Assembly: GCA_043801585.1 (NCBI GenBank) | Contig: JAZDLX010000115.1 | Coordinates: forward strand, 66,785 to 130,784 | Reading direction: 5' to 3' | Length of the DNA stretch: 64,000 bases | Source: a bacterium | GTDB lineage: Bacteria; Electryoneota; Electryoneia; Electryoneales; Electryoneaceae | Part shown: positions 1 to 64,000 of the stretch, piece after piece | How positions within the stretch are numbered: the first letter of the stretch is position 1 | How the letters are laid out: the number at the start of each line of letters is the position of its first letter | The notes under the pieces: generated by a model | Databases searched by the model: none | Told to the model about the DNA's origin: nothing | The model's input: the letters and a program-made list of their open reading frames with translations, nothing else | Translations under genes and position numbers: made by a program

Positions 1-269
1 GTGATTCCGGCGCCATCGAGCAGGATGCGGACGTTGTCATGTTCGTCTATCGGCAGGCATACTACGACCGCCTTGAGAAGAACCCCGATGAACTCGACAG
101 CATGCCGGTGGACAACACCGCCGAGGTGATCGTAGCGAAACAGCGCAACGGTCCGACGGGGACCGTGAAAATGGTCTTCCGTCCTGAATTCACTGAATTC
201 GCCAACCTTGACTTGAGAGATCATGGCGACGAAGTACCGGAAGACGTAGGCACCGAGGTTCCATTCTAA
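1..269 (+). CDS. dnaB: Replicative DNA helicase DnaB, C-terminal fragment (starts before window)
   Basis: Frame from nt 3 reads DSGAIEQDADVVMFVYR...AEVIVAKQRNGPTG, the conserved DnaB C-terminal motifs. Confidence 0.95.
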   Translation, partial: DSGAIEQDADVVMFVYRQAYYDRLEKNPDELDSMPVDNTAEVIVAKQRNGPTGTVKMVFRPEFTEFANLDLRDHGDEVPEDVGTEVPF

Positions 270-270
270 G

Positions 271-2511
271 ATGACAACAGCGGAAGTCAAGACAACGGAA
301 GACGAACGTTTCGCCACCGACGAGCAGCTTCCTGAGGGCATTCTGTCGCGTTGGCAGGAGGTCGTCTCCACACTGCATCTTCCCAAGGACGATCCCTTCC
401 GGGAGCAACTGGATCGTGCCTTCCGCTTCGCTGCGACCGCCCATGCAGGTCAGACCCGGCTGACGGGCGAACCCTATGTGACTCACCCCATTGAAGTCGC
501 GGCGATCCTCGCCGATCTCAATGTCGATCATGTCACCCTCATTGGCGCGCTGCTCCACGATGTTATCGAAGACACCGGTGTTGAAGTGGATGATGTCGCC
601 AGGATCTTCGGGCCGGTGGTCGGACTGCTCGTGGAAGGGATGACGAAACTCTCCGCCCTTCGCTACGAGAGCACATCCAACGAAGACCGTCAGGCGGAAT
701 ACTTCCGCAAGATGCTGCTCTCGATGGCGCAGGACATGCGTGTGATCCTGATCAAACTCGCCGACCGCCTGCACAACATGCGTACCCTCGACGCGATGCC
801 GCCGAAAAGCCGTAAACGGATCGCGGAGGAGACCCTCGAGATCTATGCCCCCCTCGCACACCGATTTGGTGTCGGCAGAATCAAATGGGAGCTCGAAGAC
901 CTCGCGTTGAAGGTTGTGGATGAATCGGCCTATCGAAAGATCGCTGAACGCGTCAACATGCGCCGAGACGAGCGTGAACGTGCGATCAATCAGTTCATCG
1001 ATCCACTGAACAAGAGGCTGACCCAGGAAGGGATCAAACCCGATATTGAAGGCCGGGCAAAGCATTTCTACAGCATTTATAACAAGATCAAACGCCGTGG
1101 AAAAAGCTTCGACGAGATCCTCGATCTGCTGGCGGTGCGTATCATAGTTGACTCGATCAGCGATTGCTACCGCACGCTCGGCGTCGTCCACAGCATTTAC
1201 AAGCCAATTCTCGAGCGGTTCAGCGATTACGTCGCAATGCCTAAGGCGAACATGTACCAGTCGCTGCACACCAAGGTGATTGACGCCGAGGGGCGTGTGG
1301 TGGAGGTGCAGATACGCACCCATGAAATGGACCTCGTCGCCGAAGTCGGCATCGCCGCACACTGGCAGTACAAGGAGGGTGGGGAAGGGGCAACGAACAA
1401 GGAAGCCCTCTCGGATTACTACCTCTGGTTGCGCCAGTTGATTGAAGGATCGAAAGAGGAATCCTCGAGCGAAGAGTTCATGCGCACGCTCAAAGTGAAT
1501 CTGTTTACAGACGAGGTCTTCGTTTTCACTCCGAAGGGCAAGCTGATTCAGCTTCCTCAGGGGAGCACTTCCATTGATTTTGCCTTCGCCGTACACACCG
1601 ACGTCGGGCTGACCACTCTTGGTACGAAGGTCAACGGCAAGATGGCCCCGCTCGAGTACCAACTCGTCAACGGTGACACTGTCGAAATTCTTAGAAGCAA
1701 TACCGCGAAACCGCGTGTCGAGTGGCTTCGCATCGCGAACACTCATCGTGCACGAAGCAAGATCAAGCGGTATTTCCGGCAGGCACATTTTGATGAATCA
1801 GTGCGACTCGGCGAAGAAATGCTCAAGCGCGAACTGACACGTCACCGGAAGAAAATGAATCAGCAGGAATTAGGGGAGCTTGCCGATCGTCTCGGGCATG
1901 AATCTCTCGAAAGCCTGTTCGCCGCGGTGGGTGCGGGTGATCTTTCGACGAGAGCGGTTCTCTCCAAGATCGAGGGCCTCGAGAAGTCCGAACAGGTAGT
2001 GGAGGAAAAAAAGATCCGTTTCTTCGCCGGGACACGCAAAGAGTCGATGGGGGTGCGTGTCAAAGGTGCGGATAATTTGATGATAAGTTTTGGGAATTGC
2101 TGCAACCCTCTCCCGGGAGACAGGATCATCGGGTACATCAGCAAGGGTAGAGGCATCCTCGTTCACCGGACTGATTGTTCCAATATTGCAGACCTTACGA
2201 AGGACAAAGAGCGCCTTGTCGAGGTGGATTGGGACGTCAGTCCACAGGATCGATTCAACGCCAGATTGCGGATTGTGACGGAAGATCGGCCAAGCTTATT
2301 ACGTGATATTGCAGAAGTTATAAGTAAGATGGACGTAGGCGTTCTCGAATTGAACCTGCGCACTGAGGGATCGATCGGGGTCGGTACGGTGGTCATCAAC
2401 GTTCGCTCCCTCTCGCATCTCACCCGTCTCCGCAACAAGATCGGAAAGATAAAAGGAGTTGTGCAGGTTGAACGTGTTGGAGTTGCTGACGTCGCAGAGC
2501 GTGTGTTATAA
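271..2511 (+). CDS. rel: Bifunctional (p)ppGpp synthetase/hydrolase (long RSH)
   Basis: 746 aa; HD hydrolase (HAGQTR..GEPYVTHP, LLHDVIEDT, KLADRLHNMRTL), synthetase (GRAKHFYSIYNK, YQSLHT, EVQIRT), TGS (VFTPKG, DFAFAVHT), CCNPLPGD zinc finger, C-terminal ACT. Confidence 0.96.
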   Translation: MTTAEVKTTEDERFATDEQLPEGILSRWQEVVSTLHLPKDDPFREQLDRAFRFAATAHAGQTRLTGEPYVTHPIEVAAILADLNVDHVTLIGALLHDVIEDTGVEVDDVARIFGPVVGLLVEGMTKLSALRYESTSNEDRQAEYFRKMLLSMAQDMRVILIKLADRLHNMRTLDAMPPKSRKRIAEETLEIYAPLAHRFGVGRIKWELEDLALKVVDESAYRKIAERVNMRRDERERAINQFIDPLNKRLTQEGIKPDIEGRAKHFYSIYNKIKRRGKSFDEILDLLAVRIIVDSISDCYRTLGVVHSIYKPILERFSDYVAMPKANMYQSLHTKVIDAEGRVVEVQIRTHEMDLVAEVGIAAHWQYKEGGEGATNKEALSDYYLWLRQLIEGSKEESSSEEFMRTLKVNLFTDEVFVFTPKGKLIQLPQGSTSIDFAFAVHTDVGLTTLGTKVNGKMAPLEYQLVNGDTVEILRSNTAKPRVEWLRIANTHRARSKIKRYFRQAHFDESVRLGEEMLKRELTRHRKKMNQQELGELADRLGHESLESLFAAVGAGDLSTRAVLSKIEGLEKSEQVVEEKKIRFFAGTRKESMGVRVKGADNLMISFGNCCNPLPGDRIIGYISKGRGILVHRTDCSNIADLTKDKERLVEVDWDVSPQDRFNARLRIVTEDRPSLLRDIAEVISKMDVGVLELNLRTEGSIGVGTVVINVRSLSHLTRLRNKIGKIKGVVQVERVGVADVAERVL

Positions 2512-2512
2512 T
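2483..2512 (+). promoter_or_regulatory. Putative sigma70 promoter (extended -10) for the HU gene
   Basis: TG-T-TATAAT at 2504-2512 overlapping the rel stop codon; TTGCTG at 2483-2488 (18-bp spacer). Confidence 0.55.
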
Positions 2513-2589
2513 TAAAACGTTGACGATCTGAGATTTAGGTCGTCCGAAAGCGCACCGGACATCGCCCGACCGACCTGGGAGGAAACTCG

Positions 2590-2976
2590 ATGAAAACCTA
2601 CATCAAAAAAGATGTGGTTGAACGCGTTATCGAGAAGACCGGCGAAAAGCCGGAAATTGTAGCCCGTGTTACAAACGAAATCTTCAACAGCCTTCGTGAG
2701 ATCATGACGGGAAAAGACATCGAGCTTCGTATTGAAATCCGTGATTTTGGTGTCTTTGAGGTCAAGAAGACAAAGCCTAAACCCAAGGCGCGTAACCCCA
2801 AGACCAATGACATCATCTACGTTCCTGCTCGCCGCAAGACCCATTTCAAACCCGGCAAGTTGTTGAAGCAGGCGTTGAAGGTGCCGATTTCGGAACTCGA
2901 GAAGCCGCAGCAACCAGAAATGCATCAGCCCGATTTCGGAACGCCTCCTTCACCACCACCGATGCAAGGTTACTGA
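2590..2976 (+). CDS. HU/IHF-family nucleoid DNA-binding protein with Pro/Gln-rich C-terminal tail
   Basis: IEIRDFGVFEVK...ARNPKT..IYVPARRKTHFKPGKLLK histone-like motif; SD GGAGG upstream. Confidence 0.92.
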   Translation: MKTYIKKDVVERVIEKTGEKPEIVARVTNEIFNSLREIMTGKDIELRIEIRDFGVFEVKKTKPKPKARNPKTNDIIYVPARRKTHFKPGKLLKQALKVPISELEKPQQPEMHQPDFGTPPSPPPMQGY

Positions 2977-3001
2977 CGGTCTTGAGGAGTACCATCGCTC
3001 G

Positions 3002-3424
3002 ATGACGCGAATCCTCGCCCTCGATTGGGGAACGGTTCGTGTTGGTGCGGCGCTCTCCGATTATCTCGGAAAGTTTGCATCACCCTACGAAACGTTTCCG
3101 GCGAAACCCCAGATTGAGTTGTTCCGGCGCGTTCGGGAAACCGTCGAGAAGGAAGAGGTCGAGCGCATTATCATCGGGCTGCCCCTGAACATGGATGGAA
3201 GTGAGGGGGTGAGCGCAGGCAATGCAAGGAGGTTCGCGGAACTCATCCGGGGTGAGGTGGGGATTCCCGTTGAAATGGTGGATGAGCGGCTCTCGAGTTT
3301 TGAAGCGGAACACCGTCTTCGTGAGATCGGGCGAAAGCCCAGTCGAGACAAAGGGCGGGTGGATCGTGCTGCAGCAGCGTTGCTGTTGCAGGAGTACCTG
3401 GATCGACACGCCAACGGATCCTGA
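3002..3424 (+). CDS. yqgF: Pre-16S rRNA nuclease / Holliday junction resolvase-like YqgF (RuvX)
   Basis: RILALDWGTVRVGAALSD, IIIGLPLNMDGSEG, VDERLSS, VDRAAAALLLQEYLD. Confidence 0.95.
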   Translation: MTRILALDWGTVRVGAALSDYLGKFASPYETFPAKPQIELFRRVRETVEKEEVERIIIGLPLNMDGSEGVSAGNARRFAELIRGEVGIPVEMVDERLSSFEAEHRLREIGRKPSRDKGRVDRAAAALLLQEYLDRHANGS

Positions 3425-3445
3425 GATTCGGGTGGCGTTTTTCTT
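3408..3445 (+). terminator. Putative intrinsic terminator overlapping the yqgF stop
   Basis: ACGCCA-A-CGGATC-ctga-GATTCG-GG-TGGCGT hairpin followed by TTTTCTT. Confidence 0.6.
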
Positions 3446-3462
3446 ATGCGGAACTCTGAACG

Positions 3463-4509
3463 ATGAGTGACACGGCACCCCGAAACATCGAAGTAGTTCC
3501 ATCCGACCGTCCCGTGCGCGTAGCTGTGTTTGGACTGGGGCACGCCGCACAACTGATCCACCTCCCGATTCTCTCGGAGATGGATTCTGTCGAGCTTGTC
3601 GGCCTTGCCGACATCGAGGAATACAAACTGGCTAAAGTATCCGACCGTTACAACGTCCCGGGCTTTGTCGACAGCGAAATTCTTCTTCGGCAGACAAAAC
3701 CGGACGTTGTCTATGTATGCGCACCCACGATCAACCATCTGCCGCTGGCGTTGACAGCCCTTCAGGCCGGTTCGCATGTCATCGTCGAGAAACCGGTTGC
3801 GAGAACACTTGATGAAGCCAAACGGTTGCAGGAAGCAGCTCACTCGGCTGGCAGGCATGTTTTTATCGCGATGAACCAGCGTTTCCGCCAGGATGTCGAA
3901 GTCCTCCGCAACTTTCTCGTTTCCGGTGAACTCGGGGACATCTGGAGAGTCCGCACCGGATGGCTGAAACGGTTTGGCGCGTGGGACAGAAGTTCGTGGC
4001 TGGATAAAAAGAACATCAGTGGTGGCGGCGTCATGCTCGATCTGGGCATCCAGCTTCTCGACGTGGTTCTCTATCTGCTCGATTATCCGACCTCCACACG
4101 AACCGTCGCCTACATGCATTACCAGAACCTGGGGAAGGAGGTCGAGGATACCCTGACAGCCTCCCTGACCTTCGACAACGGCACCCTCGTTCACCTCGAT
4201 TGTTCCTGGGGCATCATGGCCGAACGGAACACCGCGTACACGTCATTTGAGGGCACGAAGGGTTCCGCCACGCTGAACCCCCTGGTGCTCCACAAGGTGC
4301 TTCAGAACGAACTGGTTACTGTGACTCCAGTCAAATCAGCCGATCCCTTCGATCTCTATCAGGCATCATTCGAATCCCAGGCGCACTATTTTATGGCGGC
4401 ATTGAAAGGAGAACGCCCGCCCATATCGACCGCTGACGAGGCGGTCAAGGTGATGGAAGTTGTGGATCGGATTTATGCCAGCGCTTCCACAGGAAAAGAG
4501 ATCGTCTGA
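3463..4509 (+). CDS. Gfo/Idh/MocA-family NAD(P)-dependent oxidoreductase
   Basis: VRVAVFGLGHAA Rossmann start, HVIVEKPVA, NQRF, SGGGVMLDLGIQLLD. Confidence 0.93.
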   Translation: MSDTAPRNIEVVPSDRPVRVAVFGLGHAAQLIHLPILSEMDSVELVGLADIEEYKLAKVSDRYNVPGFVDSEILLRQTKPDVVYVCAPTINHLPLALTALQAGSHVIVEKPVARTLDEAKRLQEAAHSAGRHVFIAMNQRFRQDVEVLRNFLVSGELGDIWRVRTGWLKRFGAWDRSSWLDKKNISGGGVMLDLGIQLLDVVLYLLDYPTSTRTVAYMHYQNLGKEVEDTLTASLTFDNGTLVHLDCSWGIMAERNTAYTSFEGTKGSATLNPLVLHKVLQNELVTVTPVKSADPFDLYQASFESQAHYFMAALKGERPPISTADEAVKVMEVVDRIYASASTGKEIV

Positions 4510-4510
4510 A

Positions 4511-6043
4511 ATGACAACCCGCAAATCCCGCCTCCTTTGGGTGATGTTTTCGGGTGCACTGCTGGCCCTGGCGATGCCACCTCTGCCGCTTGGTTTTCTT
4601 GCGTGGTTTTCACTGATCCCATTGCTGCTCGTCCTTGAATCGAGCGAGAGTTGGGGGGAGGCGTACTTTGCCGGTCTCCTTTTTGGGGCGGTCTTCTTCA
4701 CCGGCACCATCCACTGGATCGCATGGAACACCGGCACCGACCTGGTTTTCCGGATTGCTTCGATGCTCGGTACGGTGCTCCTGCTCTCGAGCACGTTCGG
4801 ATTGTTCACCCTGCTCCATCGTCGTCTCTACGTTTCCTTCGGGAGACCCGCCCATTTTCTCTTTCCCATCGTATGGGTCGCCTGGGAAGCCTTGTGGCAC
4901 CACACGGAGTTTGCATTTCCCTGGCCGCTTCTCGCTTTGACCCAGGCGAAGTACCTGACCGTGCTCCAGCTTGCATCGGTCGGGGGAACGGCGACGGTGA
5001 GCCTGTGGGTGGCCTCCGTGAACGGTGTCCTCGCCGCTGGACGTTCCAGAAAACTGACTGGCTTAGTGGTTTTTATCATGATTCTCTCGGTGTGGATCGG
5101 CGGCAATTTCCGCCTGATTCGGTTGGATACGATTGCGTCACAGAAGAAAATCGGCCGAATCGCTCTTGTCCAGGGCAATGTTGAGGCTGCCCTGAAATGG
5201 GAACTGGGGCCCGAATACAGTCTCAACGCCTATCTGACTCAGACACGTGATATCGCGCGCCAGCATGTGGACCTGATCGTCTGGCCGGAAACGGCGATGC
5301 CCGTCTACGTGCAGCAGTCCGTCCAGTGGAGACGATATTTTCAGGCCCTGGTGGACAGCCTCGGCGTGCCGTTGATCACTGGCGGGCGCTATACCGAATT
5401 CACCACGAAAGGACGCCAGCCGTACAATCCCGCGTTCCTCATCCGCCCTGGTGGAATGGGAGTCATGGAACGCTATGAAAAAGTGAACCTCGTGCCCTTC
5501 GGTGAACGGGTTCCTCTCCAGAAGCTGATTCCTGCTCTTGGCAACCTGAACCTCGGGCAGGCGGAATTCACACCAGGGAAAGATGCATCCGTATGGACGT
5601 TGAATGGATCGCTCGGACCGTTCAAGGTGGCGCCGAACATCTGTTTCGAGTCCATCTTTCCCAGGCATCTCGTGAAATCCGTCCAGCTCGGCGCGGAAGT
5701 CCAGTTGAATCTTACGAATGACGGCTGGTACATCGGCACTGCCGGAACACGGCAGCACCTGATGCTTAGCCGGATCAGCGCCGTGGAAACCGGACGCGCC
5801 GTCGTGCGTGCTACTAACACCGGGATTTCCGCAATCATCTCGCCGTCCGGCCGGTTTCTCATGCTCATGCCGGAGGGAGTCCGGGGCGCGGTTGCGGACG
5901 ATATTCCCGCTCCAGTCAACACACCTTTCAACATCTGGGGGTGGAAGATCGGCGACGCGATACTGATCCTGTCGCTGTTACTGGGAGCCTTGGCGGTTGC
6001 GGTGGGGTGGAAACGGCGTGTGCGGGGAGAAACTTCTCCATGA
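4511..6043 (+). CDS. lnt: Apolipoprotein N-acyltransferase
   Basis: Multi-TM N-terminus; ALVQGN, VWPETA, KVNLVPFGE, NICFESIFP, TNDGWY, RATNTGIS; ATG at 4511 just after the upstream stop. Confidence 0.95.
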   Translation: MTTRKSRLLWVMFSGALLALAMPPLPLGFLAWFSLIPLLLVLESSESWGEAYFAGLLFGAVFFTGTIHWIAWNTGTDLVFRIASMLGTVLLLSSTFGLFTLLHRRLYVSFGRPAHFLFPIVWVAWEALWHHTEFAFPWPLLALTQAKYLTVLQLASVGGTATVSLWVASVNGVLAAGRSRKLTGLVVFIMILSVWIGGNFRLIRLDTIASQKKIGRIALVQGNVEAALKWELGPEYSLNAYLTQTRDIARQHVDLIVWPETAMPVYVQQSVQWRRYFQALVDSLGVPLITGGRYTEFTTKGRQPYNPAFLIRPGGMGVMERYEKVNLVPFGERVPLQKLIPALGNLNLGQAEFTPGKDASVWTLNGSLGPFKVAPNICFESIFPRHLVKSVQLGAEVQLNLTNDGWYIGTAGTRQHLMLSRISAVETGRAVVRATNTGISAIISPSGRFLMLMPEGVRGAVADDIPAPVNTPFNIWGWKIGDAILILSLLLGALAVAVGWKRRVRGETSP

Positions 6044-6321
6044 AACAGGTTCTTCTTCTGATGGTTCTTCTGGGGATTGCCGTTCCCGCTGTTGTTGCGG
6101 CTCAACCTGCCGTTCAGGCACTGGATTCGTTGAGCATAACCATTCCGGACAGCGGTGGAGTTGTCGTGGATTCCACCGTTTCTCAGCCCGTTTCCCAGGG
6201 GGGAGACGACGTTGAAACGACGCGTCAGGATGAGGGATTTTTGCGCTATCTTGTCCCGGTTCTGATTACGGTTGCGACGGGTGTCGCGACCTATCTTCTC
6301 TTCACAGTACGGAGTTCCTGA
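6040..6321 (+). CDS. Small hypothetical exported/membrane protein (93 aa)
   Basis: ATG overlaps the lnt stop (ATGA) and its stop overlaps the bamD start; signal peptide MKQVLLLMVLLGIAVPAVVAA; C-terminal TM ending YLLFTVRSS. Confidence 0.7.
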   Translation: MKQVLLLMVLLGIAVPAVVAAQPAVQALDSLSITIPDSGGVVVDSTVSQPVSQGGDDVETTRQDEGFLRYLVPVLITVATGVATYLLFTVRSS

Positions 6322-7124
6322 TGCAACGAAGGGTTCGATTTCTTTCAACCGTAATCGTTCTGGTATCCTTCGTAGCGCTGTTGGTCGCCGGTTGCGGCGG
6401 TGCGAGACGATACGAAGATCTGCCGATGGATGCGTCCTGGGCAAAGATCAAAAACTTCTACGACCGCGGAAAATATCTCGAAGCGATTGACCGGCTTGAA
6501 GTTTTTCTGATTAATTACTCAGGTTCGGCTCTCGCTGATTCCGCGCAGTATCTCCTTGCGGAAAGCCATTTTAACATCAAGGAGTATATCATTTCCGCAA
6601 GTGAGTACGATAAACTGACCCAGCAATATCCACAAAGCCCACTCGCCGCCGACGCTGAATACAAGCACGGTGTCAGCTACATGCGGCTTGCGCCGAAGTA
6701 CTCTCTCGAGCAGATCTACGCCGAGAAGGCCATTGAGACCCTTCAGCTCTTCATTGAGGATTATCCGGATTCACCTCTGGTCAAGGATGCGGAAGCGCAA
6801 ATTACTGAAGCACGGAAGAAACTCGCTCACAAGCAATATGCAAATGGCCAATTGTACTACAGGATGGGAGAGTATCCGTCGGCGAGGATTTATTACGACC
6901 TTGTCATCGAGAACTATTACGACACCAGGTACGCCGAAGATGCACAGTATTACAAAGCGGTTTCGTTCGAAAAGAGCAAGGACTGGCAGAATGCGATACG
7001 CGAGTATCAGCTTTTCCTGCAGAAATTTCCAGAAAGCGAATTGGGAACAAATGCATTGGAAGGGTTGAATCGCGCACGCAACTACCAGATGGAAGAGGAA
7101 AAAACGGCGCGGGAGCGTGGGTGA
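6321..7124 (+). CDS. bamD: Outer membrane protein assembly lipoprotein BamD
   Basis: Lipobox LVAGC; TPR repeats with YSGS..ADSAQYLLA, YPQSP, YPDSP, A..Y...G.Y.SA.IYY. Confidence 0.9.
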   Translation: MQRRVRFLSTVIVLVSFVALLVAGCGGARRYEDLPMDASWAKIKNFYDRGKYLEAIDRLEVFLINYSGSALADSAQYLLAESHFNIKEYIISASEYDKLTQQYPQSPLAADAEYKHGVSYMRLAPKYSLEQIYAEKAIETLQLFIEDYPDSPLVKDAEAQITEARKKLAHKQYANGQLYYRMGEYPSARIYYDLVIENYYDTRYAEDAQYYKAVSFEKSKDWQNAIREYQLFLQKFPESELGTNALEGLNRARNYQMEEEKTARERG

Positions 7125-7741
7125 ATCCTGATCCCGAGGACACTCGAAGTGGTTCCGCACATAGGGTCGGCCTTTTCGGGGGCACCTTTGACCCTCCGAC
7201 CATCGCCCACCTGGTAGCAGCGGACTGGGTGCGCCAGGCATATCCTCTGGACTGCATCTGGTTCGTTCCGGCAAATCAGAATCCTCTGAAAAACCATCGC
7301 GCAACAACCCCTCCGGAAGTTCGGCTCGAGATGATTTCCACCGCCATTTCCGGAATCACAGCGTTCCGGTTGGAAACCGTCGAGATCGAACGCGGCGGCA
7401 CCAGCTATACGATTGAAACGCTCCAGCAGCTCCAGAACCATCATCCCGAAATAGCTTTTCACCTGATTCTCGGCCAAGACGGGTTCCTCCAAATGAAGGA
7501 TTGGAAAGAAGTTGAGGCAATTTTCAAACGCGTTCCGGTGATTGTCATGACTCGTCCGGAGGTCGACACATCCAGCGTCCCCAAGCGAATCGTCGACCAG
7601 GTTAACATGTTGGAAATTCCTGATATGGCAATCTCATCCACCCTTGTCCGGGAACTGGTTGGAAAAGGGTGGGATATCCGCACTCTGGTACCGGCTGGCG
7701 TTGCGGATCTGATCGCTCGCCACGGTCTCTATCGTTCCTGA
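7121..7741 (+). CDS. nadD: Nicotinate-nucleotide adenylyltransferase
   Basis: GLFGGTFDPPTIAH, NPLK, EIERGGTSYTIETL, ILGQD, ISSTLVR. Confidence 0.94.
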   Translation: MNPDPEDTRSGSAHRVGLFGGTFDPPTIAHLVAADWVRQAYPLDCIWFVPANQNPLKNHRATTPPEVRLEMISTAISGITAFRLETVEIERGGTSYTIETLQQLQNHHPEIAFHLILGQDGFLQMKDWKEVEAIFKRVPVIVMTRPEVDTSSVPKRIVDQVNMLEIPDMAISSTLVRELVGKGWDIRTLVPAGVADLIARHGLYRS

Positions 7742-7759
7742 AGTTTCCCCCACCGCTCC

Positions 7760-7797
7760 GGGCAATTCCCTCCGCCAAGGCAGGGCAGTCTCTGCCG
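7760..7797. promoter_or_regulatory. Tandem palindromic putative enhancer (bEBP) sites upstream of flgB
   Basis: GGGCAATTCCCTCCG (7760-7774) and GGGCAGTCTCTGCCG (7783-7797); related motifs recur upstream of the other sigma54 promoters. Confidence 0.55.
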
Positions 7798-7871
7798 ATA
7801 GGGGCCACGCAGGCACTCAGAATGTCCCATTTACATCCTGCATTAACAAAGACTAATAGCGCATTGATCCT

Positions 7872-7887
7872 TGGCACGCTGGTTGCT
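7872..7887 (+). promoter_or_regulatory. sigma54 (-24/-12) promoter of the flgB operon
   Basis: TGGCACGCTGGTTGCT is a perfect match to TGGCACG-N4-TTGCW. Confidence 0.9.
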
Positions 7888-7921
7888 TTTCATCCGGCGA
7901 CCACTCTCGCAGGAGAATGCC

Positions 7922-8332
7922 ATGTTGCGGCAGATTCTGTACAACAACACCAACATGCCCCTGTACCGCAACGCGTTGGACGCATACACGGCACGTCAGC
8001 GCGCGATAGCATCAAATATCGCAAACGCTGAGACACCGCAGTACAAGGCGAAACGGGTGTCGTTTGAGAAGCGTTTAAGCCAGGCGATGGGGCGTCCGGA
8101 CGAACTCCTGAATGCGACGAGCGAGAATCACATGCCGTTGAAGTCGGATCCGAGCCAAGTCCGGTCAATGGTTGTCCAGGACGAACCAGCTAAATCATCG
8201 AGCGGAGTCAATGAAGTGGACATGGAACGCGAGATGACGAACCTGGCAACGACACAGCTGCAATTCGAGATGACGGCAAAGAGCGCGAAATGGCTTTTCG
8301 ACAGGATCAGAGATCTGGCCAAGTTGCCGTAA
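7922..8332 (+). CDS. flgB: Flagellar basal-body rod protein FlgB
   Basis: RQRAIASNIANAETPQYK, NEVDMEREM; ATG 7922 with SD AGGAG. Confidence 0.95.
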   Translation: MLRQILYNNTNMPLYRNALDAYTARQRAIASNIANAETPQYKAKRVSFEKRLSQAMGRPDELLNATSENHMPLKSDPSQVRSMVVQDEPAKSSSGVNEVDMEREMTNLATTQLQFEMTAKSAKWLFDRIRDLAKLP

Positions 8333-8342
8333 GGAGGTCGCG

Positions 8343-8843
8343 ATGAAGATCCGCGGGATATTCTCAGCCATCGATATCAGCGCCACTGGGCTCTCGGCCC
8401 AGCGCCAGCGGATGGATGCAATCGCCGAGAACATTGCAAACGTCAACACGACGCGTACACCCGATGGCGGTCCCTTCAGGCGCCGTATTTCAGTTTTCAC
8501 AGAACAGCAGGCCGATGCGACGACACTCCATTTGCAGAAAGATCCTCCCACACGCATGACCCTCGAAAGTTCCGCCAAGGGACACATGAAACCGTTTGAA
8601 ACCTACATGAAACAGAACCAGTATTCGGGTGTCGCGCGCAAGGAAATCAGGGACAACACAACTCCAGAATACTACTATGATCCGCAGCATCCGGACGCGA
8701 ACGAGTTCGGATATGTGGCAAAACCGAAGATCAACATCATCACCGAAATGGTGGATATGATCGCCGCAACACGGAACTATGAGGCGAATGTTTCGGCAAT
8801 CGAAGCGGCAAAGCAGATAGCCAAGAAAGCCATGGAGATCTGA
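8343..8843 (+). CDS. flgC: Flagellar basal-body rod protein FlgC
   Basis: ISATGLSAQRQRMDAIAENIANVNTTRTPDGGPFRRR; YDPQHPDA..GYV; EMVDMIAATRNYEAN. Confidence 0.97.
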   Translation: MKIRGIFSAIDISATGLSAQRQRMDAIAENIANVNTTRTPDGGPFRRRISVFTEQQADATTLHLQKDPPTRMTLESSAKGHMKPFETYMKQNQYSGVARKEIRDNTTPEYYYDPQHPDANEFGYVAKPKINIITEMVDMIAATRNYEANVSAIEAAKQIAKKAMEI

Positions 8844-8862
8844 ACCTTGACCGAGGCGACAC

Positions 8863-9252
8863 GTGCAGATTGATCCAAAACTGGAACGGCTGACAGCACT
8901 GATCGAACAGAAACGGGCGCAACAACATTTGGATTCAACGCCTACGGCTGTTGGTCGCTCGGGCAATCCACGTTTCGCCGATGCCTCACGCCGGGTGCAG
9001 CTCGCCCGCGAGGGGCGTTGGACTCCCAACCAAGCACAACATATTCAACAAGATAAAAAGACTGACTTAGCGCGTTTAGCGTCTCTGAGATCGGCAACTC
9101 ACATGCAGGCTCTCTCCTCGTCTCGAGCGGCACAGGAGAGTGATCTGTTGACGACGGTCCAGAGCGCGGGACACCTTTACACAGAAGGTACTCCCCGGCC
9201 ACTTTCGGCCAGTGCGCCGCACCTCGGACGCAACTTCGATACCTACGCCTGA
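8863..9252 (+). CDS. Hypothetical protein between flgC and fliE
   Basis: GTG start with GAGG SD; fills the gap in the operon; ends PHLGRNFDTYA. Confidence 0.7.
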   Translation: MQIDPKLERLTALIEQKRAQQHLDSTPTAVGRSGNPRFADASRRVQLAREGRWTPNQAQHIQQDKKTDLARLASLRSATHMQALSSSRAAQESDLLTTVQSAGHLYTEGTPRPLSASAPHLGRNFDTYA

Positions 9253-9292
9253 CGATTGGGACCGTTCAGACGGAACCCGTGAGGGAGGAGTA

Positions 9293-9601
9293 ATGGCGGA
9301 TATATCGAGAGTAGGACTCAGGCCCGGACAGTTCCCTGGCGAACTGCCACAGCGCCCTGATCAAACAAAAAAGAGTGAGGGTCCATCTTTCGGCGATACG
9401 CTGAAAGGGCTCATCGGCGATGTTGACAAGATGCAGAAATCCGCCGAGGAGACGACTAAACGGATGCTCACCGGCGAGATTGAGGATGTCCACCAGGTGA
9501 TGATTGCGATGGAAGAAGCGCAGACATCATTTCAGTTGATGATGGAAATCCGTAACAAGATCGTCGACGCGTACAAGGAAGTTATGCGGATGCAGGTGTA
9601 A
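9293..9601 (+). CDS. fliE: Flagellar hook-basal body protein FliE
   Basis: SFGDTLKGLI, DVHQVMIAMEEAQTSFQLMMEIRNKIVDAYKEVMRMQV; ATG 9293 after GGAGGAG. Confidence 0.97.
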   Translation: MADISRVGLRPGQFPGELPQRPDQTKKSEGPSFGDTLKGLIGDVDKMQKSAEETTKRMLTGEIEDVHQVMIAMEEAQTSFQLMMEIRNKIVDAYKEVMRMQV

Positions 9602-9604
9602 GCC

Positions 9605-11221
9605 ATGGCAAATATGTTCGGAACGATCGGTGAGCGATTCGCCAACGTCTTCGTCAACATGTCCTCCAGCCAGAAGCTGACGATGATCATCGTTGTCGTT
9701 GTCGGCCTGGCAGGGATCATCGGTGTGGTCCACTGGGCGAGCAGCCCGGACTACGTACCGCTGTTCTCGAATCTACCCCCCGAAGACGCTGGGAAAATCG
9801 TTGACTGGCTGACAGAAAACAACATCCCCTACAGGCTGGAACAGAACGGAGAGCGGATCCTCGTGCCACGGGGAAATCAGTACAACGCCCGTATTCAGCT
9901 TGCGGAAGAGGGACTGCCAAGCCAGCGTTCTACAGGGTATGAGATTTTCGACAAGACCAACCTGGGGATGAGCGAATTTGTTCAGAAGCTGAACTTCCGC
10001 CGAGCCCTGGAAGGCGAACTTTCACGGACCATCGAGACAATCGACCAGGTCAGTGAAGCTCGGGTTCACATCGTGATTCCTGAACCTGCGCTGTTCAGAG
10101 AGAAAGAGAAACAGCCCACAGCCTCTGTCGCCCTGAAACTCTCCAGCAAGCTGAACGACAACCAGGTTTCCGGAATTGCCCACCTGATTGCATCATCCGT
10201 GGAAGGACTTGAAACGTCGAACATCACCATCATCGACACTCGCGGAAACGTTCTCTCGAATTTGACCAACAGTGATCCGTTGATGGCGATGACCACGACC
10301 CAGATACAATTGAAACAGAACCTCGAGCAGAATCTGACTGATAAGGTCTCCACGATGCTGGACCGCCTGCTCGGAACGGACAAATCGATCGTGCGCGTGT
10401 CGGTAGATATGGATTTCACCAAGAGCGATGTCACCAGCGAAATCTATGATCCGGATCAGACAGCGGTACGGTCGGAAGAAATCGTTGAAAACACCCATCA
10501 GCAGCAAGATCAGAACCAAGTCAACCCTGTTGATCCCTCTCAACCTCCGCTTGGTCAGAGTGACGTTGCGAACGAATCCAATACGATTACGAACTACGAA
10601 GTTTCCAAGACCGTTACCAGTACATCGACGCAAGGCGGTACTGTCAAGCGTATCTCCGCATCCGTTGTCGTGGATGGTGTCTACGAACCGGCGACACAAA
10701 CCGGTGGAGGAGCAGGAGAGCTGCAATACCGCGACCGCACGACACAGGAACTCGGAGCCATCCAAAACGTCGTTCAGGGGGCGCTTGGCTACGACGAAAC
10801 CCGTGGAGATCAGCTGTCCGTGATCACCATGGCGTTCCAGGAGCCTGCGGATGTGATGCCAAAACCGAGTTTCTGGGATTGGCTGCGCAACACCGGCCCG
10901 ATTGTCCTGCGCAATCTGCTGTTAGGTGGCGCAGTCATCGGCTTGCTGTTTTATTTGCGCAACCTGTTGCAACGCACCGGCCAGGCAGCACGCGAGTCCT
11001 GGGAGCGCCGTCTTGCCGCGCTTCCATCCGGGCGTGGAGCTTTGCCCGGTGCGATTGGTGGATTGGAGGAACGCCTCGCGTTGCCTGACATCGACAGCGA
11101 GCTTCCACCCGAAGTCGTGGAAGCGAACCAGCTTCAGGAACAGATCATCGACTTCGCAACGGAAAAACCCGAAGTGGCCGCACGTCTGCTGAAGTCGTGG
11201 CTGGTCGAAACGCCGAGCTAA
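9605..11221 (+). CDS. fliF: Flagellar MS-ring protein FliF
   Basis: N-terminal TM, YVPLFSNL, GYEIFDK, RALEGELSRTI, ARVHIVIP, TNYEVSKT, C-terminal PEVAARLLKSWL. Confidence 0.97.
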   Translation: MANMFGTIGERFANVFVNMSSSQKLTMIIVVVVGLAGIIGVVHWASSPDYVPLFSNLPPEDAGKIVDWLTENNIPYRLEQNGERILVPRGNQYNARIQLAEEGLPSQRSTGYEIFDKTNLGMSEFVQKLNFRRALEGELSRTIETIDQVSEARVHIVIPEPALFREKEKQPTASVALKLSSKLNDNQVSGIAHLIASSVEGLETSNITIIDTRGNVLSNLTNSDPLMAMTTTQIQLKQNLEQNLTDKVSTMLDRLLGTDKSIVRVSVDMDFTKSDVTSEIYDPDQTAVRSEEIVENTHQQQDQNQVNPVDPSQPPLGQSDVANESNTITNYEVSKTVTSTSTQGGTVKRISASVVVDGVYEPATQTGGGAGELQYRDRTTQELGAIQNVVQGALGYDETRGDQLSVITMAFQEPADVMPKPSFWDWLRNTGPIVLRNLLLGGAVIGLLFYLRNLLQRTGQAARESWERRLAALPSGRGALPGAIGGLEERLALPDIDSELPPEVVEANQLQEQIIDFATEKPEVAARLLKSWLVETPS

Positions 11222-11231
11222 GGAGCTGACA

Positions 11232-12248
11232 GTGAATAGAGCGAAATCGTCAGTGGAAAAGATGCCGGGGATGAAAAAAGCAGCGGTCTTCATGGTCGCC
11301 CTCGGCACACAGGCTTCGGCGGAAATCTACAAGTTTCTGACTGAAGCTGAAGTAGAGCGCCTGACGCGAGAAATCGCACGCCTGGAAGGTGTGCCGAGCA
11401 GCGTGCTGCACGAGGTGAATCAGGAATTTCACCAGATGATCCTTGCCCAGCACTACATCGCGGCTGGCGGCCTCAATTATGCTCAGGAAGTCCTCGAAGC
11501 GGCGTTGGGCGAAGCGAAGGCGATGGAAATCATCAAGCGTGTTCAGCGTGCGCTGCAGGTCAAGGGATTCAACGTTCTGCAGAACGTGGACACGAATCAG
11601 CTTCTCGCGTTCCTCCAGAAAGAGCATCCGCAGACCATCGCCCTCGTGCTGACCCAGTTGAATCCGGTGCAGGCGGCAAACGTGCTGACGGATCTCAGCC
11701 CTCAGTTGCAGGTGGACGTGATGTACCGCCTTGCGCAAATGGAGCGTGTCAGCCCCGAGACGATCAGCGCCGTCGAGCGGGTTCTCGAATCCCGCATCGA
11801 CTTCACCAGCGGTGCGAGCAAGCTGGGCGGCATCCAGACCGCCGCGGACATCCTGAACCTGGTCGGACAGCGGTTTGAGAAAAACATTCTCGCCGGCATC
11901 GCGAAAGAAAATCCGGACCTTGCCGCCGAGATCAAGAACCTCATGTTCGTGTTCGAGGATGTTATCAACCTCGACGACCGTTCGATCCAGAAAGTGCTTC
12001 GCGAAGTGGACAACAAGGAACTCGCCATGGCGCTTAAAGCGTCCAGCGAGGAGCTCAAGTCGAAGATCCTTGCGAACATGTCCCGCCGCGCCGCGGAGAT
12101 GGTCGAGGAAGAGCTTTCGTACATGGGTCCCGTAAGGCTGCGTGAAGTTGAAGAAGTGCAGCAGCGGGTTATCGACGTGATTCGCCGCCTGGAAGATGAA
12201 GGTCAGATTGTCATCGGACACGGCGCCGCAGAGGAGCAGATGGTATAG
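11232..12248 (+). CDS. fliG: Flagellar motor switch protein FliG
   Basis: KAAVFMVALG, EHPQTIALVL, MFVFED, NMSRRAAEM, GPVRLREVEE. Confidence 0.98.
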   Translation: MNRAKSSVEKMPGMKKAAVFMVALGTQASAEIYKFLTEAEVERLTREIARLEGVPSSVLHEVNQEFHQMILAQHYIAAGGLNYAQEVLEAALGEAKAMEIIKRVQRALQVKGFNVLQNVDTNQLLAFLQKEHPQTIALVLTQLNPVQAANVLTDLSPQLQVDVMYRLAQMERVSPETISAVERVLESRIDFTSGASKLGGIQTAADILNLVGQRFEKNILAGIAKENPDLAAEIKNLMFVFEDVINLDDRSIQKVLREVDNKELAMALKASSEELKSKILANMSRRAAEMVEEELSYMGPVRLREVEEVQQRVIDVIRRLEDEGQIVIGHGAAEEQMV

Positions 12249-12250
12249 CC

Positions 12251-13114
12251 ATGAGCGCCTATTTCAAGCCTGAAGAGAAGGCGCGCGAGCTTGAGAAGAG
12301 GACGCGGGATCGGCGGGAGAAAATGCTGCCACGTGCCCGTGTCATTCGCGGAGGCCTGGACATCGAGGACAATTCCGAGGAAATCCGGAAACTCCTCGAG
12401 AGTCTGCAGCCGCGTGCGGTTGTTCGTGGCCGGGTTAACCTGGACGAATCAGGAGAGAAAGCGGGAGTGGGTCTCAGCTACACTCCCGAGTACTACGGAC
12501 TTTCCAAGGTGGAAACGGTCGAAGAAATGCAGGAACGCCACCGGAGCGAAATCGAGACGCTGCGTTCCGAAATCGAGCGCCGCGAGAAAGAAGCATACGA
12601 TCGAGGATTCGGAGAAGGGCGTTCAAAGGGACACGAGGAAGGAGTAGGAGAGGTCAAGGAAGAGTTTGAGAAACACGTTGAATTGCTCCTCTCCATGCTC
12701 AAATCGACCGCGGAACAGACAAAACACTATTTCGTCGATGTTGAAGAGCGATTGGTTGAATTTGCGATGCACATCGCACGGCGGATCGTCGGCGATTCCG
12801 CTGAACACTATCGCGAAGTCGCTGTCAAACTTGCAGGTGAGGCGATCAAGCAGGCCACGGACCGTACCACAGTGATCCTCCGCTGCAACTCGAACGATGT
12901 TCAACAATTGGAAGCGGCCAAGGGGGATCTGCTGGCAATCAGCGAGGGCATTCGAGAAATCGAGATCATTCCCTCGCCGCGCATTGAGAGCGGCGGGGTG
13001 ATCCTCGAGACGGCAAGCGGTTCCATCGATGCCACCATTGGAACGATGCTCAACGAATTGCATCAGGCACTTTTACCGGACCATATGACGAGTGAGGGGG
13101 AGGGCAGCGCATGA
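12251..13114 (+). CDS. fliH: Flagellar export ATPase regulator FliH
   Basis: AxxxGxxxGxxxGxxxG repeats ([17 protein letters not shown]), [16 protein letters not shown]; lies between fliG and fliI. Confidence 0.92.
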
Positions 13115-14448
13115 TGCCGAATGTGTCCGCACCCCCGGCTGAAGCCGCATTTGCCCGATACGAGGAACGGCTCGCGCGGGCGATGCCGGTTGTTCCTCGC
13201 GGAAGGGTTACGCGGGTGATCGGGCTTGTCATCGAGTCCACGGGGCCTGACACCTCGATTGGTGACATCTGTGAAGTTCTGGACCGTCACAGCCGACTCT
13301 GCGGCATGGCGGAAGTGGTGGGTTTTCGCGATCATCAGGTGCTGTTGATGCCCCTGGGTTCCATCGAAGGAATCCATCCCGGCAGCGTCGTTCGCAGTTT
13401 GCGGCGGCCGTTTACGGTGGGTGTGGGTGAGAATATCCTTGGCCGGGTGATTGACGGCCTGGGGCAACCGCTTGACGATGAAGGCCCGCTGCATATTGTT
13501 GCCCAGGTTCCCGTGGTCGCAATGCCGCCGCATCCATTAAAGCGCCAGCGGATCACCGAACCTCTCGAACTGGGGATTCGATCCATCGATGGACTGCTGA
13601 CCTGCGGAAAGGGGCAGCGTTTCGGCGTCTTTGCCGGTTCCGGTGTCGGCAAGAGCCTTCTGATGGGTATGGTCTCCCGTAACACCGCCGCCGAGGTCAA
13701 TGTCATCGCCCTGATCGGAGAACGTGGGCGAGAGGTGCGTGATTTCATCGAGCGAGACCTCGGTGTGGAAGGATTGAAGCGCAGTGTCGTCGTCGTTGTC
13801 ACGTCGGATCAGCCGGCGTTGATCCGGATCAAGGGAGCGATGCTGGCGACGGCGATTGCGGAGTATTTCCGGGATCTCGGCAAAGACGTACTATTCCTGA
13901 TGGACTCCGTAACCCGGCTTGCCATGGCGCAACGTGAAATCGGACTTGCTATTGGGGAGCCCCCGACAACCCGGGGATATACCCCGAGCGTCTTCGCACT
14001 CCTGCCGAAACTTCTGGAGCGTGCAGGCAGATCCGAAACGGGTTCGATCACGGCGCTGTACACCGTGCTTGTGGAAGGCGACGACATGAACGAACCCGTC
14101 GCCGATGCCGTGCGTTCGATCCTTGACGGGCATATCGTGCTGTCGCGAAAACTGACGGCGGAAAACCACTACCCCGCTGTCGATGTCCTCGAAAGCATCA
14201 GTCGTGTGATGTACGATGTGACGCCAAAGGATTACCGGGACGCGGCGAAACGGGTGCTGGCGGATATGGCAATCTATCGGGAAAATGAGGACCTGATCAA
14301 CATCGGCGCCTACAAGAAAGGCACCAATTCGCGCATCGACCGTGCAATTTCCAAACACGGCGATATCCGCAGTTTTCTTGTGCAGGACATCGAAGAACAT
14401 GGAAAGATGGAAGAAGCCTGGGAACAGGTCAAGAAGTTGGCTGACTGA
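13111..14448 (+). CDS. fliI: Flagellar export ATPase FliI
   Basis: [55 protein letters not shown]. Confidence 0.98.
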
Positions 14449-14481
14449 CCGTGATTTTCACGGACGAGGGTAGATGACGCG

Positions 14482-14943
14482 ATGAAAAAATTCACCTTTC
14501 GACTGCAACGATTGATGGACGCGAAACGGGGTGAAGAGCGTTTGCGCCAGCGCGATCTGGGCATCGAACAGCAGAAGCTTTCCGATGAGGAAATCAAGCT
14601 GCAGAAGCTGTCGGACGACCTGAAGCAGGTGTACCAGGAGCAGCGTGAAAAGTTGAAGAAGGGAACGAGGGTCGGGGATCTGTTGCTGAGTCATCAGTGG
14701 CAGCGCAACCTTCGAACCAGAATTCGCGGTCAGACAAAAGAGGTTGAAAAACAGGAATCACGAGTCGAAACAGCTCGAGAAGTACTCGTCGATGTAAGTC
14801 GCGAGAAGAAGGTGCTGGAAAAGCTCCGTGAACGTCGAAAAGATGAGCATCAGCACCAGGTGAACACAGAAACGCAGAACCAGCTTGATGATATTGGCGC
14901 CCGGCTCCATCGCCGGAGAAAGTCTTCATCATCGGAGTCATAG
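14482..14943 (+). CDS. fliJ: Flagellar export protein FliJ
   Basis: MKKFTFRLQRLM start, coiled coil, EKKVLEKLRE...QLDD. Confidence 0.92.
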   Translation: MKKFTFRLQRLMDAKRGEERLRQRDLGIEQQKLSDEEIKLQKLSDDLKQVYQEQREKLKKGTRVGDLLLSHQWQRNLRTRIRGQTKEVEKQESRVETAREVLVDVSREKKVLEKLRERRKDEHQHQVNTETQNQLDDIGARLHRRRKSSSSES

Positions 14944-14975
14944 GCCGCCGGCGATGGCGGGCGAGGGGATGAAAG

Positions 14976-15608
14976 ATGGATCGGAAGAAACAACAAGCCC
15001 TGTTCGGACTGGTGATCTTCGGATACCTTGCGTTTTTCCTGGCGAATTACGTGTACCTCAGGAGCACCATCAAATGGCCTGAGGTCCCGCAGGATTCGTT
15101 GGGCGTCGAACAGCAGGAAGAGAAGCTCGATGAACTGCAGCTGACCTGGGATATTTCCGGTGAAAAGGGTCCTCCGAAAGAGATCAGTCAGAAAGAAAAA
15201 GAGGATACGGAACGTCAGCGTGGGCGCCAGGAAGCATTGGGTATTGCCGACAGTGTGGCCTTTGAGACTGCGCTTCCGATTAAAGGCGAGATTTCGCAGA
15301 CCCAGCAGAATCTGGAGCAGACTCAGGATCATGTAAAAGAGCTGGAGCGGCTGATCTCGTTGCTGGCTTCACAGGCTGACAGCGTCGACCAGGAGCACGC
15401 CAGGCGGCTGTCCAAGATCGTTGAGGCCATGAAACCGGCAGATGCCGCCGCTGTCATGAACCGCCTGAACAACCGGACAAACGCCGAACTGCTGCTGTCG
15501 ATGAAACAGCGTCAGGCGGCGAAAATCCTGGCGGCGATGCCCAAGGATCGTGCGGCGGAGGTTGCCAGATACCTTTCGCGGGCGTATGCGAGGAGTTCGA
15601 TCCTATGA
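14976..15608 (+). CDS. MotE/YlxF/FlbB-like flagellar protein (TM + coiled coil + MgtE-N-like helical domain)
   Basis: LSKIVEAMKPADAAAVM...MKQRQAAKILAAMPKDRAAEV; canonical position between fliJ and fliK. Confidence 0.85.
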   Translation: MDRKKQQALFGLVIFGYLAFFLANYVYLRSTIKWPEVPQDSLGVEQQEEKLDELQLTWDISGEKGPPKEISQKEKEDTERQRGRQEALGIADSVAFETALPIKGEISQTQQNLEQTQDHVKELERLISLLASQADSVDQEHARRLSKIVEAMKPADAAAVMNRLNNRTNAELLLSMKQRQAAKILAAMPKDRAAEVARYLSRAYARSSIL

Positions 15609-17371
15609 GCGAAACTGTTCAATCCCAGGGTTATAACGTCTCGGTTGAGGCATCCCGGCAATCCTCATCGGCGGTCGGCCGCAGCAATACCGCGGGGACA
15701 CGCTTCGTGGATATCTTCCGGCGTCTGCTCGGCCGTGGAAGCAAACGGCCCGTGGCCTATGTCCGCACCGGCAAGGAAGTGTCGTTCGAGAATATCCCCT
15801 TCGTCGATTCGAGTGGTTCCCGCTTGAAGATTGCCAGGAATTCCGATGGGGAGACGGTCATCAGCAGAAAGGGCCGCCTCGGCACAAGCAGTAAAACGGT
15901 GGACGCCGTTCTGCGCCGCGAAAAAGCGCTCTCTGGCAACCAGGGCGTTTCACGAGCAATTCCGCAATTCCGCTCCCGAGCTTACAAACACCTGAAAGAG
16001 ACGGAGGATCTGCGGAACGGTATTATCACCGGCGATCTCGAAACGCCGGGCAATAGCTCATCTCGACTCCTCAAGAAGTTGAAAGCCGAGCAGGAGAAGG
16101 ATGGTGTGGCTGTGGACGCTGCCTGGCTGGAGCAGGTGAAACAGCACCTCAACCGCACCAAGAGCAGCGGCGCCGCGAATCTGAAAGCTGCGGCAGCCGC
16201 ACTGAAGGGCGCGGATGGGAAAAAGGATGTCGAAGAGCTTGCCGATCCCCGCCGTCCAAGGGTGACGAAATATGCTCCGAAGCGTGTGATCGCCGAGGAA
16301 ACGGATCATCTTGTCAGCACACGCAAGGGGAAAGCAAACGGCAAAGCTTCTGTCGAAGACGATGAAATCACCGCGTTGAAGGAAGCTGCAAAGAAGTCCG
16401 TCGATAAAACCGTGAATGCTGGCCGGGAAGTTGTGCAACGGATCTCGATTCAGAAAGAGAAACCCGTTGTGGCTCCGGGGGAATCTGAGAGTCGCAGTCT
16501 GCAGATTGTCCGTCAATTGAAGAAGAACACCAACGGAACTTCCGCCGAGACAAATGATTCTCAGACCACCCATGTCCGCAAAAGCGTGGATGATATGCAG
16601 GCCAAGGGCTGGCGCGTTCACACACCGATCAACCAGCGTTCCCATAAGCAGACGGAAAACGCGACTGGCGATGCATTGCGTGGAGACAGACGTGTCGAAC
16701 AATCGCCAAAGAAAGACGCTGGTCAAACCACGAATGAAACGGGACAGCAGTTGAAGAAAGAGCAGGACGATTCTGCCAAGCCGAGCGATCTTGCCCGTGT
16801 TCAGGCGTCATCCGGATCGTCCGTCCCGCGATCCAATCCCCAGAATGGTACGAACGGCACTCAGCACACTCAATCGCAGATCCCGTCAGCAAGCCAGGAA
16901 GCCTCGAAGGGATTGCAGAATCTGGATCAATTGCTTGCCCGGATGGAGACCAGCGCCCGCGTGCTGACAGGCAACGGACAGACGACGATGATCGTGCGCC
17001 TGTATCCACCCGAACTCGGTTCACTCAGCGTGAGGATTCGCGAGTCGAATGGCAAGTATAATGTGACGATGGATGCCGAGAACGAGAAGGCTGTCCGGGC
17101 CATTGAGAAGCAGATCCCGGTGATCCGGGAACATCTGAACAACCGGGGCATCCAAGTTGATCAGATTCAGGTCAGACAGGGCGGCGAGCAGGAGGCCGAC
17201 AGTTTCGCGAACACATTTGATCAACGTGAGGATAGCGAGCGTTCCGTGCGCAAAGGTCGGCCGAGGGGACACGGAATCGCCGGTTCCGAGGTCGAAGAAA
17301 CACAGGTATCGGCTTCGAATCAACGTACGAAACTTCAACTCGGCACGAACACAATGGAAGAAGTAGGTTAA
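15605..17371 (+). CDS. fliK: Flagellar hook-length control protein FliK
   Basis: Long low-complexity N-terminus; C-terminal IVRLYPPELGSLSVRI...IREHLNNRGIQV domain; precedes flgD. Confidence 0.92.
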   Translation: MSETVQSQGYNVSVEASRQSSSAVGRSNTAGTRFVDIFRRLLGRGSKRPVAYVRTGKEVSFENIPFVDSSGSRLKIARNSDGETVISRKGRLGTSSKTVDAVLRREKALSGNQGVSRAIPQFRSRAYKHLKETEDLRNGIITGDLETPGNSSSRLLKKLKAEQEKDGVAVDAAWLEQVKQHLNRTKSSGAANLKAAAAALKGADGKKDVEELADPRRPRVTKYAPKRVIAEETDHLVSTRKGKANGKASVEDDEITALKEAAKKSVDKTVNAGREVVQRISIQKEKPVVAPGESESRSLQIVRQLKKNTNGTSAETNDSQTTHVRKSVDDMQAKGWRVHTPINQRSHKQTENATGDALRGDRRVEQSPKKDAGQTTNETGQQLKKEQDDSAKPSDLARVQASSGSSVPRSNPQNGTNGTQHTQSQIPSASQEASKGLQNLDQLLARMETSARVLTGNGQTTMIVRLYPPELGSLSVRIRESNGKYNVTMDAENEKAVRAIEKQIPVIREHLNNRGIQVDQIQVRQGGEQEADSFANTFDQREDSERSVRKGRPRGHGIAGSEVEETQVSASNQRTKLQLGTNTMEEVG

Positions 17372-17376
17372 TTCCG

Positions 17377-17395
17377 TACGGCAAGCTTTGCCGTA
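17377..17395. promoter_or_regulatory. Perfect inverted repeat, putative enhancer site for the flgD promoter
   Basis: TACGGCAA-GCT-TTGCCGTA. Confidence 0.6.
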
Positions 17396-17446
17396 AGGAT
17401 TCCAGTTTTAAGGGGCGAATCCTTAGTAATGGAACGGATTTAGGGG

Positions 17447-17462
17447 TGGCATACGCTTTGCT
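17447..17462 (+). promoter_or_regulatory. sigma54 promoter of the flgD-flgE operon
   Basis: TGGCATACGCTTTGCT, GG-N10-GC spacing. Confidence 0.85.
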
Positions 17463-17571
17463 GAAAACTTCAAGTGGTACTCCAGAAATCATGGAGGTAT
17501 CACAATAAAGATACATCAAACGTTCCTCCGCCGGGCGACGTCCCGGCTCAACAACGAAAGGAGTCCAGAAA

Positions 17572-18342
17572 ATGGCTGAATTCCAATCCATTACAGGGTT
17601 GGTAGGCCGGCTTCCGACGACGTTCGACACCGAACCAGCACAAGGTGAGATTGACAAAAACGGTTTCCTGAAACTTCTGCTGACACAAATGCAGAATCAG
17701 GATCCGCTTTCGCCGATGGATTCGACGGATTACGCCGCGAATCTGGCACAGTTTTCCAGCCTGGAGCAGTTGCAGAACCTGAATACCTCGTTGGACCAGG
17801 GTCTTCAGGCGGATGTGCTGCTCGCACAATCAATCAATAACACGATGGCAGCAAATCTGATCGGCAAGGATGTCAAGGCCTATGGCGATTCAGTGCATCT
17901 CGCCAACGGCAACGCGAACACTGTCGCTTTTGATCTTACTTCCTTTACGGACAAAGTTGAATTTACTGTGAAGGATGCCAGCGGCAATGTCATTCGCACC
18001 GATACGCTTACCAATCTTACGGAAGGTGAACACACCTATGTGTGGGATGGTAAGGACGACCGTGGCAACAACGTCATGGATGGCACGTACACTGTCAAAG
18101 CCAACATCGTCAATGATGATGGAACGGAATCCGCTCTGGAGACCTTTATCGTTGGTCTCGTGGATGCGGTTCGTTATGAATCAACGGGTGCGATTCTTGT
18201 CGTCGATGGTCTGAACATCGGCTTCGGTGACGTTCTGGAGCTTCGCGAACCGAGCTCGACGGAAGATTCGTCAGCCAGCACTACCAGCAGCTATAAGAAC
18301 GTCTTCAATTCAATCATGTCGACACTTGGACTCAACTTGTGA
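17572..18342 (+). CDS. flgD: Flagellar hook capping protein FlgD
   Basis: FLKLLLTQMQNQDPLSPMD, LAQFSSLEQL, WDGKDDRG...DGTY Ig-like domain. Confidence 0.97.
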   Translation: MAEFQSITGLVGRLPTTFDTEPAQGEIDKNGFLKLLLTQMQNQDPLSPMDSTDYAANLAQFSSLEQLQNLNTSLDQGLQADVLLAQSINNTMAANLIGKDVKAYGDSVHLANGNANTVAFDLTSFTDKVEFTVKDASGNVIRTDTLTNLTEGEHTYVWDGKDDRGNNVMDGTYTVKANIVNDDGTESALETFIVGLVDAVRYESTGAILVVDGLNIGFGDVLELREPSSTEDSSASTTSSYKNVFNSIMSTLGLNL

Positions 18343-18350
18343 GGGATGAG

Positions 18351-18755
18351 ATGGACTGGGACACACAGCGTATTCAAGCTCAACTCGACGGTGTCGGACC
18401 TGTCCGACCCGGCGGGGGGGCTACCCGGCCCAAATCCGCCCGTGAAGCCGGCGATGAATTTCGCCTTGCTTTGGATCGTGCACGCCAGGATGGAAAAGCA
18501 CCTGATGTGACTTTTTCCGCACACGCCGCTGAACGATTGATGCAGCGTGGCATCACCCTGGATGGAAGCGATCTGAAGAAGATCAGCGACGGTCTCGATC
18601 GCGCTTCTGAAAAAGGCGCAAAGGATTCGTTGATGCTGCTCCGGGACCTGGCCCTCGTCGTCAGTGTCGAAAACAGAACGGTGGTCACGGCTCTTCAGGG
18701 CGAAAGCGCACGGGAGAGTGTCTTCACACAGATTGATAGTGCAATTCTGTTGTAG
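18351..18755 (+). CDS. TIGR02530-type flagellar operon protein of unknown function
   Basis: FSAHAAERLMQRGI, KGAKDSL, VVSVENRTVVTA, VFTQIDSA; located between flgD and flgE (alternative GTG start at 18339). Confidence 0.88.
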   Translation: MDWDTQRIQAQLDGVGPVRPGGGATRPKSAREAGDEFRLALDRARQDGKAPDVTFSAHAAERLMQRGITLDGSDLKKISDGLDRASEKGAKDSLMLLRDLALVVSVENRTVVTALQGESARESVFTQIDSAILL

Positions 18756-18780
18756 GCGTTTTTGGGACCTTTGACAACAA

Positions 18781-18918
18781 CAACCATGGTTGGGATAAGG
18801 CTGGACCTCATTGAGGAGGCCTTCGGCTTCGCCAAACGACAGAGGCGACGTCCCGGAGAAACCGGATTCCCACTATGGTAACATCCGCTGAAAAGCGGGA
18901 AGTGGGAGGAATCCTTTT
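18781..18918 (+). ncRNA. Putative structured cis-regulatory leader RNA of flgE
   Basis: Consecutive stem-loops, two with GNRA tetraloops; closing helix GGATTCCCACT/AGTGG(GAG)GAATCC covers the SD. Confidence 0.6.
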
Positions 18919-20886
18919 ATGCTTCGGTCATTGTTTAGCGGCGTGAATGGTGTTCGAAACCACCAGATCATGATGGATGTGGTTGCGAACAACATCGCAA
19001 ACGTCAACACAATCGGTTTTAAAAGTGGTCGCATCACGTTTTCAGATGCGATCAGCCAACTGTTGAAGGGGGGATCCGCTCCGCGGGATGCACGCGGTGG
19101 GTCCAACCCGGTTCAGGTGGGACTCGGCATGAAGGTGCAGTCGATCGACAACAACTTCGGTCAGGGTGGTCTTGAGCAGACCGGTTACAACACTGACCTC
19201 GCCATCGAAGGACGCGGATTCTTCGTTGTCCGCGAAGGCGACAAGCTGCTCTATACCCGTGCCGGCAACTTCACCATCGACGCCGACGGCAGACTGGTCG
19301 CCAACGGCGGCTCAACCTTCGTACAGGGCTATCAGGCTGACGCGAACGGTGAACTTTCGGACCCGACTTTGCAGGACTTGACGGTTCCGGTCCAGTTGAA
19401 GACACCAGCGAATGCGACGACTGAGGTCGTTCTTTATTCCAACCTCGATTCGGACGCGACGGAAGCGCTGGCTTCGCTGAGTGACGCTGGCGATTCGGGA
19501 GTAACCTCCGTTTCCGGTACCGCGGATGATGGTGTCGGTGGAACTCATACGATCCAAATCAGCGGTACAAACGCCACGAATTCGAACGGCATCGGAACGA
19601 GCACCTTCGGCGGCGGCGGGTCTTTGACCCTCGCCACGACACTCACGGCAGCAGGCGTGACGGATGTGGACGGATTCCAGGTGACGGTGGACCAGGGAAC
19701 GGGCGACGAAGTGACCTACACAATCCTCGGTCTCGACCTGAACAGCACTGTTGGCGAATTGATCAACCAGCTTAACGCTCAGGTAGCAGGTGCGGAATTC
19801 GTACTGACGGGCGGTGAAATCGAAGTCACTCGCCGTTATGCCGGCGATGGTACAAGTTTCAGCGTTCTGCTTACGGATACCGGCGGAACGAGTGACCTTG
19901 TCGATCAACTCTTCAACGACGGCGCCGCCGGCGTCGGTGGTACGGCAAACTTCGCTGTCGCCAACGGAACGGCTTCCTCACTGGCTGCCGTCGATACCTT
20001 CATTGACAACGCTACCGGAGCCACATCCACGAAGACGCTTGATTTCGTCGCTGATTCGTCAACGGGTTTGATGACGGAATTAACCGGTCTCGGGCGCAGT
20101 GGTGTTTCCGTCCGCGCCAACAGCGGATTTACAGCGACGGCTATCACCGGCAATGATTTGATCATCGACACCGCAGACACGAACCACTCAACCTCGATTA
20201 CCGTCTACGATGAGCAGGGAGTGACGCACAACCTAACCCTCACATTCACCAAGACGTCGCAGTTGAATGAATGGAAATGGGAGGCGAGCATCCCCGAACC
20301 GGCTCGTCTTGTCAACGGTTACTCCGGAACGGTAGAATTCAATCCGGACGGTACCCTGCGGGCGTGGAACTACGACAACAACCAGTCGAGTTTCAGCTTC
20401 GATCCAGGAACCAGCCAGGCGCTCGTGAACATCCAGTTTGACCCGGGTACGTTGGGCGGCATGGACGGCGTGACACAAACGGCTTCCAGCTTCTCAACCC
20501 AGGCGATCAGCCAGGATGGGTACAGCATGGGTGTACTCGAGGGCATTGACATCGACAACAACGGCGAGATTACCGGCAGTTTCACCAACGGTCAACAACT
20601 CCGCCTCGGCGCCATTGCAATCGCCGATTTCAACAACACGGATGGTTTGAACAAGGAAGGTGACAACCTCTGGTCAGCAACCGATTCCGCGGGCACACCG
20701 AGGTACGGCCTTGCCCAGACGAACTTTGGAAGCCTGATCGACCGTGGCTTCCTCGAAATGTCGAACGTGGACCTGGTCAAGGAGTTTACATCGATGATTA
20801 CGGCACAGCGCGGTTTCCAGGCGAGTGCGCGAGTCATCACAACGGCCGACCAGATTCTACAGGAAGTGACAAACTTGAAGCGGTAG
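18919..20886 (+). CDS. flgE: Flagellar hook protein FlgE (long form, 655 aa)
   Basis: MLRSLFSGVNG...VANNIANVNTIGFK, TDLAIEGRGFF, YTRAGNF, LEMSNVDLVKEF..MITAQRGFQASARVITT. Confidence 0.97.
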   Translation: MLRSLFSGVNGVRNHQIMMDVVANNIANVNTIGFKSGRITFSDAISQLLKGGSAPRDARGGSNPVQVGLGMKVQSIDNNFGQGGLEQTGYNTDLAIEGRGFFVVREGDKLLYTRAGNFTIDADGRLVANGGSTFVQGYQADANGELSDPTLQDLTVPVQLKTPANATTEVVLYSNLDSDATEALASLSDAGDSGVTSVSGTADDGVGGTHTIQISGTNATNSNGIGTSTFGGGGSLTLATTLTAAGVTDVDGFQVTVDQGTGDEVTYTILGLDLNSTVGELINQLNAQVAGAEFVLTGGEIEVTRRYAGDGTSFSVLLTDTGGTSDLVDQLFNDGAAGVGGTANFAVANGTASSLAAVDTFIDNATGATSTKTLDFVADSSTGLMTELTGLGRSGVSVRANSGFTATAITGNDLIIDTADTNHSTSITVYDEQGVTHNLTLTFTKTSQLNEWKWEASIPEPARLVNGYSGTVEFNPDGTLRAWNYDNNQSSFSFDPGTSQALVNIQFDPGTLGGMDGVTQTASSFSTQAISQDGYSMGVLEGIDIDNNGEITGSFTNGQQLRLGAIAIADFNNTDGLNKEGDNLWSATDSAGTPRYGLAQTNFGSLIDRGFLEMSNVDLVKEFTSMITAQRGFQASARVITTADQILQEVTNLKR

Positions 20887-20920
20887 GGTTGAACCCGACC
20901 GTGTGATGAAGCAATAACGC

Positions 20921-20961
20921 TTTCCCGCCACCGGTTCGATGGGTGGACCGGTGGCGGGGGA
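20921..20961 (+). other. Strong GC-rich hairpin between flgE and flbD, no U-tract
   Basis: CCCGCCACCGGTTC-gatgggt-GGACCGGTGGCGGG, 14-bp stem. Confidence 0.7.
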
Positions 20962-20975
20962 GACAGGGAGAATCG

Positions 20976-21182
20976 ATGATCCAGGTAACAAGACTGGACG
21001 GCAGCGAGCTGATCGTCAACAGCGACATGATTGAATTTGTCGAGTCTACACCCGACACGATTCTAACATTGACGGACGGTAAAAAGGTGATTGTTCGCGA
21101 AAAGCCGGATGATGTGATCGAACGAATCGTGACTTTCCGTCGCCGTGTCATTCAACCCGGCGAGGGTGAGGCACAGGCCTAA
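20976..21182 (+). CDS. flbD: Flagellar FlbD/SwrD-family protein (not the Caulobacter FlbD activator)
   Basis: MIQVTRLDGSELIVNSDMIEFVESTPDTILTLTDGKKVIVRE; located between flgE and motA. Confidence 0.93.
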   Translation: MIQVTRLDGSELIVNSDMIEFVESTPDTILTLTDGKKVIVREKPDDVIERIVTFRRRVIQPGEGEAQA

Positions 21183-21200
21183 GGGAGGCTGTGAGCCAAC

Positions 21201-21983
21201 ATGGATATTTCAACCCTTATCGGCATCGTTGCAGCGTTCGTGCTCGTGTCTATCTCCATTTTCATGGGCACGGGTATCTCGTTCTTCTTCAGCTTGAGTT
21301 CCGTCCTCATCGTCTTCGGCGGAACCATTGGATCGACGCTGGTGAACTTTCCCCTGTCGGAAGTGTTTGCGGTGATCAATGTTGCGAAGAACGCCTTCAT
21401 GACAAAAGAAGTATCGTCCTATGACGCGATTGAACAGTTGGTAGACATTGCGGAAAAAGCGCGTCGGGAAGGCATCCTGGCGATCGAACGTGAACTCGAT
21501 GATGTTCATGACACGTTCATGCGCCTTGGCATTCAGTACGCCGTTGACGGTACGGAACCGGAGACGATTCGTTCGATTATGGAGTCGGAGCTTAACGGGA
21601 TGGAGGAACGTCACCGTCAGGGCAAAAGGATCTTTGAAGCGATGGGTACCTATGCACCTGCGTTCGGCATGATCGGGACGCTGATCGGTTTGATCCAGAT
21701 GCTCGCGGCGTTGGACGATCCCTCGAAAATCGGCGCTGGCATGGCGACAGCCCTTGTCACAACGCTCTATGGTTCTCTATCCGCCAATATTGTGTTCCTC
21801 CCGCTCGCAGGAAAACTGGAATACCGGAGCCGGGAGGAAGGGCGGCGCAAGGAACTGATCATCGAGGGCATCCTGTCGATTCAATCCGGGGACAACCCGA
21901 GAATTGTACGTGAAAAACTGAAAACGTTCCTGCCACCTGTTGAACGTGGTTACGGCGGTTCGGGCGGCGGAGACGAGTTATAA
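21201..21983 (+). CDS. motA: Flagellar stator A subunit (MotA/PomA-type)
   Basis: ARREGILAIE, APAFGMIGTLIGLIQML, ALVTTLYG, EGILSIQSGDNP. Confidence 0.96.
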   Translation: MDISTLIGIVAAFVLVSISIFMGTGISFFFSLSSVLIVFGGTIGSTLVNFPLSEVFAVINVAKNAFMTKEVSSYDAIEQLVDIAEKARREGILAIERELDDVHDTFMRLGIQYAVDGTEPETIRSIMESELNGMEERHRQGKRIFEAMGTYAPAFGMIGTLIGLIQMLAALDDPSKIGAGMATALVTTLYGSLSANIVFLPLAGKLEYRSREEGRRKELIIEGILSIQSGDNPRIVREKLKTFLPPVERGYGGSGGGDEL

Positions 21984-22025
21984 CAGGTCAGGATTCGAGA
22001 GCGATCTCGACAGTGAGGGGCAAGC

Positions 22026-22736
22026 ATGCCAAAGCAGCATCAGGAAAATCCACCCCCGGGGGCTCCCCCTTGGGTGGTTACCTATGGCGACATGATGTCG
22101 CTGCTGCTGACGTTTTTCGTGCTGATCGTGAGTTTTTCCAGCACGGAACAGGTCAAATTCAAGGCTGCGATTTCGAGCATTCAGCAGGGACTTGGAATCT
22201 GGCCGAGCAACGCAGGCCTTCTTCCGACAATCGTTCTTTTCCAGAATCAAACCGAACAGGCCCAGGAAGCTGCGGAAATCGTCGAGGAGGTCGCGGCATA
22301 CCTGCGAGAGACGAACATCGTCAACCAGGTCGAGATCTACAACACTCCCGCGGGAATACGCCTGATCATCTCGGACCCTTTGATGTTTCAAACAGGGAAG
22401 GCGGATATTCAGCCCAAGTTTCGTTCACTGTTGAATAAGATCGCGGAAATCATAAAAAAACGCGAATTTACGGAGATCAAAGTCGAGGGGCACACCGACA
22501 ACATTCCGATTCGTACGGATCAGTTCCCGAGCAATTGGGAGCTGAGTGCAGCCCGGGCGTTGAATGTTGTGAAGGTGCTGGCGTTTGATGGAGGCCTCGA
22601 CCCTGCAAAACTTAGCGGCGTTGGCTATGGCCAGTATCGGCCGAGAGCGACAAACAATACTCCCGAAGGAAGATCGATGAATCGGCGTGTAGAGATCTGG
22701 ATCGAGTATCGGGAGAAACTGGAATCAAGCAGTTGA
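22026..22736 (+). CDS. motB: Flagellar stator B subunit (MotB/PomB-type)
   Basis: PWVVTYGDMMSLLLTFFVL TM; OmpA-like VEGHTDN, NWELSAARA, NRRVEI. Confidence 0.96.
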   Translation: MPKQHQENPPPGAPPWVVTYGDMMSLLLTFFVLIVSFSSTEQVKFKAAISSIQQGLGIWPSNAGLLPTIVLFQNQTEQAQEAAEIVEEVAAYLRETNIVNQVEIYNTPAGIRLIISDPLMFQTGKADIQPKFRSLLNKIAEIIKKREFTEIKVEGHTDNIPIRTDQFPSNWELSAARALNVVKVLAFDGGLDPAKLSGVGYGQYRPRATNNTPEGRSMNRRVEIWIEYREKLESSS

Positions 22737-22743
22737 GGCGGTG

Positions 22744-23298
22744 ATGAACGAGTTCAACGAAGTCCAGGAAGGCGCGGAAGGCATCGAACTGCCGGATGTC
22801 GATGTCGAAGCCGGTGGTGAATTGCTTCCGGGTAAAAGTGAAGGTGGCGGTGGCGGCGGGAAGAGCGTCGTTTTCGCGGTCGTTGTCGTCATCATCCTGG
22901 CGTTCCAGGCGGTCTCGTCGCATTTCATCGTAAAGAATCTGTTTTTCTCGGAACCACCGGCGCCGAAGCAGCAGAAAGCGGAAACCAGCGACGAGATCGG
23001 AGAGATCTATAGGATAACCGGGTTGATTGTCAATCCAAAAGAATCCCGGGGAAGCAAACACCTCCTGGTCGATTTCGGCCTGGAGACAAAAGACAAGAAA
23101 GTCATGGATGAGCTTTTGAAAATCGAGCCGCTGCTCCGTGACAACCTGAATACATTTTTTGCCGCGCAACGACTTGAGATTCTGCAGGACATTACCTATC
23201 GGGAAAAGCTGCGGAAGCGTGTGCAGGAAATTGTCAATTATCACCTCACTGAAGGCACGGTGGATGAAGTGTTCTTCATCCAGTACGTGCTTCAGTAG
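22744..23298 (+). CDS. fliL: Flagellar basal body-associated protein FliL
   Basis: Single TM, LIVNP..SRGSKHL, PLLRD, VDEVFFIQYVLQ; between motB and fliM. Confidence 0.92.
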   Translation: MNEFNEVQEGAEGIELPDVDVEAGGELLPGKSEGGGGGGKSVVFAVVVVIILAFQAVSSHFIVKNLFFSEPPAPKQQKAETSDEIGEIYRITGLIVNPKESRGSKHLLVDFGLETKDKKVMDELLKIEPLLRDNLNTFFAAQRLEILQDITYREKLRKRVQEIVNYHLTEGTVDEVFFIQYVLQ

Positions 23299-23312
23299 AG
23301 CCTGAGGTTCCG

Positions 23313-24305
23313 ATGAACAGAATCCTCAGCCAGGACGAAATTGATGCACTGCTTAGCAGTGTATCCAAAGGCAAAAGCTACGAGTCGATCGAGCGGGAGC
23401 CGAAGAAAGCCGTAACGGTTTACGACTTCAAGCATCCCGACCGCATCTCGAAAGAACAGATTCGCACGATGCGAACGATCCACGAGAACTTTGCGCGCCT
23501 GTTCGCGACGTTTCTCTCGACGAACCTGCGCGCCCTTGTGGACGTCAACGTCATTTCGATCGACCAGGTGACATACAGCGAATACACCATGTCACTGTCC
23601 ATGCCATCGTCGCTTTACCTCTTGCGTCTGCCGGATCTTGAGGGAAAGGCGGTTGTCGAAATCAGCCCGCAGTTTCTGCTTTTTGTTGTCGATCGGCTGC
23701 TGGGTGGCACAGGCGAAACGGAAATCGAGATCCGTGAGATTACTCTGATCGAACAGAATATCGTGCAGAGGATCATCAACAATCTGATCAACACCTTGAA
23801 CGAAGTGTGGAGCCAGATTTATCCGTTGAACGCTCAATTCGACAGCTTCGAAACGGATCCACAGTTCGTTCAGATTGCCCGTTCTTCGGAAACGATCGCG
23901 ATCATCTTCTTTGAAATCAAGGTTCGCGGCGCAGTGTATCCGATGAACATCGGTTTCCCGTATTTCGTGCTGGAACCCATCCTGCAGAAACTGTCGACTC
24001 AGACCTTCTTCGTAAACGTCAAGAAGGTAGGCGAGGATGAATCGAAACTGCTTGAAGACAGGATTCGCTCCTCGACGCTCAGTGTTTCGGCACTGTTCCA
24101 CCAAACCTCGCTGACGGTACAGGAATTTCTATCGCTGCGCCGTGGCGACATCGTTCAACTCGATAAAGAACTCGACGAGGAGCTGAAAGTCCGCGTCGGT
24201 AACAAGATCAAGTATTTCGGGGTGCCTGGACGCTCGGGGCGGAAACTCGCGGTTCGTGTAACGCGGGTGATCACCTTCGATGAAGTTCTGGCCCTGGAGA
24301 GGTGA
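23313..24305 (+). CDS. fliM: Flagellar motor switch protein FliM
   Basis: ILSQDEIDALL CheY-binding motif, YDFKHPDRISKEQIR, VDRLLGG, ETDPQFVQI. Confidence 0.97.
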   Translation: MNRILSQDEIDALLSSVSKGKSYESIEREPKKAVTVYDFKHPDRISKEQIRTMRTIHENFARLFATFLSTNLRALVDVNVISIDQVTYSEYTMSLSMPSSLYLLRLPDLEGKAVVEISPQFLLFVVDRLLGGTGETEIEIREITLIEQNIVQRIINNLINTLNEVWSQIYPLNAQFDSFETDPQFVQIARSSETIAIIFFEIKVRGAVYPMNIGFPYFVLEPILQKLSTQTFFVNVKKVGEDESKLLEDRIRSSTLSVSALFHQTSLTVQEFLSLRRGDIVQLDKELDEELKVRVGNKIKYFGVPGRSGRKLAVRVTRVITFDEVLALER

Positions 24306-24311
24306 TGGATC

Positions 24312-25295
24312 ATGGCGATTGACAACAAATACCGCGTTGTCGAAGAACAGGCGATTTCGGTGATGAAGGATGTTTTCGGACCGGTTCTCAACCGAGATGT
24401 CAACATCGAAATCATTGAACTGGAGCAGGCCGAGGTGGCACGCCTTTCCGAGATCTTCAAGGAAGAGGCCGTATTGATCGAGGTTCCCCTCGAGAGCACC
24501 ACCGAGGGATCCCTCTACTACCTGTTCACTCAGAAACTGGCAGCTGCGATTACCGATCTGATGGTGATGGGGGATGGATCGGCGCCGTTCAGCGATGAGT
24601 CCCTTGACGGGGTCGCCGAAGCCGTCAACCAGATCGTCGGCGCACAGACGACGTTCTGGGCTGATGAGCTCAAGGTGAACCTCTCTTTCGGCAACGCTCA
24701 AGGGGGGCTCGTAGCCGTTTCCGACCTGAACGTGCCCATTGCGGACCTGATTGAAGTTCGCTACAACATGGTAATCTCGGATTGGGGCGATGAGACGTTC
24801 GTCAAGCTCGTGCCGAATGGTGTGATTGATCTTCTCGCCAATGCCTCAGGGGGAGAGATCAGCCCCGAGCAGGAGATGGCGCAGTCTGGTTTTTCATCGA
24901 CACTCGAACCTTCTGGAGCCTCTCAGGGCACTCCTGCGGGAAAAAGCGCACCATCCACTGCTCGTCCAGCGGCTCGTGCTGTTCAGTTCGGCCAGTTTGA
25001 CACGGGCGGCGCGTACCAACCCGGTCCGGATGATCCACGAAATCTCGAACTTCTGATGGACATTTCGTTGCCCGTGACCATCGAACTCGGTCGAACTCAA
25101 ATGCTGATCAAAGACGTTCTTGAGATCGGACCCGGTTCCGTCATCGAGCTTCAGAAGCTTTCGGGTGAGCCCGTCGATCTGTACATTAACGACAAACGAT
25201 TTGCACTCGGTGAAGTCGTTGTGATCGACGAGAACTTCGGAATCCGCATCACCGAGCTTCTTAGTGTAGAGGATCGCATCAAGGCGTTGAAATGA
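24312..25295 (+). CDS. fliN: FliY-like switch protein: CheC-like domain + FliN (SpoA) domain
   Basis: C-terminal [18 protein letters not shown]...[17 protein letters not shown]-terminal [10 protein letters not shown]...[10 protein letters not shown]. Confidence 0.9.
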
Positions 25296-25723
25296 CAGAA
25301 GATAAGAAGCCTTTCGGAAGGCTGGGCGTTCGCCTTGCGCAGATGGTTGCCCTCCTTTCGCTGGCGATCCCCGCCGAAGCGGCGCAGATCATCGCGCCGC
25401 CGGAGAGCTTTGGCGCGGCACTCGTTCGGACGGGGGCCGCGCTCCTGTTCATTCTGGGGTTGTTTTTTCTGCTTGTTTACGTGATGAAACGGTACTTTCC
25501 CAACGTCTTCGGTGGCCCGGCGCCAGGATCGAGTGCATCAAACGCACATATTGAACTTCTGGCGACTCGCCCGATCGGTCCAAAACGCTACCTCCATCTG
25601 ATCCGGATCGGAAAACGTGAACTACTCCTGGGTTCGTCCGAACAGGGTGTCAACAAACTCGGAGAATGGGAGTCAACGATGAAACCGGAGTCGAAATCAC
25701 AGATTGACGAACCGGCTGGTTGA
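25292..25723 (+). CDS. fliO: Flagellar biogenesis protein FliO
   Basis: TM followed by [29 protein letters not shown]. Confidence 0.9.
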
Positions 25724-25785
25724 AGCGCAATGCCCCGCCCAATATGTTACCTTAGCATGATTTTCCAAGAAACCTGGGTGACGAA

Positions 25786-27354
25786 TTGAACGATACCAGC
25801 AAAACCATCAATCGACCACCATCGGCGGATGAAAACGGTGTTTCCCCGGCACGGACGGACAGTAAGGGCGGCAAGGGTGAACGCCTGACGGAAGGCGAAG
25901 CGGTCGTTTCGGGGAACATCCGGGTCGTCTGTTCATTGTCGACGAACGCCGTGGAAGCCTACATAACCGTGCGAACCCCTCCCAACACAAGCGTTCCCAT
26001 CGAAATGATCCAGGAAGCTCTTCAACGTGAAAAAGTCACCGTAGGTTTGATGCAGGATGTCATCGAGGACCTTTCGCGCGCCAAGGGCAAACGTGGGGTG
26101 CCGGTGCTGGTTGCAAAGGGAAATCTTTCAGGGGGAGGGACAGATGCGCGAGTTGAGTATTTCTTCGAGACAGAACCAAAGCCGAAGATAAAGGTTTCGG
26201 AAAAGGACGGCCGGGTCGATTACCGGGAAGCGGGAATCATCCAGCAGGTCAACGAAGGACAGCTTCTTGCCATTAAAACACCTGCCATGCCCGGAGAATC
26301 GGGTATCTCAGTGACGGGTGTTATGATCACGGGCAAAACAGGCACCGATGTTCCCCTGTTGCGTGGTCAGGGAACTCATTTTGAAGACGAGGACAAGCTC
26401 AGGCTTATCGCGGAGATCCCGGGAAGTGCAAAACTGCGTGGAAACGGGGAAGTGGAGGTCAGCAGCCGCCATATCGTTGACGGTGACATCGATTTTGAAA
26501 CTGGAAACGTCCGGTTCAATGGATCGGTGATAGTCAAGGGAAGTGTGCGAGCGGGCTTTGAGGTTGTAGCTACCCATGACATCGAGATCCAGGGAGTAGT
26601 CGAGGATGCCATGGTTCACTGTGGCGGAAATCTGCTGCTTCGTGGTGGATTTATCGGGCAGGGAAAAGGATTGATTAAGGTTGGCGGGGAAACCCACATC
26701 AAATTCGTCGAAGGGCAGACCGTCTACGGCAATCACGACGTCTATATCGCTGAAGAGATCATCCATGCGAACGTCATCTCTGGTGGGCGCGTCATCGTCA
26801 AATTCGGCAAAGGCGCAATCATCGGAGGGAAAGTGTTTGCCCGTGACGGGATCAACGCAAAAATCCTCGGCAACATCCACTACGTTCGTACCCACCTGCG
26901 TACAGGGACTGATCCTCATCTGGATCAGCAATTGCAGAAAATTGCCGGCGTCATCAATAACAAGCAGATCATGAAGGAGAAGACGCAAGCTGCCATCAAT
27001 GTTTATGTGCAGAAAAAATATGCAGAATCGAAGGGATTGAGCACCACGGAAGAGGAGCATCTAAAGTATCTCTACCACGTTATGAGCCACTATGACGAGT
27101 GGTCAAAATACCTGGCCAATAAGTATGAAAAACTGATTGAGGAACGTGAACATCTCGACCTGAGCGCTTTCGTGATCGCCGAGCAGCAGGCCCATCCGGG
27201 GGTCTTCATTGAAGTAGCAATGCTTCAACGAAAACTCGACAAGGAATTCAGAGGGGTCGCATTCAAGGTCAAAGACCGGATTCTCACCGCACTGCGGCCG
27301 ATCGGGCACGAGGGGGAGTACAAACTTTACGAGGGTGAAGGAGCCGAATCGTGA
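25786..27354 (+). CDS. FapA/DUF342-family protein
   Basis: DGRVDYRE, QVNEGQLLAIK.PA.PG..G.SVTG, VDGDIDFETGNVRFNGSV.V.GSV beta-helix, IIGG; TTG start uncertain. Confidence 0.9.
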   Translation: MNDTSKTINRPPSADENGVSPARTDSKGGKGERLTEGEAVVSGNIRVVCSLSTNAVEAYITVRTPPNTSVPIEMIQEALQREKVTVGLMQDVIEDLSRAKGKRGVPVLVAKGNLSGGGTDARVEYFFETEPKPKIKVSEKDGRVDYREAGIIQQVNEGQLLAIKTPAMPGESGISVTGVMITGKTGTDVPLLRGQGTHFEDEDKLRLIAEIPGSAKLRGNGEVEVSSRHIVDGDIDFETGNVRFNGSVIVKGSVRAGFEVVATHDIEIQGVVEDAMVHCGGNLLLRGGFIGQGKGLIKVGGETHIKFVEGQTVYGNHDVYIAEEIIHANVISGGRVIVKFGKGAIIGGKVFARDGINAKILGNIHYVRTHLRTGTDPHLDQQLQKIAGVINNKQIMKEKTQAAINVYVQKKYAESKGLSTTEEEHLKYLYHVMSHYDEWSKYLANKYEKLIEEREHLDLSAFVIAEQQAHPGVFIEVAMLQRKLDKEFRGVAFKVKDRILTALRPIGHEGEYKLYEGEGAES

Positions 27355-28148
27355 GAGGATGGGTGAAAAAAGGGATGCCGGCAGTCCGGGGCCGAGCATT
27401 TCGCATCGCCTTGCTGATCGGTCCACTTCTCCTGGTCGCGTTCCTGACGGTGGGAGACGCCCAGGCCCAGACACCCCTGCCAAGCGTTAACATTTCTGTC
27501 GGACAGGCAGATTCTCCCCAGGATCTGTCGGTAACGATCCAGATCCTGCTCCTGCTCACGGTTCTCACTCTGGCGCCTTCGATCCTGGTGATGACGACGA
27601 GTTTCGTCAGGATTATCGTCGCATTCCATTTCCTCCGACAGGCGATGGGGACGCAGACGCTTCCCCCAAACCAGGTCATCGTCGGACTTGCTCTGTTCAT
27701 GACCATTGCCATCATGCAGCCGGTCATCAACGATATCTACGAGAATGCCTGGCTGCCCTATTCGCAGCAACAGATTACTCTTCAGCAGGGGTGGGATCGG
27801 GCAAAGGTGCCGATGCGGGAGTTCATGTTGCGTCAGACGCGGGAAAAAGACCTTGATCTGTTTGTGAAAATCAGCAAGCTCGAGCAACCGGGAACCCCTG
27901 CCGACCTCCCGATGAGCGTAATCATTCCGGCGTTTATGACAAGTGAACTTCGCATCGGTTTTCAGATTGGATTCCTCGTATATCTCCCGATGCTCGTGGT
28001 GGACATGGTGGTCGCGTCCGTGTTGATGTCGATGGGGATGATGATGCTGCCGCCGATCATGATCAGTTTGCCGTTCAAGTTGTTGTTGTTTGTCCTTGTG
28101 GACGGCTGGTACCTGGTGGTCCAATCGTTGGTTGAGAGTTTCCGATGA
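27351..28148 (+). CDS. fliP: Flagellar export gate protein FliP
   Basis: LLLTVLTLAPSILVMTTSFVRI, LRQAMGTQTLPPNQ, PAFMTSEL, MGMMMLPP..ISLPFKLLLFVLVDGW (alternative ATG at 27375). Confidence 0.98.
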   Translation: MRGWVKKGMPAVRGRAFRIALLIGPLLLVAFLTVGDAQAQTPLPSVNISVGQADSPQDLSVTIQILLLLTVLTLAPSILVMTTSFVRIIVAFHFLRQAMGTQTLPPNQVIVGLALFMTIAIMQPVINDIYENAWLPYSQQQITLQQGWDRAKVPMREFMLRQTREKDLDLFVKISKLEQPGTPADLPMSVIIPAFMTSELRIGFQIGFLVYLPMLVVDMVVASVLMSMGMMMLPPIMISLPFKLLLFVLVDGWYLVVQSLVESFR

Positions 28149-28411
28149 CACAGGAATTCGCCATTTTCATCATGCGTGAGACGTTGTTCACGGCATTGAT
28201 GCTTGCGGCTCCGATGCTGCTCGCCGGCCTCATTGTTGGTGTCTCGATCAGCCTGCTGCAATCGATGACACAAGTCCAGGAAATGACCTTGACCTTCATC
28301 CCGAAGATTGTATCGGTGGTGACGGTGCTGATTCTGTTGGCCCCCTGGATGCTGAGTCTGATCACCTCTTTTTTCCACCGCGTTATGGAATACGTCGCAC
28401 AGATTACGTGA
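28145..28411 (+). CDS. fliQ: Flagellar export gate protein FliQ
   Basis: GVSISLLQSMTQVQEMTLTFIPK. Confidence 0.97.
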   Translation: MTQEFAIFIMRETLFTALMLAAPMLLAGLIVGVSISLLQSMTQVQEMTLTFIPKIVSVVTVLILLAPWMLSLITSFFHRVMEYVAQIT

Positions 28412-28423
28412 GGATTCAGAATC

Positions 28424-30175
28424 TTGACTGAGGGAACCTCATCTCGGATTCTCGTCATCGACGACGAACAGAGCATTCGTGAAATGCTCGCCCAAGCCCT
28501 CGAAATCGGAGGGTTTGAGGTGGAGACTGCCACAGATGGGAAAGAGGGTCTTGAAAAATTCAGTGTAGATAAAGCGTTCGATGTTGTGCTTACGGACCTG
28601 ATGATGCCGAAGGTGAACGGCATGCAGGTGCTTGAGGAGGTGAAGAGGCTGGATCCCACGGTCGAGCTGATCATGCTCACCGGTTTCGGTGGTAATGAAT
28701 CCGCCATTGAAGCGATGAAAAAGGGCGCCTACGATTATCTGCAGAAGCCGACCAATGTTGAAGAACTCTTCATCACCGTGCAGAAGGCCATCGAACGAAG
28801 GCGTCTTTCCGAAGAAAACAGACAATATCAGCGGAATCTTGAACGCCTCGTCAGGGAACGGACGCGCGAACTAAGTGAAACGAAGAATTTCCTTCAGTCG
28901 ATCCTCGATTCTTCCCTGGACTATTCAATCATCGCTACCGGTTTGAACGGGGTAATCACCTTGTTCAATAAAGGCTCCGAACGGTTAACGGGTTTTTCCG
29001 CCAAGGATTCAGAAGCAAAGATGACCATCTATGACCTCGTACCCGGACTCGAGGAAAAACTGAAGAAGAGTGGAAAGGACGGACTGAAACCCGAACGAGG
29101 AACTCCGCGGGAGACAGAGTGCACTGTGATGCGTGCCGACGGGGAAATGGTCACCGTTTCGATGTCCATTGCAACCCTGACAAATCAGAAGAAGACGATT
29201 GTCGGCATGTTGTTCATTTCAAAGGACATCACCGAACAGAAAGCGCTTGAAATCGAAGTAAAGAAATACACAGAGAACCTCGAACAGATCGTCGAGGAGC
29301 GTACGGAAGAGCTTGCAAGAAGGAACGAAGAACTCGAAAAAACACTTCATGAACTGAGTGAAACACAGCAACAACTCCTTCAATCGGAAAAACTGGCAAG
29401 CATCGGTCAACTGGCTGCCGGTGTTGCGCATGAGATCAACAATCCCATTGGGTTCGTTCATTCGAATCTCAGCAGCTTGAAGAAATTCAACGGCAGGCTT
29501 CAGCAACTGTTGAAGGAGATCAAGACTTCGGTTCAGGAGAGTAGTCTTTCGAAAGCTCATTTTGACAAACTGTTGGTAGCGTCAAAAATCGAAAAACTCC
29601 TTCCGGAACTTGACACGATGATCGACGAATCTCTCGACGGCACCCAGCGCGTACGAACGATTGTCAGCGATTTGAAAAATTTCAGCAACATCGATCGCGC
29701 TCAAATTCAGGATGCCGATCTGGAGGCCGGTCTGGAAAGCACTCTGAACATCGTGTGGAATGAAATCAAATATAGCACTGAGGTTGAGAAGCATTACGGG
29801 AAATTACCGCTCGTCACCTGCAATCCACAGCAGATCAACCAGGTGTTTCTGAATCTCCTGATAAACGCATCCCACGCTATCAAGGAGCCTCCTGGCAGGA
29901 TTATTATTACAACTGAAAAACTTAATGAAGAGACGGTAGCTATTACGATTCAGGATAACGGTACGGGCATCCCTGAAAATATTCAGAAGAAGATTTTTGA
30001 TCCATTTTTTTCAACCAAACCGATCGGTGAGGGAACAGGTTTAGGTCTCTCGATCAGCTACCGGATCATCAAGGATCACGGAGGTGAAATCGAGGTTTTC
30101 AGTCGAGTGGGGGAAGGGGCAACCTTCCGAATCATTCTCCCGATCAAGGGACCCATGAGCGCAGAGGTGGGTTAG
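28424..30175 (+). CDS. Cytoplasmic hybrid histidine kinase (REC-coiled coil-PAS-HisKA-HATPase)
   Basis: VIDDE/TDLMMP/YLQKP receiver; FNKGSERLTGF..KDITE PAS/PAC; EKLASIGQLAAGVAHEINNP; NLLINA, DNGTGI, FDPFF, GTGLGL; no TM. Confidence 0.93.
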   Translation: MTEGTSSRILVIDDEQSIREMLAQALEIGGFEVETATDGKEGLEKFSVDKAFDVVLTDLMMPKVNGMQVLEEVKRLDPTVELIMLTGFGGNESAIEAMKKGAYDYLQKPTNVEELFITVQKAIERRRLSEENRQYQRNLERLVRERTRELSETKNFLQSILDSSLDYSIIATGLNGVITLFNKGSERLTGFSAKDSEAKMTIYDLVPGLEEKLKKSGKDGLKPERGTPRETECTVMRADGEMVTVSMSIATLTNQKKTIVGMLFISKDITEQKALEIEVKKYTENLEQIVEERTEELARRNEELEKTLHELSETQQQLLQSEKLASIGQLAAGVAHEINNPIGFVHSNLSSLKKFNGRLQQLLKEIKTSVQESSLSKAHFDKLLVASKIEKLLPELDTMIDESLDGTQRVRTIVSDLKNFSNIDRAQIQDADLEAGLESTLNIVWNEIKYSTEVEKHYGKLPLVTCNPQQINQVFLNLLINASHAIKEPPGRIIITTEKLNEETVAITIQDNGTGIPENIQKKIFDPFFSTKPIGEGTGLGLSISYRIIKDHGGEIEVFSRVGEGATFRIILPIKGPMSAEVG

Positions 30176-30178
30176 CAC

Positions 30179-31483
30179 ATGGAAAACACGAAAACACTGC
30201 TCTTCGTCGATGATGAACCGAATATTCTCAGTGCGCTTAAACGCGTATTCCTCGACGACGATTTCGAGGTATTGACGGCCAACTCCGGTAAGGAAGCGCT
30301 TGGATTTTTAAAGAGCAAAGAGATTCAACTGATCATCTCAGACCAGCGGATGCCGGAGATGAGCGGTACAGAACTGCTTGCCAAGGTACGCGAGACAAAG
30401 CCCGAGATCATGCGCATTATCCTATCCGGTTTCGCGGATATGGACGCTGCGGTCGATGCGATCAACAACGGCCAGATCTACCAATTCATCTTTAAACCAT
30501 GGAATGACGAGGAGCTGCGGTCGGTGGTTCTTCGCGCCCTCGAGACACATGATCTCCAGAAAGAAAACAAGCGACTTCTTGTTGAACTAAAGGAACTGAA
30601 CAGCCAGCTTGCCCAGAAGGTCAAGGAACGGACGGCACTGATCGTACAGAAAAACCTCGAACTGGGCAAGTTGAACAAGTCATTGGAATCCTCGCTGGTC
30701 AGCACGGTCCGGGTGTTCGTCAATCTGATCGATCTGAGCCGTCCCGAAGTCAGCCGTCACGCCCGCCGCGTAGCAACACTCGCAACCGCCTTCGCAAAAC
30801 AGATGGATTGGGAGGAAAAACAGATTCATGATATCGAGATCGCAGCGTTGCTGCACGATATCGGAAAAATCGGCATCCCCGTGACTATTCTTCGAAAACC
30901 GAAAGAGGATCTGCTCGACGGCGAGTTGAAAGCCCTGAACAACCATCCGATCATTGGCCAGAATACGCTCGGCGCAATTGATGCCTTCAATTACGTGGGA
31001 AAAATCATACGAGCCCATCATGAACGCTGGGATGGCAAAGGCTTCCCGGATGAATTGTCGGGTGAAGACATCCCCATCGAGGCGCGTCTTCTGGCGGTAT
31101 GCAACCATTATGACCATTTGGAAGAAGAGGGAAGAACCAGGGCGTTCATCGAGAAATTCTTCAGGAATAATGCCGGTGAGGCATTTGACCCCAACATTGT
31201 CAAATACATGCTCGATTTCGTCGGCAACGTGTCTGGATTGGATGATAGCGAGGATGATGGAGGGGGCGGCAGAAGCAGGGCCGAGGAGACAAGTCAACGA
31301 AAGGTGAAAGTTCTCCCCAACGAGTTGAAACCTGGCATGGTGCTCGCGGACAACCTGCTGACCGGAAAGGGCATCTTCCTCCTGCCTCAGGGGCAGTTGC
31401 TGAAGGAAACCCACATCCGTTCAATCCATGACATTCAACGGGTTGATCCGATCAAAGGCTCGATAGAGGTGTTCGTTGAGTAA
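30179..31483 (+). CDS. Response regulator with HD-GYP-type phosphohydrolase output domain
   Basis: FVDDE/SDQRMP/FKPW receiver; HARRVA, LLHDIGKIG, HHERWDGKGFP, IPIEARLLAVCNHYD. Confidence 0.92.
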   Translation: MENTKTLLFVDDEPNILSALKRVFLDDDFEVLTANSGKEALGFLKSKEIQLIISDQRMPEMSGTELLAKVRETKPEIMRIILSGFADMDAAVDAINNGQIYQFIFKPWNDEELRSVVLRALETHDLQKENKRLLVELKELNSQLAQKVKERTALIVQKNLELGKLNKSLESSLVSTVRVFVNLIDLSRPEVSRHARRVATLATAFAKQMDWEEKQIHDIEIAALLHDIGKIGIPVTILRKPKEDLLDGELKALNNHPIIGQNTLGAIDAFNYVGKIIRAHHERWDGKGFPDELSGEDIPIEARLLAVCNHYDHLEEEGRTRAFIEKFFRNNAGEAFDPNIVKYMLDFVGNVSGLDDSEDDGGGGRSRAEETSQRKVKVLPNELKPGMVLADNLLTGKGIFLLPQGQLLKETHIRSIHDIQRVDPIKGSIEVFVE

Positions 31484-31504
31484 GCGTCGCGGTCTGAGGC
31501 GAGC

Positions 31505-32293
31505 GTGGAGATTCTGAACTGGAATATCGACCAGCTCGAACGCTGGTTTTTGATGCTTTTCCGTATCTCAAGCATGCTGATGGTCTTTCCGCTTTATGGC
31601 TACAGCAGCTTTCCTACGATGGCTCGTCTCGTCCTGGCATTCTTCCTGGCGTCTCTCCTGCTGCCCGTGTACGGTCCCTCCGCCGCAATCACCGCGGGTC
31701 CGGGCGTCCTCTATTTCTTCGGCATCGTCATCAGGGAAGTGCTCGTGGGGCTGGCGATAGGGTTTTCGGCTCAACTTCTTTTTGTCGGCGTGCAGTTTGC
31801 AGGACATGTGATTGGTCACACGATGGGATTCGCGATGATGAATGTAATCGATCCGCAATCCGAAACGAATATTCCTTTGATCGGCCAGTTGCTGCAGTTG
31901 CTCGCCTTGCTCATTTTCATTCTGATGAACGGCCACCATTTTCTGCTGCTGGCGCTGGACGAGAGTTTTATCCAGATTCCTGTTGGAACAGGTCTTCTGG
32001 CGGGGCGGGGAATTGAAGGTATTGCACGTTTAAGTTCTGATATATTCGTTGTTGGAGTCAAAATCGGCGCACCGGTGCTCGTCGCCGTGCTGGTCACGGA
32101 GGCGGGGCTTGGCGTCATCGCCAGAACGGTTTCGCAGATCAACGTCTGGCTGATCGGATTTCCGTTGAAGATAGGCATCGGGCTGATCACCATGGCGTTT
32201 TCGCTGCCGATGATCGTTTATGTGTTTGGAAAACTATACGCCGATTGGCAGGGCTCGTTGATCGACTTCATTCGAGCCATGGCAACAGGATAG
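31505..32293 (+). CDS. fliR: Flagellar export gate protein FliR
   Basis: REVLVGLAIGF, AGHVIGHTMGF...IDP, NGHHFLL, ARTVSQINVWLIGFPLKI. Confidence 0.96.
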   Translation: MEILNWNIDQLERWFLMLFRISSMLMVFPLYGYSSFPTMARLVLAFFLASLLLPVYGPSAAITAGPGVLYFFGIVIREVLVGLAIGFSAQLLFVGVQFAGHVIGHTMGFAMMNVIDPQSETNIPLIGQLLQLLALLIFILMNGHHFLLLALDESFIQIPVGTGLLAGRGIEGIARLSSDIFVVGVKIGAPVLVAVLVTEAGLGVIARTVSQINVWLIGFPLKIGIGLITMAFSLPMIVYVFGKLYADWQGSLIDFIRAMATG

Positions 32294-32298
32294 GCATC

Positions 32299-33378
32299 AT
32301 GCCAAAAGAAAATCAGGACGGCACGGAAAAATCCGAACATCCTACCCCGCGAAAAATAAGAAAAGCCCGGCAGGATGGAAACGTTGCCCGCAGCATGGAG
32401 GCGAACAGCGCTGCTGTGCTGACTGCGGGTATTATCGCCCTGATTTTCTTTGGTGGCTGGATCCTGACTCGGATGTCAACGCTGATGATCTGGGTCTTCT
32501 CGAATCTTGGTCAGATCGAAGTGTCGAAGTCCGGATTGCCCTATTACATGAAGGACGGAGCCGTCTGGATGTTCAAGACTCTGATTCCGATCCTCGCTTC
32601 GATCGCCGTCATGGGAATCATCATCAACCTGCTGCAGACGGGTGTTCTCTGGACGGTGAAACCGCTCCAACCCCGCTTCAGCAAATTGAACCCGGTCAGT
32701 GGCGCCAAAAAACTCTTTAACCAGCGAGCCTGGGTACGGCTGCTGACCAACCTGGTCAAGGTCATGATCATCGGCTATGTCGCCTATCGGGTGATTCTCT
32801 GGTCCTGGCCTCATTTCATTCCCCTGATGGATTCGGAAATACCCGTCATTTTCCACTTTCTGGCAAAAACCATACTGCGCCTTCTCATGTGGACGTTGTT
32901 TGCGCTTTATATCATTGCAATTGTTGATTTTTCATATCAGAAATACAAGTATACGGAAGATTTGAAGATGACCAAGCAGGAGGTCAAGGACGAACGAAAA
33001 ATGATGGAAGGAGATCCTCAGGTCAAAGGCAAAATCAGGCAGATGCAGTTCCAGATGGCATTCAACCAGATGATCAAGGAGCTTCCCAATGCGGACGTTG
33101 TTGTCACCAACCCGATTCACGTCGCGGTGGCACTGAAGTACAACGCCGACAAAATGGATGCGCCGGTAGTCGTCGGCAAGGGATTGCGTCTCCTTGCCGA
33201 ACGGATTAAAAAGATTGCACACGAAAACGACATCCCAATCGTTGAAAATCCGCCACTTGCGCGCTCACTTTACAAGCTTTGCAATGTGGGGGAGGAGATC
33301 CCCGGTCATTTCTACCAGGACGTTGCGGAAATTCTGGCCTATATCTACCAGCTTCGCCAAGGTCAACCTGCCACATAA
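32299..33378 (+). CDS. flhB: Flagellar export switch protein FlhB
   Basis: EKSEHPTPRK..ARQDG.VARS, LKMTKQEVKDE, EGDPQVK, VVTNPIHVAVALKY, ENPPLARSL. Confidence 0.97.
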   Translation: MPKENQDGTEKSEHPTPRKIRKARQDGNVARSMEANSAAVLTAGIIALIFFGGWILTRMSTLMIWVFSNLGQIEVSKSGLPYYMKDGAVWMFKTLIPILASIAVMGIIINLLQTGVLWTVKPLQPRFSKLNPVSGAKKLFNQRAWVRLLTNLVKVMIIGYVAYRVILWSWPHFIPLMDSEIPVIFHFLAKTILRLLMWTLFALYIIAIVDFSYQKYKYTEDLKMTKQEVKDERKMMEGDPQVKGKIRQMQFQMAFNQMIKELPNADVVVTNPIHVAVALKYNADKMDAPVVVGKGLRLLAERIKKIAHENDIPIVENPPLARSLYKLCNVGEEIPGHFYQDVAEILAYIYQLRQGQPAT

Positions 33379-33394
33379 ACAAGCATTTACACTT

Positions 33395-33410
33395 CGGCAC
33401 GGGGCTTGCA
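33395..33410 (+). promoter_or_regulatory. sigma54 promoter of the flhA-flhF-flhG-fliA operon
   Basis: CGGCACGGGGCTTGCA, GG-N10-GC spacing, in the flhB-flhA gap. Confidence 0.82.
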
Positions 33411-33449
33411 AACTCTGTACGGAACCCAACTGTGGAGTCACTGCAACCC

Positions 33450-35588
33450 ATGGCCGAAGCCCAGACAAAATCCTATTTCTCAACTGAACAACGTCTCGCC
33501 CAAATCCCTTGGCTTGATAAACTTACGACAAGAGCAGACATCACTCTTGCGGTCGCTGCGGTGGGCGTCGTTGTTCTGATGATCATCCCGATCCCCCCGG
33601 GATTACTCGATGTGCTGATCTCCCTCAACATCACTTTTGCCCTGCTCGTTCTGATGGTGTCGATGTACACCGAACGATCGCTGGACTTCAGCGTATTCCC
33701 GGGTCTGCTCCTGTTGCTGACCCTTTTCCGTCTTGGCATCAACGTCGCATCCACGAGAATGATTCTCGGTTTTGGTTTCGCGGGCAAGGTGATTGCGTCT
33801 TTCGGCAGCTTCGTTGTTGCAGGCAGCTTCGTCGTCGGAATTGTCATTTTCATCATTCTCGTCGTCATCAATTTCATGGTCATCACGAAGGGTTCCGGTC
33901 GTATTGCGGAGGTCGCCGCCCGGTTCACGCTCGACGCGATGCCCGGCAAGCAGATGGCCGTGGATGCGGACATGAACAACGGCTTGATCGAAGAGAATGA
34001 GGCTCGCCGGCGCCGTGATGACATCCGGCGCGAGGCTGATTTCTACGGCGCCATGGATGGTGCTGCGAAATTCGTGCGCGGTGACGCCATGGCGGGTATC
34101 ATCATCACCTTCGTCAACATCATCGGCGGCCTGCTCATCGGCGTGATTCAACGTGACATGTCCTTTCAGCAGGCGCTGACGACATACACGTTACTGACCA
34201 TCGGCGACGGCCTCGTCAGTCAGATTCCGGCACTGATCATCTCCGTTTCCGCGGGTATCATCGTTTCTCGTGCGGCATCCGAAATGAACATGGGCCGTGA
34301 GTTCGCCGGTCAGCTCCTCGTTCACCCTCGTGCGAGTTTCATCACTTCCGGTGTTCTGCTCTTCTTCGCCCTTGTTCCCGGCATGCCGACACTGCCGTTC
34401 CTGCTGCTTTCTGTGACCACCGGCTACATCGGCTGGATGACGCGCCGATCCCGCAAGAAGACGGAATTGACGGCCATCGTTCAGGCCAAGATCCCGAAAG
34501 GTCACGAAGAAAAAATTGAGGACTATCTCTACGTCGATCCGATGGAACTTGAGATCGGCTATGGCCTGATTCCGCTCGTGGACAAGGAGCAGGAGGGCGA
34601 TCTGTTGAACCGGATCACGATGATCCGGAAGCAGCAAGCGATGCAGATGGGGCTTGTGATTCCGCCGATTCGCATTCGGGACAACATTCAGTTGAAACCC
34701 AGCGAGTACGTAATCAAGATCCGTGGCAACGAAGTAGCCCGTGGCGAGCTGCGACTGGGTCACTATCTTGCGTTGAATCCGGGCACCGCCAGCGGCAAGG
34801 TCGAGGGTGTTTCTACCAAGGAACCGACCTATGGACTGCCGGCTCTCTGGATCAACAAGAATGTCAAGGAGAAGGCCGAGAACTTTGGATACACCGTCGT
34901 CGAGCCCACGGCCGTACTCGCAACGCACATCGTCGAAGTGATCAAGGCCAACGCCCACAAGCTGCTTACCCGCAAGGACGTCAACAACCTCGTCGACAAC
35001 CTCAAGGCGGACAACCCCACCGTTGTCGAAGAGTTGATTCCGAACATGATGACGGTGGGCGGGGTGCACAAGGTGCTGCAGAAATTGCTCAAGGAATCGA
35101 TCCCCATCCGCGATCTCGGAACGATCCTCGAGACGCTTGCGGATTATGCGCCGATGTCGAAAGATCCAGAGGTTCTTTTGGAATACGTCCGTTACGCGCT
35201 CGCCCCGACGATCACGCAGAAATTCCAGGATGAGGATGGCCATATTTACGCCCTGACCCTCGATCCCGATGCAGAACAGGTGATTTCAGACGCCGCCCAG
35301 CAGGCGAGCCGTCAGGGCCATTTTGGTGTCGTCGATCTGCCGCCTCAAACGATCAATGTCCTGTACACAAGTCTGTCGAAGCAGGTCGAACGGATGACAT
35401 CCGAGGGACGTCAACCTCTCCTGATTACATCGCCGACTGTCCGTCAAGCTTTCCGGCGATTGACCGAGCCTGTTTTGCCGCAACTCATCGTGCTATCTTA
35501 CGGTGAATTGTTGGTGAACGTTCAGGTGGATTCGATCGGCGTTGTCAGCCTGAATCCAGAACAGGATCAGAAGGCGGCCAAAGCGTAA
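33450..35588 (+). CDS. flhA: Flagellar export apparatus protein FlhA
   Basis: FSVFPGLLL.TLFRL, ITKGSGRIAEVAARFTLDAMPGKQM, FYGAMDGAAKFVRGD, LTIGDGLVSQIP; ATG 33450 lies downstream of the sigma54 site. Confidence 0.98.
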   Translation: MAEAQTKSYFSTEQRLAQIPWLDKLTTRADITLAVAAVGVVVLMIIPIPPGLLDVLISLNITFALLVLMVSMYTERSLDFSVFPGLLLLLTLFRLGINVASTRMILGFGFAGKVIASFGSFVVAGSFVVGIVIFIILVVINFMVITKGSGRIAEVAARFTLDAMPGKQMAVDADMNNGLIEENEARRRRDDIRREADFYGAMDGAAKFVRGDAMAGIIITFVNIIGGLLIGVIQRDMSFQQALTTYTLLTIGDGLVSQIPALIISVSAGIIVSRAASEMNMGREFAGQLLVHPRASFITSGVLLFFALVPGMPTLPFLLLSVTTGYIGWMTRRSRKKTELTAIVQAKIPKGHEEKIEDYLYVDPMELEIGYGLIPLVDKEQEGDLLNRITMIRKQQAMQMGLVIPPIRIRDNIQLKPSEYVIKIRGNEVARGELRLGHYLALNPGTASGKVEGVSTKEPTYGLPALWINKNVKEKAENFGYTVVEPTAVLATHIVEVIKANAHKLLTRKDVNNLVDNLKADNPTVVEELIPNMMTVGGVHKVLQKLLKESIPIRDLGTILETLADYAPMSKDPEVLLEYVRYALAPTITQKFQDEDGHIYALTLDPDAEQVISDAAQQASRQGHFGVVDLPPQTINVLYTSLSKQVERMTSEGRQPLLITSPTVRQAFRRLTEPVLPQLIVLSYGELLVNVQVDSIGVVSLNPEQDQKAAKA

Positions 35589-35631
35589 AATCGTCTAACG
35601 CATCATCGACCGCAGGTGGGGAAAACCCCGG

Positions 35632-36915
35632 ATGATTATTAAGAAATTCATCGCGGATTCAATGAACGAAGCCCTGGCGCAGATCAAGCAGGAGCTTGGG
35701 GAGGATGCAGTGATCCTCCAGTCCCGCAGGGTGGAAAAATCCGGATTGCTCGGCGGGAGACAGCAGGTCGAGGTGACCGCCGCGACTCCGGACCGTCATC
35801 CTGCGCCTCCTCGTGGTCGAAAACCTCTGGTGAGCGAAAGCATGCGCCGTTCGCTGGAGGAGGGGGTCGAAACGACTCCCCTTCGCCAGAAGCCGCTGGG
35901 GACGAGGAGATACAACCGCCCCGACGCAGGCACGGAATCTCGTTCACGCCGCCCGGCATCGCCATCCACACCAGCGCCTGAAGTCAAGGAGATGGAGAAG
36001 GAGATCCGGGATCTGCGACGAACCGTCGAAGATCTGGCGACTCACCTGAAAAGCCAGGAATCGCCCGATGTCCCAGAGGTACTGAAACGCTCATGGAATG
36101 ATCTTATTTCTAACGATGTTACCAAATCGACTGCAACCGACCTGGTTGTCGAACTGAGCCGCAGGCTGACTCCCGAACAGTTGCCGGATGAGGATCTCGT
36201 TGAATCACGCCTGCACGACCTGATCGCCGAGAAATTCCGCATTGCACGACCCAAAGGAGTTTTACGCATCGAAGACCGGCCACGGGCGATTGCACTGATC
36301 GGCCCGACGGGGGTGGGGAAGACTACAACCCTTGCGAAGATGGCGACGAACAGAAAGGTTTTTGGCGAGGCGGACGTCGCCCTTATCTCCACGGACACCT
36401 ATCGTGTGGCCGCTGTTGAACAGTTGAAAACCTTTGCCAGCATCGCGGGAATTCCCATGGATGTCGTCTACCGTCCCGAAGAGCTAGCCCGTTCGCTGGA
36501 ACGTCACCGCAAACGGGATGTAGTGTTGATCGACACAGCCGGCAGAAGCCAGAACGATTATGAAGCTCTTAACGAGTTGAAGACCTTTATGAACGCCGCG
36601 CCGATCGACGAGGTCGTTCTCGTCATGGCGGCGAATATACGTGTCGAAGATCAGCGCCAGATGATCGAGAGGTTTTCGTCGATCCCGGCCAATCGGGTGA
36701 TCATTACGAAACTGGATGAAGCGACATCCGCCGGTCATCTTCTCGAGATGTCACGGTTGCTTCCTCGTGGATGGATTTACCTGACCACGGGCCAGAACGT
36801 ACCCGATGACATCACCGAAGCGGATGAGTTGCTGTTGGCCGCGATGGTGGCAAAGAAAGACTATTTCGAGCAGTTGCGTTCGAACGGATTCCGTTTGCCG
36901 ACGGCTGCTGATTAA
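35632..36915 (+). CDS. flhF: SRP-type GTPase FlhF
   Basis: IKQELGEDAVIL, GPTGVGKTTTLAK, DTYR, DTAGRS, TKLDE, TGQNVPDD. Confidence 0.97.
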   Translation: MIIKKFIADSMNEALAQIKQELGEDAVILQSRRVEKSGLLGGRQQVEVTAATPDRHPAPPRGRKPLVSESMRRSLEEGVETTPLRQKPLGTRRYNRPDAGTESRSRRPASPSTPAPEVKEMEKEIRDLRRTVEDLATHLKSQESPDVPEVLKRSWNDLISNDVTKSTATDLVVELSRRLTPEQLPDEDLVESRLHDLIAEKFRIARPKGVLRIEDRPRAIALIGPTGVGKTTTLAKMATNRKVFGEADVALISTDTYRVAAVEQLKTFASIAGIPMDVVYRPEELARSLERHRKRDVVLIDTAGRSQNDYEALNELKTFMNAAPIDEVVLVMAANIRVEDQRQMIERFSSIPANRVIITKLDEATSAGHLLEMSRLLPRGWIYLTTGQNVPDDITEADELLLAAMVAKKDYFEQLRSNGFRLPTAAD

Positions 36916-37008
36916 TCGGAACGTCGTCCGGCGCGCAGGCGACAGCGGAGATGCCGCGTTTCTCGCGCAGGATGGACATGTCCGTCAGCTGTTTCTGAAA
37001 GGGAGTGC

Positions 37009-37884
37009 GTGACGCGAGATCAGGCATCAACTCTCCGTTCCCAGAACGGAGATCGTGAAAAGCGGGAGGGGCGTGCAACTCGTGCACGCCGCATCGCTGT
37101 GACAAGCGGCAAGGGAGGCGTAGGCAAATCGAACGTCAGCCTCAACCTCGCCATTGCTCTCGCCAGAATCGGCCGCAAGGTTCTCCTCGTGGATGCCGAC
37201 ACGAATCTCGCAAACATCGACATCCTGCTCGGCATCCAGGCGCGTCACACGCTCGCTGACGTCATCTTCGGAGAAGCATTTTTCGGCGACATTCTGCTCG
37301 AAGGCCCCGAGGGAATCACGATCCTCCCCGGTTCCAGCGGGGTCGTGGAAATCATGGAGGAGGACGAGATTGTCCGTCAGAAGATGTTCGATGCTTTTGA
37401 CGACCTCGAACGGCGTTTCGATGTGCTGCTGATCGACACCGGAGCCGGACTTTCTAAAAATGTTCTCCATTTCGTCTCAAGTGCAGACGATGCCGTCCTG
37501 GTGACGAATTCCGAGCCGACATCGATCACCGACGCCTACGCTATGGTCAAAGTGGCGACACACCAGAATCCCGCTCTCAGAATGCAGGCGGTGATCAACC
37601 TCACAGCCAGGGAACAGGACGCCATCGACACGTTTGAGAAGCTTCAACTCGCCGTCAGGAATTTTCTCAGCGTCGATATCGAATTACTGGGAATGCTCCC
37701 GTTTGATAAAAACGTTCAGGCGGCGGTAGCGCAAAGGCAGCCATTCCTGACGTTATACCCCAAGAGTGCAGCTTCGACAGCGATCATGCTGATGGCGCAC
37801 AAGCTGATGCGCCGGACGCAGGCTCCGGCGGAGAACAGCGGAAACCTGGCTCACAGGATTTATGACAAAATGGGTGGTGCATGA
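37009..37884 (+). CDS. flhG: MinD-like ATPase FlhG/FleN
   Basis: DQASTLR N-terminal helix, TSGKGGVGKS, DADTNLAN, DTGAG, EPTSITDAYAMVK. Confidence 0.95.
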   Translation: MTRDQASTLRSQNGDREKREGRATRARRIAVTSGKGGVGKSNVSLNLAIALARIGRKVLLVDADTNLANIDILLGIQARHTLADVIFGEAFFGDILLEGPEGITILPGSSGVVEIMEEDEIVRQKMFDAFDDLERRFDVLLIDTGAGLSKNVLHFVSSADDAVLVTNSEPTSITDAYAMVKVATHQNPALRMQAVINLTAREQDAIDTFEKLQLAVRNFLSVDIELLGMLPFDKNVQAAVAQRQPFLTLYPKSAASTAIMLMAHKLMRRTQAPAENSGNLAHRIYDKMGGA

Positions 37885-38264
37885 CTCCAGGATGGAAACA
37901 GGTAGCGAAAGCCTTTGGCTTTGTTCTTCTGTTTGGCATCATCTCGTGGAATCTCTACGCCGGTGCAGGGATTTTCTTATCGATCTTTCGTGGAGTCGTC
38001 GCCTGGCTGATTTTTCAGATTCTCAACATCATCCTGACGAATATCGTCGTTCGTCAGCTTTCCGAATACGAATTCAAACGTTTGCGCAAGATCTCGGAAG
38101 AAGAGGAGTTGGAAGAACTTCGGCAAGCGGAAGTAACCACCGAACTTGAAGAGGACCTGAAAGAAGCAGGCGCACAGGCAAGGCCCAAAGTCGCTCAACC
38201 GGCATCGACAACAGCCGCCCGCGAAGAGAATGCGGAGGGTGCCGAACCCGGAGATAGCGGATGA
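37881..38264 (+). CDS. Hypothetical two-TM protein with acidic cytoplasmic tail
   Basis: ATGA overlaps with both flhG and fliA; two hydrophobic segments followed by an E-rich tail. Confidence 0.78.
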   Translation: MTPGWKQVAKAFGFVLLFGIISWNLYAGAGIFLSIFRGVVAWLIFQILNIILTNIVVRQLSEYEFKRLRKISEEEELEELRQAEVTTELEEDLKEAGAQARPKVAQPASTTAAREENAEGAEPGDSG

Positions 38265-39052
38265 CCGTGCCCGAGATGACCAGGATGAAGGACGACCAAC
38301 TCTGGGGCCTGTGGGTGGATTCACCCGAACAACAGGTTAAAGATGAGTTGGTTATTCGTTATTTGCCCCTTGTGGAGCAGGTTGCGGGGCGAATGAAAAT
38401 CGGTCTGCCCGACGCCGTCCAAGTCGAGGAACTGGTCAACTCCGGCATTATCGGCCTGATCGGCGCCATCGAGAATTTTGACCTATCTCGCGGATTCAAG
38501 TTCGAAACCTATGCGGTCAACAGGATCCGTGGTTCCATCCTCGACAGCCTGCGCGATTATGACTGGATGCCGCGTTCCATCCGATCGAAAACACGATCCC
38601 TCGAAACGACTTTGGTCAGGCTGGAAGGGGAGCTCGGACGGATGCCAAGCGATGAAGAGGTGGCAACCGCGCTCGACCTGGATATGGACGGGTATTTTGC
38701 TCTCCTCGAAGAGGTCAAAGTCGCCAGCATCCTGTCACTCGATCAGCCGATCGGCGGGTCGGAAGGCGAGTCGACGACCCTTGGCGAGATGCTGGAGGAC
38801 GAAGAGGGAGACAATCTTTCGGAGCGGATTGAATGGCGTGAGGCGAAGGAGGTCGCAAAACGGCTGATTTCGGAATTAAAACAGCAGGAACGACTGGTTA
38901 TCTCGCTATATTATTACGAAGAATTGACTTTACGTGAAATTGGTGACGTTCTGGGGATCAGTGAATCCCGAGTCTCACAGATTCACAGTAGAATTATTCT
39001 GACTCTTAAGGGTAAACTTCGCAGCCTTTACGACGATAAGAGTCAGGAGTGA
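38261..39052 (+). CDS. fliA: RNA polymerase sigma28 factor FliA
   Basis: FETYAVNRIRGSILDSLRDYDWMPRSIR; LYYYEELTLREIGDVLGISESRVSQIH. Confidence 0.98.
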   Translation: MTVPEMTRMKDDQLWGLWVDSPEQQVKDELVIRYLPLVEQVAGRMKIGLPDAVQVEELVNSGIIGLIGAIENFDLSRGFKFETYAVNRIRGSILDSLRDYDWMPRSIRSKTRSLETTLVRLEGELGRMPSDEEVATALDLDMDGYFALLEEVKVASILSLDQPIGGSEGESTTLGEMLEDEEGDNLSERIEWREAKEVAKRLISELKQQERLVISLYYYEELTLREIGDVLGISESRVSQIHSRIILTLKGKLRSLYDDKSQE

Positions 39053-39073
39053 CCTTTCCGGGAGGCCGGCTAC

Positions 39074-39433
39074 GTGGTCAAACCTGTGTATTTACAGGAC
39101 AACATCAGTAAAGCGCCACTGGCACAAATCTATCAGGACCTGGAAAACGAGGGCGCTGAACGCCTGCGGGATCTTCACCGGCAGGTGACGATCCGCGAGC
39201 AGATGCGCAAGGAGATGGAAGAGGCTCCAAAGCTCGAAGAACGCGCGGGTACAGCCGGAATCCACCCTGATGGATCGTCGCAGGGGCGAGGCGGCAGACA
39301 GCAGGCAGGATCAAGCGACAAAACGGCTGCGGGATCCGGCGATTCACAACCTTTGGAGGCCGAGAACGACCTTCGTTTCCGCCGCCCGGAAGACGATAAA
39401 GGAAAAGGTGAAAAGTTGGACCTTGAAGGATAA
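39074..39433 (+). CDS. Hypothetical hydrophilic protein downstream of fliA
   Basis: GTG with SD GGAGG; ends KGKGEKLDLEG. Confidence 0.72.
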   Translation: MVKPVYLQDNISKAPLAQIYQDLENEGAERLRDLHRQVTIREQMRKEMEEAPKLEERAGTAGIHPDGSSQGRGGRQQAGSSDKTAAGSGDSQPLEAENDLRFRRPEDDKGKGEKLDLEG

Positions 39434-39437
39434 ATCG

Positions 39438-41096
39438 ATGGGATCAGCGAAGAGACATCAGGGATTCATCCCTTCGGGCCGCGTTTTTGGCGCTCGAATC
39501 GCTCTATTCCTGCTCGTTTTTGCCTTTCCCCTCACTGCCGCCTACGCAAACCGGCTCGTTTCAGCAAGTGTCGGCACTCGTGAAAAAAACACCTCCCTTC
39601 TCGTATTGAAGTTCGATGTTCCTACACAGCTGTCTGTCAGCGGTCGTGAAGGAAGGTCGATCATTCTCTCGGGCGATGCTGTTGACCGCGGTCCGGACGC
39701 TTTCCATCCGTCCGGCCTCATCCGGGATCTTCGCGTGGACAACGGCAATGTCGTCATCACGGCGACACGTTATGTCAGCGCTCGCCTGACCAACGCCGGT
39801 GCCGGGATCTACCTCATTATCCTCGAACCGGCAAAAGAACCACCGGCGACACGCGGCGAATCCGTCAAGCCTGTTCAAACCCGGCAGTCGGCAGCACCGG
39901 CGAGTCAACCGGTTTCCAAACAGCCGCGATCCAAGCCTGAATCCACCCCCGACAAGCCGCTGGAGAGAGAACCAGAGGTATCAAAACCCCTTCAAGCAAC
40001 ACAGCAGAAGACAACACCTAATCCTTCTCAAACTCAGGTGTTCCGGATGGATCAACCGGTGACGTCACAGGAGCAGGCGCAAAATCGACAATCGCTCGCT
40101 GACCTTTACGAGTGGATTCCTGTGCAACCGATTGTCCTGCCAACAACCGTTCAATTTGCGCTGGAGCTCTCGCAGCAGGGAAACCGTGATCGAGCGATCC
40201 TGCTGCTCGAATCGATCAAACCTAATGAACCTGAGTTCGGCTGGAGTCGCATTGCCCTCGGACGGATGGTGGAACAGACAGGGGATTTCAACAAAGCTCT
40301 CGATTATTACCGTCAAGCGCTGGAAGATCGCGAAACGGAAGGTGTCGCCGCTGTCCGGATCGCCCTGGCGTTTCAAGCGGTCGGAAATCCGAATGCCGCA
40401 GTGGCACTCTGGGAGCGTGTCCTTGATATGAACCAGGGACAGGTGTATGTCGATCCATCCGAAATGCCCATTCCTCGCGCGGAACCGTCATCCTTCGTGA
40501 TGCAAACGCCGATACAACCCCTGGTGATGGAGCAGCAGCCACGCAAAATGGACAAAATCGATACCTCGGCTGTCGATTCAAGCGGAAATCAACTCGCCAG
40601 CGGCGCCCCTCGCAAAGGATCGAAAAGTGCCGAAAATCCATTCTCGTTCCTGCGTTTCTGGCCCTTTGCGATAGGTCTGATCCTGTTTTTAGCGTTGCTC
40701 TATTTCGGGCTGAAATGGCTGCATGGTCGTTCCGGTGGCCCAGAATATGACATCAATCAGGATGTCGCAAACCTCGGCCTCGATTTGGACGCTGAGGCCG
40801 ATCTTACAACAGAACCTGTTGCTGGTCAACGGGTTGCAAACATGTACGCGGAACAATCGACGAAAACCGACGGCGAACAGGGCGAGGAACTCTCACTTGA
40901 CGATGACAGTGATCGCCAAGCTGAAACAAACGACGTTCATCTCAATGAAGAGGAATTCAACCTCAGCGAAGACAAGGTCGCCAAGGTTCGCGAGATGCAC
41001 ACCCAGGGTTCTACAGTGCGTGAAATAGCTGAAGAACTTGGACTTGGACAGGATGAAGTGCGTATGGCCATCCGGCTTGCTGAAGCGGAGCAGTAA
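39438..41096 (+). CDS. Exported TPR protein with TM anchor and C-terminal cytoplasmic HTH-like domain
   Basis: Hydrophobic signal segment, beta-rich domain, P/Q linker, TPRs (IALGRMVEQTGDFNKALDYYRQAL), TM (FWPFAIGLILFLALLYFGL), GSTVREIAEELGLGQDEVRMAIRL. Confidence 0.8.
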   Translation: MGSAKRHQGFIPSGRVFGARIALFLLVFAFPLTAAYANRLVSASVGTREKNTSLLVLKFDVPTQLSVSGREGRSIILSGDAVDRGPDAFHPSGLIRDLRVDNGNVVITATRYVSARLTNAGAGIYLIILEPAKEPPATRGESVKPVQTRQSAAPASQPVSKQPRSKPESTPDKPLEREPEVSKPLQATQQKTTPNPSQTQVFRMDQPVTSQEQAQNRQSLADLYEWIPVQPIVLPTTVQFALELSQQGNRDRAILLLESIKPNEPEFGWSRIALGRMVEQTGDFNKALDYYRQALEDRETEGVAAVRIALAFQAVGNPNAAVALWERVLDMNQGQVYVDPSEMPIPRAEPSSFVMQTPIQPLVMEQQPRKMDKIDTSAVDSSGNQLASGAPRKGSKSAENPFSFLRFWPFAIGLILFLALLYFGLKWLHGRSGGPEYDINQDVANLGLDLDAEADLTTEPVAGQRVANMYAEQSTKTDGEQGEELSLDDDSDRQAETNDVHLNEEEFNLSEDKVAKVREMHTQGSTVREIAEELGLGQDEVRMAIRLAEAEQ

Positions 41097-41112
41097 CCGC
41101 CGGAAACCGTGG

Positions 41113-41148
41113 CGGCAACTCTTTCCGTGCCGCAGGTGATCCCTTCCG
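41113..41148. promoter_or_regulatory. Tandem putative enhancer sites upstream of flgF
   Basis: CGGCAACTCTTTCCG (41113-41127) and AGGTGATCCCTTCCG (41134-41148). Confidence 0.5.
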
Positions 41149-41223
41149 CAAACCTACCGAATACCATCCTCTCGATGTTCCCGTAAGCATCGTCATAACA
41201 ACAAGATAAAAGCACTCCACGAC

Positions 41224-41239
41224 AGGCACGCCGTTTGCC
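41224..41239 (+). promoter_or_regulatory. sigma54 promoter of the flgF operon
   Basis: AGGCACGCCGTTTGCC, GG-N10-GC spacing. Confidence 0.78.
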
Positions 41240-41279
41240 GATCAGCTTGGTGCGTACTCTCCACAACGAGGACCCAGGC

Positions 41280-42026
41280 ATGATTCGAGGCATCTACCAC
41301 TCAGCGGCAGGCATGTTGCCGCGCTACTACCAACTGGTCAGTGTTTCCAACAACCTGGCCAACGCAACAACCACTTCTTTCAAGGCGGATCGCCGGTATT
41401 TCAGCACAGTGCTGAACAACGAACTTGTGCAGCCCGGAGCAGGAAACCATGAAAAACGGATCGAGGACCTGGACAAAGGATTATACACGAATTTCAGCCA
41501 GGGCGCGATCAATTCCACAGGCGCCAAGACCGATCTCGCATTGAATGGCAACGGCTACTTCGTTGTCGAGAATCCCGATACCACCGACCGCTTTTACACC
41601 CGTGACGGACGATTCAGGATCAATAACCAGGGCGAACTGGTAACCGCCCTCGGCTATCGGGTGCTGGACGATTCCGGATCCTCTGTGATCATACGCGACA
41701 CCGACAACTTCTTCATCGACGACGCCGGGACGATTTTCGTTCGCGGAGCTCAGACAACCAGTCTGATGCTCGCGGATTTTGAAAACCGGCAAGACCTGAT
41801 CAAGAAGGGCGACAGCATGTACCAGCCGAAGGATCCAAATGTCTACCCGATCACCCCCGAGAACTCGCAAGTGATCCAGGGAAGCCTTGAAGCGTCCAAT
41901 GTGGACGTGGTTGAGGAAATGGTGACGATGATCGATCTGAACCGGAATTACGAATCATCCCAACGAGCGTTAACAGCGCAGGATGAATCGCTGGGCAAGC
42001 TGATTAACACGGTGCCGCGGTTCTAA
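41280..42026 (+). CDS. flgF: Flagellar basal-body rod protein FlgF
   Basis: MIRGIYHSAAGM, SNNLANATTTSFK, TDLALNGNGYF, YTRDGRF, LEASNVDVVEEMV; first of the flgF-flgG pair. Confidence 0.92.
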   Translation: MIRGIYHSAAGMLPRYYQLVSVSNNLANATTTSFKADRRYFSTVLNNELVQPGAGNHEKRIEDLDKGLYTNFSQGAINSTGAKTDLALNGNGYFVVENPDTTDRFYTRDGRFRINNQGELVTALGYRVLDDSGSSVIIRDTDNFFIDDAGTIFVRGAQTTSLMLADFENRQDLIKKGDSMYQPKDPNVYPITPENSQVIQGSLEASNVDVVEEMVTMIDLNRNYESSQRALTAQDESLGKLINTVPRF

Positions 42027-42062
42027 GCCGCCCCACCGTTTGAGTAGTGGAGGAAACAGATC

Positions 42063-42851
42063 ATGATGAGAGCACTCAGGACAGCAGCTAGTGGCATGTA
42101 CGCACAGCAATTGTCCATTGACACGATTGCCAACAACCTGGCCAACGTCAACACGAACGGGTTCAAGAAATCCCAGGTTGAGTTCCAGGATCTGATCTAC
42201 CAGACCATCCAGGCAACCCATTCCGTGCGAAACCTGGGAACGGTCGTCCCTGCTGAATTGCAGATCGGTCATGGTGTCAAACCCGTCGCCATCGAAAAGT
42301 GCTTCAGCCAGGGCAGTCCGGTGCAGACGAGCAATCCGCTGGACCTCTCCGTCGAAGGCGACGGCTTCTTCCAGGTGCGAAAACCCGACGGGACCATCGC
42401 CTTCACCCGTGACGGCAATTTCAAGCGAAGCCCGGACGGACGGATGGTCACCAGCGACGGTTACATCCTCGATCCTGAAATCGTTTTTCCCGACGACACA
42501 ACGGAAGTCGCCATCGATCGTGAGGGATTTGTTTACGCGAACGTCTACGGCAGAAGCGACGCGATCGAACTGGGACAGATCGAACTTGCACGATTCACCA
42601 ACCCCGCCGGTCTTCGGGCGACAGGTCAGAACCTGTTCACCGAAACGGAAGCTTCCGGAATCCCCATTCTTGGCAATCCCGGACAGGAAGGTTTCGGTGA
42701 TGTGAATCAGGGCTACCTCGAAGGTTCGAACGTTGAAGTGGTCGAGGAAATGGTCAACATGATCGTCGCCCAGCGAGCCTATGAAGTGTCGTCGAAGGCG
42801 ATCAAAACGGCCGAGGACATGCTGTATCTGGCGAACAACCTGAAGCGGTAA
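42063..42851 (+). CDS. flgG: Distal rod protein FlgG
   Basis: TAASGMYAQQ..IDTIANNLANVNT.GFKK...FQDLIYQ, LEGSNVEVVEEMVNMIVAQRAYE. Confidence 0.97.
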   Translation: MMRALRTAASGMYAQQLSIDTIANNLANVNTNGFKKSQVEFQDLIYQTIQATHSVRNLGTVVPAELQIGHGVKPVAIEKCFSQGSPVQTSNPLDLSVEGDGFFQVRKPDGTIAFTRDGNFKRSPDGRMVTSDGYILDPEIVFPDDTTEVAIDREGFVYANVYGRSDAIELGQIELARFTNPAGLRATGQNLFTETEASGIPILGNPGQEGFGDVNQGYLEGSNVEVVEEMVNMIVAQRAYEVSSKAIKTAEDMLYLANNLKR

Positions 42852-42855
42852 GCAA

Positions 42856-43575
42856 ATGACGGTCATGCGAACATTTCTTGCGGCGATGCTGGTCTTTTTC
42901 GCTGCCTGCACGGTCGAGGCAGGTAAGGACCGTTTGCCCGAATCCGTTCGCAACGCCGTTCAGAAGTGGCTGGAAACCCAATGGGGAAAAGGGCAGGTCG
43001 AATTCGAGATCGCAACTCATCCCCGTTCGTTGACAGGCGCGGAAAACGCAAATGTGACCATTGAGGGGGATTCATCCCCGCGGGGTCTGGTGATTCTTTA
43101 CGTCGAACTGAACGAAAACGGAAAGCGTATCCGGCGGGTCCCATTAAGCGTTCGTGTTCATCCCCAGGTACTGGTGCCCGTCGCCAAACGATCCCTGAAG
43201 CGTGGAGAAATCCTTCGCAACGACATGATCGGATGGGAACGGAGGGATGTCACGGATGTTCGCGGCGACTGGCCGCTGCATACGGATCCTCTGGCGAGCG
43301 GTCTCTACAGAATGCGGAGGACCGTGCGCGAGAACGATGTGATGACGGAAGAATCCATCGAGAAGACACCGGAGGTCATCAGTGGGGAGCCGATCACGCT
43401 GGTGGCGATGCAGGGCAATGTGAGCATTGCAACGACGGGAATCGCGATGGAGGATGGACGCAAAGGGGATTGGATACGCGTCGAGAATCCGCAGTACAAG
43501 ATGATCCTTCGGGCACAGGTGACAGATCTGGCGAAAGCGGTCGTGGGGTTCTCCGCGACGAGAGGAACACGATGA
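42856..43575 (+). CDS. flgA: P-ring assembly chaperone FlgA
   Basis: Signal peptide; VPVAKRSLKRGEIL SAF domain; GIAMEDGRKGDWIRVEN. Confidence 0.93.
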   Translation: MTVMRTFLAAMLVFFAACTVEAGKDRLPESVRNAVQKWLETQWGKGQVEFEIATHPRSLTGAENANVTIEGDSSPRGLVILYVELNENGKRIRRVPLSVRVHPQVLVPVAKRSLKRGEILRNDMIGWERRDVTDVRGDWPLHTDPLASGLYRMRRTVRENDVMTEESIEKTPEVISGEPITLVAMQGNVSIATTGIAMEDGRKGDWIRVENPQYKMILRAQVTDLAKAVVGFSATRGTR

Positions 43576-44162
43576 TTGATAAAAGGAAATGGTGTCTGAT
43601 CGCAGTGCTGTTGTTCGCTGCGATGCTGCCTGTGACAACGTCGGCTCAGATGATGAAAGAAATCGTCGCCCGTTCGTTCTACGCAGACAAAAAAGCGTTT
43701 AACGAAGGCGACATCATTACCGTACAGATCGTCGAGTTCGCACAGGGTACCAACCAAACCAACGCACAAACCAATTCGGACAACCGCCTCGACGCCAACG
43801 CAGATCCTTCCGGACTCGGTTGGATACCAAACTTTGGCCTCACAAGCCAGATGACCAACCGTCACACCGCGGAGGGAGAGATCACGACGAAGGGTTCCCT
43901 CGAAAGCAAGATGACCGCGGTGGTTACCGAAGTGCAGGAGAACGGGCTGCTTTCGATCCAGGGAACGAGGACGGTGGACGTCAACGGAGAACGGCAAACG
44001 ACCGTTCTCACAGGGCTTGTCCGTCCTGAGGATGTTTCGTCCGACAACATGGTATACAGCTACAACATCGCTAACGCACAGATCTCCTACAAAGGCAAGG
44101 GACTGGTTACTGAAGCGGGTAAGCCCGGGATCGTTGCCAGGATCTGGAACTGGATATTCTGA
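43572..44162 (+). CDS. flgH: L-ring protein FlgH
   Basis: SFYADKKA..GDIITVQIVE, VTEVQENGLLSIQGTR, GLVRPEDV..DN.V.S..IANAQISY.GKG. Confidence 0.95.
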   Translation: MIDKRKWCLIAVLLFAAMLPVTTSAQMMKEIVARSFYADKKAFNEGDIITVQIVEFAQGTNQTNAQTNSDNRLDANADPSGLGWIPNFGLTSQMTNRHTAEGEITTKGSLESKMTAVVTEVQENGLLSIQGTRTVDVNGERQTTVLTGLVRPEDVSSDNMVYSYNIANAQISYKGKGLVTEAGKPGIVARIWNWIF

Positions 44163-45265
44163 TGAACGGAAAACGCATTATTGCAGCGGCGCTGATCGCC
44201 CTCGTCCTGATTCCGGGATTTGCGTTCAGCCAGTCGAGAATCAAGGATCTCGCCGATGTTGAAGGGATGGGATCCATGCCGCTCGTTGGGTATGGTCTTG
44301 TCGTCGGGCTGGAGGGAACGGGAGACAGTCCACGATCCCTGTTTACCAACCAGGCTCTCTCGAACATGCTTGAGCGGTTCGGGATCAACCTCACCAGCGA
44401 CAAGGTCCGCACAAGAAACGTCGCCGGCGTGATGGTAACCGCCACCCTCAATCCCTTTGCCAAAGCCGGACAGCGAGTCGACCTCAACGTTTCTTCGCTG
44501 GGCGACTCACGCAGCCTGCAGGGTGGAACACTGTTGATGACGCCGGTCGCGGGAGCTGACGAGCATGTCTACGGTGTTGCCCAGGGTCCCATCAGCATCG
44601 GCGGTTACTCGGTGGAGTCGGAGGGAGTCAGCGTCCGCCAGAACGCCGCAGCCGTGGGACGAATCCCGGGCGGCCTGCTTGTGGAACGTGAACTCGGCAT
44701 TTCGCTGGGTGAACTTGAACAGTTCCGCTGGACGCTTCGCGAATCCGATTTCACGACTGCACAGCGAATTGCGGAAGCGATCAATGCGCAAAACGGCCAA
44801 AACATTGCCGCTGCCGTCGATCCCATAAGCATCCAGGTCAACGTTCCTGCCAGCTATCCCGGCGGTGCAATGGGACTGATCGTGGATACCGAATCCCTGC
44901 CGGTCAACGTTGATGTTCCCGCACGTGTGGTCATCAACGAACGCACCGGCACGGTGGTGATTGGTGAAAACGTGCGGCTTTCCAGCGTAGCGATCAGCCA
45001 CGGCGCCCTCTCGATTTCGATTACAAACACTCCTGTCATCAGTCAGCCTGGTGCGTTCAGCCCCGGCCAGACAATGGTCCAGCGTGCAACCCAGGTCCAG
45101 GTGCAGGAACAGGGGACGGGTGTTGTGGTGATTCAGCAGACCGCAAACGTAGGTGACGTCGCCGGTGCACTGAACAGCCTTGGGGTCACCCCACGCGACA
45201 TCATCGCAATTTTTCAAGCATTGAAAAAGGCTGGAGCATTACAAGCCGATCTGGTGATCATCTGA
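44162..45265 (+). CDS. flgI: P-ring protein FlgI
   Basis: RIKDL, LVGYGLVVGLEGTGD, SLQGGTLL, ARVVINERTGTVV, LKKAGALQADL. Confidence 0.98.
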   Translation: MNGKRIIAAALIALVLIPGFAFSQSRIKDLADVEGMGSMPLVGYGLVVGLEGTGDSPRSLFTNQALSNMLERFGINLTSDKVRTRNVAGVMVTATLNPFAKAGQRVDLNVSSLGDSRSLQGGTLLMTPVAGADEHVYGVAQGPISIGGYSVESEGVSVRQNAAAVGRIPGGLLVERELGISLGELEQFRWTLRESDFTTAQRIAEAINAQNGQNIAAAVDPISIQVNVPASYPGGAMGLIVDTESLPVNVDVPARVVINERTGTVVIGENVRLSSVAISHGALSISITNTPVISQPGAFSPGQTMVQRATQVQVQEQGTGVVVIQQTANVGDVAGALNSLGVTPRDIIAIFQALKKAGALQADLVII

Positions 45266-46161
45266 TGAGTAGCGGTTATTCACTACATGCGTTGCGCGGC
45301 GACGCCACCCAACTCTGGGCGACTCAACCCGTGCCGAAAAACGTCACGGACCCCGAGACATACAAGGCAGCACGGGGCTTCGAAGCCTATTTCGCCCGGT
45401 ACCTGATCAACCAGTTGAAGGGTGACACGGACATGATCGGGGGCAAGGGATACGGCGGCGAAATCTACCAGGAAATGTACGTCGAGTCCCTCGGAAGCCA
45501 GATCGCCTCGACAGGTGCGTTGGGGATCACCGAGATGATCTACCGGCAAATGATGACAAAGAGAGGGCAAGACCCCTACAAGGAAAGCGATCAGAAGCTG
45601 AATCCACTGGAACCCGCCAATCAGCATGTTGCAATGAGTATTGCAGACCGGCCTTCGGTATCAGCAAAAATGGCGCGGTATTACCACCATGTTCGCGAAG
45701 CTGCCGACCGTTACGGTCTCGAACCCGAATTGATCTACGCCGTGATGCAGCAGGAATCCGGGGGTGACACCAATGCCGTCTCCAAATCGGGAGCCAAAGG
45801 ATTGATGCAATTGATGGATACAACCGCCTCGGATATGGGTGTCGACGATTCCTTCAACCCCCGTGAGAATATCCTCGGCGGTGCAAAATACCTGAAGGAG
45901 CAACTGGACCGGTATGGCGATTTGGACACCGCGCTGGCAGCCTACAACGCCGGACCGGGAGCGGTGGAACGGTACGGGGGGATTCCTCCTTACGAGGAAA
46001 CCCGGAAGTATGTCAGGAATGTTGCCGCGATTTATGAACGCATCAAGAACGCAGTAATCCAGCGGGCTGACAAGAAGGCAGAGGAAGGTGACGTCCGTGA
46101 CTCGAGCGATACGGGCATTTCGCAGTCCGCGAACGTTTCGGATCAGGGTGGAGAGGGGTGA
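45265..46161 (+). CDS. flgJ: FlgJ rod-binding domain fused to an SLT-family lytic transglycosylase
   Basis: KAARGFEAYF...IYQEM...LGITEMIYRQ; AVMQQESGG, GAKGLMQLM, ALAAYNAGPG, PPYEETRKYV. Confidence 0.88.
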   Translation: MSSGYSLHALRGDATQLWATQPVPKNVTDPETYKAARGFEAYFARYLINQLKGDTDMIGGKGYGGEIYQEMYVESLGSQIASTGALGITEMIYRQMMTKRGQDPYKESDQKLNPLEPANQHVAMSIADRPSVSAKMARYYHHVREAADRYGLEPELIYAVMQQESGGDTNAVSKSGAKGLMQLMDTTASDMGVDDSFNPRENILGGAKYLKEQLDRYGDLDTALAAYNAGPGAVERYGGIPPYEETRKYVRNVAAIYERIKNAVIQRADKKAEEGDVRDSSDTGISQSANVSDQGGEG

Positions 46162-46667
46162 GCATGGATCATGAAATGATTGCACGCCTTGTTGACCTCA
46201 TCAAGCGTGAAGAAGGCTTTCTGCACGATTTCCTTGATTTGCTTGAAACCCAGAAGTCGTTGCTTGTGAAAAATAAGGTCGAAGAATTCGAAGAATCGGT
46301 TCGCCAGCAGGAGGAACTGATCGAAAAAATACGTGAACTCGAAACTGAGCGCATCAAGCTTGTACAGCAAATCGCTCATGGCATGAATATCGATGACAAC
46401 AAAGTGACGATCACACGTCTTGTCGAGATGTCCCTCGGCCAGGTCAGCAGTGAACTGAAGGACGTGAAAAGGAACATGACACAACTCGTAGACCGCATTC
46501 GGAGGGCAAATCAGGTCAACCAATACCTGATAAAACGCTCATTGAACCGTGCGCAGCGGTCTATTGATCTGCTGATCGACGAGGGTCTGCGAGATGTCAT
46601 TTACGAACAGAACGGAAAGATCCAGGGTCAGGATCGACGCTCGTTGATGGTGAACAAAACCCTCTGA
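46158..46667 (+). CDS. flgN: Flagellar chaperone FlgN
   Basis: Helical; LRELE.ERIKLV, IRRANQVNQYLIKRSL, Y...G; directly before flgK (alternative ATG at 46164). Confidence 0.88.
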   Translation: MSMDHEMIARLVDLIKREEGFLHDFLDLLETQKSLLVKNKVEEFEESVRQQEELIEKIRELETERIKLVQQIAHGMNIDDNKVTITRLVEMSLGQVSSELKDVKRNMTQLVDRIRRANQVNQYLIKRSLNRAQRSIDLLIDEGLRDVIYEQNGKIQGQDRRSLMVNKTL

Positions 46668-46674
46668 GGCTGCC

Positions 46675-48087
46675 ATGTCCACCACGTACAACAGTTCTCA
46701 ATTGCCAACGTCGCTTTCCGGCATCATGATGATGGCGCGGGACGCGCTGCTTGCCCAGCAGGCGGCGATGAACGTGCTCAGCCATAACGTGTCGAATGTC
46801 AATACGGAGGGATTCCATCGCCAGAGGGTCACGTTATCCACTCGAACACCGATGGAAGGATACGGAGGTCAGTGGGGGCAGGGTGTTGATATCCAGCAGG
46901 TGGAACGATCCTATCACTCGTTCATCACTCGCCAGGAACGCACAGAGGCGGGTACTCTCGGCCGTTGGGAAACAGAACGTGACCTGATGATGCGTGTGGA
47001 GGAATTGGTTGGAGGATTGAGCGATTACGGCATCGGTAACGCAATGACTCAATTCTGGAACTCGTGGGAAGATCTTGCGAACGATGCCGACAGCGTCACC
47101 GCCCGTTTGAACGTCATTGGGCGAGCCAACGATCTCGGCACGGCTTTCCACGACACCTACCTCGATCTGGACAATGTTCGTAAGGAAGTCAATGTTGAAA
47201 TGATGTCTCAGATTGATACGATCAACAACTATGCACAGCGCATTGCAGCGTTGAATGAACAGATTTACACCGTTACGGGCCGCAGCCAGAATCCAAACGA
47301 TCTGATGGACCAACGCGACCAGCTCGTCAAGGAACTCGGACAGATGGCGAATATCACAATCGAGGAAGAGAAGAATGGTTCGATGACGATCTACCTCGGC
47401 AATGAGACTCTTGTATTTCGCAACGAATACCGCACCCTCGACTGGAAAGTGGATACAACGGGTTCGACAGGACCGTCCGGTGGCAATGTCATCTGGTCCG
47501 ACGATCAGCGACAGGTTCAGTTGTATTCGGGAAAACTTTACGGATCACTGCAGGTGCGAGACTACACAACCGGTTTGCTCTCAAAACTGGACAATCTCGC
47601 CAACACCCTTCGGGACGAGGTCAATTCGATGCACAGTGACGGTATCGGACTGGATGGATCGACAGGAAACAATTTCTTCAATACAGATGTCCGCGGAGCT
47701 CTGAGTCTCCATGTCAATTCGGATCTGGCGAACAATCCCCAGAAAGTCTCGGTCTCGACAGTATCCGCCACCGGTGACAACTCACTGGCGCACTCCATCT
47801 TCAATCTGCAATTCGAAAATGCGTTCGACGAGGGACAGTCGAATTACAACGATTACTACCAGCAACTCGTCATCGATCTTGGCAACAGGATCGACAATGC
47901 AAACACTCGTGCGGATGCATCCGCAGCCTCCATGGAACAAACAGAATCCTGGCAGCAGCAGTATACAGGCGTCAACCTGGATGAGGAAATGGCCAACATG
48001 GTCACCGTCCAGTACGCCTTTACGGCCGCATCGAAAGTGACAACCGCAGTGGACGAAATGATCCAGACACTGCTTGCCGCGGTTTAA
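46675..48087 (+). CDS. flgK: Hook-associated protein 1 FlgK
   Basis: LSHNVSNVNTEGFHRQR, G.GV...V.R, PNDLMDQRDQL, GVNLDEEMANM..QYAF.AASKV. Confidence 0.97.
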   Translation: MSTTYNSSQLPTSLSGIMMMARDALLAQQAAMNVLSHNVSNVNTEGFHRQRVTLSTRTPMEGYGGQWGQGVDIQQVERSYHSFITRQERTEAGTLGRWETERDLMMRVEELVGGLSDYGIGNAMTQFWNSWEDLANDADSVTARLNVIGRANDLGTAFHDTYLDLDNVRKEVNVEMMSQIDTINNYAQRIAALNEQIYTVTGRSQNPNDLMDQRDQLVKELGQMANITIEEEKNGSMTIYLGNETLVFRNEYRTLDWKVDTTGSTGPSGGNVIWSDDQRQVQLYSGKLYGSLQVRDYTTGLLSKLDNLANTLRDEVNSMHSDGIGLDGSTGNNFFNTDVRGALSLHVNSDLANNPQKVSVSTVSATGDNSLAHSIFNLQFENAFDEGQSNYNDYYQQLVIDLGNRIDNANTRADASAASMEQTESWQQQYTGVNLDEEMANMVTVQYAFTAASKVTTAVDEMIQTLLAAV

Positions 48088-48103
48088 GAGTCGGAGTCAA
48101 GCC

Positions 48104-49120
48104 ATGCGCATCACAAACCAGATGAAAAGCAATCAGCTGCTGTCAGACCTGAACCGTCTGCAGAATGATGTTTTCACCTCACAGCGGGTTCTGACCACAG
48201 GCACCGAAATCAGCAAGCCCTCGGACAGTCCGGCGGATGCGAGACGAATCATGCTGCTTCAGAACTCGAGCTCCCGCCGCGAACAGTACATCCAGAACAT
48301 CTCCGACGGCGTCGCGCGAATGAGCTATGCGGAGATTCAAATGCAATATGCCCAGGACCTTCTCGTCGAAGCTCGGACCATTAGCCTGACAGCCTCAAAC
48401 GGTGCTACAACCGACAGCGACCGCGGTTCGATGGCAGAGCGAATCGATGGAATGATCTCCGAACTTCTCTCGATCGCAAACAGCCAGCATGAAGATCAAT
48501 ACATCTTCGGTGGATTCAACACACAGGATCCGCCCTACCAGGCCATTTTCGATTCTGTTACCGGTGATGTGATTGGTGTTCAGGATCAACCGCAGCATAT
48601 GGACGGCGAGATCTACCGAACGACCGCCGACGGCCAGCAGGTGCGCATCAACGTCCCCGGTAAAAGTGTGTTCATGACGGGGACGACCGGCGATTCCGGC
48701 GACATGTTCCAGATATTGATCGACCTGCGTGATGCCCTTCGTGACGGCATCGACAATGATACGCTTCAGCAACAACAGCTTGATCCTCTTGATCCCAATT
48801 TCGATCCATTGGCGAGTTGGTCACCCGCGGAGTATGACTCCCTGTCAACGATTCAGCAGGCATTGGAAAGGCTGGACACCGCCGCCGAGTCATCAAGAAA
48901 TGTGATCACTCGCATCGGCACTGATGTTCAACGTCTGCAATCGACAGAAAACCGACACGAGGATATCTCCGTTCAGGAAGAGGACCACCTTGGCCAAACC
49001 CAGGGAGCGGATCTAACCGAATGGATTTCAAAATTCCAGATGCAGACCCTCGCCTTGCAACAGGCGATACAGGTCGGTAACACAGTGCTTCAGTCGTCAT
49101 TCGTGAACTTTATTCAATAG
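48104..49120 (+). CDS. flgL: Hook-associated protein 3 FlgL
   Basis: MRITNQM, TGTEISKPSDSP, ANSQHEDQYIFGG, SFVNFI. Confidence 0.96.
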   Translation: MRITNQMKSNQLLSDLNRLQNDVFTSQRVLTTGTEISKPSDSPADARRIMLLQNSSSRREQYIQNISDGVARMSYAEIQMQYAQDLLVEARTISLTASNGATTDSDRGSMAERIDGMISELLSIANSQHEDQYIFGGFNTQDPPYQAIFDSVTGDVIGVQDQPQHMDGEIYRTTADGQQVRINVPGKSVFMTGTTGDSGDMFQILIDLRDALRDGIDNDTLQQQQLDPLDPNFDPLASWSPAEYDSLSTIQQALERLDTAAESSRNVITRIGTDVQRLQSTENRHEDISVQEEDHLGQTQGADLTEWISKFQMQTLALQQAIQVGNTVLQSSFVNFIQ

Positions 49121-49130
49121 GAGCAGGCGC

Positions 49131-52100
49131 ATGCCGGACAAGCGCGACCTGAACCGAGACGCCGCAGAATTCATCTCGCGATGTGAGGACCGCGGCTTCG
49201 CCATTGATCTTGGGGAAAGTGAGGGGGATGTTCTCGCCATCGCTCACTCGATCCCGACACTCGCAAGCATCGGCAGGAAAAGCCAGGCGATCGCGGGGGC
49301 ACGAGCGTTGATGCAGGCACGTGACGATCGGGGAGGATGGGATGATCCCCTGACCTCGGTGATCGCACTGGAAGCCTTCGTTGCGCTCAAGCTGAGAGCG
49401 ATGGATCTGCCCGACGGTCCTCAGGTCGTCGAGTACGCTGTCCGTTACCTGCGAGATACCCGTCCCCTCGACCTGCTCGAACATGAGCTGCGTCTGTCGA
49501 GAAGCCTTGTTCTCGCAGGACTCGCCCGACAGGATGCCGCGCTGATTGATGCCGGTCTGTTGAGGGCGAGGTCCGCGCTCGAAAACGATCCGGTTTGGGC
49601 TCGAGATCTTGACATCGCCCTCCATGGTCTCCTCGCTGTTGCGGATCTGGTGACAATCACCAGGGATGCCACCACGGAAGAGCTGATATCTCGGCTGCTC
49701 AGTGAACATCGACTCGACAGCATTGATCAGGAGTGGATCGATTTGCAGACGGTATCCACGCTTGCCCGGGCGGGGACCGTACTCGAAAAACTCGGCCGCA
49801 GTGATGCAGCAATGGAACTCTACGAGAAAGCCGTTGAAAAAGCCGAACCGTCGTCCCTCGACACAATCTCGTTGAAATTCAGAGTCGAGCTCGGCGTCCG
49901 CCTGTTTGGCGACCCTGAAATTGAAGACAATTCGGATCCTGAAGCCAAGTCTTTTACGTCAGTGGAGACAGGTGAAGCGGATGACTCTCCGGTAAATCCT
50001 GTCCGGTTTGACGAACTGCCAGCCGAATCCAACCCGAACGGTTCATCGGTCAGCGCCATTATCCTGCAGCAGGGATCGAGCGAATCCGTGATTCGAACTC
50101 TTGAGGATCTGATTGCTCAGACTGAGCTACCTGAGCAGATCGTGGTTCTCTGGAACACCGGATCGACCAGGGTCGTGTTGCCCGATGTGCCCACCGATCT
50201 GGCGGAAGTGTACGGTGGTTCCGGTTGGGACGAATCATTCTGGCAATTGGCGTACCACGCCGCTCGCGAGGAATGGGTATGGATGATTCCTTCCGGAGTC
50301 CGCATCCTGCCGGACACCCTGATGATGTTAAAACAGTCAAGAGGCCGCAAAGAAGCTCTGTACCTGGCGAAGAAAGAGGGCGATCTTGACAGGGCTTTTT
50401 CCCGTCTCGTCGCAGAACCTTCATTGTCGGTCGAGCGTTGCCTGCTTAAGCGAGACCTGTTGAATGGGATACGCTTCCCCCACACGGTGAAAAGTTTCTG
50501 GGACATCGCAGCCTCCGTGAAAGGGAGTGACGTCTGGCGAGAAATTCCTGAGAGCGGAGAGGTCGGGATTCAGTCCGGCGAGCAAAGGCTTGATGAACTC
50601 CAGGGAGTCATCAAGGGTCTTGCGGACCACTATCGGAAATTCCCCGTCGATGGACCGGAGGAACGAAAACTCCGCCGTGATACGTTCAACCAGTTGCGCG
50701 AGAATCTCTATCGGTCTTTCAAGGAACGTGAACATCCTCTGGTATCGGTGATTCTGGCAGGCTCCTCGTCTTCAGGTGACATGGAGAAGACGTTTGGCGC
50801 CCTTCTGCGCAATACCCAGGAGATTCCCTTCGAGGTGATTGCCGTTTTACAACCCGCATCTGACACCGTATTACGAAACGCGATGCTGGATGCCGGTGTG
50901 CTGATCGTGCCAGGCTCGGATACCCTCACGGCTGGTATCAACAAGGCGGCGACAAAGGCCAAAGGGTTTTACCTGGTGGTTCTCGAGGCGGGTGTGGAAC
51001 CGGAAGAGGGTTGGCTGCAGCCGCTGCTGTCGACCGTTTTTCAGGAAGCGAACGCGGGGATCGTGGGCGGTTTGGTCCAAAGCAACGCAATGAACATTCA
51101 ACACGCTGGCATTGCTTTCGACAACAATTCAAAAGCCGTTTACCTCCACAAAGGCGGACCTCTTGTTCTCAGCCACATTCACAAGCGACGCCCCTACCAG
51201 GCAGTCGCCGGAGGCATGGTTCTCGGTTCGAAAGCAGTCTGGAGCGAACTCCACGGACTTGACGATGGATTCGACGATTCCGTCGAGAACGCTGTCATCG
51301 ATTTCTGCCTGCGTGCACGGGAAAAGGGTGTTCGCGTGATCTATGAACCCAAGGCGAAAGCCACTCGGAACGTTCAGGAATCCATCACGTCCGTGGTGCA
51401 CCCTCATTTCGTCCGCAAATGGCGCGATCGCATCGTCCCGGACCTCGAACTGTACGCGCGGATGGACGGATACCGTGTTGTTTCCAGCAAACAGGGGGTC
51501 CGGCTGGTCCCGATTGGCCCCATGATCAAAGGAGATAAGGAGGCGACGATGGATACCTCCTCAGCTTCGTCAACGTCGCATGTGATCAAAATCGATGAAA
51601 CGGAGGTTGATCACAAGGAAAACGATCTGGCGTCATTGTTGACTCGGGCTGAGACGTTGATGAGCGATGGACGTTTTGATATCGCGGAAGAAACGTTGAT
51701 GCAAGGGCAACATCAGGTGAACGGAAATGTAAGTGCCAGGGTGATCTACTGGACGCTCCTCGGCGACAGCAAGTTCCGGTTGAACAAGACCGAGGATGCA
51801 TACAGCTGCTACAAGAAAGCCGTAAAAGATGACCCCAGCGCGGAACGTGCCTGGATCGGCATCGCGACCTACCATCTCGTTAAGGGGGAACTGGATAAGG
51901 CGGAAGACCTCTTCCGTCGGGTGATCGGTCTCAACGATGCGAGCACACGAGGCCACCTCGGCCTGGGAAACGTCTGCCTGCGTCGCGGCCAGCCCGCTGA
52001 TGCACTTCCGAATTTCATCGAAGCCTCCCGTCACGATCCTGGATACCGTCCGACCATCGTCGGTCTCGTTGCGGCGGCTGTCCAATCGGAGCAGATGCAG

Positions 52101-52304
52101 GAAGCGCTCTCTCCGCTTCAGCAGTACTTGCAGATCCATCCTGAGGACAATGAAGCCCGGTTCCATTACGCGGCAATCCTCTTCGGGAACCAGGACAACG
52201 AGCACGCAAAGCAAGAGGCGATGAGAGTGCTTCAGGTGAAACCCGATCACCAGGGAGCACGCCAGCTCCTCGACAACCTTTCCAGAAATCGGGATGCGTC
52301 CTGA
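49131..52304 (+). CDS. Large helical + tandem GT2-like + TPR protein
   Basis: VSAIIL and PLVSVIL GT-A starts, GINKAATKAKG.YLVVL, IQHAGI, DFCLRAREKG.RVIYEP; about 6 C-terminal TPRs. Confidence 0.82.
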   Translation: MPDKRDLNRDAAEFISRCEDRGFAIDLGESEGDVLAIAHSIPTLASIGRKSQAIAGARALMQARDDRGGWDDPLTSVIALEAFVALKLRAMDLPDGPQVVEYAVRYLRDTRPLDLLEHELRLSRSLVLAGLARQDAALIDAGLLRARSALENDPVWARDLDIALHGLLAVADLVTITRDATTEELISRLLSEHRLDSIDQEWIDLQTVSTLARAGTVLEKLGRSDAAMELYEKAVEKAEPSSLDTISLKFRVELGVRLFGDPEIEDNSDPEAKSFTSVETGEADDSPVNPVRFDELPAESNPNGSSVSAIILQQGSSESVIRTLEDLIAQTELPEQIVVLWNTGSTRVVLPDVPTDLAEVYGGSGWDESFWQLAYHAAREEWVWMIPSGVRILPDTLMMLKQSRGRKEALYLAKKEGDLDRAFSRLVAEPSLSVERCLLKRDLLNGIRFPHTVKSFWDIAASVKGSDVWREIPESGEVGIQSGEQRLDELQGVIKGLADHYRKFPVDGPEERKLRRDTFNQLRENLYRSFKEREHPLVSVILAGSSSSGDMEKTFGALLRNTQEIPFEVIAVLQPASDTVLRNAMLDAGVLIVPGSDTLTAGINKAATKAKGFYLVVLEAGVEPEEGWLQPLLSTVFQEANAGIVGGLVQSNAMNIQHAGIAFDNNSKAVYLHKGGPLVLSHIHKRRPYQAVAGGMVLGSKAVWSELHGLDDGFDDSVENAVIDFCLRAREKGVRVIYEPKAKATRNVQESITSVVHPHFVRKWRDRIVPDLELYARMDGYRVVSSKQGVRLVPIGPMIKGDKEATMDTSSASSTSHVIKIDETEVDHKENDLASLLTRAETLMSDGRFDIAEETLMQGQHQVNGNVSARVIYWTLLGDSKFRLNKTEDAYSCYKKAVKDDPSAERAWIGIATYHLVKGELDKAEDLFRRVIGLNDASTRGHLGLGNVCLRRGQPADALPNFIEASRHDPGYRPTIVGLVAAAVQSEQMQEALSPLQQYLQIHPEDNEARFHYAAILFGNQDNEHAKQEAMRVLQVKPDHQGARQLLDNLSRNRDAS

Positions 52305-52330
52305 CCGCCGTTGAGCGGGAGGGAGAACAG

Positions 52331-53773
52331 ATGACGAGAACCCGCGAGATTTGTCTCATCCAGCTCGCTCGATTTGGCGACCTGATCCAGACGTCACCGT
52401 TTCTTCAACTCCTTCGGGAGCAGGAGCCGGATGCGAGAATCTCGATGTTCACCGATTCGCGGGTGGTAGACGCCGGCCGGTTGCTGGATGGCGTGGATGA
52501 CGTGTTCGGAATCGATCTCGCGGGTGTACTGAAAAGATTAACCGGAAACCTCGTAACGGATTACAAAAATCTGAACGGTTGGGCGAAGACCTGGCAACAG
52601 AATCTCGTCTACGACCGTTTGATCCTTCTGAATCACGGGACGATCCCTGCGGCGATTTCCACCTTTTTCACCACCATTCTGCGGGAAGGGCCGATGCACG
52701 GCACGGCGTTTGACCGTCCGCATCGCTTCTTACAGGCTGTTCTGGCTGACAGGTGGTACAATCCGATCCATCTCAGTGAGATTTGGGCAGCTTACGCACC
52801 TCCAGGATTTCCTGTTCCGGTACCACGGTTAACCTCCAAAAAGTCCGGCACATCCTTTGCGTTTCTAACGACAGGAAGACTCACAAAAGGCAATAAAAAC
52901 AAGATATTTGCAGCTAATCTCGGGGCGGGTGCGGCAGGAAGGCGAATGTCTAAGGAAAACCTTGCCGATCTCGTTCGCTATCTGTTGAAAAACACCAATG
53001 GCCAGGTGGTGCTGGTTGGTCTGAAAGAGGATATGGACAAGGCTCTTCAGATCGTTCAGGCGATACCAGATAATGACAGGAATCGAATTATTGATCTATC
53101 TGGAAAAACGACACTTAGTGAGCTGGCAGAGGTGTTGAAAGCGGTCGATGTGCTGATCTCGACGGATACAGGCACATTGCAGCTTTCTTCGGCAACGGGA
53201 ACAAAGTCAGTCGGACTGTTCTTTTCAGGAACAAATCCTTTGGAATCAGGAGCATACAGTCCGAATGCAGTGGCTGTTGTCAGGCGTGACAGTCCGATTC
53301 CGGGTTTGCTGCCTTCGCGCGATGATATGATCCTCGCGGCAAAGATTGCGATTCACATGATTGAGAATCAATCCCTGGAGGATCTGGGCGATGAAAACGA
53401 TGCCTGTACTGTCCTGGTGGCCCGATCTGCGCCTGTGGGTGTCGAGTACTCCCCCTTGCGTCCAGGCAGGATGGAACCTGTGGGGAAGGGCCGACGATGG
53501 CTTCCTCTGCTCAGGCACCTCCTCTGGGGCGGAGAACAGGCCGGCGGCACCATCCAGGAGAACACGAACGCCTCAACGGACGTTTTCGACGATGACGATA
53601 TCCTCCGTCTGAAGAAACTGCTGGAGGAGATCATGCAGAACCAGGGAAAACAGCTCGATTCCTGGGATGAAGAAACCCGTTGGCTGGCTCACGTCATCGC
53701 GGCATTTCCAACTGAGACCGCACGATGGATTGCCAGCGGGACGGAGAAACATGCGGGGAGGATTTACGCATGA
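52331..53773 (+). CDS. GT9-family (heptosyltransferase-like) glycosyltransferase
   Basis: LIQLARFGDLIQT, DLSGKTTLSELAEVL, ISTDTGTLQLS. Confidence 0.88.
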   Translation: MTRTREICLIQLARFGDLIQTSPFLQLLREQEPDARISMFTDSRVVDAGRLLDGVDDVFGIDLAGVLKRLTGNLVTDYKNLNGWAKTWQQNLVYDRLILLNHGTIPAAISTFFTTILREGPMHGTAFDRPHRFLQAVLADRWYNPIHLSEIWAAYAPPGFPVPVPRLTSKKSGTSFAFLTTGRLTKGNKNKIFAANLGAGAAGRRMSKENLADLVRYLLKNTNGQVVLVGLKEDMDKALQIVQAIPDNDRNRIIDLSGKTTLSELAEVLKAVDVLISTDTGTLQLSSATGTKSVGLFFSGTNPLESGAYSPNAVAVVRRDSPIPGLLPSRDDMILAAKIAIHMIENQSLEDLGDENDACTVLVARSAPVGVEYSPLRPGRMEPVGKGRRWLPLLRHLLWGGEQAGGTIQENTNASTDVFDDDDILRLKKLLEEIMQNQGKQLDSWDEETRWLAHVIAAFPTETARWIASGTEKHAGRIYA

Positions 53774-54066
53774 GTATTGCGAACAGGGAAATGGCTTCAC
53801 CATTGACGGCTGACATCAAGCCAAACGGTGGGCTTCGACGTGTAACGACGACACCCTGGGCGGTGTTTGTCCACTCCTCCCCGATCTACGTGACGAGCGA
53901 TCTGCCGGTTCGTTATCGCCGGGGACGGCCGACATCTCATCGGAACGGGGCTCCCCACAGGCGGGGGATGAGGTTACCGGACGATTACCCGTACGCGAAC
54001 AGGCGCTGGAGCGAACGTCTTCGAGCGTTGCGCGCCGTTCGCCATGACGTTGGGGTATTCTCATGA
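53770..54066 (+). CDS. Small Arg/Pro-rich hypothetical protein (98 aa)
   Basis: ATGA overlaps with both flanking GT genes; GGGGAGG upstream; no recognisable domain. Confidence 0.45.
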   Translation: MSIANREMASPLTADIKPNGGLRRVTTTPWAVFVHSSPIYVTSDLPVRYRRGRPTSHRNGAPHRRGMRLPDDYPYANRRWSERLRALRAVRHDVGVFS

Positions 54067-55682
54067 AGCTTCTGCTGCTCAACGACACATTTTTCGGTTC
54101 GACGCTCGAACGTCGCGACATCCAGATTCTGCGTGTCGGTCCGGGCGCCGGAAACGACATCTGTTTCGATCCGGAACGTGACAATCTCCGCGAAGTGCTT
54201 TGTCAGGCTGGCTTCCGCCCCGATGTTGTCCTCCAGATTGACAGCATCGACCAACGTGTCTTTTTCAACGGCCTCGAGGACATCGACGCTCCGCGCGCGT
54301 TCTACGCCATCGACAGTCCGATCAACGAGTTCTGGCAGGCATCCTGGGCCCATCATTTTGACAGAATATGGGTAGATCAGAAAGCGACCTGCGACCGGAT
54401 GGTCAGCGAGGGAATCACCTGGGCGGAATGGCTGCCCCTCGCCGCAGATGAAACGATCTATCACCCTCCGGTCGACGATGCGGAACGGGATCTTGACGTC
54501 GTTTTCGTGGGGACAATCGATCCTGAACGCCGTCCGAAACGGTCGGCAATTCTTTTCCGTTTGAAACAGATTTCAGACCTGACGGTCATTGACGGCAAGG
54601 GTAAACGGTCCGTCCCCGCCGGCGAAGTCGCCGATGTCTACAGGCGTGCGAAGATTGTCCTCAACGAGCTTCTGTTCGACGGCGTCAATTTGCGGACTTT
54701 TGAAGCGATGGCCTGCGGCGCGATCGTTCTCACCGAAGAGGGAAGGGGCGAGGGAGATCTCTTTGCGGACCTGGATGTCATGCGGACGTTCAACTCACAC
54801 AACCTGGAATCCGTCGTTGCAAAACTGCTTTCCGATCCACGCGAGCAGGAGCGTCTTTCCAAGGATAGTGCAGAGGTAATCCGCGACAGCCATCTCGTTT
54901 CCCTTCGTGCGCGGCATGTTCTGAACCAGCTTGATGAACTGAAAAAGCGCAATGAACGCGACACTCTGTTCTCCGAAGTTCAATCGAAGTGGGGTGTCTG
55001 GCGTGCGGGGATGAAATGGGAAAAGGTTCGCCCCACGGCGATTGTCGCGCAAGAATTTCTCGCGGCACACCTGAACCAAATGACCCTTGCACAGAAGGTG
55101 GAATTGTTTGAGGCCACCGGGAACGGTCCCCAGGCGCTTGAGTTGCTGCTCGGACCGTTCAGGGAAAATTGTCTTGACGACGACATGATCCCCGTCCTCG
55201 CCGCACTCGCTTTGGTACAGGGAAAGATCGATCTCGCGGGGGACGTGCTCGGCGTGAGAAATGCATCAGCCTCCGACCTCCACGTCGCCATTGGCAACCG
55301 CCTGTACCATGATGGCAAGGATCTTACACCCGGATTCAACCGTGCCGCGGGACCAGTCAGCGCTTGGAGTGCGTTTGAACATTACCAGCGGGCGTTCACG
55401 CATGACGAAAATAACCTTGCTGCCCTCGAGGCGATGGATCGCATTCTCGAGATTCACCACAATTCCGAAATGATGCTTCCGCTTTGGCAAACCTGGCACG
55501 CCCGTCATCCCAGGGATCCGGAAGCGATCCGCCGCTTCATCAACCGGGCCAAAAGTGGTTACCTCAACCTGCAGGCGGATTCTCGCGAGGGGAGGAGTGC
55601 GGAGCGCCCTTTCTCCAGCAGCTCCGCGCGTTCAATCGACCGGACGCAATCCGATGGCCAGACAGCAAGGAACCGAACGTGA
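54063..55682 (+). CDS. CgeB/Glyco_trans_1_2-like glycosyltransferase with C-terminal helical/TPR region
   Basis: WLPLAAD, DVVFVG, YRRAKIVLN, NLRTFEAMACGAIVLT. Confidence 0.85.
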   Translation: MKLLLLNDTFFGSTLERRDIQILRVGPGAGNDICFDPERDNLREVLCQAGFRPDVVLQIDSIDQRVFFNGLEDIDAPRAFYAIDSPINEFWQASWAHHFDRIWVDQKATCDRMVSEGITWAEWLPLAADETIYHPPVDDAERDLDVVFVGTIDPERRPKRSAILFRLKQISDLTVIDGKGKRSVPAGEVADVYRRAKIVLNELLFDGVNLRTFEAMACGAIVLTEEGRGEGDLFADLDVMRTFNSHNLESVVAKLLSDPREQERLSKDSAEVIRDSHLVSLRARHVLNQLDELKKRNERDTLFSEVQSKWGVWRAGMKWEKVRPTAIVAQEFLAAHLNQMTLAQKVELFEATGNGPQALELLLGPFRENCLDDDMIPVLAALALVQGKIDLAGDVLGVRNASASDLHVAIGNRLYHDGKDLTPGFNRAAGPVSAWSAFEHYQRAFTHDENNLAALEAMDRILEIHHNSEMMLPLWQTWHARHPRDPEAIRRFINRAKSGYLNLQADSREGRSAERPFSSSSARSIDRTQSDGQTARNRT

Positions 55683-57529
55683 CTTTGGCGAATCCCATCC
55701 TGGAGAAGAACCTCGCGGTTCTGCGTAAACGGGGACAGGTTCATCTTGTTGACACCCTGGCTTCGTTCGCGATCTCTGATAGGGTAGAGGCAAGCCTGGC
55801 CCGCAATGGTCAACCCACGCTCAAACTCAATGGGCAGGCGATTCACAGCGTCTACAATCCCGACCGGGAAGCTTCCACGCTCGCCGAAAAACTGTTCAGC
55901 GGTCTTGACCCTGAAAAACCGGTCGTGCTTGTGGGTGGCGGTTTCGGGTATATCGTCCAGCACGCAAAGAACCGATTGAAAAATGCAAGGATCGTTCTCG
56001 TCGAACCGGTGCCGGACGTTCTCGCAATGATTGTCCACACCTCTGACGTAACGGAGCTACTCACGGCCTGTGAAGTGGCATCCGGGAAGACCATTCCCGC
56101 GCTCGTCGAAAGCGTCCGTTCGATACTCGGTGATGATGCGAAGGACGCTCAAATCGTCGTACTCCCGGCGAGCCGGGAAGCTGCACCGCATGAAGTGGAT
56201 GCATTCGTACGCGCCATGCAGCCCAATGAAGCAACTGGATCACACACCGGCAACCTTCGCATCCTGCTTGTCGGGCCCGTGTATGGCGGCAGCCTTCCGA
56301 TTACCGGCTATGTCCACAATGCGCTGAAGAAACTTGGCCACACTGTGGAATGGCTTGATTTTTCACCGCTGCATTCAAGCGTTCAGTTCTTCGACGGATT
56401 GACCAGCGATTCCGGCCATCGCATCGCCCTGCAGGGCCAGTATACGCACCTGATGGCACAGGCGGTTCTTGCTCGTGCCCAGGTCTTTCAGCCTCAAATC
56501 GTGTTCTTCATGGCGCAGTCGCCCGGCACGCCGGACGTCCTGAACGAGTTGCGCAAGGCGGGAATTCCGACAGCTATCTGGTTTGTCGAGGACGGACAAC
56601 TGTTTGATTACGGTGTCAAAATGGCGCCGCATTATGATGTCTTCTTCCACATTCAAGACGATTCGTTTGCTGATCGTCTTGCAAATGCCGGGGCTCGTCA
56701 TATCCATTACCTGCCTTTAGCGGCCGATCCGGACGTCCACCGGCCGCTGGAACTGACAAGCGAGGAGAAGGCCGAATTTGGAAGTGACTTGAGCCATGTC
56801 GGAGCCGGCTATCCGAACCGTCGGAAATTCTTCCCGGCGCTTCTCGATTACGATTTCAAACTTTGGGGTAGTGATTGGGATCAGCCCGGTCCCCTCGGCC
56901 GGATTCTCCAACGGAATGGAGCTCGAGTTTCCACGGAAGATTCCGTGAAAATCTTCAACGCCAGCAGGATCAATCTGAATCTTCATTCAGCAACTCACAT
57001 CGATGGCGTGAATCCGGACGGTGATTTCATCAATCCGAGGACGTTCGAACTGGCGGCCTGCGGTGCGTTTCAGCTCGTCGACCAAAGACTCCTGTTGAAC
57101 CGTGTCTTCACTCATGGCAAAGAGATTATCACCTTCAGCAACCTCCGTGATTGCCGGGAAAAGATCGACTATTACCTGAACCATCCGGATGAGGCAAAAA
57201 CAGTCGCTGAAGCTGCCCGGAAGGTGGTGCTCACGCAGCACACCTATGTTCACCGGATGAGGGAAGCGATCGGCATGATTCTCGACACCTGCCACGTTCC
57301 TGAAAGCCGTGTGAAAGAGAATACCGTCGCTGCTCTGGTCGAGGAAGCGGGTGATGACGTGGAACTCGTGAACCTGTTCAAACGGATGGGACAACCTGAA
57401 GATGAGCTGACCCTCCAAAACCTTGCGGAGCGGATTCGGCACGAAGAGGGGGAGTTGAATGAGACTGAGGCGATTTTTCTGCTGATGGATGAATTCCATT
57501 CATGGGCCAAGGAAAAAGGAGTCGTATGA
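55679..57529 (+). CDS. Maf-N-like domain fused to a CgeB-family glycosyltransferase
   Basis: LEKNLAVL, ARNGQPTL, IHSVYNPDREA, GGGFGY; WFVED, YLPLAADP, SHVGAGYPNR, INPRTFELAACGAFQLVD, HTYVHRM; GTG overlaps the upstream stop. Confidence 0.86.
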   Translation: MTLANPILEKNLAVLRKRGQVHLVDTLASFAISDRVEASLARNGQPTLKLNGQAIHSVYNPDREASTLAEKLFSGLDPEKPVVLVGGGFGYIVQHAKNRLKNARIVLVEPVPDVLAMIVHTSDVTELLTACEVASGKTIPALVESVRSILGDDAKDAQIVVLPASREAAPHEVDAFVRAMQPNEATGSHTGNLRILLVGPVYGGSLPITGYVHNALKKLGHTVEWLDFSPLHSSVQFFDGLTSDSGHRIALQGQYTHLMAQAVLARAQVFQPQIVFFMAQSPGTPDVLNELRKAGIPTAIWFVEDGQLFDYGVKMAPHYDVFFHIQDDSFADRLANAGARHIHYLPLAADPDVHRPLELTSEEKAEFGSDLSHVGAGYPNRRKFFPALLDYDFKLWGSDWDQPGPLGRILQRNGARVSTEDSVKIFNASRINLNLHSATHIDGVNPDGDFINPRTFELAACGAFQLVDQRLLLNRVFTHGKEIITFSNLRDCREKIDYYLNHPDEAKTVAEAARKVVLTQHTYVHRMREAIGMILDTCHVPESRVKENTVAALVEEAGDDVELVNLFKRMGQPEDELTLQNLAERIRHEEGELNETEAIFLLMDEFHSWAKEKGVV

Positions 57530-59103
57530 ACGTTCTCCTGATCAATCTGGCGCGCATGGGCGATCTCGTGCAGATAACATCCGTATCCCAGGGACTGAAA
57601 GAGGAACTGGGCGCCCGGGTGACTCTGCTCGCCCCGTCCCGCTATGCGGAATTCGCGCAAAGATTGGCAGGAGTCGACGAAGTCTTCAGCATTGATGATA
57701 CAAACCTTTCGCAGAATAGTGCTTTCGAATCGTCCGCGATCTATGCCGATCCTCTGTTAAGGCAGTGCGTGGCAACTCTGAACTCACGTTCCTTCAACCT
57801 CGTCATCAACCTCACTCACGACGAGCTTTCCACAGCCCTCGCCGTCGCAGTGGGTGCCCGGACGATTCGAGGACGATTTGGGCAACCCGGCTATATCCAG
57901 GTTCGAGGTGATGCTTTCCGCTATTTCTATGCAATCCTTGAGCACCGGGAGATGAACGGAATCAATCTGTGTGACATCTATCGAATCGGAGCCGGGATCA
58001 AGACTGGCCACCGTCCCGTTTCAATGACTCTGCTTCCGGAGGATCTCGTCGCGGTACGCAGAAGGATTGGCGCAACGGCACGGCCCACGATCCTCCTGCA
58101 TCCCGGCGCAAACCATCCGCACCGCAGATGGCCGGCAGAGAGCTATGGAAAGCTGGCTTCGCTGCTCAGGTCCGAAGGTGCGGAGGTTCTCGTACTTGCC
58201 GGACCCGGTGAGAATGAATTGGCATCGGCGGTGGAACGGGCATCGCAGGGAACCGCGCGTGTGATTCCGGGAGCTGTGCCCGCCGAGCTGCTGCCCGCAC
58301 TGATGTCACAGGCCGATCTGGTAATCACCAACGACACCGGACCCCTGCACATCGCCGCTGCGGTTGGAACTCCAACCCTTTCACTGTTCCTGGCGATGGC
58401 GCGTCCTCAGGATACCGGACCTTATGCACCCGGCCAGTTGATCTTCGAGACGCTCGAGAACTGCCATCCCTGTCCGGAGCACCATACATGCGATTCCGTG
58501 GTGTGCGGCCAGTCGATCCCCGTGGAAGCGGTTTTCGCAGCTGCGCGTGTCCGTCTGAACGGCGCCATGCCAACATCAATGGACTTTCAGGCATATGGTG
58601 GTCGTTACCGGGTTATGGTTACACAGTGGGATGCGAACGGGATGCTGGCGCTTCATGAAATCCATCAATCCGCGCCCAAACCGGAAGGAATTGATTCCAG
58701 TGAAACGTGGACGCCGTTCTGGCTTGCGCTGTTTGACGGACAATTACCCACACAGGATCAACTTCGTCTGATTCAAGGCATGATGGGAATCGATGACCAG
58801 CGCGCACTGCTCGCGGTCGCTACGCTCTGCGAAGGAATTCTCGCTCGCTTGAACGGCGAGGATCTTAGAGATGGAAATGGAAATCTCTTGAGTGTGTCCA
58901 TCCTTGAAGATATCGCGTTGCAGGAGGAGAATCGGTCGAATTCAGTGAAACCCATCCTGTTGCCATTCCGCCTTGAACGGGAAGCGCTCTATGCTCGTGG
59001 CGTCGATGTCGTTCGCCGGGAGGCGAAAAGCCGTTTCACACGCTGGATCCGGGCACTCACCGCGTTGAGCCCCGATGCCGTCCGCGAGGAGGTGGCGGCA
59101 TGA
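57526..59103 (+). CDS. GT9-family glycosyltransferase with Cys4 motif
   Basis: LINLARMGDLVQ, HPGA...RRWP, ITNDTGPLHIAAAVG, TGPY, CHPC. Confidence 0.9.
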   Translation: MNVLLINLARMGDLVQITSVSQGLKEELGARVTLLAPSRYAEFAQRLAGVDEVFSIDDTNLSQNSAFESSAIYADPLLRQCVATLNSRSFNLVINLTHDELSTALAVAVGARTIRGRFGQPGYIQVRGDAFRYFYAILEHREMNGINLCDIYRIGAGIKTGHRPVSMTLLPEDLVAVRRRIGATARPTILLHPGANHPHRRWPAESYGKLASLLRSEGAEVLVLAGPGENELASAVERASQGTARVIPGAVPAELLPALMSQADLVITNDTGPLHIAAAVGTPTLSLFLAMARPQDTGPYAPGQLIFETLENCHPCPEHHTCDSVVCGQSIPVEAVFAAARVRLNGAMPTSMDFQAYGGRYRVMVTQWDANGMLALHEIHQSAPKPEGIDSSETWTPFWLALFDGQLPTQDQLRLIQGMMGIDDQRALLAVATLCEGILARLNGEDLRDGNGNLLSVSILEDIALQEENRSNSVKPILLPFRLEREALYARGVDVVRREAKSRFTRWIRALTALSPDAVREEVAA

Positions 59104-62057
59104 AACGTCCAGTGGCGATCCTCAACATGACCCGGATGGGTGACTTGCTGATGACAGGGCCGATGCTGCATCGTCTGCGCGAAGAATGGCCCGGTCACGA
59201 GCTCCATCTGATCGCGGTGGAGGGATTCCTGCCCATCGCGTCAGGCATGGATGTCGACAGAGTAATTTCCATCGATTTTAACAAGCTGACGACCCTCGCG
59301 GTGGACGCCGGTCAAGGCCATAAGTGGAATCTTGCGAGCGTGCTGGAGGAATTCCGCCAGGCGATCCGTGAACTGCAAGCCATCGACTATGAGGCGATCT
59401 ACAACATCAGCCACACACGGATCAGCGCAATTGTTGCCACGATGCTCAATGGGAGTGTTCACGGCGGCCTGCATCTCGACAGGGAAGGGTTCAGGAGAAT
59501 CGAGGGGCGTTGGGCTCGCAACTGGTTTTCCGGCAACCTGAACCGCGGAGTGAACCCCTTCCACCTCGTCGACATGAACATCGGAATCGCTGGTGGAGGC
59601 TATTTCCAGGCGGAAAAACGCAAGCTCCATTACCGTGTGTCAGGCAAAGCACGACGGGAATGCAACGAGATCCTTGAATCCAAGGGGATCGATCAACATA
59701 CCCGGGTGGTTGCCGTTCAGGTGGGTGCGTCCGCAGACGACAAACGATGGGAGCCTGAGAAATTCGGGCGAGTCGCTTCCATACTGATGAAAAAGTCAGG
59801 CGTCCGGCCTGTGTTTGTCGGCACGGAAACGGAACGGGAATGGGCTGAGACCGCGGCAATCGTCGCCGGTTCGGGGGCGGTAGTTCTGGCGGGGGAAACC
59901 TCGCTTCCAGTTCTCGCGGCTCTTCTCGAGCGCAGCTCGATGCTGATCACCAATGACACCGGTACGATGCACCTCGCTCAATCAGTGGGCACTCGTTCGC
60001 TCGACATCACTCTTGGGGCGGCTCTGTCCGACGAAACCGGACCCTATGGAGCGGGCAATGTGATCATCGAACCGGACATCGCCTGCTTCCCCTGCAGATT
60101 CGACACTATCTGTCCACACTACAATTGTCACAGCCATATCACTCCAGAGTTAGTGGCGAAAGTGGCGCAAGCAATGCTCGAGAATCATTCGCTCGCAGAC
60201 AGCGTCGAAGCCACAGAATCGAACGGTGTGCATCTCTGGACAACCGGATTCGATGCTGATGGATGGTGGCGCAAAACACCGCTGAACAGCAAGAGGTTGC
60301 AGGTCAAAGATGTTATCCGTGTGTGTTACCGGGAAGTACTGAAAGCCGATCTGGAATCCGGTATCCGTCCCCATGGTGCCAATCCGTCGCTGGTTAAAAC
60401 GGAGATGAAAGCCTACGATTCGAGGGGTATCGATCTGGCGGACGCTCTGATGTTCGATGTCAAAATGGGCATGAAGCTGCTTGATGAGGCCGAGGTTGCA
60501 ATCGGTCTGGCGGAGAATATCCTCACGGCTTCCGCGGACGCAATGAACAAGGTGGACAACCTTCTGCGGTACAGCCGGGAGCTGGCGAACGTTGATGAGC
60601 GGATTCTGCAAAATTACATGCACAGCGACCTATGGTCGCCGGTGATGGCGCTGTTCCGTTTCGATTTGGAGAACATCCCCACGGAAGGCCTCGAGGATCA
60701 ATCGCGCAGCACGCTTGATCTGCACCGGAGAATGAAACGTCTCGTGTCATCGATGCTGCAGCTGATCTCTGAGATTTCAGGAATGACGGCTGCAAAAGGG
60801 GACTCGTCCAGACAGATTGTGGAATCGAGGGGTGCCTTGCCGAGACAAGCGTTGAACAGCTACGAAGCTTTCCGCCGCCCGAGAATGCGCGGCGAGCGGT
60901 TGAACGTTGTACTGCCGACAAGCGGCTACTACCTGCAACAGGAAATCGCCACGGCGTTGACTCGCCTTGGTCACCGGGTCCATCCGCTGCCTTTCGAAGG
61001 CAGGGACGATGTGATCGAACGATTGTTGATGCTGAGCAGGGAAGCGGACCTGCTGATCACTGTGAATCACCTTGGCTTCGATCAGCATGGAGAACTTGCG
61101 AACCTTCTCGATCGCATCGAATTGCCTTACATCTCATGGTTCGTGGATCGTCCCGCGTTCATCCTCCTCGATCACACGATCGGCGCAATGGACAACGCCA
61201 TGATCGCCACCTGGGAACAGGCCACCATCGAGGAGATCCGATCCTACGGCTTCGAAAAGGTGATCTACCTGCCGCTGGCAACAGACGAAAAACGTTTTAC
61301 CCCGAATGGACGGGGAGTCGAAGGCGGAGCCCTTCGCTGGGTGGCCAACTCGATGGTTTCGGCATGCAGGGAATGGCAGGAAAAAGCGTCCCTCTATGAC
61401 GGCAATCCACTGCTCGACAGAGCTGTTGCCCTACAGCGAACGGGACGGCTTGAACCCATGGAAGTCCTGGCGGCGGCGGCTTCTGCGGAGGGGATTGACA
61501 TTCAGGGCTGGGACCACCGCAGAAAACTGACATCAGCCTCGGCGATTGCACTGACGGCGACTCGCGAATTGCGCAGGGATCTTTCACAGGAAGCCTCGCC
61601 GTTGGGGTTGCAGATCTACGGCGATCCAGGTTGGGAGGAACTCGCAGCTCAGGCGATTCGCCGGCCTCCCGTTGAGTATCCACGCGGTCTCGCGGAAGTG
61701 TATCGCAATGCGGTCCACCTGAATGTGACAAGCTATCAGATGCCAACCGCAGTCAATCAGCGGGTCTTCGACGTTCCCGCAGCCGGTGGCATTTTGATCA
61801 CGGACAACCAGGAGGCGCTCGGCGACCTGTTCGAACCGGAAAGCGAATGCTTCGTTTTCACCGAACCCACTGAAATCAAAGAAAAAATCATCTGGATACG
61901 GAAGAACCCGGAAGACGCAGAAAAGCGGTCGATCCGGGCGCGGCAAAGAATTCTGGACGAACACACATACACACACAGGATGCGGACGCTTCTTGAACAG
62001 GCTCGCATGCATGTTTTCAGCGCTTCCGTGTCTACAGCAGGAGGAGAAGTACGATGA
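59100..62057 (+). CDS. GT9 + CgeB-family glycosyltransferase fusion
   Basis: LNMTRMGDLLM, QVGAS..KRW, ITNDTGTMHLA, ETGPYG, CFPC; then SWFVD.P, YLPLATD, QMPTAVNQRVFDVPAAGG, HTYTHRM. Confidence 0.9.
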   Translation: MKRPVAILNMTRMGDLLMTGPMLHRLREEWPGHELHLIAVEGFLPIASGMDVDRVISIDFNKLTTLAVDAGQGHKWNLASVLEEFRQAIRELQAIDYEAIYNISHTRISAIVATMLNGSVHGGLHLDREGFRRIEGRWARNWFSGNLNRGVNPFHLVDMNIGIAGGGYFQAEKRKLHYRVSGKARRECNEILESKGIDQHTRVVAVQVGASADDKRWEPEKFGRVASILMKKSGVRPVFVGTETEREWAETAAIVAGSGAVVLAGETSLPVLAALLERSSMLITNDTGTMHLAQSVGTRSLDITLGAALSDETGPYGAGNVIIEPDIACFPCRFDTICPHYNCHSHITPELVAKVAQAMLENHSLADSVEATESNGVHLWTTGFDADGWWRKTPLNSKRLQVKDVIRVCYREVLKADLESGIRPHGANPSLVKTEMKAYDSRGIDLADALMFDVKMGMKLLDEAEVAIGLAENILTASADAMNKVDNLLRYSRELANVDERILQNYMHSDLWSPVMALFRFDLENIPTEGLEDQSRSTLDLHRRMKRLVSSMLQLISEISGMTAAKGDSSRQIVESRGALPRQALNSYEAFRRPRMRGERLNVVLPTSGYYLQQEIATALTRLGHRVHPLPFEGRDDVIERLLMLSREADLLITVNHLGFDQHGELANLLDRIELPYISWFVDRPAFILLDHTIGAMDNAMIATWEQATIEEIRSYGFEKVIYLPLATDEKRFTPNGRGVEGGALRWVANSMVSACREWQEKASLYDGNPLLDRAVALQRTGRLEPMEVLAAAASAEGIDIQGWDHRRKLTSASAIALTATRELRRDLSQEASPLGLQIYGDPGWEELAAQAIRRPPVEYPRGLAEVYRNAVHLNVTSYQMPTAVNQRVFDVPAAGGILITDNQEALGDLFEPESECFVFTEPTEIKEKIIWIRKNPEDAEKRSIRARQRILDEHTYTHRMRTLLEQARMHVFSASVSTAGGEVR

Positions 62058-62662
62058 ACGTGATCGTGGATGGCAAGTCGGTGGATCTGCCACTCGAGGG
62101 ACAGAACACGATCGGGGATGTTGTCGGCCTTGTGTCCAGTGACCTGGATACAAAGCGGCGAATCATCAGGGTGATCGTCGATGGACAGGACATCACCGGT
62201 CAGGCGCAGGCTCACATGCAGGCCATGAACGGAGCGAAAACGATTGAGATTACAACCGGCCTTGCATCCGAACTCGCACTCGAAACTATTGACGGTATCA
62301 AGGAATTCCACAATGCGCTCGAGTTGGAGTTGAACCGGGCCGCGGACGAATTCCGGATGGGCAACACCTTGAAATCCAACGAGATGTTTGCTCGTTGCGT
62401 GGACGGCCTGCAAATCCTGCTGCGCACCACCATTTCGGTGGCTAACCTGCTCCAGGTTGACAGCAAGGATATCAATGCGGGTTCGCACAAGATGAGCGAT
62501 GTGACCCAAAACATCTCGAACGTGCTTGAGGAACTGATCAACGCTCAGGTCAATCGTGATTCGATCCTGATCGCCGATCTCATCGAGTACGAACTTAAAC
62601 CTCTCTTGGACGATTGGCAGGATGCCCGTGAAAATCTTCGCAGGATCGGAAAGGCGGCCTGA
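62054..62662 (+). CDS. Hypothetical protein (beta-grasp-like N-terminus + helical bundle)
   Basis: SD GGAGG, coupled to both neighbours; MNVIVDG...RVIVDG; DSILIADLIEYELKPLL. Confidence 0.8.
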   Translation: MNVIVDGKSVDLPLEGQNTIGDVVGLVSSDLDTKRRIIRVIVDGQDITGQAQAHMQAMNGAKTIEITTGLASELALETIDGIKEFHNALELELNRAADEFRMGNTLKSNEMFARCVDGLQILLRTTISVANLLQVDSKDINAGSHKMSDVTQNISNVLEELINAQVNRDSILIADLIEYELKPLLDDWQDARENLRRIGKAA

Positions 62663-63075
62663 TGTCACCCGATTCCCCACAGAACAAGGAGCAGATCCTC
62701 GGTGAACTGCTGTCTATCACGGAAAAAGCGGTTCGAGCCGCAAGGATCGATCATCGGCCGGAATTGCAGAGCCTGTTGAATCGGCGTGAGCGCCTTCTGG
62801 CAATGCTTTGGAACTTTGATCCCGACCTGCCGTTGCCTTCGTTCGAAGAGGGGAATATCGGCAACGTTCAACCCTCGCTGACGAATCGGGAAAAGTCGTT
62901 GCTGAAGAAAGTAACGTCGTTAGATAACAAACTCTTAACGCACATGCACTCCAGCAGGGAGCGGCTTCTGGTTGAGCAGAATGACCTGCGGCGGGGTGAA
63001 CGGGTGATCTCCGGCCTGCGCCATCTTGCAAGAGATGGCAAAACAGGGGGAAAAAGAGTGGATATACGAGGTTAA
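62662..63075 (+). CDS. Small helical protein, FliT-like chaperone candidate
   Basis: LLSITE, LQSLLNRRERLL, LLKKVTSLD; position before flagellin; ends VDIRG. Confidence 0.6.
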   Translation: MSPDSPQNKEQILGELLSITEKAVRAARIDHRPELQSLLNRRERLLAMLWNFDPDLPLPSFEEGNIGNVQPSLTNREKSLLKKVTSLDNKLLTHMHSSRERLLVEQNDLRRGERVISGLRHLARDGKTGGKRVDIRG

Positions 63076-63185
63076 GTACCTGTTCTTTTACAAGCTGCAG
63101 ACGCAGTGCGAGAATTACGCAATGTGAACGGTTGATGCGAACCTTCATCGTTCGGGTTGTACTCCAGCGAACATGAAAGTCCCGC

Positions 63186-63213
63186 TCAAGGTTTACCCCA
63201 TAGTTGCCGATAG
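63186..63213 (+). promoter_or_regulatory. sigma28 (FliA) promoter of flagellin
   Basis: T-CAAGGTTT-N11-GCCGATAG versus consensus TAAAGTTT-N11-GCCGATAA. Confidence 0.85.
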
Positions 63214-63223
63214 AGGCAATAGC

Positions 63224-63261
63224 AAGGGATTCCTCTTCGGGACATAGTGCAAGGAGGTGCA
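63224..63261 (+). promoter_or_regulatory. Putative CsrA-binding sites in the flagellin leader
   Basis: Three GGA motifs; TGCA-AGGAGG-TGCA hairpin (63248-63261) displays the SD in a 6-nt loop. Confidence 0.55.
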
Positions 63262-63263
63262 GC

Positions 63264-64000
63264 ATGAGTACTCGCATTAACCACAACATCCTCGCACTCA
63301 CCGCCCAAAGGAATATCTATCGAACCCAGTTAGATCTGGACAGCGCGCTCACGCGGCTTTCCTCGGGTTTGCGGATCAACTATTCCTGGGACGACCCTGC
63401 GGGGTTGGCGGTGAGCGAGAGATTCCGTGCCCAAATCTCCTCCATGGTAGAGGCGGAACGGAATGCAAATTACGACGTCAATCTTCTGGCTACAGCGGAA
63501 GGTTCCCTGCAGACGATTGACAACACTCTTTCACGTATGCGTGCATTGTCGATCCAGGCGTCCAACGGCGCGTTGGCATCCCAGGACCGAGCTTCGCTGG
63601 ATGAAGAATTTCAGCAACTCTCGTCCGAAATCACGCGTATTGCAAACACCACGAATTACAACGGCTTGTATCTGCTGAGTGGGGACTATTCCACGAATGG
63701 AATCAAGTTCCACATCGGCACGTACAACGTGAGTGGCCAGGATTACTACTACGTCACGTTGAACAACATGGGCGCCAGCGCCCTCGGGCTGACAGGGCTG
63801 AACCTGCTGAGCACACTCAGTGCCCAGAACTCGATCGCTTCGCTGGATGCTGCAATCAACACCAAGGATACCGAGCGTACACGCATCGGATCGCAAGTAT
63901 CGCGTCTGCAGAACACGATCATGAACCTGCAAATCGCCAGGGAGAATGCTTCGGCTTCGGAGTCGACCATCCGTGATGCGGATATCGCAAACGAGATGAG
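63264..64000 (+). CDS. fliC: Flagellin (runs off the window end; missing from the ORF track)
   Basis: MSTRINHNILAL...RLSSGLRINYSWDDPAGLAVSE...TAEGSL...RIANTTNYNG...RIGSQVSRL...ASESTIRDADIANEM. Confidence 0.97.
   Translation, partial: MSTRINHNILALTAQRNIYRTQLDLDSALTRLSSGLRINYSWDDPAGLAVSERFRAQISSMVEAERNANYDVNLLATAEGSLQTIDNTLSRMRALSIQASNGALASQDRASLDEEFQQLSSEITRIANTTNYNGLYLLSGDYSTNGIKFHIGTYNVSGQDYYYVTLNNMGASALGLTGLNLLSTLSAQNSIASLDAAINTKDTERTRIGSQVSRLQNTIMNLQIARENASASESTIRDADIANEM

Follow-up and report, generated by a model that had tools for sequence, protein, structure and literature searches.

The leader of the hook gene flgE in this member of the Electryoneaceae carries two hairpins, P1 and P2, which together constitute a real, undescribed RNA motif found across bacterial phyla, and in the genomes searched the occurrence of this motif follows, almost without exception, that of the neighbouring TIGR02530 gene. 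We consider it probable that the TIGR02530 protein recognises P1/P2 and, whether it cleaves the RNA or binds it, thereby controls hook/rod output at a post-transcriptional level.

The window, that is, the whole stretch of 64,000 nucleotides that was analysed, contains a large flagellar operon in which fliK, flgD, a 134-aa gene, a 163-nt gap, flgE and flbD follow one another in this order; the parts from flgD to flgE lie on its forward strand. The hook cap gene flgD (17572..18342; Pfam FlgD, FlgD_ig and FLgD_tudor) and the hook protein gene flgE, the proposed target (18919..20886; 655 aa; Pfam and profile matches; Shine-Dalgarno (SD) sequence read at 18904..18910), flank the gene of the proposed RNA-binding regulator (18351..18755), whose product belongs to TIGR02530 at 97.4 bits against a curated cut-off of 83.2 and matches PF12611 at 36.5 bits (threshold 21.1). 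The first-pass annotation had placed a TIGR02530-type gene between flgD and flgE and had described the 163-nt gap as almost entirely foldable; profile matches, gene order and gap length agree with it, the sequence strings that it listed are all found in place, and the flgE leader is more stable than shuffled sequence (z = -3.05; 2/200 shuffles). The same operon holds a 129-aa open reading frame (8863-9252) between flgC and fliE, an uncharacterised flagellar-operon gene with no Pfam match at E <= 0.1.

P1 (18797..18823), a conserved hairpin with a GGH/purine asymmetric internal loop, forms as originally drawn, with pair probabilities of 0.92-0.95 within the full leader. The stem drawn for P2 (18825..18852) is present in the minimum free energy (MFE) structure, but the conserved loop comprises 12 nt (18833-18844) rather than the 10 first assigned to it. 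Loci were drawn from the gaps of 30 relatives, from 29 further phylum loci (some repeating genomes already among the 30 relatives, with duplicates then removed) and from the best 80 of 589 species-genome loci, and each of the 119 distinct loci has the P1 pattern in the gap after the TIGR02530 gene. Matches to a joint P1+P2 pattern numbered 117, nine of which were dropped as mis-parsed, leaving 108 copies for column counts. Motif-bearing taxa include Paenibacillus, Cohnella, Sporomusa, Pelosinus, Desulforamulus, Syntrophomonadaceae and Armatimonadota, as well as Bacteroidota, Kryptoniota, Calditrichia, Geobacter and Sericytochromatia. The P1 consensus is GC-Y-GGH-CC...GG-R-R-GC with a variable inner stem, and the internal-loop triplet is GGA in just 60 of the 108 copies. 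The P2 stem is closed by GC/GC under a loop of three NGAN units (NGAN-NGAN-NGAN); across the 108 copies, in columns that the search pattern itself constrains, loop position 3 is always A, position 10 is always G, and positions 2:11 are G:A in 100, A:A in five and A:C in three. Because these counts fit tandem sheared G.A pairs, the P2 loop probably adopts them. P1 and P2 share a GC-N-G...A-N-GC frame.

When 83 copies were simply aligned with MAFFT, 92.6% of the cells were paired and compensatory changes occurred at 10 of 13 pairs; all six modelled P2 stem pairs are compensatory. A covariance model built from this alignment matched all 100 held-out loci (68 of which had been picked by sequence pattern), and in the model-fitted alignment of these 100 loci 97.7% of the cells are paired, 11 of 13 pairs are compensatory and P2 positions show as many as six pair types each. 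The shuffle controls for covariation ignore relatedness, and a chance origin is unlikely because the motif is spread across phyla; compensatory pair changes between distant lineages, which the first-pass annotation had proposed to look for, are thus a property of P1/P2. Within the window the model finds one strong copy, 18796-18852, which is itself a training sequence. A search of Rfam 15 with the window returned no match at gathering score and chance-level matches only at E <= 10, and none of the described flagellar or riboswitch families was found in 20 other loci (E <= 5); the motif matches no Rfam family, including Termite-flg, flg-Rhizobiales and the c-di-GMP riboswitches. We found no description of the motif or of the gene's function in the literature; the supplements of PMC11109978 and PMC5737381 could contain the motif. 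It is likewise undescribed in the accessible parts of PMC13277936, 10.1101/2024.12.16.628780, PMC8219983, PMC2864571 and PMC8632094, and the term flgE does not occur in the available main text of PMC11109978 and PMC6429828. Table 2 of a 2026 survey (PMC13277936) lists Flagellar_put as 'function unknown'.

Several loci depart from this general picture. P1 is kept and P2 absent in two Solirubrobacterales loci (L128, L139), and P1 is accompanied by a degenerate P2 loop in some genomes of family f3 (L140, L141, L143); these loci offer natural variation with which contacts between protein and RNA could be mapped. In a clade of Bacilli whose TIGR02530 proteins are divergent (L221, L222, L223, L224, L229, L230), P1 starts inside the end of the coding sequence, so that a terminating ribosome would melt it. 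Genus g11 (L007, L009, L014) has 180-260 extra nucleotides with short A/G-rich repeats (GTCGAAA and GAGAC units, for example) upstream of P1. Within the TIGR02530 coding sequence of the window, a P2-like hairpin (18489-18549; E 0.095) lies exactly over the H-A-A-E-R-L-M-Q-R codons, and a strict pattern found none of this kind in other loci.

We then consider the joint occurrence of RNA and gene, for which phylum and class surveys scored the RNA by covariance model alongside the gene and FlgD, with weak cases rechecked locally. In the window's own phylum (79 genomes), 65 genomes have the gene and 61 have the RNA at E <= 0.05, all of them gene-bearing and many contributing training sequences; the other four gene-bearing genomes carry weak local copies (E 0.001-0.02), and flgE occurs in one of the 14 gene-less genomes, where the flgD-flgE junction is without the motif. 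Among 150 genomes of the Bacilli, the class of Cohnella, FlgD is found in 111, the gene in 70 and the RNA in 66; 65 of the RNA matches adjoin the gene, the 66th (E 0.046) lies inside an unrelated open reading frame, and local copies (E 4e-5 to 0.029) exist in the five gene-bearing genomes that this search missed. The 41 flagellated gene-less Bacilli have flgE directly after flgD, with no gene remnant and no motif match at E <= 2 with filters off. Presence and absence change 14 times on a tree of 94 FlgE N-termini, which is weakly resolved and whose starred branches force only two changes. In the phylum of Geobacter (150 genomes; FlgD in 90), the gene is present in six genomes and the RNA, at E <= 1.1e-5, in exactly those six, while four weak gene-less matches (E 0.013-0.047) all lie in unrelated open reading frames; the 84 gene-less genomes were judged here by genome-wide search rather than junction by junction. 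The Clostridia, the class of a Caldicoprobacterales genome, gave FlgD in 56, the gene in 50 and the RNA (E <= 0.01) in 38 of 149 scored genomes, all 38 matches adjoining the gene; ten of the 12 misses have local matches at E <= 0.0073 and two only at E 0.09 and 0.31, a long P1 insert being visible in one of these two weakest cases and probable in the other, and the motif is absent from all six gene-less junctions. Together, at least a partial copy of the motif is present in 191 of 191 gene-bearing genomes and none in 132 flagellated gene-less genomes (48 junctions inspected locally). The co-occurrence that the first-pass annotation had proposed to test is therefore near-perfect and extends to joint absence in flagellated genomes. 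None of the computational outcomes that this annotation named as refuting was seen, among them a motif in genomes without the gene, which did not occur in these 132. No TIGR02530 gene turned up in 14 control genomes, among which E. coli, B. subtilis, C. vibrioides and T. maritima are flagellated.

Some genomes met in these surveys have unusual arrangements. In nine (G125, G156, G104, G142, G170, G184, G197, G210, G222) the best FlgD match is far from the TIGR02530-motif-flgE locus, and the two such loci that were read (L225, L226) have no flgD beside it. Five genomes of the window's phylum (G004, G047, G056, G057, G059) have weak rod-like matches in frames of 134-232 aa (L156, L157, L159, L165-L168, L171, L174) with no flgE/F/G over the cut-off; these could be what is left of a flagellum or belong to another export system. 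The 75-kb record MT835480.1, unannotated and labelled 'phage', encodes a TIGR02530 homologue (37633-37899; 40% identical) and could be a piece of host DNA.

The RNA-gene association goes beyond what adjacency alone would produce. A gene-blind pattern scan of metagenomes returned at least 119 stretches, 80 of them with DNA, and the gene lies just upstream in 71 of the 80 matches listed. One of the remaining nine is cut off; in another (L239) the motif precedes an flgE-like start with a PD-(D/E)XK gene upstream, and in three it precedes flgG-like genes (labelled by eye). In addition, four of five gene-bearing whole genomes tested have a second full copy ahead of flgG at an unlinked locus, one locus (L426) has the motif ahead of a second, unlinked flgE, and another (L355) has it ahead of each of two tandem flgE genes; the strong unlinked copies in whole genomes are all in genomes that hold the gene. 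As the copies stay with flgE and flgG away from the gene, the element belongs to the hook and rod messages, which implies a diffusible partner, and the 'cis-linked' checkpoint of the first-pass annotation proves too narrow. Another of the nine metagenome copies (L283:694-749) stands between two flagellin-like genes (labels by eye), ahead of the second, about 30 nt after a GCCGATAT element that we take to resemble a sigma-28 -10 box. Full copies are also found in the last three of the nine (L246, L267 and L272, at about 695-748) and in a gene-bearing genome (L354:1013-1066, reverse strand), in each case after the stop codon of a Ser/Gly-rich, weakly EF-hand-like gene and ahead of a terminator-like hairpin; no downstream same-strand gene was seen at these four loci, and the copies are possibly decoys or a sign that the Ser/Gly-rich gene is flagellum-linked.

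What kind of protein this partner would be is suggested by its predicted structure. In an AlphaFold2 model (pLDDT 87.6), the TIGR02530 protein of the window resembles a small RelE/BECR-like fold, the predicted domain being encoded at 18504..18752. Fold searches relate the model, with weak similarity, to RelE/ParE and DUF4258 folds, and the predicted order is helix-helix-sheet. Among 70 sequences, S56, H58, R62, T113, T126 and D129 are invariant and R66 (99%) and K88 near-invariant, giving an invariant surface of the form S-x-H-x-x-x-R-x-x-x-R, and a first-helix histidine with nearby Arg/Lys, here H58 with R62 and R66, is what marks the Colicin-like BECR group and DUF4258. The protein aligns to the DUF4258 motif, with a profile-profile match limited to 22 columns (64.7%), and no whole-domain match to DUF4258 (PF14076) was found among Pfam hits at E <= 0.1; the DUF4258/RelE-like resemblance suggested earlier thus holds for the predicted model and for the motif alignment. 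Phage T4 RegB, a RelE-fold mRNA regulator, is a precedent. With the BECR/RelE-fold ribonucleases (RelE/ParE, DUF4258, RegB) the protein would have the helix-helix-sheet fold in common and, with DUF4258, the N-terminal F-x-H-A-x-x-R-x-x-x-R-x-I motif with its conserved first-helix His and Arg; in contrast to these enzymes, it shows only weak similarity, no antitoxin partner is seen, all family searches gave one match per genome, inside the flagellar operon, and its N-terminus is export-like. DUF4258 is placed in the Colicin-like group of BECR ribonucleases in the accessible part of bioRxiv 10.64898/2026.08.28.747851.

Ahead of this domain lies a candidate export signal. Early flagellar export substrates carry a gate recognition motif whose general form is FxxxPhi, and the window's gene has FRLAL at residues 37-41 (18459..18473) as a candidate. 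After 23 of 269 homologues had been set aside as partial or atypical, FxxxPhi was present in 243 of 246 full-length proteins (FxxxL in 231; shuffles 63), at a median residue of 36 (interquartile range 34-38) after a P/G/A/S-rich linker; 237 of the 246 have at least two I/L/V/F in residues 2-12, and the N-terminus is otherwise variable. The same pattern occurs in the window's FlgD (F32), FliE (F34) and FlgE (F41). In Salmonella, the early-substrate gate recognition motif of FlgD is 36-FLTLL-40, at least 30 residues from a hydrophobic N-terminus, as given in the accessible part of PMC8983047. By sequence, the TIGR02530 protein has both a hydrophobic N-terminus and a gate motif at least about 30 residues in, and because this short N-terminal motif matches the early-substrate pattern, the protein may dock at or pass through the export gate.

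The first-pass annotation had envisaged a cis-linked switch, in which a three-way junction ahead of flgE sequesters the SD and is opened or closed by the protein. In the MFE structure of the full leader, a helix absent from that annotation, P0, encloses P1, P2 and the CCGG hairpin; its 5' strand (18783..18795) pairs with 18868-18879, and the same helix is found in a same-genus genome, where several of its pairs are changed yet preserved. The CCGG-AGAAA-CCGG hairpin, P3 (18853..18865), forms as described (pair probability 0.98-1.0 in the full leader) and is variable at family level, with P3-like hairpins seen by eye in several same-family loci, but the CAACC-AT-GGTTG hairpin, drawn with a 2-nt loop, has pair probabilities of about 0 in context. 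The genus-level SD-pairing helix of the junction (18864..18914) shares one strand with P0 and excludes it, so that, by folding comparison, two exclusive folds are predicted in this genus. The predicted energies favour P0, by 10 kcal/mol over the whole leader and by 5.5 kcal/mol without the first 18 nt (5.4 and 2.7 kcal/mol in the same-genus genome), and in the full leader the junction has a probability of about 0: for its five outer closing pairs to form (0.70-0.99), the upstream strand has to be missing, as in the fragment 18853-18940, and its AUG-GUAA-CAU arm reaches a pair probability of at most 0.6. The SD is predicted to be paired in both folds, in the P0 form with other partners and at an opening cost of about 5-6 kcal/mol. 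A small local hairpin (18903-18921) pairs the SD with bases just ahead of the start codon, and SD-spacer pairing of a similar kind occurs in several same-family loci. For the switch, then, speak the shared strand, with the two folds 3-10 kcal/mol apart, and a P0-like helix that shows covariation in family f5, where a leader's own partner pairs best in 6 of 8 cases. However, this helix is weak, at 3 of 14, in the window's own family and did not appear in other loci (2 of 55); of 30 loci read by eye, the same-genus genome alone shows the junction, which is missing from leaders down to 70 nt; the P2-loop-to-start-codon distance varies between 18 and 106 nt; anti-SD pairing gains nothing from a leader's own partner over others' (-7.2 vs -7.2; 55 loci, mostly Bacillota); and the ribosome-binding site (RBS) of Bacillota opens at the same cost with or without the motif (5.9 kcal/mol in 65 motif-positive vs 5.6 in 47 motif-negative, p = 0.47). 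A conserved anti-SD helix with a competitor is thus confined to this genus, with no general signal, and the variable spacing together with equal RBS opening indicates that RBS sequestration is a local elaboration and not the conserved mechanism. We regard the SD switch as unlikely.

Two other explanations leave the TIGR02530 protein or the hook message aside. The RNA might be an aptamer or the site of another factor (a small ligand, CsrA, FlbD/SwrD or a housekeeping RNase), with TIGR02530 as a travelling exported accessory; we judge this improbable, although somewhat less so than the switch. The export-type N-terminus, like those of FlgD and FliE, is compatible with an accessory, adjacency can account for joint loss, and riboswitches too have highly conserved loops. 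Yet an independent element should sometimes outlive loss of the gene, which was seen in none of the 132 flagellated gene-less genomes, and the named proteins do not follow the motif: CsrA was not found in four of five motif-positive genomes, including that of the window (92% complete) and a single-contig genome, and both CsrA and FlbD are present in five of five motif-negative genomes. The GGA triplets of P1, present in 60 of 108 copies only, lie in an internal loop; a CsrA-controlled leader, which should have GGA in its hairpin loops and a genome that encodes CsrA, was accordingly rejected. That the element acts on the upstream message, as a 3' stabiliser or autoregulator of the TIGR02530 transcript or as a decoy, would fit the frequent start of P1 no more than 10 nt from the stop codon, at times with an overlap, and copies 3' of the Ser-rich gene before a terminator-like hairpin; against it, the copy stays with flgE when another gene is upstream (L239), and copies accompany each tandem flgE (L355), an unlinked flgE (L426) and flgG, which makes this reading very unlikely.

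The preferred reading, for which we have a better than even expectation, is that P1+P2 is a protein-recognition site in the leaders of hook genes and, in some lineages, distal-rod genes, with the TIGR02530 protein as its dedicated, trans-acting partner. The TIGR02530 protein would bind P1 and P2, perhaps as two sub-sites, and once bound would either cut the polycistronic mRNA at the motif, for which we see about an even chance, or act by binding alone. In longer leaders such as this one, binding or cutting would shift the balance between P0 and the SD helix; in compact leaders, P2 abuts the ribosome site. Spacers of up to about 100 nt and the 3' copies favour processing, stabilisation or a decoy role over steric blocking, and the protein could be a repressor or an activator. 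More speculatively, FxxxL may dock the protein at the export gate, or send it through, in the rod/hook phase, and this docking could tie the synthesis of many-copy subunits to export activity. The fuller proposal, that TIGR02530 is a domesticated RelE/BECR-fold RNA regulator as well as a rod/hook-type export substrate and couples flgE/flgG leaders to assembly, is tentative, and we hold it at well under an even chance.

Similar strategies are known. CsrA-FliW controls flagellin leaders (B. subtilis hag, C. jejuni flaA), and the system proposed here is alike in placing a protein on the structured 5' leader of a many-copy flagellar subunit; it differs in its hook/rod target, in having no GGA hairpin-loop array, in a BECR-like partner and in that CsrA does not track the motif. 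Ribosomal proteins of the S15, L20 and S8 types autoregulate via leaders, which are likewise compact, covarying across phyla and variable in expression platform, with a same-operon protein as (here, proposed) reader; in contrast, the partner proposed here is not the product of the regulated gene, and the RNA is in no Rfam family. FlgM and Yersinia LcrQ/YscM are secreted checkpoint regulators, and similarly the departure of an export-tagged regulator from the cytoplasm could signal export activity; FlgM has a sigma factor as its target and works once the hook is complete, whereas the target here would be an mRNA structure in the rod/hook phase, with export read from a sequence motif alone. Termite-flg (RF01729) and flg-Rhizobiales (RF01736) are candidate cis-regulatory RNAs ahead of flagellar genes, listed in the accessible part of PMC2864571 for termite gut and Rhizobiales only, and neither matched the window region at E <= 10 or 20 other loci at E <= 5. 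The motif works like a protein-dependent mRNA operator with a strongly implicated partner and is a member of no described family.

These results offer a testable function for a widespread flagellar gene and a cross-phylum RNA motif that is missing from Rfam. The module is small, a 90-residue domain and a 57-nt RNA, and that no such gene turned up in the 14 controls, model organisms included, may be why it was overlooked. A flagellum contains about 120 copies of FlgE and 26 of FlgG against five of FlgD, and dedicated post-transcriptional control at flgE and flgG would explain how one long operon yields such unequal amounts. If the proposal is true, hook/rod synthesis would be coupled to assembly by FlgM-like logic acting on mRNA, one stage earlier, through a module that lineages on either side of the deep bacterial divide have in common and that the main model organisms have lost.
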